Source: Eledone cirrhosa (lineage: Eukaryota). From it: 64,000 nucleotides of DNA. Both the position numbers and the translations under genes were made by a program. Under the pieces are notes generated by a model. That model did not search any database and was not told the DNA's origin. It saw only the letters and a list, made by a program, of their open reading frames with translations. Where the stretch lies: positions 175,398,001 to 175,462,000 of the forward strand of contig OZ024741.1 of the NCBI GenBank assembly GCA_964016885.1, read 5' to 3'. Of the stretch, positions 1 through 64,000 are shown piece after piece. How positions within the stretch are numbered: the first letter of the stretch is position 1; the number at the start of each line of letters is the position of its first letter.

Positions 1-339
1 CACTTACAAATGTTTTACTACCAGACAGAAAACTCAAATGAAAGATTTTGAAGATGAAATGAAATAATTGTATGCCAGACACACAGACATTTTTGGGTAA
101 GTCTGTGTCATTCCACATCCCTGCCATACAAATACTATGTATGCTCATATATACATGAATACACACACACACAGTCCCCTTGACCTCAATGCCTGACTAT
201 TCTATCTGTCTGAGTTTGATTGTTTGTTACTGTCACGCAAAATATTACCTTCAGCTAAGCAAGTCTTGTGGCTAGACGTGTTCTTTAGTCGGTATTATAA
301 TCCAAAATAATTCAGAGCACTTTTACAGGGATCGCTTAG

Positions 340-423
340 CTTAAGATTGAAACCTGCTGGCGGCCGGACAAAAACCCTTCGCGAGCCGGATGTGGCCCAC
401 CGGTCGGAGGTTGCCGACCCCTG
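340..423 (+). mobile_element. 3' terminus of a hAT (Charlie-like) DNA transposon
   Basis: Ends in gccggatgtggccc...ggttgccgacccctg; the reverse complement CAGGGGTCGGCAAC is a typical Charlie/hAT TIR. The other end is outside the window. Confidence 0.6.
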
Positions 424-636
424 CTCTTCACCAAGTAACTTTACAATGAAGTACTAAGAGATAATGAAGTGGAATGTTTCCAGTCATAGATCGGAACCGT
501 AACCTGCTCACTGGTTGTCAGCACCATACCTCAGCGATGCTCAGCAGTACAAATAAGTGTGTAAATTGTAACAGGACGATGTATGCTTCCTACTTTAAGC
601 CCAATGACAACAATTTGTTGTGAGAGGAAATATGAT

Positions 637-785
637 TATATCGACTCCTGTTCTTTACTAGTACTTTATATTATCGACCCCGGAAGCATGAAAGATAAAG
701 TTGACTTCGGTGGGATTTGAACCCAGAAAGTGGAAAGTGGTAACTAAATATCGCAAAGCATTTTCTCCGACGCCCTACAGATACT
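637..785 (-). mobile_element. Diverged Deu/Nin-type tRNA-SINE copy
   Basis: Contains gtactttat..atcgaccccggaagcatgaaagataaagttgac..gggatttgaacc, the reverse complement of the SINE core seen at 29543. Confidence 0.65.
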
Positions 786-1164
786 GCTTATCCAAAGCTC
801 TCACAAGAGGATGTATAATAAGCAAGACTCAATCTACAACCAACAAAGAAAAATAAATAGTCTTCAACAACGTAACGTTGAAAAGGTAGACAGACTCGAA
901 TATAAATGAAGAGAATAAGATGATGCCAAAGTAATGATAAAGAAATAAATAAAGTAATCAAATGTGAAGAAAGATTGTGTCGCTGTTCCAGACAGGCTAG
1001 CACAACAATGGTTTAATCAGCCAAAGAAAAACTGCTATAAATTACATAGAGACATATATCGTACATATGTACTTGCATACGACACTTACATACGTAGGTA
1101 CATATGTATTTATATATATGCGCACACACACACAAACACCCTCCATATATATATATATACATTG

Positions 1165-2100
1165 AGTCGGTGTAACAAGGATCAACGAAAACTTTAAAGT
1201 TTGCGATAACAACAGAGTTTAACGGTAATACTGTTCACTATGAATAATGTTGTTTTCTTCAAAACACTGTCGACTTTTAACGAAATTGTCCAATGATTTG
1301 TAAAAAAAAAAATGCTTATTTGTCCAACTGCATTGAACAACTTCAATTCCGTTGTCCGCAATGCTGGTAATCAACAAATGATGAATCGGTCGATCGACTT
1401 GGTCAGTGATGAGGAAAATGGCGATTGGTGATTCGCTCATCTATAAAACTTGCTGCCAGCAATGATTTTTCTCACTTTTCCCAATTGATAGTAAATTAAA
1501 GGGAAGAGACGCAAATCTCCTTTATATTGTTAGGTAACTGTTGTGTTGGAACACTTTCGAGACGTACTTTTTAAACGATGTATAATACGTGATGTTTCAA
1601 CATTTAACAATATTTATCTTTAGTAATTTCATTCCATTATCAAGGATTTAAAGTGAAATAACATTTTTACACAAACAGAAAAGCTAAACAAAATACTTTC
1701 CCCCACACCAAACGCAATGACTTTGTTTTTATATGTGCAACTAATTGAAGTGTTTCACCACTCAACACATTCACATTTTTCGTATACATCTAAAAAAATA
1801 TGTAAAAGACAAAATATAAATGAAAAAACTATTTTGCTAAACGAAACATTTTTGCATAATTTTTGACGCTGTTTAAAAAACAAATTTGTCAACTACTCGT
1901 ATCTGTGAGTCTCCTATAAATTGTTACATAATTTGGTTTGTTTTCAACTACAACATTATAAATGAAAATATAAAAAATATATTATAGACTTCACTAATAT
2001 TTTCTTTTATATAGTTTGACGTGGAAAATGATTATCATGTCAAATTATTTATCTGCAATTAACTGACATTTTAATGGAGGCTTACAACTACAGAATACAC
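1165..2100 (-). pseudogene. Highly decayed Tc1/mariner transposon relic
   Basis: Minus-strand *PSRSTDSSFVDY (decayed WPPRSPDLSPLDF) near 1365-1405 and C-terminal RQCFEENNIIHSEQ; boundaries approximate. Confidence 0.5.
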
Positions 2101-2210
2101 AGGGAGCCGGAAGTAACCCCCCACCCACACACAAATGCACACACATATGAATATATATATATGTATATATGTATATACATGTATATAAATCTATACATCT
2201 CTCTTTCTCT

Positions 2211-2272
<62 letters not shown>

Positions 2273-2368
2273 GTATACATATATTTATAAATATATATAT
2301 GATTATATATATGTAAACATATATATATATATGGATATATATGTATACACACATATATATGTAAATAC

Positions 2369-2433
<65 letters not shown>

Positions 2434-4315
2434 CATATATATAGATAGTTATGTATATAGATATATATATGTGCTTGTATACACACACACACACAAACAC
2501 ACACACACATATCTATCTATCTATATATATATATATATATATAATTGTATATGTGCATGTATACATATTGTCGGCTTGTGTGTGTATATGTAAACATTTA
2601 TCTGTTCTCATACATCTTTTCATTCTTGTCATTTTCTCTCTTCCTTACACACACACACACACACATATACATATATATACATATATATATATACACACAT
2701 ATATATTTGATATGCGTGCGTGTTTGGAAATCTCTACAGACACCTCCTACGTACACGTGCTATTGGCAGGCATAGAGATGCAGCACGGCCAGATTTGGTC
2801 ACCTTCCAACATACACCCACACATTTATCCAGCGCTCTCGCCTCAGTATTTCCCTCAACGCAGCAATATTCACTCACTGTCATAAATGATTAGGAACCAA
2901 AGAAACCTTAATAAAGACCACACGCAATGTTAATATTTAATGGATCTCCAACTCTAATAAAATTCATTCACTACATACTAAAACTCTTCTCACACTGTCA
3001 TAACTCTGCACTTGATAAATTCATTTATTTTATTCAGTATTTATGTCATAAACCATTGTAGTGGAGATGTAGATGGAATATTGATTTTATCACTTCGACA
3101 CATGACGGATAGAATTAATTGGTGAAGGGTTATTAAGCAGCCCTATGAATCCAGCTATTTCAATCACGGCCAGCCACTTAAGAATTAATAATAATATAAA
3201 TCCAATCCAGTGTACCACCGTAATCTGGAAGTAAAATGCGACCTCCATTGTAGAATTACATTTTTCCACACTTTTCTTTTCTTTTGTTATCTTTACTTGA
3301 GGAATGACTACTGTCTGAAACGCTGAACCATAGTCTCTTTCTTTCATACAGTGTAAAATTAATTACCATGTACTCCTGTCTCTTTTTTTTTGTTTCCCTA
3401 TACGTTTCGTTATCTAAGATTGCATTGTCCTTCCTTTCCAAAGATTGTAGAATGTGATTTGAAGTAAGTTGGGTACTACTTTTAGCAGGTTGAGTAACAG
3501 CATTGACGCGCTCTCATTGGATAATTTAGGGCAACATTTACTGAAAAGAATCAGTGACTTCATTGGAGTGAGATAAATTAAAGTGGTAATAAAAGCCATT
3601 CTTTTTCGTGCTCTTAGATTTACCTCTAACTCTAAACACGCAAACATCGAGCCAACAAGTGACGCACGTCAATTAACTTGCTAGCTAGACGAGCCAAAAG
3701 ATACTCAAATCACATCCTAATATGTTAAAAAATTCCTTGTATGATTACTCATACAATCTACCTATCTCAAGCTAACTAAAATAATACTTAGCCTTCTGTA
3801 AGCTAGCTACCACAGTAAATTAGAGGAGAGCAGTACAGTCCCATTCGTATTTCCTCCTTTTAGGACGAGATAAATAACGTACCAGTTCTGGAGACACGTT
3901 CATTAGAGTCGCGGACGAGATGTTTTCCGATATCTCCCAGCTCTTTACTATCTAAGTTCTTGTAGGCAATCGAAACACAGCTGAGTAGATACTCCTGATG
4001 GAGTTGTAGGGGCGTTATAGTAACATATGGTTTGGGGCATTTTAAACCTAACAGAGTCCATTCCATGTCCAAGTCTGAATATGGCCGATTTCTTCCAGAG
4101 AAGAGAGAGTGAGAAAAAAGTACAGCGGAGGAATCGATCTCAGTACTGAATCGGTACCTTTTTTATCGTCATCGAAAGATTAATAGGCAAAGTTGACATC
4201 AGTGGGATTTGAACTGAGGGCGCAGAGAGAGAGAGAAAAAATACGTTCTAACTTGTCTGTCAGTTACTCGCCTTCTGGCTGGAAACTATATATCATTAAA
4301 TAGCTCTAATATTGA

Positions 4316-4368
<53 letters not shown>

Positions 4369-4374
4369 ATCTCT

Positions 4375-4446
<72 letters not shown>

Positions 4447-4574
4447 GGAAAAAATGAAACAAAATTTCATTTCTCACTCACTCTTAGTACAGCTGTTACT
4501 TAAATATAAGTATGTATACGTACATACATATATGTATACAGACGTACAGTAGTATGTATATATATACATACATG

Positions 4575-4617
<43 letters not shown>

Positions 4618-4735
4618 GTATGGATTCACCGAACATTTATTATAATGCTCGGTTTGTTTGTAAACAAACATCCCGAATTAAGCCGTACAGTGTTTAGCAA
4701 CCATCGTTGCCCTTTTATTCAACACTGACAAAGAA

Positions 4736-4770
4736 ACGATGTACTAGTTTCAAGCTATCGTCAGCACCGT
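4736..4770 (-). ncRNA. Type I hammerhead ribozyme, family A (stem II deleted)
   Basis: Reverse complement acggtg CTGACGA tagctt GAAA CTAG TA catcgt; stem I acggtg/catcgt. Confidence 0.65.
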
Positions 4771-5113
4771 ATACCTTCCTGCCAGATGATTGAACGTCTG
4801 AAAGTATATACTTTCCTAATGCATATTAACGGCTGAGCAGCCTAATTTGCATATCGAGTGAGTTAATCGGCCGGGCGCACCGACAACGTTAAATGGAAAA
4901 AATGAAACAAAATTTCATTTCTCACTCTCTCTGAGTACGGCTCTTACTTAAATATAAGTATATATGCGTACATACATATATGTATACAGACGTACAGTAG
5001 TATGTATATATATACATACATGCACACATATATATATGTATGGATTCACCGAACATTTATTATAATGCTCGGTTTGTTTGTAAACAAACATCCCGAATTA
5101 GGCAGGAAGGTAT

Positions 5114-5156
5114 ACGGTGCTGACGATAGCTAATAAGCTTGAAACTAGTTCATCGT
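5114..5156 (+). ncRNA. Minimal type I hammerhead ribozyme, family A
   Basis: acggtg CTGACGA t-agc taataa gct-t GAAA CTAG TT catcgt: 6-bp stem I, intact core, palindromic CTAG stem III. Confidence 0.85.
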
Positions 5157-5543
5157 TCCTTTGTCAGTGTTGAACAAAAGGGCAACGATGGTTGCTAAGC
5201 ACTGTACGGCGTAATTCGGGATGTTTGTTTACAAAGAAACCGCATTATAATAAATGTTCGGTGAATCCATACGTACATATATATATGTGTGCATGTATGT
5301 ATATATATACATACTACTGTACGTCTGTATACATATATGTATGCACGTATACATACTTATATTTAAGTAACAGCCGTACTAAGAGTGAGTGAGAAACGAA
5401 ATTTTGTTTCATTTTTTCCATTTATCGTTTTCGGTGCGCCCGGCCGATTAACTCACTCGATATGCAAATTAGGCTGCTCAGCCGTTAATATGCATAAGGA
5501 AAGTATATACTTTCAGACGTTCAATCATCTGGCAGAAAGGTAT

Positions 5544-5585
5544 ATGATGCTGATGATAGCTAATAAGCTTGAACTAGTACATCGT
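5544..5585 (+). ncRNA. Hammerhead ribozyme, family A (one A lost from GAAA)
   Basis: atgatg CTGATGA tagc taataa gctt GAA CTAG TA catcgt; 430 nt downstream of the 5114 copy. Confidence 0.75.
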
Positions 5586-5783
5586 TCCTTTGTCAGTGTT
5601 GAACAAAAGGGCATCGATGGTTGCTAAACACTGCACAGCTTAATTCGGGATGTTTGTTTACAAACAAACCGAGCATTATAATAAATGTTCGGTGAATTCA
5701 TACGTACATATATATATGTGTGCATGTATGTATATATATATACATACTACGTCTGTATTCATATATGTATGTACGTATACATA

Positions 5784-5864
<81 letters not shown>

Positions 5865-5886
5865 CTATATATCTATATCTATATAA

Positions 5887-5933
<47 letters not shown>

Positions 5934-5936
<3 letters not shown>

Positions 5937-6265
5937 GGGTGTGTAAGATTGTGAATAGAAGATTATATTAATAAAAGGAATTCCATCTTTGTCTGATTTA
6001 CTCGTTTTATTTACAATCCTTTAAAATTATAAACATATTATAATGAAATAGTATGGTAGAATATTAAATGTTAAATGTTAATTGAACAATTACTTTCATG
6101 CTTTCGCAATCTTCAGAAGTCTGCGAAAGCATGTAAGTACTTGTTCAATTAACATTTAACATTTAATATTCTACCATACTATTTCATTATAATATGATTA
6201 TAATTTTAAAGGATTGTAAATAAAACGAGTAAATCAGACAAAGTTGGAATTTCCTTTATTAATAT
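5934..6265. mobile_element. HHR element family B, fold-back copy centred on a truncated hammerhead
   Basis: 5965-6108 is inverted at 6122-6265; minus 6083-6116 reads CTGAAGA ttgc gaaa gcat GAAA GTAA TT gttca; same family as 47668-48123. Confidence 0.8.
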
Positions 6266-6406
6266 ATATATATATATATGTGTGGTTCGTTCGTGTTCAT
6301 TAGTCAGTAATTGTACTTGTAGATCAAATCGCACTTGTGTACGTAGGGTTTAGCACTCAAAGTACAATAGTTTCCAGGCTGTGATATAATCAGAGTTTTT
6401 GTATAA

Positions 6407-7048
6407 GAATGAAGAAGAAGGTAGTACTCTGAAATCTTATATAATTTTATTAATTACATCATTGATATTATGCTTATTTCTATGGTATCAATCATGTAAT
6501 TGCTATTTCAACAGATAGCCATTACGTAATTAGTCATACTGCAATATGTTCAGGGCGAGTATTTTCTATGTTGTCACCTCAAGCCCAGAAAATATATGAC
6601 TCTTGTTAAATGACGCTCTATAAAGCATCACTTGGGGCGTGTTCTCACTAATCATTGATTGAATATATCACTCCTATGATCTATTCAGATCATTTCTAGC
6701 TCCTCCTCATGATTAAAGCGTTATTTTATCTACTAAGAGAATCTCAAGATACACAAATATCTATCTATCCATACAACATCATAAATGATGAGAAACGACC
6801 ATAGGAGAGATGAAATGGACATGTCTATAAAGAGGAGTCCTTTAACAAGATTCATATGTTTGCTGTGCTTGAGATGACAACATCAATAATACTCGCCCTG
6901 AACATATCACAGTATGAATAACTACACAATGGCTATCTGACGAGATGGTATCAATTAAATAATTCATGCCATTGAAATGCGCATAACACCAATGACGTGA
7001 TTAACAAAATGATATAAGATTCCAGAATACTGCCTTATTCTTCATTCG
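6407..7048. mobile_element. Old diverged fold-back element (family M) with ~210 bp inverted arms, each carrying a hammerhead remnant
   Basis: 6407-6620 versus 6830-7048 inverted (e.g. atatgttcagggcgagtatt / aatactcgccctgaacatat). Confidence 0.7.
6931..6990 (+). ncRNA. Hammerhead ribozyme, family M (stem I decayed)
   Basis: CTGACGA gatggtat..atgccatt GAAA TGCGCA TA: 8-bp stem II and palindromic stem III. Confidence 0.65.
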
Positions 7049-7149
7049 TCTAATTCGCCTTCGATGGGATTTAAACTTAAAATATAAAGTCACGTAGTTT
7101 AAATGTTGAAAGAAATTTAATAAGGCATCCTATCAGAATCTTTGTGAAC

Positions 7150-7712
7150 GTAATGGTGTTAAATGGTTAAGAGGTTCGCTTGGCAATCATCACTCCCGGG
7201 TTCAATTCAATTGCGTGGCATTTATCATAGCCTCGGGTCGACTCAGTCTATACGAGTGGCATTGGATAAATAGAATCTGTTTGGAAGACCGTCCAATGGA
7301 TTGCACCTGTAATTTAAATGACCTCGCTGAATCTCTCTGAGAATTACTTTACTTTTGCACGTGTCTGTGGAATGTTAACTTCACGAGCCGGGAAGGCTAT
7401 TTCGTTGATAGAAAAACAAAACAACCAAGAATACTTATTACCCAAAACAGCGGTGATTTATTTATGTTTTGCAGTTTCTAACAAAACAACTCTCTTTAAA
7501 TGGCAACAATGAAAATCGGCAGATATTCAATTATATTTTATACCTTTAGTTTAAAGGTCCAACCATGTGAGACAATGTGTCACGCTGAAACTACCTGAGA
7601 ATTGCGTTAAAGGTACGCTTGTCTATGGAAGGCTCAGTGACTTGTGCGTTAAACTCACAAGCAGAACTGGCTGTTCTGTTGGTCGAACAACTGGAGAGCT
7701 CATCACCGAAAA
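7150..7712 (+). mobile_element. Diverged tRNA-derived SINE plus a second 3' fragment
   Basis: A/B-box-like tggtgttaaatggtt and gggttcaattc; 7320-7415 resembles 7578-7700. Confidence 0.45.
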
Positions 7713-8213
7713 CAATGGAGATACATTCACTTCTAATATTTTCCATCGCCAAAATATTCTTATTCAAATATTAAACTCATTTGTTTTCACAATTCCCTTT
7801 AGAAGCTTCAAATTTATTAACTTTTTCATTTTTAGTCAACGAATATTCTGGAGTAACCATTTTATATTTCTTAATAACATTTTAAATCTCCTCCAGAACT
7901 AATCGGATTCTTTAGAGAGAGAATTCTTCTAAACCGCAAATATTATTGTTTACAAAATATTGATTTATTTCCAATTGTTTATTATTTAATATTCATTCAT
8001 TAAAAAAAATTTCATTATAAGAAAACTTTGATTATAAGAAAAAGATTTTCTCATGAAATCTGAATATGGAATTCAACTTATTTGATATATTAATTCACAT
8101 ACGGTCTTGGAATTATATATATATACATATATATCTATCTATATATATCTGTGTGTGTGTGTATGTGAGTATGTACATATGTAGGTATCGATCTATTTGC
8201 ATACATATATAAG

Positions 8214-8245
<32 letters not shown>

Positions 8246-8783
8246 AATGTGTGTGTGTGTGTTTGTGTGTGTCTGTGTGTGTGCGTGTGTATATGTGTGT
8301 GCGTGTGTATGTGTGTGTGCGTATTAAATATATTTACTATATTAACTGCTAAGATAATAGAGGATAAGCAGGCAAACGTTTCAATGAAATAAACCAAGTG
8401 ATAAAATCCCTGATGATTCTTGATTATTCTTTTTTATCTTGATTAGTTTTTTTCATCAGTTCATAAAGCTCCTTCCGTTTGTGTTAAATAACTGTGCATT
8501 GTTTTATATCTAATGTAATATTACTTTATTACTCAGGCGGCCAAATGATGTAACTGAAAGCAATTCAGTTCCTATACACACGAGCAAACGCACAGATAAA
8601 CACCCATTAACAACTCACTCAAAACTCACATACACGCACACACATAAAACTCTCACATTCACATGCACACAAGTATATATATATACACACAGAGAAACAC
8701 TCATTAACAACTCACACAAAACTCACAGACACACACACACCCTCTCTCACACACACACAAACTTAGACACATACACAAGCATG

Positions 8784-8815
<32 letters not shown>

Positions 8816-8893
8816 AACACTCATTAACAACTCACGCAAAACTCACACGCACACACACACACACACAAAACTTACACATACACACAAACACAA

Positions 8894-8944
<51 letters not shown>

Positions 8945-9149
8945 TACACACGCATATATATATATTTATATATACACCAGCAATGCACATCTATCTCTAT
9001 ACAAAGTAATACATAAACACACAGATTCACGTGTGCACATACACTGACACAATCATTTTCTCCCTCATCACGCTAACACAGACACACCTATATTTATCAA
9101 TGGACAAATATACAAAGTTCAACAGTTAAACACGCTTAGATTTCTTACC

Positions 9150-9560
9150 TTCACAAAAAGACTAAAGAATTGTAGTATGTGTGTGAAGGGAAGTATAAGT
9201 GGAGTATAAGATATATGTATATTACTGACATAAGATTTGAGAATATCGATTGGATAGATAAGATGTTTAGCTATCTACGTGGAAGTTGTGATTTCAAATC
9301 TGTCGCAGTCAAACTATACGGCCATATAAAAAGATCAACTCGTGGTGTGAGTAGGTTATGCCTGGAAGGAAGGCTGGCTGGTAGGAGAAGCAGAGCCCGG
9401 CAGGCAAAAACGATGGTTTGACAATGTCAACTTATGGACTGTACTTGTCTTTGCTCTTTGAACTCTGCTGCTGGTGATCGAACTTTGTGGAGAGAGATAT
9501 CACATGTTGATGTGCAGTCTGCAACTGGCAGAGTTTAGCGTCACAAGAAAAACAGTCATT
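9150..9560 (+). pseudogene. RTE-clade LINE 3' fragment
   Basis: LYGHIKR..LCLEGRLAGRRSRARQ then (frameshift) RWFDNV, a typical RTE C-terminus. Confidence 0.65.
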
Positions 9561-10701
9561 TGGTTGTATTTCTGAGGGAGAAACTGCGTTGGGTTAAAAT
9601 GTTTGTTTCGCATCTATCTTTTATGTTCCATCTAACCGCATGGCAATTTGGGCAAGGTTTTTTTTTAACACAGATGCAGGTTGAGCAATGGCTCAAGAGT
9701 TAAAGTATAAAGAAAGAAACTGTAAGGGACTTTATATGGAATGTTTTTGTACTTGATTGGCAGGCGAAAGCAGGCCCTTAGTTTAGCATCGCCAATAATC
9801 TCTTCTTTCGTTCCTGCTTGCTGCAACGACAGCCAGTATAAAAGGCCGATAAATTCAATTCACATTTATTTTTGTAACAGAAAGGAAAAACAAAAGAGAA
9901 AAATAAATAGCAAAAGGAAGGTAAAAAAGGGAAGAAGTGGTAGAATCTACACCGAGCATAGGAGGGATATATCTTCTGTACGTTGTAGACAGAATGGGTA
10001 GGCATCGTCGCAGAGAACGAACAGCAGCACTCACTGCATCAGGCACTCCACCTCACTCGGCTCCTTTCTCAGCCGGCATGCAACCCTCCGAAATCTGCGG
10101 GAGGAAACGGCAGTTCGAGGACCGAGGACACCGCCGGTCTTGACGGCGTTCGACATGAAAAGGAAGCAGCCAGTCAACTTCCCGTATTTGACTATTTTAC
10201 TCTTCTCCGCGTTTCAGACGGCAGTGACCGCATATTTGGCCGAAGAGACACGGTTGGCTTTGGAGAACGTGTTGCCACACATGATGTCTCAGATTAGAGA
10301 TTTACTCCCTCTCGAGCAGGATAAGGGTTATCCGGCCCGGGCCCTTGCCATCACTACTGTCAAGGTCAACATGCTCCAGTTGTGACGGAAACTGGCCGCA
10401 TCTTGGATCCATCTAATGTCGTTGTTCAAGAAAGTGTGCAAAACGAACCGACCTGCATAGTGACAAAAGAGCGGGTGTAGTCCGAACTCATCAATCAGGG
10501 CTCCACACTGGCATGTGTGTGACTCACGCTCGCGGAAGAGATGTCGCTAAGATAGATTGAAGATCAGAATCTGAAGAAGATTCTTTCTTTAAGATTTGTT
10601 CAAATTACCGTTAAAGTATTTTTTAGCTTAATCTTTTTGACACCAACTCTGGTTCTGCAATGGAAAACTACTCGTTTTAAAGTGTTCGTAATTATATTGT
10701 A

Positions 10702-10860
10702 GGCAACGAATTAGCAGAGTCATTAGAACATCGGATAGAATGCTTTGTAGTATTCATTTCGGCTCTCTGCTCTCTGAGTTCAAATCCCGGTGAGGTCAAC
10801 TTTGCCTTTCATCCATTCAAGTCGATAAAAAAGTACCAGTCAAGTACTGTGGTCGATTCT
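10702..10860 (+). mobile_element. Deu/Nin-type tRNA-SINE
   Basis: gagttcaaatccc B box followed by gaggtcaactttgcctttcatcc..gtcgataaaa..agtaccag. Confidence 0.7.
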
Positions 10861-12819
10861 TCCTCTATGTCGCTTTCTCACTTCCTTTCTTCCACTCTCC
10901 CTATCCTTCTCTGGAAGAAATCTACTGTATTATGGCCTGGAGAGGAGATGGGCTCCACCAAGTGTAAAAATGCTTTAGAAACACTGTCAATATGGCGCCC
11001 ATACGACACCTCAGGAGGTACAGGTCCATACCATACAATACCAATTATATTAAAACCTTCTATCATAAATTCTTTTCAGAACTTTTTATGTAAAAATTCA
11101 GATATTTTATTAAATCCCTCCAAATTTTGATAATTTTCAAAATAAATCGAAACACACATATGCGCTCAACAGACCAGAGAATATTTCGGTTTCAAGAGAT
11201 GTTGAACAACTGAGCGGATAGACAGGATGGTAGTCTGCTGCAATGATAACTTCCCCAACTACTGCTGATTCTAATTTTCTGCTGAGTAAACACGGGTAAT
11301 ATGAAGAAAGCGCTTTGTTCAAAGACACAACATGCCCTCTGATCTTATGATCAGGAGTCCAATGCCCCAGTTACTAGACCCCCATGACACCAAAGCTACC
11401 TTTAAACCTCATTAGCTCCATCAATGTCAAAATTGCCAATATTTGAAATAATGAATAAAATGTAGACACGCGAAATGGCTACGGATCTAACTTAAATCAG
11501 CATCAACGGGACTTAGTTTATAAAAATAAAATGAAATTAAATTTTTGTGCATGATTATCGAAACGAACAAATTAAAATTAATTCAATTATTAACAATGCA
11601 ATTTTATTTGTCTTGGAATTATACATTGAAAAATTAAAGCCTGCCACTGTCTATGAAACCAGGTGAAAAGATGAAAAGTAGTAATAACTTTCTAGAGTTG
11701 TTCAATAACTTTGATAGCGAAGTGTATTTATGATATTATTTCTTTTTCAAATTTCATATTTTAATCAAATATATTTTCGTATTACAAGATTTATTTTGAT
11801 TGCAGACGTCATAAAAAAGCAAAAAAAAAAACAAAAGTATTTTTGTTTTAATTTATTTTGAAAAAATATTTCTTTATTGTTGTTTAAATAAATTTTAACG
11901 AGACTCAAAGGTTCATCATTGTTAGAATCTGGTTAACAAATTATAATTTCGCAAACAACAACAGCAAAACAAAAAAAAAAATCGAAAACAAAAAAGAGAC
12001 AAACCATTTCCAATAGAAGAGAACGAAAATCTACAAATCAAAATAATAAATAAATAAAACAATATACATAATGCTAAAGAAAAGTGAAAAGCATGAATGA
12101 AAGGTCTTTTATTAAAGAATCACCGAAAATATTGATTTATTTTCTCATATAAACATAATAATGAAAAGTTATGGACAAGATCAATAGTTTGTATTACTTT
12201 TTCATTCTGAAGCAATTTATTAAACTAAATTGGAAACATTAAGGAACATCCGAAACAAGGTCTTTATTTACCGCCCATTCTACTCGTGTAGCAGAGACAT
12301 TATATTTTTTTTTATCAAAATATGTTTTACTACTCTGACGAGGTAAACTTTCAATCAATAAACATTATCGAATGTTTGCTATTTTATTTTTCAGAACAAG
12401 TTTAAAAAAACCACATTATTTTAAAGAATATCAAAAAGCATCATTTACAACATAAACCATTAACTTGTTTTTTAATATTTCAATAACAAATATAAAACTA
12501 TGAAATCTATATGATGAAATATTTACATAAACAAGTTTATTGACATTGTCATAAGTTTCACAATATTTCCTCTTAGAATAATCCCTTTGACGCAACTATA
12601 TACACAACATAATTTTAATTGATGAAACTAAACAAAAGATTTTACTAATTGGTGGAACTGGAAACAATATAGTTTTATGTCAACCGTCTCTTCCAAACAA
12701 TTTTACTATATTGATTCCTGCTAAAATGTATTCAATATAAGAAAGAATTGAGTTGATAGTTATAAACACCATCTGGATGTGTATATGTTGATTTTTATGA
12801 TGTTATTATTGTTTTTTTT

Positions 12820-13165
12820 TTATATTTTATTGACCTATGAAGGATGAAAGGCAAATTTAACTTTGGCAAGTTTTGAAACCAGAACGTAAGCTGGAACAAA
12901 TACTACTAAGCATTTGACCGACGCTCTATCGACTCAGCCAATTCCCCGCCCTTCCAATAATATTAATTACCATAAGGTCAGCAATTTGGGGGAAGGAAAA
13001 GTCGATTATATCGATCCTAATATTGACTGGTACTTCATTTTATCGACCTCAGAAGATTGAAAGGTAAAGCTGACATCGACGGGACTTCAATACAACAGCA
13101 AAGAGATGTAACTGAAAACCGCATAACATTCTGTCTGATGCCGATACTATACTGCCAAGCCACAC
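12820..13165 (-). mobile_element. Two tandem Deu/Nin-type SINE copies
   Basis: Core ggatgaaaggcaaa / gattgaaaggtaaag occurs at ~12842 and ~13055. Confidence 0.6.
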
Positions 13166-13166
13166 A

Positions 13167-13218
<52 letters not shown>

Positions 13219-13487
13219 ATAATAATAATAATAATAATGCTTTCTTTATTAACCACAAGGGTTTACACAAAGTAGACACTAAGGACAGTACAGGACAATA
13301 CAGGACGGTACAAAAGGGCATTTCATTTAAAAAAAACAAAAAACAGAGGATGTAATAATAGAACAATGAAAAAATTCCCCAATATGGGGGAGACTTCCGA
13401 GGGACATACATGGAGAAAGCCCATTAAAAAGCCACAGTGACCCTGACCACCAGGGCAAGTGCCCTCTCCCAGTTTTCCACCTTTAAT

Positions 13488-16400
13488 TTACAGACACATA
13501 CTCAGAGCCATTCTTGCCTCTCTCACCCATCTTTCAACAAAATGCTGGGAAGAGAGCACTTCCCTCTCTAGCCTGATTTTCCTTTTCAAATGAAATTTGA
13601 AAAAATTAATGAGGGCATCACCGAAGAGGTAAGTGCTAATCTTCAGCCCTTTCCAACGCATCCACCATACTATCTCTTTCGCCATTGCCACCAGACAGAT
13701 AAAAACTGCCTGCCGTTCCCAGCTAAAGGAAGAGGGCGGGGCAATCCTCACGATGGACTCAGCTGATAGCTGGATCCGTCCTACACGCGACAGCAGGTGT
13801 TCGACATAAACCCACAAGTCAGCAATGCTCGGACACTGGACGAGTGCGTGCAGGACGGTTTCGTCGCCCTGTGCGCATCTCGGACATGCCCGGCTGACGG
13901 CACCTCCATGCCTGTAGAGTTTATCCCGAACTGGCAAAGCTCCTCGGTAGCACTGCCAGGCCGGGGATTTCTGGAAGTTGTCCATAGGCCCCGACCCGAA
14001 AGTTCTTCCGAAGAGATTAGCTAGTTGATTTACGTCGACGCCTAGAGTTTCTCCAAGTACGTCGTCGCTCTTCCCCTCCACTAATCCTCTATAGAACGCC
14101 AAGGTGGAGTTTCCACCGATCACATTGCCCGATTGGTCGAGGGCTGTGAGCGCCTGAAGACATTCCAGTCTCCAAGCGCTCCCTCTCGGTCTTCGCTTGA
14201 CCCAGGACTGCAGCTCCCTCAAGGAGACGAGCTGGGGAAAGACACGTCTAGTAACAGCGACCACACCTGAACACCGTCGAGGAAGAGGTGGAGATGTCGT
14301 AGCCTGAGCGCGTGTCTGCGCATCATCAGCCACGGCATGCGAACCCCTCCACGTAGCGGGTATTGACAGCAGATGGACCGCCTGACCATCGGAGCGCATC
14401 GCTTCATCAAAAAGCGAAAGAGCAAACGCTCCAGCGCAGTCAGGCGGGGCTTAGGACAAGGTACGACGGTCAGGCGGTAATAGATGACGGACGCTATGTA
14501 CGCGTTAGCCACCTCCGCCCGACCTTTCAGGGATAGCTTCATCTTCGCCCATTTCTGGGTGAGAGAAGCCACCCTGCTCGTTCCCTCGTCCCAGGTTTGT
14601 CCGTCTGGAGGTCCGAACCGAACCAGACCCCTAGCAATTTAACCGGTCCGTCCGTCCAGCGCCCGACGACGCTGTTGGACGGCATGGACCTGCCTCTCCA
14701 GGTGCCGAGCTGCAGGCCCACTGACTTTTCCTGGTTCATCATTGCTTCTATCACCGCTTCGTATTCTCTTAGTGTAGTGCCGATCGCCTCCATGTGTTTG
14801 GCGTTCGACACCTCTTTGGTGACATCGTCCGCATATGCTGACACGGATCTTCCGCATCCTAGTTCGCGCGGGACCCCCCTCAACCCCCCTCAACGTCTCC
14901 AGTTTGTGCAGTAATGGCTCGAGAGTCAATACGTACAAGAGGGACGAGAGGGGACATCCTTGGCGGACTGAGAGCATGATGTTGAACGGTTCCGAAAGGG
15001 GACCGTTCACTTTCACCACAGAGTAGATGTCGCTGTGCATGGCAGCGATCCAGCCTCTCAAGACGGGCCCAAAGCCAGCCGCCCTCAGGAATGCCGCTAG
15101 GTAACGATGGTCGACCCTTTCGACTAATCTAAATTGATCAAGGACCCACCCGTGCTAGATTCCCTAGCTATCCTCTCCACGTTGTATCGCATGAGGTGGA
15201 GGTTGTCGTGGATGGATCTGTCGTGAATGGCGCATGTCTGCGCCTCTCCCAAAAGACCACCAACGATTAGCGCCTACCTCTTTGCTAGCACCATGGCCAA
15301 AATCTTGAACAGTTTAGCAGAGTTATGTACCTACAATTAGCTATGTTATCCCCTTGTTCAGATCCTTTCTCAGCAGCGCCACAGAACTGGAAATTCTCCC
15401 GTTCTGTTGCCAGTTGCAGTAGACGTCCGCCAAGAGGCCTCCGAACAAATCAGGCATCTGTACGTAAAGTTAATAGGGCAGACCAGCCAAAGCAAGTGAT
15501 TTATCCCTTGTGCAGCCAGTCATTGCCTCCCGTACTTCAGCGGCTGTAATCGGCTTTTCGCAACACCCCGCCTCAGTGGCCGAGAGCCGCGGCAGTCCGT
15601 CGAGGTAAACACTAAAGTCCATCCCTCGATCCGGCCCGCCGCTGCCCCCGAACAACTGAGCGAAGTGTCGCTGAAAAGCTTCACACATTTTCCCGGGATC
15701 GAGCGAGTAGCATGCGCCCGTCGTGGTCCACCAAAGACCGGATGGTGGTTTTGTTGCCACGACGCGCCCCCGACACTCGGGCCCATTGAACGGCTTTCGT
15801 CCCCTCGTGTCTGAGAACACGCACCCTAGCTCTGACAACGCAGCCTTCGTGTTTTGCATTGAAGAATTGGTCAAGGGCCAATTTCGCCGCAAGTACGTCG
15901 GTCGTGATGCCTTTGCTAAGCGCCTCGTCTAATTTTCTAACTAGTTCTCCCTCTGCTCTATTTTTCTCTATAGCTAAAGCTTTACTAAACCTAATGGACT
16001 CTATTCTAATCGCTCTTTTCAGAGCAAACCACCACTTGTTGTTGACGATGGCCCCCGTCAACGCCCGCTTAACTAGTTAGCTAATCCGGTCTCTGTAGGC
16101 CTTGCGCGCTGGTAAGGACGCGTTTAGCTTCCAGTAGCCGGGTCCTTGTCTATGAAGCCTATCTAAGTCAATCACACAGATCACGAATTTGTGGTCCGTG
16201 TAGATGACTATCTTGAATTGTGGACAGCCTATGCTAGACCTATCTATTTCCCTACAAAATACTCTATCTAGATATGATCTGGAGGACCCGATGCGGTTTG
16301 TCCAAGTCCACATTGGCACATTCGGGAAATCCAATCGGTACCTTTCAGACAGTTCAAAACTCCTGAGCAGGTTGGTGAGGCTCTTGCACACTCCTCCCCT

Positions 16401-16871
16401 ATCCGCTAATCCCACACAGTCCCAGCGTATATCTATGATCCCGTTCCAGTCTCCCACTAACACTAAAGAGCGGGACGTTCCAAGAAAGGTCTCCAGACGC
16501 CGGAAGAAATCAGGCAGCCCTGCTCCTGTCGGGGCATAGACGGCCACTAGCCTAAAAGCTTGCCCGTCTCTGCTGGTCACGTCCAGCACCACCAACTTAC
16601 CTTCTGGTTACAGGAAGATGGCCCGTATGGCGAGATCCCTACCTCTCCGAAAAAGCACAGCAACTCCACCCCCCGATCCAGGACCGTTGTGTGATGCGTA
16701 CTCATCGTAGCCGCCAAAGATCGATGCGAAGGCCCGTGCTTCGGAGATTCTGGTCTCGGTAATGGCCACTACATCTATGTTTAGTGACCTGAGGTCGTTG
16801 AGCAGGTGGCCCTGCTTCCATGACGACCCCAAGCCACGCGCATTTATGCTGCCTATTCTGAGTGAGGTCAT
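13488..16871 (-). pseudogene. L1/Tx1 ORF2 (APE endonuclease, reverse transcriptase, C-terminal zinc finger), frameshifted
   Basis: SINARGL, ITET, VYAP, GDWN, SYLDR, TDHK, GYWKLN, VRQGCPLS, AYADD, LLGVWF, CPRC..ETVLHALVQC across ORFs 16608-16871, 16077-16595, 15681-16061, 14639-15061, 14539-14883, 14219-14572, 13488-14399. Confidence 0.92.
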
Positions 16872-17104
16872 GTTGAAAAGGAGTGGAAAAGATGGGAAAT
16901 ACCACTTACCTTACTTTTCGTAGAGGAAGGATGGTCTCTCCATCCTTTTCACTGCTTGTGGCCTCCTCCGGAAGAATGTCCTTATAAATACTCCTGGAGA
17001 GTGCTTGTCGGAAGTCTCCGATGTCTTTGGGGAATTTTTTTTTGTGTCATGTTTATTTTCTTTGTGATGCGAGTGATTTGTATGTGTGAAGGTGGTGTGA
17101 ACTT

Positions 17105-18837
17105 TTAGGGTGTTGTGTAGTCTTTTTCTGTGATGCTGGTGTTGTGTTGGATGTAGTGTAATAATTGGTTGTTGTTCAAATTTAATGCTGTGTAGTGTGT
17201 ATCGTTTTGGTTGTTGTGTTTTGTTTGCGTTAGTTGTGGGTTTGCTTCTTTTTCGCTTTTTGGTGACTTTTGTGGTGTTGGTGATGGTGGTGTTGGGATT
17301 AATGATGGTGATGTTGTTGGTGTTCGTGGTGATGGGGTTGGTGATACTGGTGTGGATGGTGGCATAACTATCCTAACTTTTTTGTTTGATAGTTTATTTG
17401 TTTCCCTCTGTATTGTGATTTTAGAGTGGGAAGGAAGAGGATTTTTTTTTCCTGATACAGTTTCCCACTCCTCGTCGTCACAATCTGTCTCCAGTTGCGA
17501 TAGGCCGGGGAGTTGAAAATCCTCCACAGGCGTTGGTTTTGGTTGTGGCGTGGTGGATGGTGGAGGCGCTGGTGCTAGTTCTGGCGCGGTGGTGGTGGTG
17601 TTGGTTTTGCTACTGTTGCTGGGGTTGTTGCTGCTACAGTTGCTTCTGTTGTTGCTGCTGCAGTTGTTGCTGCCATTTCTGCTGCTGTGGTGTTAATGGT
17701 CGAGTCACTGGGTGGGTAAGAGAGGTGGCCTCAACCTTTTAACCTGAGGGCAGAAAGCCTTTAGGTGGGTTCTTTCACCACAAACGACACACCTAGGCCT
17801 TCTACACTCGACGATTACGGTGAGGTGGCTGCCGTCAGTGAGGTCTATTACCTCTGGGATTTCCTCAATGCTTTTTTGGTCCGCTTGGATCAGGAACTAC
17901 ATCTCAGATCCGGACCAGTTATCCTGCTTTTCTTTTGATATTTCAATTATTTTGGTGTTGTCCTCGATGCCGGCGAGGACGGCAGCCATTAGCCAGGGAA
18001 TTTCGATGGCCGGTGGAACGTGGGTCACCCTGATATTCACGAGTCTCTGGCCACAATAGCTTGGGGCGGGTGTGAAGTCGTCGCTTCTTAATGGGGCCAT
18101 GGAGTGCTCTCTGGCCTCCTGTGGTGTTCCAGAGAACCCGTCCACGGTTCCATATTTCTGCCCACGTCTGATGTCGGTTTTTTTCGCCCACTCATGTCCC
18201 AAAGCTTTTTGGATTTGGGATCGGATGCCCGTTCCACTCGGCGCAATTTTGTGTTAATCGTCCGATAAGACACGGTGCATAGGCGCCGATGCTCCATTTT
18301 ATTAGGTGGAGGGTATGAGGCTGACCCTGTACCCATCTTTCTTTACCATTCTATTGACTTCATTTAATTCCTCCTGAGTTACCTCGATTTTTTCGCATTT
18401 CTTGGCTGCTTTGGCAAACGACACATTTGCGATGGTTTTGATGTTTTTGTTGTTATTCTCATTGTTGTTGTTGCTGTTGTTGTTATTGTTATTTTTGTTA
18501 TTGTTATTTTTAGTTTCAGTTGTGGTGGTGGTGGCGTCATTGGTGTTCGGTGTGGAAGAGTCGATTCTGGGTGAATCCATTTCGATGTCACGAGATAATA
18601 ATTTATTTTTTTCTTTTGTTTCTGTTGTCGCTGTGGTGGTGGTGAGGGTGGCGGCTTTAACACCTGCAGTTTTGGTAATGGCGGGAAATGAATGTCTGCA
18701 CGAGCCAAATTTAAATTATTGCTACTGCTTATATTTTTAGTGTTGGCAAACGTAGTAATATTTACAATGGTGGTGTTGGTGTGAAGTGTTAGTTTGTGAG
18801 GAAGGCTGTCAGTCTGGTGTGGCTGTGAGTCGTCCAT
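17105..18837 (-). pseudogene. L1/Tx1 ORF1 (gag-like), disrupted
   Basis: SFAKAAK, IRVTHVP, CVVCGERTHLKAFC zinc knuckle near 17745-17795, N/T/P-rich low-complexity stretches. Confidence 0.75.
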
Positions 18838-19084
18838 GATTTTTTCAAAGAAATTTTTTGTTTGATAATTATAAAAGTTTAAATTTTGGGCTCAATGCCA
18901 CAATCATTTTGAGTGTCCTTTTCCGAAAACAATATATGTGAACTTATAAACACTTAACAACAGAAATTTTCCATAAATGGCAATTTGAAACAACTGAAAA
19001 CAACAAACCTTTGCGGAGCTCACGATAATACGATTTCCTACGTAGGTCGCCAATAATAATAATAATAATAATAATAACAATAAT

Positions 19085-19400
19085 GATAGTTTCTACTGTA
19101 GATAGCAATTTGAAGGGGAGGGGGGAGTCGACTAAATCGGCCCCATTACTTACTAATGCTTTATTTTATCGAACCAGTAAGGTTGGAAGGCCAAGCTAAC
19201 CTCGGCGGGATTTGTAAAGGGCCATAACTCTATGCCACAAAGCATAGTGCCCGACGCTCTACCGATTCTGCCAATTCACTGCCCTTATATAATAATAATA
19301 ACAATAATAATAATAATGATTTCTAGAATAGGCACAAGGCCAGTCATTTGGGGGAGAGGAAAGTCGATTAAATCGACACCAGTGTGTTACTGGTACTTTA
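19085..19400 (-). mobile_element. Deu/Nin-type SINE plus the 3' part of a second copy
   Basis: Core at 19160-19215; ggcacaaggccag..actggtactttattt at 19330-19403. Confidence 0.6.
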
Positions 19401-19404
19401 TTTT

Positions 19405-21572
19405 GGAGAGGAATATGGGAGCTGGATGTTAAACATAATGACCAGGCAGTGTGGATTGAGACAGTACAGAAGGAGATTAGTGAACAGGCACACCAACAAA
19501 CTGATTTGAGTATCACAGTTGAAACTCTTAAGGGGCAGGCCAAAAAACTAACCAACTGGAAATCCCCAGGCCCAGATGCTGTGCAGGGGTATTGGATAAA
19601 AAATTTAACATCCCTCCACCCGAAACTGACAACCATGTTCAATGACTGCTTGATGTCAGGTGAGGTACCAGAGTGGTTGACAAAAGGTACCACAGTTCTG
19701 ATAATGAAAGACCGAATCAAGGGTAATGATGTTACCAACTATAGACCTATCACATGTCTGTCCGTAATGTGGAAACTGTTGACAAGCATTATGTCTGAGG
19801 AAATCTACCATCACCTCCACACAAACAACTTGTTACCGCACGAACAGAAAGGATGCCGAAAGAAGTCCCGTGGTACAAAGGACCAGTTACTTATTGATAA
19901 GATGGTCATGAGGAATTGCAAGAGGAGACACACTGGTCTTGCCATGGGATGGATAGAATACAAAAAGGCATTTGACATGGTGCCTCATTCTTGGATCACC
20001 AAAAGCTTGGAGATCTTCAAGGTGGCAGATAACATCAGACAGTTGTTGGGCAAAAGTATGAAGTCCTGGGAAACAGAGTTAACATCAACTGGAGAATCCT
20101 TGGGAAGCGTGAAGATCAAGGGAGGTATCTTCCAGGGAGATAGTCTGTCCCCTCTGTTGTTTGTCCTTGCCCTGATGCCCTTCACCATTATACTGCGAAA
20201 AGTGAGAGCAGGATACAAGTTGGGAAAGGGAGAGCTTACCATCAATCACCTCCTCTTCATGGACGATGTTAAGCTCTTCGGGAAGAATGAGAAGGAGTTG
20301 GATGTGCTTGTTGACACTGTCCGTATTTGCAGCAATTATATATGTATGCAATTTGGTATTAGTAAGTGTGGAGTCCTTGTGTGAAGAGGGGTAAATTGAG
20401 CAGAAGCAACGGAATCCAGGTACCAACAGGTGAGATGATAAAGGAAATTGACACTGAAGAAGGATACAAATATTTAGGTGTTTTGGAGGCTGATGACATC
20501 AAGAACAAAAAAATGAGGGACTTGATAAGATCTGAATACATTCAGAGAGTAAGGAGCGTATTGAAATCACACCTGAACAGTAGGAATGCCATAAGTGAGA
20601 AAATTCCCGAGCTGTGTCTATTATTATGTACAGTGTGGGAATTCTGAGATGGAATGTTGCTGAACAAAAAGAAATGGATAGGAAGACTAGGAAGCTATTG
20701 ACTATCTACAACATGTTCCACAAGAGGAGTGATGTCGATAGACTCTACTTAAGGATGACTGTGTTCAGATGGAGAAAACTGAATTCAGAGATCCACCGAC
20801 ATGGAACTGGTTGAAATGAGGAGACCTTTAAAAGGCTACAGAATGAATGCTAATCGCTGCGCAAGAGCAGGCCCTCAAAACGAAGTGGTTGAAACACCAT
20901 ATTTACAAGGAGGAGGCTAGCCCCCTGTGCAGGATCTGTGGAGAGAGGAGACTGTGGCTCACATTGTATCCGAGTGTAAACACCTAACCCAGACTCACTA
21001 TAAAGGCTGGAGACATGATGTGATGGACAGGGTGATCCACTGGCACCTATGCAAAGTAAACAATTTACCACATTCTGAGAAGTGGTATGAGCATAAGCAA
21101 GAGTCGGTGATAGAAAACGATCAGGTGAAGGTGCTGTGGGATTTTAGGATACAGACGGACAAGAAACTGCAACACAATAGACCTGACCTGGGGTTCTTGG
21201 ACAAGGAAAAAAGATCGTGCCTGATTGTGGATGTAGCCTGCCCATTCAACACGAGAGTGCAAGAGAAGGAGAGGGAGAAAATTAACCGATACCAGGACTT
21301 AAAGTGGGAGGTAAAAAGGATTTGGAACTGCCATGAAGTCAAAGTGGTCCCGATTGTCACAGGCGCACTAGGTACTATCTCAAAGAGTTTCCAAGTATGG
21401 TTAAAGAAAATTGGTCCCGCCCCGATTTTTGGAACACTTCAAAAGGCATGCTTGCTGGGAACAGCAAGAACCCTCCGATACGTCCTGAATATCTGAGGCT
21501 GCAGGTAGTGGCTTGATATTCATTTCAACAAATGAAGAGACTCAAAGAACAATAATAATAATAATAATAATA
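19405..21572 (+). pseudogene. R4/Dong-clade LINE, 5'-truncated (RT, CCHC, restriction-like endonuclease)
   Basis: KSPGPD, NYRPITCL, EQKG, KAFDMVPH, GIFQGDSLSP, HLLFMDD, YKYLG, ETVAHIVSEC, RHD, NRPD, VDVACP, KxxRY; ends in (AAT)n. Confidence 0.92.
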
Positions 21573-21657
21573 ATTGTTTCTACTTTTGGCACAAGGCCAG
21601 CAATTACCCAGTGCATTAGTGTACTTTATTTTATAGACCCCGTAAGGATGAAAGGCA

Positions 21658-21692
<35 letters not shown>

Positions 21693-22439
21693 GCGAAGAA
21701 GATAGTTGTGGATTGATTGTTATGGATTCGCTCCCGTAAGTCTTTGGTTTGTTACATATTTAAACCAACTGTGATATAATAATTCTTATTATATAAGGCA
21801 CTAGCTCAGAAGTGAGATCCCATAATACCCTGGCATAGGGCTCAAATATTTAATTTTGTATTAGAAATTACATATTAAAAAAAAATGGTTACAAACGGAA
21901 GAGAACCCCTCTGTATACACTAAATACAACAGCCAAATAACGGCAATTTCAGCATCACCACCACCAATCCCAGCATAATAAGTAATAATTATTATTGTAT
22001 CTCAAGTTTTCTCAAAATGTTTAGTTCAAATATTAAGGAAGGATGTCAACATGTATATTAAATATAAGTAACAAGCGATAAAACTACTGAACAGAACAAA
22101 GGAAACAAATATCATATAAAAGAAACACAACAACTCAATTTAGACAAACCAACAAAATTTAGACAAACCAACAGCAACAACAACGCCATCACTACAGCAG
22201 CACTACCCCATCACCACCGCCAACACTACTCCATTGCCGCCACCACTCCATCATTGCTACCATCACTATTCCTCTACCACCTTCTGTTAACTAAAGAAAA
22301 GACGACACAAAATTTTCTGAGAAGAGGGAAGGTAGCAGTAACACTAGACAAGAGTAGAAAGCAAGAATCTTCAAAAAGATATAAATAGACTGACTTAGTA
22401 ACCCGGTCAAAATTAAATTTTGAACATCTCAACATTAAC

Positions 22440-24143
22440 AGCGACACTGTTTTACATGGATGACCTGAAAGTATTTTCAGTTCAGTGATGATATTAAAAT
22501 GGAGTTTGGACTAGATACATACGCCAAAGCCACGTTCACAAGAGGAAAGCTGCTGAGAAGTTTAGACATTAATCTTGATCGGGGGAATGTGATAAGAGAA
22601 CTTGACCAAGAAGAAACTTATAAATATCTAGGTGTTTGTGAAGGAGACGGAATCAAGCACTCGACAATGAGAGAAAGGATAAGGAAGGAATGTTACCGCA
22701 GAGTAAGGGCAATCTTAAGAACGGAGTTGAATGCAAGGAATAGGATCGATGCCTTAAACACACTTTCCATACGAGTAGTAACTTTCAGTTTCAATATCAT
22801 CAACTGGTGAAGCACAGAGATCCGTAGGCTTGATACGAAAATAAGAAAATTCTTAACCATGCACAGAATGCATAATTCTAAGGCAGATACAGATAGAATA
22901 TATCTCCCTAGGAAAGAAGGAGGACGTGGATTAATCCAGTTAGATATTTCTTTGAAAACTGCAACAATTGGATTATCTACATATCTAAGGGAAGCATATG
23001 ATTGCATGATCAAATTCGCTTGAAACATGAAAGCATCAAAAGATCATACTCCATTACAAAAGATGCACAAAGATACAGTAATCAACTACAAATTTCAGAA
23101 GTTCCCTTCACTGCTGAAATGAAAAATACAGAAAAAGCAAAGCATGTAAAAGTAACTGCAAAGAAAGAACTGCTAAAGAAACTGGCTAAGAAATGGCAAG
23201 AAAAGCTTCTGTATGGAAAATACCCAGAACGAGCTAATAATCCTGATGTTGACAAAACTTTAACCCATCAGTGGTTGGCATCCTCTGGACTGAAATCAGA
23301 GACTGAAGGACTGATTATATCAGCACAAGATCAGTGTCTGCCAACAAACAATTATCAAGCCAATATCATAAAAAATGGATGCAACCCATTATGCCGTGTA
23401 TGTAAAAAACAACCAGAGACTATTGATCATATAATTTCAATGTGCAGCCTTATAGCTCCAACCGAGTGCCTAAACAGACACGACAGAGCTGGACAATACA
23501 TACATTGGGTAATGTGTAATCATTTTGACCTGCCCCATCAAAAGAATTGGTGGGGGCATCAACCACCTCCTATACTTGAAAGAGTCACATCTCAATCTTG
23601 TGGAACTTTAGCATCCAAACAGATGCAAATAGACCTGATAGAAAAATAGATGCAAATAGACCTTATATAATACTGAAATACTTTAAAAAGAGGGTATGCC
23701 TGCTAATTGATATGTCTGTTCCAATAGACAAGAATGTATCTATAAAAACATTTGAAAAATTGAGCAAGTTTAAAGACCTGGAGATAGAGATTGGAAAATC
23801 TGGAAGTTGAGAACTAAAACAATACCAGTGGTTGTAGGCGCTCTAGGAATGACACCTAAGGGGTCTAATGATTACTTATCCCAAATCCCAGGAAACAAGC
23901 ATATCGAAGAAATACAAAAGATAGTACTAATGGGAACCGCCCATATACTAAGGAAGATTCTATCAATATAAATACATCACAGGTCTAAACACTTAAAGAT
24001 GCATGTGTGTGTGTATGTGTTCTTTCTTGAACATGGCGGACCTTGTTGTCTCTTGAGGTCACTGGTTGTGACTTGGTGATAACTCGTATGACTTGGTGAT
24101 AACTTATATTTATCGCAAGATAAATGAAAAAAAATAATAATAA
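22440..24143 (+). pseudogene. Second R4/Dong LINE 3' fragment (different subfamily)
   Basis: YMDDLK, MEFGLD, YKYLG, GGRGL, AQDQ, CRVC..ETIDHIISMC, RHD, NRP, IDMSVP; ends in an A/(AAT)n tail. Confidence 0.9.
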
Positions 24144-24149
24144 TTAACA

Positions 24150-24712
24150 CAATAGGAGAAAAAGTAACAATTCTCTGGGACTTTCCTGTACATACTGACA
24201 GGATCATAAAAACAAATAGACCTGTCATCATTGTAAAAGATCAACATAACAAGGTCTGTTTATTGATAGATATGAGCATTCTATGTGATCAAATATCGCG
24301 GCAAAAGAATTTCACAAGCTACGAAAATATAAAGATCTGCTAATTGAAATTGAGAAAATGTGGCATCTCAAGCCCGTTACAATACCAGTGATTGTAGGAG
24401 GACTGGGAATGATCAAGAAAGGAACAGAACAATATTTGCGAATGATTCCTGGTTTACCCTCTCTGCACAAGGTGCAAAAAATTGTTTTGACAAGTACTGC
24501 ACACGTATTGAGAAGAGCACTATCTCTGTAAGATTGATATCCCTCCTTGTATTTACAGATGCATATGCACATGTGTATATATGTATACTGTTTTTTTTTT
24601 GTTTTTTAAAATTATAATCAATGTGCTGTATTAACTGGCTTACCAATGCACACTGTGAATTTATTTGCCCTAGGTGTCAGGAAGATACTCGACATATATA
24701 TCAGAAAAATAA
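24150..24712 (+). pseudogene. Third R4/Dong fragment (endonuclease end plus 3' UTR)
   Basis: ILWDFPVHTDR..NRP, KYKDL..EIEKMW, IPVIVGGLG, LTSTAHVLR. Confidence 0.8.
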
Positions 24713-24895
24713 TTGTTTCTACTTTAGGCACAAGGCCAGCAATTACCCAGTGCATTACTGGTACTTTATTTTATCGACCCCGTAAGGATGAAAAGCAAAG
24801 TCAACATCGGCGGGATTTGAACTCAGATCGTAAAGGGACGTAACTATCTGGAAAGCATGGCGTCCGACCCTCCACCGATACTACCAATCCACCAT
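24710..24895 (-). mobile_element. Deu/Nin-type SINE (young subfamily)
   Basis: Near-identical to 37160-37292, 39380-39570, 50443-50632 and 21572-21659. Confidence 0.8.
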
Positions 24896-25689
24896 ATATC
24901 TCAGAAACAATAATGAAAGAAAATAATAGTAATAATAATATGGAAGATGATTATGTCATAACGATTTAAATGAAATTTGATCTATGATAATTTATTTGGT
25001 TATGATTTGGTGGGAGATTCTGCGTCCATAGAATTTTCAGGTACCCTGAAATTCATGGTACAAATGTATTATTCCTAATACACAATAACATCCTATTCTC
25101 TGACTTGCCGTATTTTGATCGGTATCCATCATGGAATTCAAATTTCAAATATGTGTGTTTTTCCTTCCTTCAGAACTATGGTCAGAAACTATGGTCTTTT
25201 CTCGATGACTGGGGTGGAGGCAGGAAGGGAGGGGGAGCTGGCCTGAATATTTACAATAGTGTGGACTTCACTAAAGGTGCCAAAAAATGTCTACCATCCA
25301 AGTAGTCGTCTCTGGTGGGATTTGCATGCTGAATGCTAAGAACTTGGACGCTCCAACAATTCCACACCAGACTGATAATTATGTATCCTATCGATTCTCG
25401 TATGTAACATTCTTCGAATGAATGAAAGAAAGATTGACACAAACAAACCAAGTAAGAACGAGAGAGAGAAGAACAAAATGAAGACTTGTTTTTTACTTGG
25501 TCTTAAGTCTAGAAATAATATTAAACATTTATTTTGTTGGAACGGGATAGCATACACGTACATCCACGCGTGCACACATACACATACACATCTAAACGAA
25601 AAACAACAAAAAATAAGCAGATTCAATTTCATAAAAATATTTATTGAAAATAACCATATCAATCAATGTATATATATATATATATATAT

Positions 25690-25766
25690 ATTCTCGTTCT
25701 TTTACAAAGGCGGATGCAAAAGAAAATTATATATATACATGTGTATATATATATATGTATTTATTT

Positions 25767-25797
<31 letters not shown>

Positions 25798-25847
25798 AAT
25801 ATACATGTATAAATATATATATATATATGTATTTATTTATACATGTA

Positions 25848-25913
<66 letters not shown>

Positions 25914-25919
25914 TACATG

Positions 25920-25957
<38 letters not shown>

Positions 25958-26043
25958 TACATGTATAAATAAATACATATATATATATATGCATGTATAT
26001 ATATAATTTTCTTTTGCATCCACCTTTGTTAAAGAACGAGAAT
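25690..26043. repeat. Inverted repeat with a (TA)n core
   Basis: ttctcgttcttttacaaaggcggatgcaaaagaaaatt versus aattttcttttgcatccacctttgttaaagaacgagaa. Confidence 0.8.
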
Positions 26044-26794
26044 AATGTTTGTTAAAAGAAGAAAGACACTCTGAGTCTTAGAGTCTATAATCGGATTTCA
26101 GGGTTAGCAATTCGGTTGTGGCGGAACCAAGAATTACTTTGAATGCTATAGATACTGGAGTTGAGTGCTATGGAAGTATAAACTAAATATTTTGGTAACG
26201 TCCCTAGTTGAAAAAATGAGGAGGGTGTTAGGGAGGGGGGAGAGAGAGAGAGACGGGAGATAGCAAAAGTAAGGGAGAAACAAAGTTACAGAATGAGAGA
26301 AGACCAGGAGAGATAACGAAGAAAAGTTAGGTGGGTGTGGGTGGTAAAGGGAGCTGGGTGGGGGAAATGGAACAGAGCTACATAGAGAAAAAAGAATGGA
26401 GAGAATGAGAGAGAGAGAGGGCGAGAAATAGAGGAATGGGTGGGACGGTGGTAAGTGATTGAGTGAAGGGGGGGGGGGAATGGAGGGGAGAATATGGCTT
26501 AAATGAGAGAGAGGGTGAGAGTGGGAGAAAGGGGGGAGTGAGGGGAAGTTATCAATATGAAAATCACGTAAGAAGCCATGCGGCTCACATAACTTGATAA
26601 ATACGTTACTTAATTTTGTACACTGAACTCAGCTTCCCAATCAATATATGATGTCGCCTCAGTAATCGATAGTTATATTTAAAATTTTAGACGATGCCTA
26701 AGCATGTAAACAAATAAACAAACACACAAACACCCACACTCACACACATACACACACATGTATATATATATTAAAATGAAATTTAGCTCCCAGG

Positions 26795-26871
<77 letters not shown>

Positions 26872-27021
26872 ATCTATATATATATATATATATATTCAAG
26901 TGTTAAACTAATATTTCTTCTTTGTACTGTGATTCATTTTTTCTTTGTTATTTCTGTTTGCTTCATTCATATATGCATGCATACGTACACACATGCATAC
27001 ATGCATGTCGCGCGAGTGTGT

Positions 27022-27052
<31 letters not shown>

Positions 27053-29542
27053 CGAGAATTTGTTTATGTTTTGTATGTAAAATATTTATGCATGTACATA
27101 TTGTATGTTTGTGTTATGCATGTTTTAGGCTTATATTTCATGTCAGGAGTTTTATGCTTGTCAGTGTTTTGAAAGGTGAATTATGGAGTTAGGTCAACAT
27201 AACTTGGCAATATTTTTTCCTTGCCGTCTTGTTCTGTAAAATCACGTGCGTTAATATAAAGCAAAACATGTAATATAAAGCGAAACATATATTTCAAGAA
27301 ACTGTTTTCAATGCTTGGAGGATTTCCTGTCACATTTCCTAAACAACTACATTTCCTTTTTATTTTATTTCCTACCATAATATAGACTGGGACCGGGAGA
27401 ATTTCTGTTTAAAAGTGAATGTCGCATTGGATTAAATGTAAGTTAATGAAGTGCATTGTACAAGCTAATGAAGCCGCATTAATGAAAATGTAAATAGCTA
27501 CCTAAAGCAATGTGACATGAAATTATATATATTGATCAAATGGAATTAGAAAATATCAAATTAAAAAACAAATGTGTAAATTGACCTTTTACAGAAACAC
27601 ACAAGCACACACACACCCATACACATACACATACACATACACACACTGTAATCGTTTATACATTTGTTATTCGTTTTCATGTGGTGTTAAGCAACTGAGA
27701 GTACAAGTCTTCCTTGTGGACAAGAAGTTAGTCCGTCACTGAATTAATAACTAATCTTTGCTGCTACTCATTTTAGCTGAGTGAACTGGAACGTCATGAT
27801 ATGCATTGTTCAGGGATGCAACGTGTCGCCAGATCTGAGAATCGGATCTATGATCGTGAGCCTAACTCACTAACCATAAGTCACATGTTTAAATGCCCAA
27901 AACACCTCGCTGTGGGATCGAATCCGGAACAATATGGTTGGAATGCAAACTTCTTAATCATTCGGTCGCTGCGTTCAATTTAGAGAGAATATCATTAATG
28001 ATTTAACGAAATATCCGTAAAGTCTCATGCGAAAGATGATTATAGTCTGAAAGTTGAAGATGATCATTTGGGATATATTCTCCACAAAAGACTAATCACA
28101 CAAATATAAATCTTCCATGCTATCATTGATGGTGATAAGAAATGTGGCTGGGATGAATGGGTTGGAACTGGCAGGAGAAATATGAACGATGCAATTAGTA
28201 GAGAAATATTACAAGAAATATTATCTTAGAATTACTGGTTTCTAATCTTATTTGAACAATGAAAAAGTCCATTAAAAGATAATCGGAATTGGAATAACGA
28301 TAACGTCTTATGTATTTCACATTCATAATACAGCAATGACTAAAATAATTGGCTTATATTGGTTTTTGAATATAGTCATCAATTTGTTACAAAAGATAGT
28401 GTTTAATTACTTTCTGTTTCGTTTAGCAATTAGTTTTTAATTTAGAAAATTAAATACAAAGTAAAAAATTTGATTGAATAAACATACTTTCGTTTTGAAA
28501 TTTGGTAATGCAATTAAAGATTTTCCTTACAACCAAATCATTCTATTGAATATAATTTTCATTGTAGATCTATAATAAATATATATGATTTTCTTAGAAA
28601 AAAATACATGATAGTTTCAATAATAGTTTGTAATCATTTTATATGTAATTATTTCATATAAAACGTCTCGATTTCTCTTTTAGCGATTCAATATAGAGGT
28701 CGACTTTAGTTTTTAAGTAATTGTACTGCTCGAGATATTTCTGCACACATTATGTAAGCTCTTGGATTTTACTGTTTGATATGAATCCAATGGAACATTA
28801 TTGAAGCATTATTCAGATTTAAATTGAAGGTGGATATGAAAAAAGCTTCTTTTCACAATGAAATACTGAGAATCAGATTTTGAGAATGTATATGTAGATA
28901 TAGGGGGTACATATACTTTACCTCTTTCTTCACCACTTATTGCTTTCCAATGACCCTCCATCTCGCTCTTACCTCCAGTCTTACCTCTTACCCGAGTCTC
29001 CCAGCACGCCAAAGAGTCGGTAGCGTCTATCTCGGGAATCACCCATATAGGGGATTGTTTATTCTGTACTCTAGTTAAGTAACTGTGTTTTGTCTGCACT
29101 TACAGAATTAACCCGAAATCTTTAATCTATTGATTTTATTATGTAGCATTAATGTTTGGTAGTTCGTTATTAGTATTTGGGTAGGTAATGGCTTTCTTTT
29201 TCAATAAAAAAATTAATAAATACAACAAAACCAAAATAACTTTCGCTTCTAATTGAACAAAACAATGATCAGGTCAAAAACTCTCCCATCAATGATATTT
29301 CTGTAATGTTCTTGATTATTGAGTTTCTACAACTAGACGTGAGTATACGTATTTATTTATAGATACACATACGTTTAAACACTACTTTATGTCGATATAG
29401 ATATTTATATATATATATAAGTTCGTCGAGCTTTTGATTCCTGAGTCGGGCTAGATTAACACAGATCGAACCTTGATCTGATCAGTTGCAAAACGCGCAT
29501 CACTACACAATAAACGTAATGAAGACATAAAAACGACCTTAA

Positions 29543-29776
29543 AGGGCAGTGGATTGGCAGTATCGGTAGAGCGTCAGACACAATGCTTTGCAGCATAGAG
29601 TTACGGCTCTTAATGATCTGAGCTCAAATCCCGCCGAGGTTAACTTTGCCTTTCATCCTTATGGGGTCGATAAAATAAAGTACCAGTCACGCACTGGGGT
29701 CGATTTAATCGACTTTCCCCTCCCCCCAAAATTACTGGCCTTGTGCCTATATAAGAAACCATTATTATTATTATTG
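29543..29776 (+). mobile_element. Full-length Deu/Nin-type tRNA-SINE with (ATT)n tail
   Basis: A box tggcagtatcgg, B box gagctcaaatcc, core gaggttaactttgcctttcatccttatggggtcgataaaataaagtaccag. Confidence 0.8.
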
Positions 29777-29878
29777 TTACACTCTGCTTAGTTCTACCTC
29801 TATACTGGAAACTACGCATCGAGTGCTCACTCTGGCGAACCTATAGTAACTGGACGTTACAATCTCTCTCTTCCTCTC

Positions 29879-29923
<45 letters not shown>

Positions 29924-30979
29924 CTATCTTTATGTTTGTATATATATAATCATTGAATACATAACTTGTGTGAAAAAGCTTTGAACATCCTACCATCGAG
30001 ATTATCATGGAATATTTCCCATCACTTTATAGACACACTTATATACATTCCATTTAGTTTAGGTTTAAGGAGATTATATAGTCACCTTTTAAACTTAGTA
30101 AATTATATTGAGAATACTGTTAAACTGTTAAACTGTCCGTGAAGAAGTCATATTTACTCCTAGTATGCGTTGCTCTAACATGTCAGACATAGCTCAAATT
30201 CTCTGGAGATGATATTTCTACGTTCTTGTTCTGTCAAATATGGTCTTTAAGAGAGAACCTCCGTTTCTCTGCCTTAGATGTCATGTAGGCAATGTATATG
30301 ATGCTTTTGGATTAACTTATACTTTATAGTGAAGCTGTATTGAAATATAATACAGCTATCGAAGATCATTCGAATATTAAATGTTTCATATATCCGATGG
30401 TTTCTCTCAATGGTAATAATCTACTACAATTATATATATGCTGTTGAAGCGATAGATTTCATTTGGGGACTTGCTTAAAGGCACAAATTCTTTTGTTGGG
30501 AAGTCTTTCAGGACAATTTCCTTTCAGAGTAGAAACATTCAGAGTGATAAATTATGGTTTCAGCCTGACAGTTTAGGATTTCGTATTTTATACAATTCCA
30601 ATAACGAGATTTGTAATGTAGGCGGCCATTATTACGCGAAGATTTCCTTTAGAAAAATTTCTTGAATTAAATATCTGAGCTTTCCTTAACGCTCCAGAAG
30701 AAACACGAAGGAATTGAAGTTTAGTTTACCACTACTTTATGGTTTTATTGCAAGTGTCATGGATAGATAGACAGACAGGTAGAGAGAGCTATAGTTAAAT
30801 AAATAGATAAATAGATTGATACAGGGAGTCCTTATTATACGTAAGATAGTATAGTTTCTTCCAGTCAGCCCTCTTATAATAAAGGAGAGCAGAGAGAGAG
30901 CAGAGAGAGGCAAAGGCGAAAATGCTAAAGTGCAGCCTCCCAAATGAAGTGTGTGAATAATATATCTCTATATATCTCT

Positions 30980-32645
<1,666 letters not shown>

Positions 32646-32694
32646 CTATATATATATATATATAGTTATATATAACTATATATATATATATATA

Positions 32695-32764
<70 letters not shown>

Positions 32765-32874
32765 TCTATATATATAACTTATATATATATGTATAAGTTA
32801 AAACAATGAAATAAAAAACCAAGTCATTAGAAATATACTTCACTGCTTTATGATCGTTTCTAGGTGATAATAAT

Positions 32875-32971
32875 ACATCGTACGCATATTTCGTTATCGA
32901 TCTATGTAGGGTTAGTTACAAAATATCAGATAAGGAATATATTTACCTACATGTATATCATCAGCCGTTGT
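32875..32971 (-). ncRNA. Decayed hammerhead-like motif, family O
   Basis: Reverse complement acaacgg CTGATGA ..atgtagg..cctacat.. GAAA TATGCGTA cgatgt; stems I and III imperfect. Confidence 0.5.
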
Positions 32972-33283
32972 AAAAAGCAATCTATATATATTACTCGATA
33001 CCGAGTACTCATTTCTCCCAGCTGTCAACCACATACGGATATAATATATGTATATTAGGGTGGCCCTTAGCAGTAGGTAATTTTCCGAAAGTTAAAATTT
33101 TGCTGCTTCCACAGCGAAAAATAGGTGTTTGTTCTATACCTGCGCTCTGTCCCCAGCTTGGCAAGTTGCCCTTTATATTTAGTGTCACTTATCCTGCTAA
33201 TACCAAGAATAAGTCTGAACAGGTTTTTAATTTAAGAACAAATTATATAAGAGATAAAAACATTTATATATTTATATCTATAT

Positions 33284-33285
<2 letters not shown>

Positions 33286-33314
<29 letters not shown>

Positions 33315-33560
33315 ACGTTTAACGTCCGTGTTCCACGCTTGCATGGGTTTGGACGGGGGTAGTCCCACTTGAGGCAAGAGTGATTGTCTTGCTCGCATAG
33401 GACTGTCTGGCGGGTTTTCTACAGTTGGGTGCCCTTCCTAACACCAACCACATTTACAGTGTGGGTCTGGGAGGTTTTTACCGTGTTGCCTACACAGCCA
33501 CATTACAGCGTGGACTGTGTGTTTTTTTGTCGTGACACCTACACGATCTCATTTATTTCG
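33286..33560 (-). mobile_element. (CAT)n/(ATG)n-tailed SINE or LINE 3' fragment
   Basis: (cat)n followed by cgtttaacgtccg..ttccacgcttgcatgggtttggacgg, a repeat end I associate with octopus genomes. Confidence 0.5.
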
Positions 33561-33724
33561 GCCTCGATGGCGCGGCACCAACATAACTTTACATAGAACG
33601 GGGTGGTGTGGATGGGGTGGGGTGGGGTGGGTGGGTGAGGGGGGGGGGTGTATTTTGTTAGAGATGCCTACTGGCTGGAGTAGGTTTTACTATATATTTA
33701 GATATATATATATATATGTATATA

Positions 33725-33798
<74 letters not shown>

Positions 33799-33800
<2 letters not shown>

Positions 33801-34402
33801 TGGCTGCCAACTCGTTTTCGAGTACGGCCACTACTTCATATCCATGTAGGAGAACCTCTACCGATGCGCTGAATGACTGACTTTTTAGTCCAGCCAGCGA
33901 CTTGAAAACTCTGGTACAAACACTACACTTGTGACAATTATTGACACATAGTGCTAGGCCCATGGTACCATGTAACGACAAGTGCAGAGAGATCTCCAGA
34001 TATAAAGCAATGCCTGTGCCGTGAAGCTTTTATAGTGAGCAAAGGCACTGCACAAAGCCAGTCCCACTCTCTTAACCAAGATGATATTTACCAAAAAGAA
34101 GAACAAGTCAACATCATTGGATACCATCAGGGTTGCAGGTGTTATATCAGAGTTTTCCTTCTCCTAGAATTCTGCCTTGACAAAGGCTAAGGGGTCATCT
34201 CTCCCGGTGATTCTGGATGGCCATTGACTCTTAAGAGCTGTTTGCCCTTTGACAGGTTTTGTTTTTAGTCCTGCAGGATGCCCAAAGTCACCCTCCTCAC
34301 CAAGAAACCTTGGTGGGGTTGCCAGTTTAGTCGCCAACGACCCGACCATGAGACAGGTTGTACTGGGATACATGTTACCAGTAGCACCAAGTGGTGACCT
34401 GA
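33799..34402 (-). mobile_element. Short internally deleted RTE-like retroposon
   Basis: C2H2-like CSVCTRVFKSLAGLKS near the 3' end, RTE-like 5' UTR (aaactggcaacccc..aaaacaaaacctg), flanked by (TA)n. Confidence 0.55.
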
Positions 34403-34435
34403 CATATATATATATAGACAGACACACACATACAA

Positions 34436-34469
<34 letters not shown>

Positions 34470-34566
34470 GATATGTATATATATACTCTCCTTATTATCC
34501 TTGTTTGCATATTTCTCCTTGCTCCCCTTTTCTCATTGTATTTGTATATAAACAAGCACTTAGATA

Positions 34567-35305
34567 CAAGGAGAAAGGAAGAGCAACGAGAGCAAGGATA
34601 ACATGAGAGCAAGGAGAAAGGAAGAACAAGGAGAGCAAGGAGAAAATGAGAGTAAGGAGAGCAAGGGGAGCAAGGATAAAGGGAGAGCAAAGAGAGCAAG
34701 GAAAGCATGGAGAGCAAGGAGAGCAAGGATAAAAGGAGAGCATAGAGAGCAATGCGAAAATGAGAGTAAGGAGGAAAGGAGAGCAATGAGAAAAGGAGAG
34801 CAAGGAGAGGAAGGAGAAAAGGAGAGCGAGGAGAGTAAGGAGAACAAGGAGAAAAGGAAAGCAAGGATAAAAGGAGAGCAATGAGAAAAGGAGAGCAAGG
34901 AGAGGAACGAGAAAAGGAAAGCAAAGAGAGAAAGAAGAAAAGGAGAGCAAGGAGAGCAAATAGAGCAATGAGAAAAGGAGAGGAAGGGGAGCGAGGAGAG
35001 TAAGGAGAACAAAGAGAAATGGAAAGCAAAGGGAACAAGGAGAAAATGAGAGCAAAGATAAAAGGAGAGTAAGGAGAGCAATGAGAAAATGAGAGGAAGG
35101 AGAGGAAGGAGAAAAGGAGAAAAGAAGAGCAAGGAGAAAAGGAGAGCAAGGAGAACAAAGAGAAAAAGAGAGCAAGGAGAGCAAGGATAAAAGGAGAACA
35201 TGGGGACCAATAAGAAAAAGGAGAGTAAGGAGGAAAGGAGAGCAATGAGAAAAGGAGAGCAAGGAGAGCAATGAAAAAAGGAGAGCAAAGAGAGCAAGGA
35301 GAGGT
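34567..35305 (+). repeat. Degenerate polypurine minisatellite (AAGGAGAGC 9-mer variants)
   Basis: Repeated gagagcaag / aaaaggagag / caatgagaa words; accounts for the L/S/F/P-rich false ORFs. Confidence 0.9.
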
Positions 35306-36674
35306 TAAAGCAAATATTGCTCAAGTTATGCTGGAAGCAGACAAAGGGGAAAAAGTTATCTGAAGAGGTACATTCTGCACCAAAAGGACTTTTCTACCTT
35401 TACAAACATCGAGTTTTCATCTTTTGTAACTCCTGGTACAAAAACTTTCTTCGCGAGATTTTCTATCAGCACCGATCCTTCACCGATCCTTCACCGATCC
35501 TTCAGCAAGATCATCCTTCAGCATGGAAGGATATGATCTTGGTTACAAAAGTGAACTTGAAAAACTTGAGAAGACAGTTGTTATTAGTGATGTTGCAGAA
35601 CGAGGTGTCAAATTCATTCAGGATTACAATAACATTCTCACAAAAGATGAAACTGAGAAACATACTGTAAAACATACCCAACTGTAAAACATACCCAACT
35701 GCCACTAAATCCTCTCTTATGTAAACATACTGTTCAATATTCAGTGTTCAGTGTTCACATTATGTTTTTGATTCTATAGAAATTATTGTTGTAAATAAAA
35801 ATGCATTTCTCTTATAGAAGTTGTGTGCTCTATTAAGAAAACCTAATAATTTTCATATTATTTCAGGAATTTTTCAAATTAACTGTTGGTAAATTGGATT
35901 CAGAACGTTTTTAAACGTTTGCTGGGGTTGCCAGGATGTATCCACATAAATTTCTCTAAGAAAAAAAAAAAAAAGAAAAATGGTCGAGATAGGGAACAGT
36001 ATATCGCTTTTGAACAGAATTAATCGTTGCGTATACTATGTTCCAACTTCAATGCATTTGAGGGTCGCCTAACAGTTGTCCGATTGAGCTGAAACTTTGC
36101 ACACCCCGTGGTTTTGTTGATGAAACTAGAATTGTGGGGTGGGAGCAGCACAATTTTAAATTTCGGAAAATTACCTATTGCTAAGGGCCACCCAAATATA
36201 TATATATGTATATATATATATATATGTATCAGAAAGAAATTAGAAAGAAATGGGTTCAGACCTGGAGGATGCATGAACTCCGCCAGGTTTAAAAAATCCC
36301 AAAGAAAGTCTGTACCGCACCACAGCGCCCCACTGTTCCATCATGGATTACGGGTACGTAATATTAAGAAACGAATAGATCGTTAAATCTGAATTTAATT
36401 TCAACACAAATTACAAAAGCAATTTGGATGATAGCATCCACAGCATAGTAGCTCACACTTTAGTTTGCACACTGGATGTAGTAACGACATTATCATGGAG
36501 ACAAACGCACTCTAACATTACTTCCATATCCAATATTCATGAACCCGTAACATCAGGAGTTACGGGTTCACAAACAGAGTACCTAGGGTACTGTAAGCCT
36601 GGCAGAACTCATTGCCTCTCCATGTATAAACACAGCCCATTTCCTACATATGGACACACACAGAACAGGAGAGA

Positions 36675-36819
<145 letters not shown>

Positions 36820-36824
36820 CAGAA

Positions 36825-37292
36825 AGAATCGACCCCAGTACTGGACTGCTACAGACCTCGAAGGTATGAAAGCCAACGCTGACACAAGGTAGGTTTTCAA
36901 TTCGGAACGCAGAAAAGCCGGAACGAATACTGCACAGTATTCTTTCCGACGATCTGCCAATGACCCGACTGGCATATAATTAGACTGAATCAAACAATTA
37001 TTTTATTACTGAAATATCTTCCTCTCAATTAACCACATTTTTTCAATACGGAGTTTCTTATGTTTCCTACACATCACATTATTCTATGTCCGTTCCCCAT
37101 TTCAAACATCACACCCGATATCATTCAACAATACTGTTCCAATGTTTCATTCATATTATATAATTGTTTCTACTTTAGGCACAAGGCCAGCAATTACCCA
37201 GTGCATTACTGGTACATTATTTTATCGACCCCGTAAGGATGAAAGGCAAAGTCAACATCGGCGGATTTGAACTCAGATCGTAAAGGGACGTA
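36825..37292 (-). mobile_element. Two Deu/Nin-type SINE copies (36825-36970 old; 37160-37292 young, 5'-truncated)
   Basis: Shared SINE core on the minus strand. Confidence 0.65.
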
Positions 37293-37375
37293 ACACACAC
37301 ACACGCGCGCGCACACTCACACACGCACACACACACACACACGCACACACGCACACACACACACATATATATATA

Positions 37376-37502
37376 TTTATTAAAATAACAGATTAAAGTT
37401 TAAGCAAAGAATCGGTGCTTTTCACCCTTAACGGGATCTTCTGAAAACTTATCCTTATCGAGCCCTCTTTGGATTTTAGTCTTCAAATTTATTATTATTA
37501 CT
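37376..37502. mobile_element. (TA)n-embedded family C fragment with internal inversion
   Basis: Homologous to 47310-47656 and 50641-50888, with modules rearranged. Confidence 0.8.
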
Positions 37503-37524
37503 ATATATATATATATATATATAT

Positions 37525-37664
37525 AACGAAGGAAATGTGGTAAGGAACCATGGACCATAACGCCCCAAAGTACTCAATACTTAGGGTTGTAGAGTGGGTA
37601 ATTCTGGACTCAGAATTAGCCGTCGAAACGGCTTGAGCTCAGCCGTCGGGGTCCTACTCGTTCC

Positions 37665-37666
<2 letters not shown>
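37525..37666. mobile_element. (TA)n-embedded family D fragment with internal inversion
   Basis: Homologous to 56760-56958. Confidence 0.8.
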
Positions 37667-37702
<36 letters not shown>

Positions 37703-37874
37703 TATATCTATATATCTATATATATATATATATTTAGAAACACACAGATACATGCGGACGCACACATATATACATGAACGCATCCGCACCCAACTGTGAC
37801 TATCTCCCCCTCCGCCTTTTGGGATTCTTTCTCACGTCGTGTAGACGCGTTCTTGAGACTAGTAAAATGAGGTA

Positions 37875-37962
37875 TCCTCTTGATAAGTCGGCAGACCTCG
37901 CAAGGACTCTATATCTTTGATATATTGTTTTTGTTTATGCCACGAAACTACGTAGTCGAGGA
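37875..37962 (+). ncRNA. Hammerhead ribozyme, family E (U3-A8 core variant, long stem II)
   Basis: tcctc TTGATAA gt-c-ggca...tgcc-ac GAAA CTACGTAG TC gagga; GUC site at C37957. Confidence 0.85.
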
Positions 37963-38465
37963 ATTTAGGAACAGTTTAGGTATGATACATTTTATTACTA
38001 ATTATATCTAAATGTTTCTTCTCTCTTCATAATGTATTTTTAACTCTGATACTGGTTCAGTCTAGTTCAAACTGAATTGGTCTGTCCCAGTCATTCATTG
38101 AGCAACATCGGTGAAGTTGGCACCCTTAACTCACAGTTGGGTGCGGATGCGTTCATGTATATATGTGTGCGTCCGCATGTATCTGTGTGTTTCTAAATAT
38201 ATTAATAACTCCCTCTGGTCGAGCAATCTTTGAGGTGTGGGGACAACTGGAAAGCTTCCATTACTCATACTTCTCGCCTTCTTCACTACCTCTTCTACGG
38301 CCTCGATATGAATACCCCCTCCGCCTCCGTGGTATTTTCTTCGTGGTTATAAGAGGCTTAGCTCTGTTTCTCGACCGTTATATCGCGTGACTATCTCCCC
38401 CTCCGCCTTTTGGGATTCTTTCTCACGTCGTGTAGACGCGTTCTTGAGACTAGTAAAATGAGGTA

Positions 38466-38553
38466 TCCTCTTGATAAGTCGGCAGACCTCGCAAGGACTC
38501 TATATCTTTGATATATTGTTTTTGTTTATGCCACGAAACTACGTAGTCGAGGA
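38466..38553 (+). ncRNA. Hammerhead ribozyme, family E, second tandem copy
   Basis: Same sequence; site C38548 lies 591 nt from the first. Confidence 0.85.
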
Positions 38554-38622
38554 ATTTAGGAACAGTTTAGGTATGATACATTTTATTACTAATTATATCT
38601 AAATGTTTCTTCTCTCTTCATA

Positions 38623-38736
<114 letters not shown>

Positions 38737-38739
38737 ATA

Positions 38740-38778
<39 letters not shown>

Positions 38779-39224
38779 GTTAGAAGTCACTTATTGTAAT
38801 CACTTTGTTACAGAACCTTTTTAGCAAAAATATATAATGTATATATATATAATCATGTACAAGCGGTCTCTAAAATAAGGCCAATACAATTTGGTATATT
38901 TGCTTTGCAATTATCTAGAGATTTTTGCGTAATAAAAACTAATAGATACACAATACATATGATTGAAAATACCGATGTAAGTATTTCTGATATAAATAGA
39001 AAGCCTTAGATGTTTTAAGGGATGGCCTCTTCGAACGCAGTTAACCCGATTGCTATTATTCCTACTCGGGTTATTGACCATGAAGAGCTGTAGACGATGA
39101 GAACGATATCAATGCATTAGCTTGTGTCATGAATTATTTTATGTTATATTTATTAACATGTATACATCAATATATCGATAGCAAGTCGATATTTATGTTT
39201 ACAAAAACACACACACACACACGC

Positions 39225-39229
<5 letters not shown>

Positions 39230-39296
<67 letters not shown>

Positions 39297-39795
39297 TAGT
39301 AGATGTGGAAAGGTAAAAGGAAAACAGTACTCAATCGCCTTTGTTCAGTGTATGAACATAAATAAATATTATATAATATAATTGTTTCTACTTTAGGCAC
39401 AAGGCCAGCAATTACCCAGTGCATTACTGGTACTTTATTTTATCGACCCCGTAAGGATGAAAGGTAAAGTAAACCTCGGGGAGATTTGAACTCAGAACGT
39501 AAAGGGACGTAACGATGCTGGAAAGCATGGCGTCCGACTCTCTACCGATACTGCCAACCCACCGCCCTTATAATACAATATAATGTAATATATATATATA
39601 TATACGGGGTCGATAAAATAAAGTACCAGTAATGCACTGGGTATTTGCTGGCCTTGTGCCTAAAGTAGAAACAATTATATTATATTGTATTATATTATAT
39701 TACATTATAATATTTATTTATGTTCATACACTGAACAAAGGCGATTGAGTACTGTTTTCCTTTTACCTATCCACATCTACTAACACACACACACA

Positions 39796-39870
<75 letters not shown>
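39230..39870. repeat. Local inverted duplication covering SINE 3' half, unique flank and microsatellites
   Basis: 39297-39453 is inverted at 39604-39782; full SINE at 39380-39570 (-). Confidence 0.85.
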
Positions 39871-39879
<9 letters not shown>

Positions 39880-40934
39880 ATATGTGTACATAGGAGAAAA
39901 AGATAAAGATAATGTATGAGATTTAAAAGGAGTGTAACCATAGCATAGTAAACCTCCACCCCGCAAAAAAACTAAATACATTGTTTTTTATTTTTCGTTG
40001 AAGGTGATTTTTATTCTAAATTAATCACATTAAAACTTTCATCGGCTTCAGTCTAAAAGAGATATTTTACATACATATTCATTTTATATAATATAATTTT
40101 TCGTACAGAACAGTAATATTTAATACGAAAATCGTTTTAAAATAACGTATTTGTTAGATTTATCCAAGGTTCACAACGTTTTAAAGATAAATATAACTTT
40201 GAATTTTCTTTTTTTTTCTTATATTGTTGTTATATATGAGGGGATGTTTGCAAGGGAAAAATTACAGAAATCTATGGAGTGCATACAGATTTTAAGTTTT
40301 GAAAATTGACATTATTATCCTTTGTAATCCTATTTATAATAAAATAAGAAGCAATAATATTTTAATTCCGTTTTAATCTTATTATATAATTTTGTTGATG
40401 AAAACCAATGTAAACCAAAATGTTCTGTTTATCAAACTAAAGTGTTAGTCGTTCACTCTCGAAGATTTTATTTTCGACTAACACAATCAGCTCGACCATT
40501 TAGAATCAACAACAACCCACTACCTTTAAAAAAGAACTGATTAAGTATGTTATAGACACTTGAGCCAGGTCTAATGTTAGTCAACTTCTTCCCTCACTCA
40601 CTCCCACATGTCTTGGAGGTTCTAATAAGGGACATAGGTTCTGACCAGTTATCACTGAATGAATAGGGAAACTGTAGATAAAACACGATAAGGTACGGAT
40701 CATGATTAAATCGTCTTTGGTCATATACGCTCAATTAGAATTGATTTGCCACTAAACAATGGGTGATGATTAAACATCTGCTCGATCAGAACTGACTTAA
40801 ATCTAAACATGACGTTATCAAAGTTGCTAAAAGTAGTATGTAAGTCTACTTTAAATCTCACACTACTCTCTTAAAAGAAGGACAAAAATGTTGTTCACGC
40901 CGAGAATATATCTGGGGATAAGTCTACTCGGTAA

Positions 40935-41160
40935 GGACTGGTTCGGAGATATACGGGGTTGGAAAGAAGGGATGGCAAAAAACCAGATGGCATCACTATC
41001 TTCCCGTTTCGAGGTGGAAGACACACATCTAGGATGCAACATATAGCGACATTTTCTCCAGCGGCAGCCTGGTATATCCGACGGCAGTCAGATTTCGTTG
41101 CTCAACAAGCTGAAGATCGCGAGCTGTTGAAGTATCGGAGAGCGGTCTCTACTTCAACAG
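40935..41160 (+). pseudogene. CRE-clade non-LTR retrotransposon endonuclease fragment
   Basis: GLERRDGKKPDGITIFPFRGG..DAT..AQQAEDR..KY matches the RLE (PD..D..K) pattern of CRE-like elements. Confidence 0.65.
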
Positions 41161-41176
41161 CTCTCTCTGTCTTACG

Positions 41177-41325
<149 letters not shown>

Positions 41326-41556
41326 TATATATATATATATATATATTTCGTTTCTGAATTTGTTTAGCAAGATTCTTTATCTGAAAACGTGTGTTGAAAC
41401 CGATATTGTTATACTTTGGGAGGGTCATGTTGCCAAAAAGAAACACACACACCAGTTGCTTTCACTTCAATTTATTATAATACATTTATATATTTAGGAA
41501 TTTATAAATTTCCGGTTGGTTATTTGGTTCCACAACCAGATGATTGTTTATATATT

Positions 41557-41599
41557 GTCAAAGTTCTTTCGTCACACATTCTGTGACCTCTTCAGTAAC
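41557..41599 (-). ncRNA. Hammerhead ribozyme in the PLE 3' end (family G)
   Basis: Reverse complement gtta CTGAAGA g gtcaca gaatg tgtgac GAAA GAAC TT tgac; same strand as the ORF. Confidence 0.8.
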
Positions 41600-41842
41600 T
41601 GGGGATTATTTTCTTTGTTTTTGTGCCTCTCCTTTGTTCTGTCCTACGCCATCTTGTTTTTGTGTGTGTTGTATGCTTAGTTTGCGCATGTGTTACATCC
41701 GGGTGTCTGTGTGTGTTTATATTTGTTTATTTATTTGTTTATTTACATGTTACTGGTTGGTTGTTTGTTCTATGTGCGTGTGTGTTTTCATTTTGTCCTT
41801 AATTGTAAGTTGTGATGTTGCTGTTCCATTCATGTTTTCTAT

Positions 41843-43427
41843 TTAATGTTGGTTGGAATCCATTTATGTTTATTGCCTCCGTGATTTGTCTAAACATTGC
41901 GTCTTTTCTGTGTGTAGATTCTAATTTTATTTCTATGTTCTCTAATTTACCCTTATGTTCTATTTTAGCATGTTGGTAGAGTACAGATGATTCTTTACTA
42001 TCTTGAAGGTCTCGTCAGCGTTCATTTATCCGTTCTCCTATACTACGAGCTGTCTCACCTATGTACACTATATTATTATCTCTACATTGTCCTTCAGTAC
42101 ATCTTATGCTATATACTACATTTCTAGTTTTACAGTTAATATGGGGGCTTAATTTACAGATTATACATTTCTTATCTATACAGGGAAAGGGTGTGTATTG
42201 CTAATAAGTGTTTTTATGGAGGTACCTGGTCTTTCTACTATCTTAATATTGAGTTTATGTTTATCTAGGGCCCTTCTAAATTTGTAAGCTAATTCACCTC
42301 TAGGGGTTGTATCGATGAACATTACACTCTGGTATTTATTGCTATCATACCATGAGTTTATTCTATTAACCTTATTCCTAGTTCTTTGTATTCTATTCCA
42401 AAATTTGCTCCTATACAAGGGGCAGATCGCATTTGTGTCATTATTTACCATTTTTTCCCATTTGGTTCTGGCTCCCCTATATACTCTGATTTTATCTCTC
42501 TGATTGTAACCAGAGAACTGCATACGGTGGATGAAGTGTTGTATGTGTCTCTCTAGTTCTTTGGGGTTGCACATGCGGGACACGTTTCTCATCACCCGTA
42601 CCAAATCCGCAATCAGTATGTTGATTTTGGTATGGTCCGAAACAGCTGAGTTTCGGTGGATCAGATATTTGGAAGTCATAGGTTTGGCATAATGGGAATG
42701 GAGGATTTGTTTTTTGTTATTAATGGTATCTAATGGTATTAATGGTATCTAATGTTTGGGGTGTTTGCTTGGGTAGTCTATAGTAACTCTAATACTCTGG
42801 TGGATGGAGTTAGCTATTTGCTGGATGCTTTCCATGGTGTTTTTCTCTAATTCCTGACTGTTCTCTAGTGGGGGTGTTTTTACTACGATGTTTATATCAT
42901 CAACGTAGCGGGAGTACACTATCAGGGTTAAGGGGTTGCTGTCTTCTAATTGTTCTTTAAGTTTAAGTTTAAGTCTATTGTCCCACCATACCATGAATAG
43001 GTTAGCTATGTCACCTGCAATGCTAACACCAATGGCTGCTCCCCCCTCTTGTGCATATGTTATTCCATTAAATTTGAACATATGTTCCTTAAGGGTTAAT
43101 TTTATGCTGCCCCCACCGCATGTGCAATCATTTTCTTTAGTTCATCGTGGTTTTCGGGGGTCCGTATGGCGTGGTCCACCCGTTCCATCTATTTGTGTGG
43201 GCTTATTGGCCATTGAGGTAATGCTAGGTGGTCTGCCTCTTGCTAGGTCTTGTAGGGCACAGGTTGCTAAGGCCATATGTATCTAGATAATCATTACTAT
43301 AGATAAGTTTAAGTAGGAGTCCCAGCTCACTGGTATCAATCCCACGGAATTCAACATTGCTGTCACTGATAATTTCTACGCATTTCTCCACAGCAAAATC
43401 CACGTCAATAGATGGATACAGGGACAC
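41843..43427 (-). pseudogene. PLE polyprotein (reverse transcriptase, Cys linker, GIY-YIG endonuclease), frameshifted
   Basis: SLYPSI, YAQEGGAAIG, YSRYVDDI, HFIHRMQFSGY, VMFIDTTP, CIDKKCIICK, CKTRNVVYSIRC..C..VYIGETARSIGER, RQITEA. Confidence 0.9.
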
Positions 43428-43504
43428 AAATTTATTATAATAAATTGAAGTGAAAGCAACTGGTGCGTGTGTTTCTTATTGGCAATATGGCCCTCCCAAA
43501 GTAT

Positions 43505-43610
<106 letters not shown>

Positions 43611-44574
43611 CATATATATTAGACACACACATACACACACACACACACAGATATTTATATATTAGTTGAGCTGAACTATAGGCCTATCGAAGAGGTATTT
43701 TTAGCATTCATGTTAGGTTGCCTGTATTCTTCCATTTAATCTTTATAATACCTGTGCTTTCACAGTTGTGATCTGACTGCATGGCTAACAGCTGACGGCT
43801 GGACGTATGAGTAATAAGTTGTTGCTTCATGATTAGAGCATAACATCTTAATAATAACTTTATCATATAATGGTAATCTGTATTATTTCTTTTCGGTTCG
43901 ATCTGCATAGGCTTTAAGAATCGGTATTTACTATGTTTATGTAAGTTCAGTGCTTGCCATCCAAAATGTCTTATGCCTTATATATACGCATGGTCTTGGA
44001 TACGTTTGATCAGTAATACGTGTACGCTCTGGCTGGGTTAATAATTATTTTGTCATCGAGCGATTACCAGATAATATGATCGATATTATTGTACATTATC
44101 AACATTATTCATATAGTGAGCTATTTTTAGCATTCCTCCTTGGCTTCCACCGTCCAAAGTTACTGCCCAGTCTCCTGTTTTATCAACACATGGGATTGTG
44201 TCTTGACCCAAACTTAATTATGGACAGTTAATGTCTTGTCTAATTAATATGATTGTCTTACAGATGAAGGTCAAATTTTTAACATTAATAGTATTACACT
44301 TTCCCAACTAGTGGAGTGTAAATGACCTTTGTTTTTTTATACTAATATTTAGCTCAAACACAGTACACGCATTGTAAAAGGTGTCCAATATCAACTGCAT
44401 GTCCTCTAGTGTGTGAGACACAAAACAAATCTGCATCAAGACTGGCAAAAGTTTTGGACTTGGTGTTAAACTGCCTTAGATTAAATAATTTGCCAGAGAT
44501 ATGTATGTGTGTACACACCACAAAATAAGAGGGAGAAAATTACCCATTGTAAAAGCTAATGCCACTGATATTTT

Positions 44575-45062
44575 GGCCTTCTTCAAAGAAAGATTTTTTT
44601 GAGAAAGAAAAAAATATTTTTTTCTTTCTCAAAAAAAAAAAAATTTTTTCTAAAAGAATTTTCATCTAATGTTTAAACTTGTGGATTCTGAGAATTCTTT
44701 GGCTCTTAGCCTTTAACTTTTGACAATTTTCGGAATTTTGTAGAAAAAAAATGTTACATAATTCTCTCTGTGTATATATTTATTTATTTAATCATTCATT
44801 TATATATAGACGCAGTGTCTCGTTTTGAAAATATTTTTAAAGATCTTTTAATTTTTTAAAGAATGATTTTTTTGGAGAGTAAGATTTAAAAAAAAAAAGT
44901 TTCTCTCGAAAAGTATTTTTTGATGTTTTTTGGAAGAGTTTTCTTAACTTTCTTAACTTCTTTAATTTTTAAATTTTTGGATTCTGGGAATCCTTTGGAT
45001 TTTAGCTGTTAACTTTTGACAATTTTCTGAAATTTAGAGAGAAAAAACTTTTTCTTAGTTCC
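44575..45062. repeat. Diverged ~300 bp-period direct repeat
   Basis: tggattctg.gaat.ctttgg..ttagc..ttaacttttgacaatttt at ~44682 and ~44978. Confidence 0.65.
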
Positions 45063-45477
45063 TCTCCACAAAAGTAACGTTAACAGACAGATTGAAAACA
45101 CACACACACAACAACCCCACACATACACACACGTGTTTATGCATACATATACGCACACACTCACACGTGTGTAATATTGTATATACACCCTCACACTCCC
45201 TCTATACATAAGTGTGTATGGGTATGTGTGTAAGTATGTACACATCCCAACCTACCACAGAATTCAACTCTTACAACCTTCTATCCCCTTTTGACCACTA
45301 GATTAAACAATACATTCACAGCATATTTTTCACATGAAAAACAACTTGTTCTCATTTCCAACCAACTTTTCAAGAAGTATGATGGAAGAAAAATTACTCA
45401 AACATTCGATTTTGACTTCCATTTTAAACCTTTCTTTTTTTACTCCTATCAACACTTTTTAATTAACTTTTTACACT

Positions 45478-45520
45478 ACATTTGACAAGAAGGATTTTAA
45501 TACACCGAAACCGGTAATTT
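45478..45520 (+). ncRNA. Decayed minimal hammerhead-like motif
   Basis: TTGACAA ..gg..cc GAAA CCGG TA; stem I weak; lies ~220 bp upstream of a (TA)n tract. Confidence 0.45.
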
Positions 45521-45771
45521 TCTCATATACTTTATATACTTCATAAAAAAATGTTTAAAAAAGAATTGTCCCTCTCTTCTTTTAATAACATTATCTTTTT
45601 AATAACACTATATTTTCAATAATGTCACTTTGACGAATCAAAAAAGAAAAACAGACCCTTAAATATATCTCCCGTGCTATTTCCAGCTTCACCTTTTCTC
45701 TATATCCACTGTTTTTTATAGAACCCCACTTCCCTTTCTAATATATATATATATATTTATATTTATATATA

Positions 45772-45805
<34 letters not shown>

Positions 45806-45806
<1 letters not shown>

Positions 45807-46381
45807 TTCGTTTCTGAATTTGTTTAGCAAGATTCTTTATCTGAAATCGTGTGTTGAAACCGATATTGTTATACTTTGGGAGGGTCATGTTGCCAATAAG
45901 AAACACACGCACCAGTTGCTTTCACTTCAATTTAATTTATTATATATTTATAAATTTACAAATTTATAAATTTCTGGTTGGTTGGTTGGTTCCACAACCA
46001 GGTAGTTGTTTATATATATATAGTCATAGTTCTTTCGTCACACACTCTGTGACCTCTTGATGAACACAAACACACACAGACACCCGGATGTGGCGCATGC
46101 GCAAACTGAGCACGCAACCCACACACAAACAAAATGGCGTAGGATAGAAGAAAGGAAAGGCACAGAAACGAAGAAAGAAATCCCCAGTCACTGAAGAGGT
46201 CACAGAGTGTGTGACGAAAGAACTATGACTATATATATATAAACAACTACCTGGTTGTGGAACCAACCAACCAACCAGAAATTTATAAATTTGTAAATTT
46301 ATAAATATATAATAAATTAAATTGAAGTGAAAGCAACTGGTGCGTGTGTTTCTTATTGGCAACATGACCCTCCCAAAGTAT

Positions 46382-46387
<6 letters not shown>
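45806..46387. mobile_element. Family G fold-back (PLE 3' end only)
   Basis: ~45863-46058 is inverted at ~46194-46388; closely matches 41346-41715. Confidence 0.9.
46186..46230 (+). ncRNA. Hammerhead ribozyme, family G
   Basis: agtca CTGAAGA g gtcaca gagtg tgtgac GAAA GAAC TA tgact; 5-bp perfect stem I. Confidence 0.85.
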
Positions 46388-46431
<44 letters not shown>

Positions 46432-46435
<4 letters not shown>

Positions 46436-46738
46436 AAAAAAGTTGAAATCGAAAATGCAACTGGAGAATATTTAAGAATATTTATTTGATTCCTTTACCG
46501 GTTTCGCAGTTCTTATGCTTTTCAAAAGTAGAATTGAGATGGAGGGTTTGTGGTTTTTCTCGAGAAAACCACAAACCCTCCATCTCAATTCTACTTTTGA
46601 AAAGCATAAGAACTGCGAAACCGGTAATGGAACCAAATAAATATTCTTAAAGAGTCTCCAGTTGCATTTTCGATTTCATCTTTTTTCCTTATACTTTCAC
46701 TCGTGTAGGACATTTTGGAAAAAAACCTCATTTTATAA
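46432..46738. mobile_element. Family H fold-back with one hammerhead per arm (46489-46534 -, 46588-46632 +)
   Basis: Spacerless centre ttttctcgagaaaa; attctactt TTGAAAA gca taagaac tgc GAAA CCGG TA aaggaat; the right arm has an extra ~45 bp tail. Confidence 0.85.
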
Positions 46739-46761
46739 TATATATATATATATATATATAT

Positions 46762-47292
46762 GAATGTATGTATAGTATATTTGGCAATATACCGTATGTT
46801 TAATTAAAAACATTTTGAAGACTTTACGCTATCATTTTTAAAGTAGTGACTATGTCACTTCTTTTTTTCGGCAAAAGAAGGGAGAAAAGCTAATAGAGTC
46901 TGTTTCACACTGTTGGTGATCATCAAAGCTACGTACTCCCCGCCTTTGCCGAAAATCATAGAAGCTGGATTCTTATAGAATTCCCGTAATAATACCTAAT
47001 TTTTGCTAGACCGGCAATCGCTCTGAATAATCAGCTCCTGATTATTACTGGAATTTTATAAGAATCCAGCTTCTATCATTTTCGGCTCTGATGATCACCA
47101 ACAGTGAGAAACAGACTATGTTAGCTTATGTCCCTTCTTTTGCCGAAAAAAAGAAGTGACATATTCACTACTTTAAAAATGATAGCGCATGGTCTTCAAA
47201 ATGTTTTAAATTAAACATACGGTATATTGCCAAATATACTATACCTACATTCATGTATACATCGCTATTTTAGAGCACCAATCCTAATACCA
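46762..47292. mobile_element. Family I fold-back with hammerheads (46888-46930 -, 47084-47126 +)
   Basis: ggct CTGATGA tcac caaca gtga GAAA ca gacta tg TT agct; arms 46762-46992 and 47042-47254 plus a ~38 bp tail. Confidence 0.85.
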
Positions 47293-47309
47293 TATATATA
47301 TATATAAAT

Positions 47310-47656
47310 GAAAGGAGAATATATACTGTCAGAACATGTTTTATATATGTAATTGTTTTCACCGCACCAAATAATGACGTATTATCTTCGTTTTTTTTCG
47401 TTCTTTGCCAGTGAACCTTTCCACGAACCAAAGTATCGTCTTCCTGTCTGCCTTCGGTTGCAACGTTTTTTGAAATATTCACTTCTGCGTTTACAGATTG
47501 ACTTTTTTAGTTAAGGGTGAAAGCAGCGATTCTTTGCTTAAACTTTAATCTGTTATTTTAATAAATATTTGCTCTACGGTTCTTATATATCTGATATATA
47601 TTTATCCTTATCGAGCCCTCTTTGGATTTTAGTCTTCAAATTTATTATTATCACTA
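47310..47656 (+). mobile_element. Family C, colinear copy
   Basis: Contains both modules found inverted at 37376 and 50641. Confidence 0.8.
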
Positions 47657-47667
47657 TATATATATAT

Positions 47668-48123
47668 GATGATTACTAGAAAATGCTATTTTCATCATTT
47701 CTAAAAATAGCAAAACAATTGATGCTTTGGATAGGGTCAATTAGTAGTCATTAGACATGCTCAACCAACCGTGACGCCTAAACCAATTAGCTTTAATAAT
47801 CCAGTGAAACTACACACCGATTGGACGAAATACAGTTTGCAAGATTTAGCATTCTGGAGCCACTTTTCACTGTATATAAGGCACAAAATTTACCCGTCTC
47901 ATTACAGTTGAAAATTGCAAACTTGACTGTCACCACACATTATGAACCTGAAGATTGCGAGAGCATGAAAGTACTTGTTCAATTAACACTTAACATTTAA
48001 TATTCTACCATACTATTTCATTCTAATACCATTATAAATTTTAAAGGATTGTAAATAAAACGAGTAAATCAGACAAAATTGGAATTCCTTTTATTAATAT
48101 AATCTTCTATACACACCCCTGTA
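47668..48123 (+). mobile_element. Family B, colinear copy with intact hammerhead at 47943-47981
   Basis: tgaac CTGAAGA t-tgc gaga gca-t GAAA GTAC TT gttca; the 3' part matches 5934-6265. Confidence 0.87.
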
Positions 48124-48214
<91 letters not shown>

Positions 48215-48372
48215 ACACTAGACCTTCCGTTGTGTCATGTTCAATTTAAAATATATATTTTAAAATCATGTTCACTTCAAAACAAATTTTAAATAATTAA
48301 AATATAGACATATGTATATAATGTAAAATGAAATTGGAAGGCCCATATAAATATATATATATCTGTGTGTAT

Positions 48373-48458
<86 letters not shown>

Positions 48459-49023
48459 TTATGTGTGTGTGGGTGTCTGTGACCTATATACACTGGTCAC
48501 ACACACATGCACGCAAATACACAGACACACACACGTATACACACACATACACATAGACTTAGAAACCCTTCCTATTTACCAGGAAATATTTGCTACATAC
48601 ATCCTGTCATAACTTGTTATGACAGGATGTGTGTAGTCACCAAATTTTAGCTAGATACAGTAATGCTGTATTCGATTCTTTTGAAGTCACCTGTTATAAT
48701 TTCTTTCGACCACAACACCAGCTCTCACTCTCTTCCATTTACCTTCTGTCTCCTTCTCTCTCTCTATGTCTCCCTTTTAATCTACTCTCTCATATCCACC
48801 ATCTCTTTCTCTCTCACTCTATTCATGAAGCTCCCCGGACTAAACCCATATCTCGGGAGCCCGTACCCTGATTTACGCGAAACTTGTTTTATTCCATTTG
48901 TATTCCCATTTCATAGGAAACTTCCTTTCAAAGTATTTTCCTATTATGCAACGTTTTGGTTGTATCAAATTACAGACAATCACACAATCACAGAGTTTTA
49001 ATAGTGTGTAGATAGATATGTTA

Positions 49024-50393
49024 TATAGGGTGGCTAAAAACAAGGCTACATTTTTGCTTCTTTCTACATTATTCATTTTTGGATAAAAACTAATGAAACT
49101 CCGAATATGTTTAGTTCAAACCATTACGAACAACATATAAAAATTAATTCCAGAATTACAGTATATCTTCCAATTGATACCCATTTGAATAGATGCAATT
49201 TTTGAGGCACATGGCGAAGTTTAGCATAATCTCTTTACAGACATATAGCGATGGCTCTGATCTTCACTCCGATGTTTTCCCTTTAGTTTAACTAGTGTCC
49301 CGGGTTTATTGACATATACCGTATGCTTCAAATAGCTTCAATCAAAGATTTATGGGGGCTTAAATCAGGGCTGCGTGGGTCTCACTAAAAAACAGTCTTC
49401 AATCAAATCACACGATTTCTAAAGTTAATTTTCAGCCATTCTCCCGACTCATTGGATGTTTGTTTGATGGCTTCCTCTGTCTTGTCAGACCAGAACGTAT
49501 TCATTAGAGATGGTTACAGAGTTTGTAACTCCTTTTCAATGTATCCCTGGACCCCCACATAGAGTTCATTTGTGTCTGTAGCAGTGACACCATTTTCACC
49601 GAAAAAGAATACGTCAATCAACTCTCTCTTAGAAATGGCAGGGCAAACGATACATTTAGCCGAGTATAGACGTCTCACAGTCACTTCAATGGGTTTCCTC
49701 TGACCCCTAGAGTACACTGTTCTTAGAATTGATCTTCCCATTAAAGTGAAAGTGGGCTTCATTAGAAGTCCACAGTAGATTCAGAAAATTTAGGTTGTTT
49801 TCTATCTCCTCGGAGATTTTCTCAGTCATAGTCTTTCTCTTGGTCATAGTCTTTCTCTTGGTCATAGTCTTTCTCTTGGTCATAGTCTTTCTCTTGGTCA
49901 TATCAGTTACAGTAAGCTTTTGTTTAGTCTGTATCCTATAGGGGTATTTCTTTAGATCCTCTTTGACAACCCTTCTGCAGGTTTCTGTAGGGAGAATTAC
50001 AGATTGGCTTCTACGAAGTGATCATTTTGGGCTCTGTTCAACAGACTTTCAGAATATATCAAAAAGTTCCTGTATACGCTTCCCGGGTTATTTTGAGTGG
50101 GTAGGACGGTCTTCAGACATAGTATTGAGGTTCTCCACTGTCCCATAAGTCTCAAAAGTCTTCACTTAGTTTTGTATATTGCCATAAAATTGCTCCTGGA
50201 GCTGCTTGTATCAGCCGCACTCGTAGTAGTATTTCACACAGAAAATCCGGAGCTGGAGCTTTCTTAGGGGTATTGTTGTCTTTTCAGACGTTGTATCTGA
50301 CATTCCCTGACATTCAAGTTGATCAGTTAGAAAATGAATATACAGTAACACAAAATGTGGTCGGGATCAATTTTCTTTGACTTACCCTCTATA
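49024..50393 (-). mobile_element. Tc1/mariner-superfamily transposon relic (~1.37 kb)
   Basis: WTSNEAHFHFNGKINSKN (first D motif), FFFGENG, PRSPDLSP, YLKHTVY, NGYQLEDIL*; decayed TIRs (agggt..catttt) flanked by TA; internal 18-bp x4 repeat at 49825-49900. Confidence 0.8.
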
Positions 50394-50442
50394 CATATGT
50401 GTGTGGTATTTTGTTTGTGTAGTGTGGGTATATATATATAGT

Positions 50443-50632
50443 AATTGTTTCTACTTTAGGCACAAGGCCAGCAATTACACAGTGCATTACTGGTACTTTA
50501 TTTTATCTACCCCGTAAGGATGAAAGGTAAAGTCAACCTGGCGGGATTTGAACTCAGATCGTAAAGGGACGTAACTATGCTAGAAAGCATGGCGTCCGAC
50601 CCTCTACCGATACTGCCAATCCACCGCCCTTA
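50443..50632 (-). mobile_element. Deu/Nin-type SINE (young)
   Basis: Matches 39380-39570. Confidence 0.8.
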
Positions 50633-50640
50633 TATATATA

Positions 50641-50888
50641 GTAATAATAATAAATTTGAAGACTAAAATCCAAAGAGGGTTCGATAAGGATAAATATATA
50701 TCAAATATATATCAAATATATAAGAACAGTAGAGCAAATATCGTCTTCCTGTCTTCCTCCGGTTGCAACGTTTTTTGAAATATTCAGTTCTGCGTTTACA
50801 GATTGACTTGGTTAGTTTCAGAAGATCCCGTTAAGCGTGAAAGCAGCGATTCTTTGCTTAAACTTTAATCTGTTATTTTAATAAATAT
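50641..50888. mobile_element. Family C, inverted arrangement
   Basis: The terminal ~100 bp module is inverted in front of the body. Confidence 0.8.
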
Positions 50889-50898
50889 ATATATATGC

Positions 50899-50955
<57 letters not shown>

Positions 50956-51297
50956 TCTATAGGAACATATATATGTATATCTGTGTGTATGTGCGTGATT
51001 GGTTTCATGCCCTGTCAAAGTAGAGGGATCTATCATACATTCTTTAAATGAATTTTTATGATTTCTGAATTTCTGAATTTCCAATGATTTCCCCGTGGGT
51101 TCAGATTGTTTAATCTGAGCTTCCTTTCAATTGCCAGATAAAACATCCACGAGAAAGTTCATTGATTAAATTTAATCAATTTTTCATATTCTATTTAGGA
51201 TCACCTCATTAAACGAAAAAGTAATTTACTTAAAAAATAGTATTTCCTTTTGTAACGATCACTAACTTGAGGAGGATCACAGGTGACAGTAGAGGGT

Positions 51298-51418
51298 CTT
51301 CTTCTTCTTCTTCTTCTTCTTCTTCTTCTTCTTCTTCTTCTTCTTCTTCTTCTTCTTCTTCTTCTTCTTCTTCTTCTTCTTCTTCTTCTTCTTCTTCTTC
51401 TTCTTCTTCTCCTTCTTC
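51298..51418 (+). repeat. (CTT)n microsatellite
   Basis: Direct reading. Confidence 0.95.
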
Positions 51419-51439
51419 CTGGGAGGGTCGTGATGGAAA

Positions 51440-52110
51440 AGTTCTCAAGCCCGTCTACTTTACTCTATATCTGAATAAAATACTCTATATCTTAACACAT
51501 AATCCAAGAAACACAGAGCCATACAACATTATCTACAAGAACATCGCACTATAGAGACAAAACCCAAGAATGAAAAATAATTTCAAAAATATAAAATAAT
51601 CAAAAGCAAAAGACAAACGAAATCGCTTAAAAAAAACTACTCATCAGCACTAAATTACACACCACAACCTGAACACCAACAATTAAAAAGTATGGTCACC
51701 CTAATTGTGGAACATGTATTAACTTCATTAAAGACACCATGAATTTAAATCACGACACACATACTTTGTAAAACGTAATTTCACCTGTTCAACAAAAAAA
51801 TTTACCATGTATGCCATTAAATGTAAAGGATGTGCCGAAGAAAGGGCAAACCTAACTCATCCTTAGACACAGAATGACAATTGACTGCCAACAATTACGA
51901 GGCTCCACTACAAGGCAGATACCTCTTTGTGAACATTTAGATTTGTGCACAACGAACACGTCCCCCAGATTCCATGTTTCTCATTATACCGCTGTCCAGA
52001 TAATGCCCCGGATCAAACACGAATAAATAAAGAGCATGTAATTATTCTAAAATACGAACCACGTCGGGTTAGACTCTAACTACACAGACCTCATACACAC
52101 TTTGCTTTGT
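51440..52110 (+). pseudogene. Decayed PLE C-terminal (GIY-YIG) fragment, different family
   Basis: NFTCSTK..MYAIKCKGC..GQT..LRHRMT..RQIPLCEHLDLC..RINKE. Confidence 0.6.
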
Positions 52111-52174
52111 TAAGGGAATTATTATCATCATTATTATTACTATTGTTGTTGCCATTATTATTATGTTATCACAA

Positions 52175-52365
52175 GGGCGATGGATTGGCAGTCGAAGGTC
52201 GGACGCCATGCTTTGCAGCATAGAGTTACGGCCCTTTATGGTCTGAGTTCAAATCCCGCCGAGGTTAACTTTGCCTTTCATCCTTACGGGTCGATCAAAT
52301 AAAGTACCAGTAATACACTGGGATAATTACTGGCCTTGTGCCAAAAGTAGTAACAATTATTATGT
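52175..52365 (+). mobile_element. Deu/Nin-type SINE
   Basis: B box gagttcaaatccc, core, (ATT)n tail. Confidence 0.8.
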
Positions 52366-52432
52366 TATCACATGACCCTCTGTACCCGAACAGACGAACA
52401 GAGATGGGAAGGAAATAGTTATTACTACAGAA

Positions 52433-52522
<90 letters not shown>

Positions 52523-53563
52523 ATAAATAAAAGAAAATATATTTGTGCAATCGGTCACTTGCTGAACCATAACAACCCAACGCTACTATGCATGATCGCG
52601 CGCCTGTACACACACGCACACACACACACATACACACACATACACACACACATACATACAAACACTCACAGAGTTACGTACAATTCTTGTTAATTTTGCT
52701 AATTGGATCGTTAGTATTATAGATGTGGTTATGATAGTGATGTTAATGGTAATAATAATAATTACTATTATTACTATTTTTGTTGTTGTTATTGTTATTC
52801 GGACGTAGCAGGGGGCAAAAAATAAAACACTAGCTAGACGCACACATATACACATAAACAAAATTTCTGGACATTTGAAATTTGGACATTGCCTTCAATA
52901 GTCAACTTTTCTTGACCATTAAAGAAACGAAAAAATAGGTATGAATTGCTACGGTCCATATTCACTAAAACGCAATACTCCTATTTTGGGGCGCGAAAAT
53001 ACCACCAAATTCGGTGCCTAATCACGTGATCATCCAGCCTGTCATATTACACTTTAAACTTGAGCCACTTTTTCTGTATAAAACTGAAGAAACCATAACA
53101 CTTCCGATTTTTGACGCGAAACTTAAAAATTTCGATGCCTAATCACGTGATCTCTCTTAACCTATCAAATTGTACTTCAAACATATAGCAAGCTGAGCCA
53201 CATTTTTACATAAAACTGAAAGAAATTTCCAACATCAATTAGATGCGAGTTACAAGTCGGCATAGCCACACATTTCTCCATCCCTCTTAACGTTTTAAAA
53301 TCATCAAACTTGTGAAACCGGCAAACTTATAATTTATTATAAACCTTCTTAAAGACTCCAATTGCATTTTCAACTACACACACACACACATACACACACA
53401 GACACACACACACACATACATATATATATATATTAAATCATATGCTACTAGTGCTCTGAGCAAAAAGCATCAACTTTCAGCACTGAGATTATAAAAAATC
53501 GAAATAACAGAAATAAGTTTTATTCCATCCTTATGTTTGTCTGTTTTTCCTGTTCAAATGTTA

Positions 53564-53622
53564 GCTGTCTGATGATGTCATAGCTGTTGCATAATGGTTA
53601 TCGCCGAAGTATATATAACAGC
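53564..53622 (+). ncRNA. Hammerhead ribozyme, family J (GAAA>GAAG mutation) in the (TA)n-bounded island 53432-53670
   Basis: gctgt CTGATGA ..atagctgtt gcat aatggttat.. GAAG TATATA TA acagc. Confidence 0.7.
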
Positions 53623-53785
53623 GACTATGATTGAACGAAGTTAATTTTAACCTGTTGACTTACACTTCTGATATATATATATATATATACACACATATAT
53701 ATATATATAGACGCACACCCATACATACGTACACACACACACACACACGCACACACACACACGCACACACACACACACAGACACG

Positions 53786-53844
<59 letters not shown>

Positions 53845-53846
<2 letters not shown>

Positions 53847-54685
53847 GTGCGTTTCAAAACTCTACTTTTGAGTTAAATTTGTTTATATATATATAAACAA
53901 ATTTAACTCAAAGGTAGAGTTTTGAAACGCGAGTGTATTAGGATTCTCAGGAAAGTGGGAAAACTCGGCAATTGGAAGCTGTTAGTACAGCAAAATACCG
54001 TCGAAGCGGCGTTGGGTAAAATATTACCTCGAAGGACAGAGATTAGCGGCTAGATGTGAGTTGACTCGAAGGAAAGAAGAGAATATAGGAAGGAGGAAAA
54101 AGATAGAATGGGTGAAAGCGAACAGGTCACAAACATTAGAATATGCTCATCGGATCTCAACCTGCTGCAGTTTCGACGAGTTAATGAGATTATTGCGGAG
54201 AATAGGAGGCTCGTAACGGAGAAATAACTATTTTCGTTCATATAGTGTTTGTGTTGGGTTAGAGAGAGACAGAGAAAAAGAGCGAGTGCATCCAATCGAC
54301 CTCAAGTCGTCGCGAGAAAGGAAGAATATTGGCGTAAGTAGAGCTGGCCTGTAGAAGGGAGAGAGAGAGGGGGAGGAAGAAGGTAACAGAAGGAATAAAA
54401 GCATGGGGGACAGAGGAAGAGGGAAAACAAGACAACTCACCTCAAGAATAATATCAATCCGCGTTAGAAGGCTAAGATAGCTTTTTGAAGGTATAAACAA
54501 ATTAACTCGAAAATAGAGTTTTGAGACGCGAGGGTATTAGGATTCTAAAGAAAGTGAGAAAACACGGAGTATGGAAGCTGAACCGCTGATCTCTGTCCTT
54601 CGAGGTAATATTTTACCCAACGCCGCTTCGACGGCATTTTAATGTTCTAACAGGTTCTATACGCCGAGTTTTCCAACTTTCCTGA

Positions 54686-54689
<4 letters not shown>
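53845..54689. mobile_element. (TA)n-embedded family K: ~600 bp unit with ~85 bp terminal redundancy and inverted caps at both ends
   Basis: ~53892-53980 repeats at ~54493-54580; 54583-54689 inverts ~53943-54049; hairpin at 53849-53929. Confidence 0.8.
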
Positions 54690-54741
<52 letters not shown>

Positions 54742-55566
54742 TGTGCTTGTTCTTCAGAAAAAAGTGTTCACATAGTAGCCTTATAACACTGCAAGCTTGT
54801 ACCACATTCATGTGTGTGTCCCCTCTCTATACATTGAATGATATTTCTTTGAAATGTTTTGATTAGGTAGAGGGAGATAATATTTTCGAAGTTCTTGGTC
54901 ATTTTCTATTATTGGACTTGTTAGCATTGACAATGAGGTCTACATTATAGATTTTATCTGCGAACCACTTTTCTATGCTGCATCGAGTTTGCTGCTTGAA
55001 ATTCTCAACAAGGTCGTCACGATACATGTGTCAGTGCTGAAGCGGATTAAGTGGTTTATAACATTTTAAGAGCATGTTAAAAGTAACGCTTGGGCACGTA
55101 GCTTCTTGAGATATAAAAGCTTCTAACAACGTTGCACCACACTTCATTCTTCAGCAAATTCAATTTTGTTTATGCGAAGCTTTGGTTTCACTTTGTATTC
55201 ACAACCCATATTTATATATGAGAACTTTTCAAACAGTGTTCTTTATTGTTGCTGTTGCTGAACATAACGCACGCACACACACACACGGCGGACAAGCGCA
55301 AATATATCTGAAATATATTTAAGGTATCTTTAAAAAATGCATATTTATTTTAACAAGTATGCATTGATTTATTTTCATATGCCCCTTCGTATATTACATA
55401 TAGCTCTTGAGAGGCTGTAATTCGATAATATATATTCAACCCTATCGTTTAATTTAATAAACTTTGAGCCAAATATAATTCTCGTTGCGTTTGAATTATG
55501 TTGTAATAAAATTAAGCCCCTTCAAGTAGAACACTCTATTTAACAATGAACGTTTACGATGAAATA

Positions 55567-56015
55567 TGTAGGAAAACTACTTATGCCTGTTTTTCAAAAA
55601 TATAGCCATCCCTCGGAAAAATCATATTTCAAATTGCGAAGATTTCCTTAGAAAATTAAGTTAGAACGTCCTCTGCTTTGATAAAAATAATAAAGAGAAC
55701 GTTCTAATCGCAAATTTATCTTTACGATTGGTAAAATATCTTCTTAAACCTTTCGAAAATGATCTACAAATTATATTTAAAAAAAAACCCACATTACATT
55801 TAACAAAGTAATTTCAGAAATGCTTAAATCAAAATTTAACTTATTCAGTAAAACTAAAATTTAACTAAAATTTAACTAAAATTTAATTTATGTAGGAAAA
55901 CTACTTATGCCTGTTTTTCAAAAATATAGCCATACCTCGGAAAAATCATATTTGAAATTACTAAGTAATTTCAGAAATGCTTAAATCAAAATTTAACTTA
56001 CTCAGTAAAACTAAA
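55567..56015. repeat. Local direct duplication with internal deletion
   Basis: atgtaggaaaactacttatgcctg.. at ~55566 and ~55890; aagtaatttcagaaatgc.. at ~55806 and ~55963. Confidence 0.75.
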
Positions 56016-56666
56016 GCATTTTAGTTCAATCTGATACACTAAAAAAACATCTCCCAGAAATTACTTATCAAGACCACCACAGCTCCTGTATTCACATCAT
56101 CACCAATACAAAAGAAAGTATACTTAAGTACATTAAACATCAATGCAGAAATTTAGATAGGAACTGTAACTTGTTCCTTGTGTTTACAGATGAATAGAAA
56201 TGTTCCCTTTTCTGTTAATGTGAATGAATGCATGTACTGGTTAGAAGGGATTTTGAAAAATTTTCAAGTGATTAATGCGCAATTCCTTTTGAAACCGTTT
56301 AGAAGTTGTATAATGCTCGAGAAATTATTGATTTGGAAGGACAGGATCCCATATTTTATAAAACTACAAACTGGCTCTAGTAGTAAGCGTTCCGTAGTTG
56401 TACGTTCTCAGAATACATAAGTAGGTTTGCATAAATAACCATAGTTATCTGATTAGATTTTACACTAACGATTTTCGGTATGAGTAGCTTTTCAGAATTT
56501 CATTTTGAAGGTTACATTTGGGCTGTGTGTATTTTGTTTTACACGTATCGTTATGTGTCGATTACATTTGCCTTGGTGTTGAGTATTTTTTATAGATGTC
56601 ATCATATGTTCCGTACGCCCTCCCTCTCTCATGCTCTCATTCCGCCCCTCTCTCTCTGTATATATT

Positions 56667-56751
<85 letters not shown>

Positions 56752-56759
56752 ATATATAT

Positions 56760-56956
56760 AGGAACAAGTATGACCCCGACGGCAGAGCTCAAGCCGTTTC
56801 GACGGCTAATTCTGTCCAGAAATAGCCGATAGCCGTCGAAACGGCTTGAGCTCTGCCGTCGGGGCCATACTTGTTCCTATTACCCACTCTACTACCCTAA
56901 GTATTGAGTACTTTGGTGCGTTATGATCCATCTGGTTCCTTACTACAATTCCTTCG

Positions 56957-56958
<2 letters not shown>
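56760..56958. mobile_element. Family D fold-back copy
   Basis: 56760-56808 is inverted at 56830-56880, followed by a ~78 bp tail. Confidence 0.8.
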
Positions 56959-56997
<39 letters not shown>

Positions 56998-57003
<6 letters not shown>

Positions 57004-57698
57004 TAAGTTTGAAGAACAGTCAGACAAAATATATCCAATTCTTTTCCTCCTTAGTCCGTAGAAATCAACTAGATAAATAATCATTTAAACGGAGCTAAGT
57101 TTAAAATGTAACTTTGAAGAAATAACAGATAAATGTTACAGACTTTCCTCTGTGAGGAACAGTCAGATAAAATGTACCTAGCCTTTCCTCTTAGTCCGTA
57201 GAAATTAACTAGATAAATTAAATGTAGCTAAGACTAAAACGTAAGTTTGAAGAAAAAAATGTAGATAAACTTTACCAAAATTCTTCTAGTCCCGATTATC
57301 GATAGTTTCGCTCGTACTTCGTGGATATGTCCAATCCTGGTATTATCCATGAGGCTTCGAGCTTTTCAAGAGACTCCCTTAGTTAGGACTAAAGTTTCTA
57401 AAGTGATCGCCGCCATTAACGAATTCAAAAGGGGTGAAAAACATCACGTGGCTTGCGTTCAAAGTAGAAGAGTTGTGAAGGGTAGGCCGGGTGGCTAGTA
57501 GGTTCATTGCTAGAAAAAGCAGTAAGGGAGTATAGAATAAATTCATAAGGACATATATGTATATATTTAGACATAATCGCAGATACATATATGAGTGTTG
57601 GCTACCTTCAAAGGTGTGGCTCTATGAAAAAATGAATTAAGCAAATAATTATTAATCAGAGCTATATAAAATTATAAGTTTGAAGAACAGTCAGACAA
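56998..57698 (-). mobile_element. HHR element family P: 671 bp period with ~30 bp terminal direct repeat
   Basis: aattataagtttgaagaacagtcagacaa at both ends; (TA)n flanks; internal diverged ~145 bp repeat. Confidence 0.75.
57288..57375 (-). ncRNA. Hammerhead ribozyme, family P (U3-A8 core, long stem II)
   Basis: Reverse complement agtctc TTGAAAA gctcg..tggata..tatcca..cgagc GAAA CTATCGATAA TC gggact. Confidence 0.8.
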
Positions 57699-57759
57699 TA
57701 TATATATATATATATATGTTATTTGTTGGAACTGGCATGTGGATAGGATCCATTTATAT

Positions 57760-58110
57760 TCCTGGTGGTCTTTGACTACAACGTATCTTTAGAACGCTGG
57801 CAGATCTTCAACCGAATTTAAGCACTGGAAGTTCCAAAACTTCTTTAAAATTTAAGTCTTGCTGTTCCCAACACGACTGTCTTTTGTTGTGTGATTTTAC
57901 TTCTATTTCGAGTTTCCCAAGCCAATCCCATAATTTCCTTGACATCGTTCCAAGGGCTCCGACTATTACAGACACTATTTCTACTCCTTTCATTTGCATA
58001 ATATGGCAACTTTCCATTTGAGAGCCCCATACTTGTTTATTTTCATCCCCTCTTTTTGATCTACAATATCTATTATAATACAATATTTGGTTTTCTTGAT
58101 GACCTCATAA
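57760..58110 (-). pseudogene. R4/Dong endonuclease 3' fragment
   Basis: CIIIDI..KINKY..LKW, VEIVSVIVGALG, QKTVVLGTAR. Confidence 0.7.
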
Positions 58111-58134
58111 AATCCCACATTATCATTATTATTA

Positions 58135-58648
58135 TAACGGCGGTGGATTAGCAGTATCGGTAGAGGGTCGGATGCCAAGCTCTGTAGCATAGAGTTACGT
58201 CCCTTTACGTTCTGAGTTCAAATCCCATCGAGGCTAGCTTTGCCTTTCATCCTTACGGGGTTGATAACATAAAAAGTACCAGTCACGCACTGTGGTCGAT
58301 TTAATCGACTTTCCTCTCCCCCAAAATTACTGGACTTGTAGCCAAATCAGAAATATTATTATTATTATTGTTAGTATATATATATTATTATTGTTATTAT
58401 GTATATATTATTGTTAGTATATATATATTATATTGTTAGTATATATATATTATTATTATTATTAGTATCGGTAGAGGGTCGGACACCATGCTTTGACGCA
58501 TAGTTACGGTCCTTGCCATTCTGAGTTCAAATCCCGCCGAGGTTAACTTTGCCTTTCATCCTTACGGGGTCGATAAAATAAAGTACCAGTAATCTACTGG
58601 CTAATTGCTGGCCTTGTGCCAATAGTAGAACAATTATTATTATTATTG
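58135..58648 (+). mobile_element. Two tandem Deu/Nin-type SINEs (58135-58370, 58463-58648)
   Basis: B boxes, core and (ATT)n tails. Confidence 0.8.
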
Positions 58649-58983
58649 TTCTTTGCATTATGGGAAGTACTCTAGCTGCCGCCAGTCGAATTTCCAGCCA
58701 TCAAAATGTGCTTGTTGGCATCCAAAAATATTATTTTGGTTAATGTTACTTGTTTTTCGTGTTGTGCAGAGAATATCGAAGAATGCAATGGAAGGCTTTT
58801 ACTGCTGATGCCATTTGGAATTAAAATGGTGCGTGATTGGAATTACGATGATTAGATAGATTTTTCAGTGATTCAACAAATAAATAAATAAACAATAAAT
58901 GAATAACAACATACTGAGAAAAGGTGGAGGAGTCTGAACAGGCTGGTCATGTGGTGTATTATATAACGTAATGGTCGTTTACT

Positions 58984-60045
<1,062 letters not shown>

Positions 60046-60046
60046 T

Positions 60047-60163
<117 letters not shown>

Positions 60164-60175
60164 ATATATATATAA

Positions 60176-60212
<37 letters not shown>

Positions 60213-60388
60213 TATGTTTCTACTCATATACAAATAAATTTTTCTATATATATTTTTAGATAGATTTTTCCAGTGATTCAACAAATAAATAAATAAATAA
60301 TAAATGAATAACAACATACTGAGAAAAGGTGAAGGAGGTTGAACAGGCTGGTCATGTGGTGTATTATATAACGTAATGGTCGTTTACT

Positions 60389-60495
<107 letters not shown>

Positions 60496-60501
60496 TATAT
60501 A

Positions 60502-60654
60502 TAGCGGCGATGAATTAGTTTTGCGAGGTTTTTTATATGAAATCGTGTGTCGAAACAGATATTGTTATATTTGGGGAGGGTCATATTTGCGTAATATTGC
60601 CAGAATTAATAACAGAAACACACTCACTGTTTGGGGAGTAGAAACATATATATG

Positions 60655-60722
<68 letters not shown>

Positions 60723-61209
60723 AGTAAACGACCATTACGTTATATAATACACCACATGACCAGCCTGTTCAACCTCCTTCACCTTTTCTCAGTATGTTGT
60801 TATTCTCATTTATTATTTATTTATTTATTTGTTGAATCACTGGAAAAAATCTATCTAAAAATATAATATAATAACAGAACACACTCACTGAACAAAAAAA
60901 AAAATGGCGTAGACATACAACACAACAGGAGGGAACAATGAATATAACACCACTGACGATGTTGCAGATGTGCAACGAAAGATTTATGTAAATTATGTAA
61001 ACTATATATATGTGTTTGTGTCTATATTTTATCTGTATTATTTTTGACAGCCGGTCAGTCAATGGCAACATTGAGGGACCAAGTAAGTTAGATCGCAGAT
61101 ATATATATATAAAAGACAGCGAGAAGCGAAAACCAACCAAACAGTGAGTGTGTTCTGTTATTAATTCTTGGCAATATTACGCAAATATGACCCTCGCCCA
61201 AATATAACA

Positions 61210-61210
<1 letters not shown>
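60502..61210. mobile_element. Family G-related fold-back (G2) interrupted by an inverted family L module; hammerhead at 60951-60989 (+)
   Basis: Terminus gaaatcgtgtgtcgaaacagatattgttatatttggggagggtcat resembles G; CTGACGA t gttgca gatg tgcaac GAAA GATT TA. Confidence 0.7.

Positions 61211-64000
<2,790 letters not shown>

Follow-up and report, generated by a model that had tools for sequence, protein, structure and literature searches.

A decayed insertion of a likely non-LTR retrozyme with a predicted pseudoknotted hammerhead in the genome of Eledone cirrhosa

The segment at positions 56999-57698 of the window, a 64,000-nucleotide stretch of Eledone cirrhosa DNA, is probably a decayed insertion of what is likely a non-LTR retrozyme, copied by a Penelope-like element (PLE) into a (TA)n tract and carrying a hammerhead ribozyme that is likely braced by a pseudoknot. 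It is one copy of a repeat, here called family P, residing in an AT-rich genome of 3.0 Gb. The features of this copy are collected in Table 1, and the evidence for the reading, which comes from sequence comparison, is drawn mainly from the other copies and from related hammerheads elsewhere in the genome.

The 671-nt period of this copy is measured from the spacing of a 29-bp direct repeat, which is exact in its two copies and matches at 35 of 36 letters when carried into the TA run. The first-pass annotation reported this repeat and period correctly. It also regarded a unit plus a 29-bp overlap as the design of the element, and this view does not hold for the family as a whole, in which the overlap can be missing or can exceed a full unit, and the 5ˊ joint lies at TA-rich microhomology. 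Rather, the 29-bp overlap represents a single truncation point beside a TA-rich motif, common to this copy and one other locus (L012); elsewhere in family P the overlap is either missing or measures anything between about 45 nt and more than one unit. We rejected a genuine terminal direct repeat or LTR because the repeat length varies by copy, the ribozyme is not inside the repeat, and the hammerhead is of type I. LTR retrozymes are recognized by fixed long terminal repeats with a type III hammerhead in each, an arrangement that family P lacks. A coding function was likewise rejected, the longest ATG frame being 69 amino acids in this copy and 39 in another (L006).

Structurally, the insertion carries a minus-strand type I hammerhead with a U3-A8 core, a 6-bp stem I, a long stem II and a 10-nt stem III, all as first described. 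Stem I is formed by 57375-57370 with 57288-57293 and includes two G-U pairs, and the layout on the minus strand predicts a cut between 57294 and 57293. The cleavage triplet is GUC in family P, while this copy has AUC together with a mismatch. In a descriptor scan of the window, the hammerhead at 57288-57375 is the sole strict match, and each of ten locally shuffled windows gives between zero and two descriptor matches. Furthermore, no Rfam hammerhead reaches the gathering score in the whole window, and only chance matches occur locally at E-values up to 10. A single copy is thus within chance, and the case rests on the family. Because it contains one hammerhead with a broken 15.2-16.2 pair (57296) and a broken predicted pseudoknot pair (57380), this copy is probably inert.

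Table 1. Features of the family P insertion and its flanks (positions in the window; a full stop marks features given without a strand)
Feature	Position	Strand	Remark
(TA)n target, 3ˊ side of the element	56958..56998	.	
Single family P insertion: one 671-nt unit plus 29 nt, non-coding, one hammerhead	56999..57698	-	
29-bp repeat, copy 1: the family's fixed 3ˊ end (end A), fused to (TA)n	56999..57027	-	43/63 arms stop there
Internal duplication of about 135 nt (133-143): 57153-57275 versus 57010-57139, 77% identical	57010..57275	-	
Stem I, 3ˊ strand	57288..57293	-	
GAAA (57309-57306), palindromic stem III and cleavage triplet; private G>A at 57296 (position 16.2)	57294..57309	-	
Long stem II, 53-nt domain: 5-bp base, internal loop, 6-bp upper helix, apex	57310..57362	-	
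Predicted pseudoknot 3ˊ pentamer CCTCA, 5ˊ side of the stem II internal loop	57350..57354	-	
Core strand, positions 3-9, with U3 and A8; position 7 variable	57363..57369	-	
Stem I, 5ˊ strand	57370..57375	-	
Predicted pseudoknot 5ˊ pentamer, TGAGG in family P; rare G>A at 57380 in this copy	57377..57381	-	
AGTCC box, predicted competitor for the 3ˊ strand of stem I (off state)	57386..57390	-	nested folding
Second fixed 3ˊ end (end B), approximate place, unused by this copy	57530..57545	-	8/63 arms, all into microsatellite
29-bp repeat, copy 2: 5ˊ-truncated start of an upstream partial unit	57670..57698	-	5ˊ ends differ between copies
(TA)n target, 5ˊ side of the element	57699..57717	.	

Family P is an old, dispersed, non-coding repeat family. 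A DNA search of the genome yielded 2091 candidates, of which 40 were scored and gave 59 matches. A 16-letter word spanning GAAA, stem III and the following TC has 157 exact matches in the genome compared to none for its reversed control, and 29 of 30 fetched loci with this word are family P. Since the same word is intact in 6 of 30 BLAST-selected copies, the counts very roughly suggest some 800 copies that bear the ribozyme. Pairs of copies are on average 0.89 identical (0.83-0.997). The unit, measured in ten loci that exceed one unit and have no coding sequence between units, is 671-698 nt long with a GC content of 32-34%, and the copy at 56999-57698 is the shortest of these ten.

The palindromic stem III that had been predicted for the consensus is borne out, as position 16.2 is a G in 28 of the 30 BLAST-selected copies and in 4292/4333 and 677/727 of the contig depth from sequencing runs X1 and X4, respectively. 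The G is thus the family state and the A at 57296 is private to this copy, and the exact 10-nt palindrome is kept in only 10/30 copies. An alignment of 47 copies, some of them chosen by the ribozyme word, has U3 in all 47 and A8 in 44, and position 7 varies (24 A, 11 G, 10 T and two gaps). Core conservation within the family is 0.96 compared to 0.88 for the flanks, a difference that is partly selected for by the search word. The 47 copies exhibit no compensatory stem changes, as expected for copies that decay after insertion. The hammerhead is the best-covered island in organism B, contig cover from run X4 being highest there.

Hammerheads with a long stem II extend well beyond this family. 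A U3-A8 long-stem-II pattern has 8415 matches in the genome and 13 in the control; the matches are dominated by a family with a unit of 591-592 nt that has the same pentamer pair as family P (see below), and 1399 matches, compared to 72 for the control, are left when this family is removed. The corresponding C3-G8 pattern has 1681 matches and 45 in the control. Where the overlap between units spans the ribozyme, most periods fall within 565-765 nt and some lie below or above this range. A distinct subclass of 600-770 nt had been proposed on the basis of a few families in the window. The wider group and its mostly 565-765-nt periods agree with this proposal, but the size itself falls within the published range of 51-972 bp. 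The U3-A8 core does not mark such a subclass, because a sister lineage (L187, L193) that is 70-74% identical to family P over most of the unit has a C3-G8 core, and because U3-A8 has already been published for PLE hammerheads. Family P had also been called unrelated to two other families, N and E, which we assume to be the 591-nt and 765-nt families. Whole-unit BLAST comparisons indeed give nothing better than an E-value of 0.01, but the hammerheads of family P and the 591-nt family share the core, the spacing and both pentamers, and intermediate lineages exist. The predicted pentamer pairing, on which the first-pass annotation did not remark, is the feature that unites the long-stem-II group.

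Members of two of these families are present in the window itself. Dimers of the 591-592-nt family, a young family with U3-A8 long-stem-II hammerheads, are found at 37880/38471 and 59266/59858 on the plus strand. A 765-nt unit at 31800-32580 on the minus strand has a C3-G8 hammerhead with a 97-nt branched stem II and its own version of the pentamers. The 765-nt family has 2659 candidates in the genome, with copies 94-96% identical.

The covariation analysis called for by the first-pass annotation gave a positive result, with 25 double-change cells compared to 7.9 after shuffling and none of 500 shuffles as high, in a set of 15 hand-picked P-clade sequences for which the shuffle control does not remove relatedness. 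The double changes are located at the 3-8 pair, at two pairs of stem II and at three pairs of stem III, and no compensatory changes are present in stem I or upper stem II among the 15 sequences. One apparent double change in the pseudoknot helix of this set is a one-column misalignment and was not counted. These data bear on the most skeptical reading of the locus, in which family P is an ordinary AT-rich SINE-like or satellite repeat and the hammerhead-like string is incidental. The Rfam silence, the matches in shuffled windows and a core barely more conserved than its flanks would all suit such a repeat, but the double changes across the clade, the concentration of variation at position 7, the excess of both pattern matches over their controls and the peak of cover on the hammerhead in organism B speak against it, and we consider it very improbable.

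A second structural feature is predicted from complementarity. One pentamer lies upstream of position 3, at a distance of 5-7 letters, and its complement lies inside stem II at a depth of 7-10 letters; six versions of this pair were found: TGAGG/CCTCR in the P clade, the 591-nt family and intermediates, YGGGC/GCCCG in the 765-nt family, and CGAGT/ACTCG, TGAGC/GCTCR, GGAAA/TTTCC and TGTAA/TTACA. The six versions would correspond to at most five independent changes. The pentamers were absent from the long-stem-II search patterns; 40 further loci were hand-picked, partly for variant pentamers. After stem filters, which 107 of 154 candidates passed (47 dropped), the mean share of candidates with at least five Watson-Crick pairs over the seven lineages with at least three members is 0.62, compared to 0.01, 0.01, 0.01 and 0.15 for shifted windows, the last value being due to a single lineage in which the word recurs within stem II. 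By lineage, at least five pairs are reached in 27/45, 6/21 (P cluster), 4/13, 2/12 (765-nt family), 6/6, 4/4 and 3/3 members, and at least four pairs in 15/21 members of the P cluster and 11/12 of the 765-nt family. When pentamers are exchanged between lineages, the matrix is close to diagonal; the exceptions are the pair of lineages with TGAGG and two off-diagonal cells with high values (0.38 and 0.58). In a separate test, in which the stem filters dropped 21 of 96 candidates, 6.6 of 13 clusters reach five pairs, compared to 0.95 with swapped partners. The TGAGG/CCTCR layout has 7809 matches in the genome and 4 in the control.

Within family P the pattern is less complete. Both pentamers are exact in only 16/28 copies, and no compensatory pentamer change occurs in the 47 aligned copies. 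A prediction that pentamer variants confined to single copies would be compensated mostly failed and left one candidate (L207), and a matching upstream word that reaches five pairs was found in one of nine fetched loci of a lineage with the variant ATTCC. In the run X4 contigs, the listed pentamer variants are the two sides of one pair, at 16% and 12% and unphased; these were counted apart from the change at 57380 in the present copy. The layout has no exact matches in metagenome and viral contig collections, which are mostly microbial. Taken across lineages, the complementarity makes it rather likely that the pentamers form a Watson-Crick pseudoknot, a tertiary contact that would favor the active fold over a competing helix.

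Such a competitor is visible in predicted folds. The active fold of family P copies lies 2-9.5 kcal/mol above the best fold when pseudoknot energy is left out. In six of ten P-like copies other than the one at 56999-57698, the 3ˊ strand of stem I pairs with the AGTCC box, which sits at -17/-18, with a probability of 0.95-1.0 in nested folding. This modeled pairing might be the reason for the pseudoknot, an off state for the circle, or a sign of poor activity. The circular fold has a z-score of -4.4 for the present copy and -1.8 for L006 (25 shuffles each). The pentamers could also be read differently within an otherwise identical retrozyme, as a nested helix formed early on, which keeps the ribozyme inactive or steers its folding instead of making a tertiary contact in the active state. 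During transcription, both pentamers would emerge ahead of the 3ˊ strands of stems I and II, and nested folding does use this helix in one copy (L169), while other off states are used in most copies. However, the spacing of the upstream pentamer from position 3 (5-7 nt) tracks the length of stem I (3-6 bp), its partner sits 7-10 nt into stem II, where two loops meet in the known fold, and pseudoknots of this kind speed cleavage according to the cited part of one study (PMC3088659). An early nested helix is therefore quite unlikely, and we retain the pseudoknot as the more likely role of the pentamers.

The ends of family P copies carry the footprint of PLEs. Among 63 arms in 57 loci, a count that left out two duplicate loci (L006, L083) and one non-P locus (L088), 43 arms terminate at end A (40 of them into microsatellite), 8 at end B (all into microsatellite) and 12 elsewhere; two of the 57 loci gave no arm, and arm lengths range from 70 to 1603 nt. 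The first 30 loci of this survey were selected with a query ending at A. Arms of loci chosen by the ribozyme word, blind to the ends, divide into 18 at A, 3 at B and 9 elsewhere (n = 30). In the circular register of the unit, end B follows end A after about 133 nt. Arms in both orientations are present at eight loci, of which three combine A with B and five include an arm with another endpoint; A-A and B-B combinations are absent. In other words, the 3ˊ end is fixed at (TA)n, the 5ˊ end is variable, partial tandems are common and inverted arms occur. A bias towards (TA)n, 5ˊ truncation, partial tandems and inverted copies are features of PLEs in the cited part of Craig et al. (2021, PMC8557442).

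Several observations were made beside these ends. The unit has a third decayed subrepeat at 57530-57690 (minus strand) in addition to the internal duplication in Table 1, and the spacing between ends A and B equals the subrepeat period. A (TA)n tract is adjoined by a near-perfect inverted repeat with arms of about 55 bp at 56761-56880, which has the look of a truncated terminus, in inverted orientation, from a different and abundant repeat family. Related sequence occurs beside other (TA)n insertions (L004, L021, L052). Two pattern matches (L144, L152) have a U3-A8-like core followed by sequence resembling this hairpin family, and their stems do not fit the type I layout.

The genome also contains autonomous PLEs. 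A GIY-YIG search of the genome gave 150 listed matches from 10596 candidates, and 32 loci were examined. We take these to be Neptune-like PLEs with the Zn-linker motif plus one divergent PLE, the clade name following in part PMC8557442. One autonomous element (L044) has a 938-amino-acid frame with RVT_1 (28 bits, slightly below the cut-off) and GIY-YIG domains, flanked by 1.07-kb terminal repeats about 5 kb apart. Each of the two repeats contains a small hammerhead of the U3-A8 type whose stem III is palindromic. The L044 family is young (about 96-98% identity), and its copies, exactly like those of family P, stop at an internal TA motif and run into (TA)n; the ends cluster near +171-173 and +102-110, with several in between. 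Three further PLE families have U3-A8-like motifs as judged by eye. In one PLE family (L049, L055, L059), a U3-A8 hammerhead-like motif downstream of the frame reads GCAA instead of GAAA in all three loci, which would alter a letter of the catalytic core. Another U3-A8 family, in which stem II is short and stem III is a perfect palindrome of 10 nt, is represented at L044:500 (plus strand) and in L075. Within the window, a fragment of an autonomous PLE's terminal-repeat hammerhead is found at 46525 (minus strand) and decayed PLE protein fragments at 51474-52064 and 41832-43108. Two repeat copies about 310 nt apart at 58147-58600 resemble a tRNA-derived SINE.

None of these elements provides a direct partner. 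Terminal-repeat sequence in common with family P is present in 0 of the 32 PLE loci sampled from the 150 listed GIY-YIG matches, and the mobilizer is therefore inferred from its footprint. With none of the 32 similar in terminal repeat or 3ˊ end, family P was not assigned to any named autonomous PLE family. No long-stem-II hammerhead is contiguous with a PLE frame among 125 loci; PLE protein matches occur in five of these and are in opposite orientation, distant, or separated by a TA run. The last case (L143) was rejected as a partner, its PLE fragment being a separate insertion.

Family P might instead be the 5ˊ-truncated terminal repeat (pLTR) of an extinct or unsampled autonomous PLE, copied from a linear transcript with no independent small RNA circle. 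Its insertion footprint and core variant are the same as those of the autonomous PLEs of this genome, loci with two hammerheads are rare (2/57), and a preprint (bioRxiv 10.64898/2026.07.22.740005) derives retrozymes from pLTRs in its cited part. We nevertheless judge this reading unlikely, given that the ten multi-unit loci repeat at the unit length with nothing coding between, that no family P locus runs upstream into a reverse transcriptase frame, and that tandems of the autonomous PLE repeat at about 5 kb (L044). The clearest dimer (L005/L006) has units that are 99.7% identical and damaging changes common to both; it was rejected as proof of rolling-circle copying because a later duplication fits these common changes equally well. 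Dimers and multimers are numerous in the sister 591-nt family.

For the retrozyme reading that we prefer, the following sequence of events is proposed. Tandem master copies would be transcribed and, very probably, self-cleaved after GUC to give monomers of about 690 nt. We give even weight to these monomers being ligated into circles and to their staying linear. The step in which we place the most confidence is the last, in which a PLE endonuclease would nick (TA)n and the PLE reverse transcriptase would prime at end A and in some cases at B as well, on the opposite strand, making a copy of variable length that runs through the cleavage junction and is joined at TA microhomology. For the insertion at 56999-57698, copying would have continued 29 nt beyond one full unit. 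The same insertion footprint would also be expected from a linear multimer that had not been cut.

The element is of a known kind and resembles several described systems. Like metazoan non-LTR retrozymes as described in the cited parts of two reports, family P is non-coding, low in GC (<45%), has one type I hammerhead per unit, occurs as monomers and occasional tandems in a genome with PLEs, and falls within the published consensus lengths of 51-972 bp, for which a PLE origin is proposed (Li, Clavereau and Pollet 2026, bioRxiv 10.64898/2026.07.22.740005). It differs from them in that its unit is longer than the RNAs of 170-400 nt that were tested (Cervera and de la Pena 2020, PMC7229834), in being mostly dispersed as single units in (TA)n, in its 53-nt stem II domain, 10-nt palindromic stem III and U3-A8 core, in being known from DNA alone, and in a predicted Watson-Crick pseudoknot where their loop contacts are usually non-canonical. 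As far as the cited parts of PMC4209133 and PMC8557442 describe them, PLE terminal-repeat hammerheads resemble family P in the U3-A8 core, palindromic stem III, partial tandems, inverted 5ˊ-truncated arms and (TA)n targeting; the U3-A8 variant gives about 1,300 hits in Schistosoma mansoni in a study that also contains the circle model (Cervera and de la Pena 2014, PMC4209133). Unlike PLEs, family P has no reverse transcriptase or endonuclease frame, an enlarged hammerhead rather than a minimal one, and no sequence similarity to the PLE terminal repeats sampled in this genome.

Pseudoknots between the peripheries of stems I and II occur in about 40% of the hammerheads of a 2011 survey, including the human C10orf118 ribozyme, and were reported with rate tests and natural U3-A8 examples in the cited part of Perreault et al. 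(2011, PMC3088659). Type III motifs with a long helix and a pseudoknot are known from toad and termite HDV-like RNAs in the cited part of PMC7936874. The short Watson-Crick helix predicted in family P is similar to these. It would differ in joining the upstream strand to the 5ˊ side of the internal loop within a lengthened stem II, in a type I hammerhead of a high-copy animal retroelement. The HDV-like motifs instead have their internal loop in helix I, where it pairs with the terminal loop of helix II. In the literature covered, which includes PMC13725137, PMC7761336 and PMC10085705, figures and supplements aside, we found no description of a Watson-Crick pseudoknot of this design in animal type I retrozymes, and the pseudoknotted long-stem-II type I architecture is probably undescribed.

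The U3-A8 core, pseudoknotted hammerheads and retrozyme units of up to 972 bp have each been published already. The new element is the complementarity between pentamers in the strand upstream of stem I and in the stem II internal loop, in six versions across lineages. Animal repeat hammerheads have so far been described with non-canonical loop contacts, without them, or as dependent on dimers. If an enlarged type I ribozyme has a Watson-Crick contact that covaries, a sharp mutate-and-rescue test becomes possible. In addition, C3-G8 and U3-A8 cores in one scaffold form a natural series, and the pseudoknot layout can serve as a descriptor in searches for ribozymes overlooked by Rfam. With its fixed ends A and B, family P also joins the evidence that PLE proteins mobilize retrozymes, for which the main arguments to date have been co-occurrence and similarity of terminal repeats.

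More tentatively, and with slightly less than even confidence, family P may be part of a radiation of about 10,000 hammerheads in this genome, with an undescribed architecture in which a type I hammerhead with a long stem II would form a pseudoknot between loop 1 and the stem II internal loop, a contact rewritten at least five times. The pseudoknot would make these fast monomeric ribozymes, and the box upstream of the pentamer in the P clade would act as an off switch that protects the RNA circle. Such ribozymes are missed by Rfam, and the class may be common in invertebrates.
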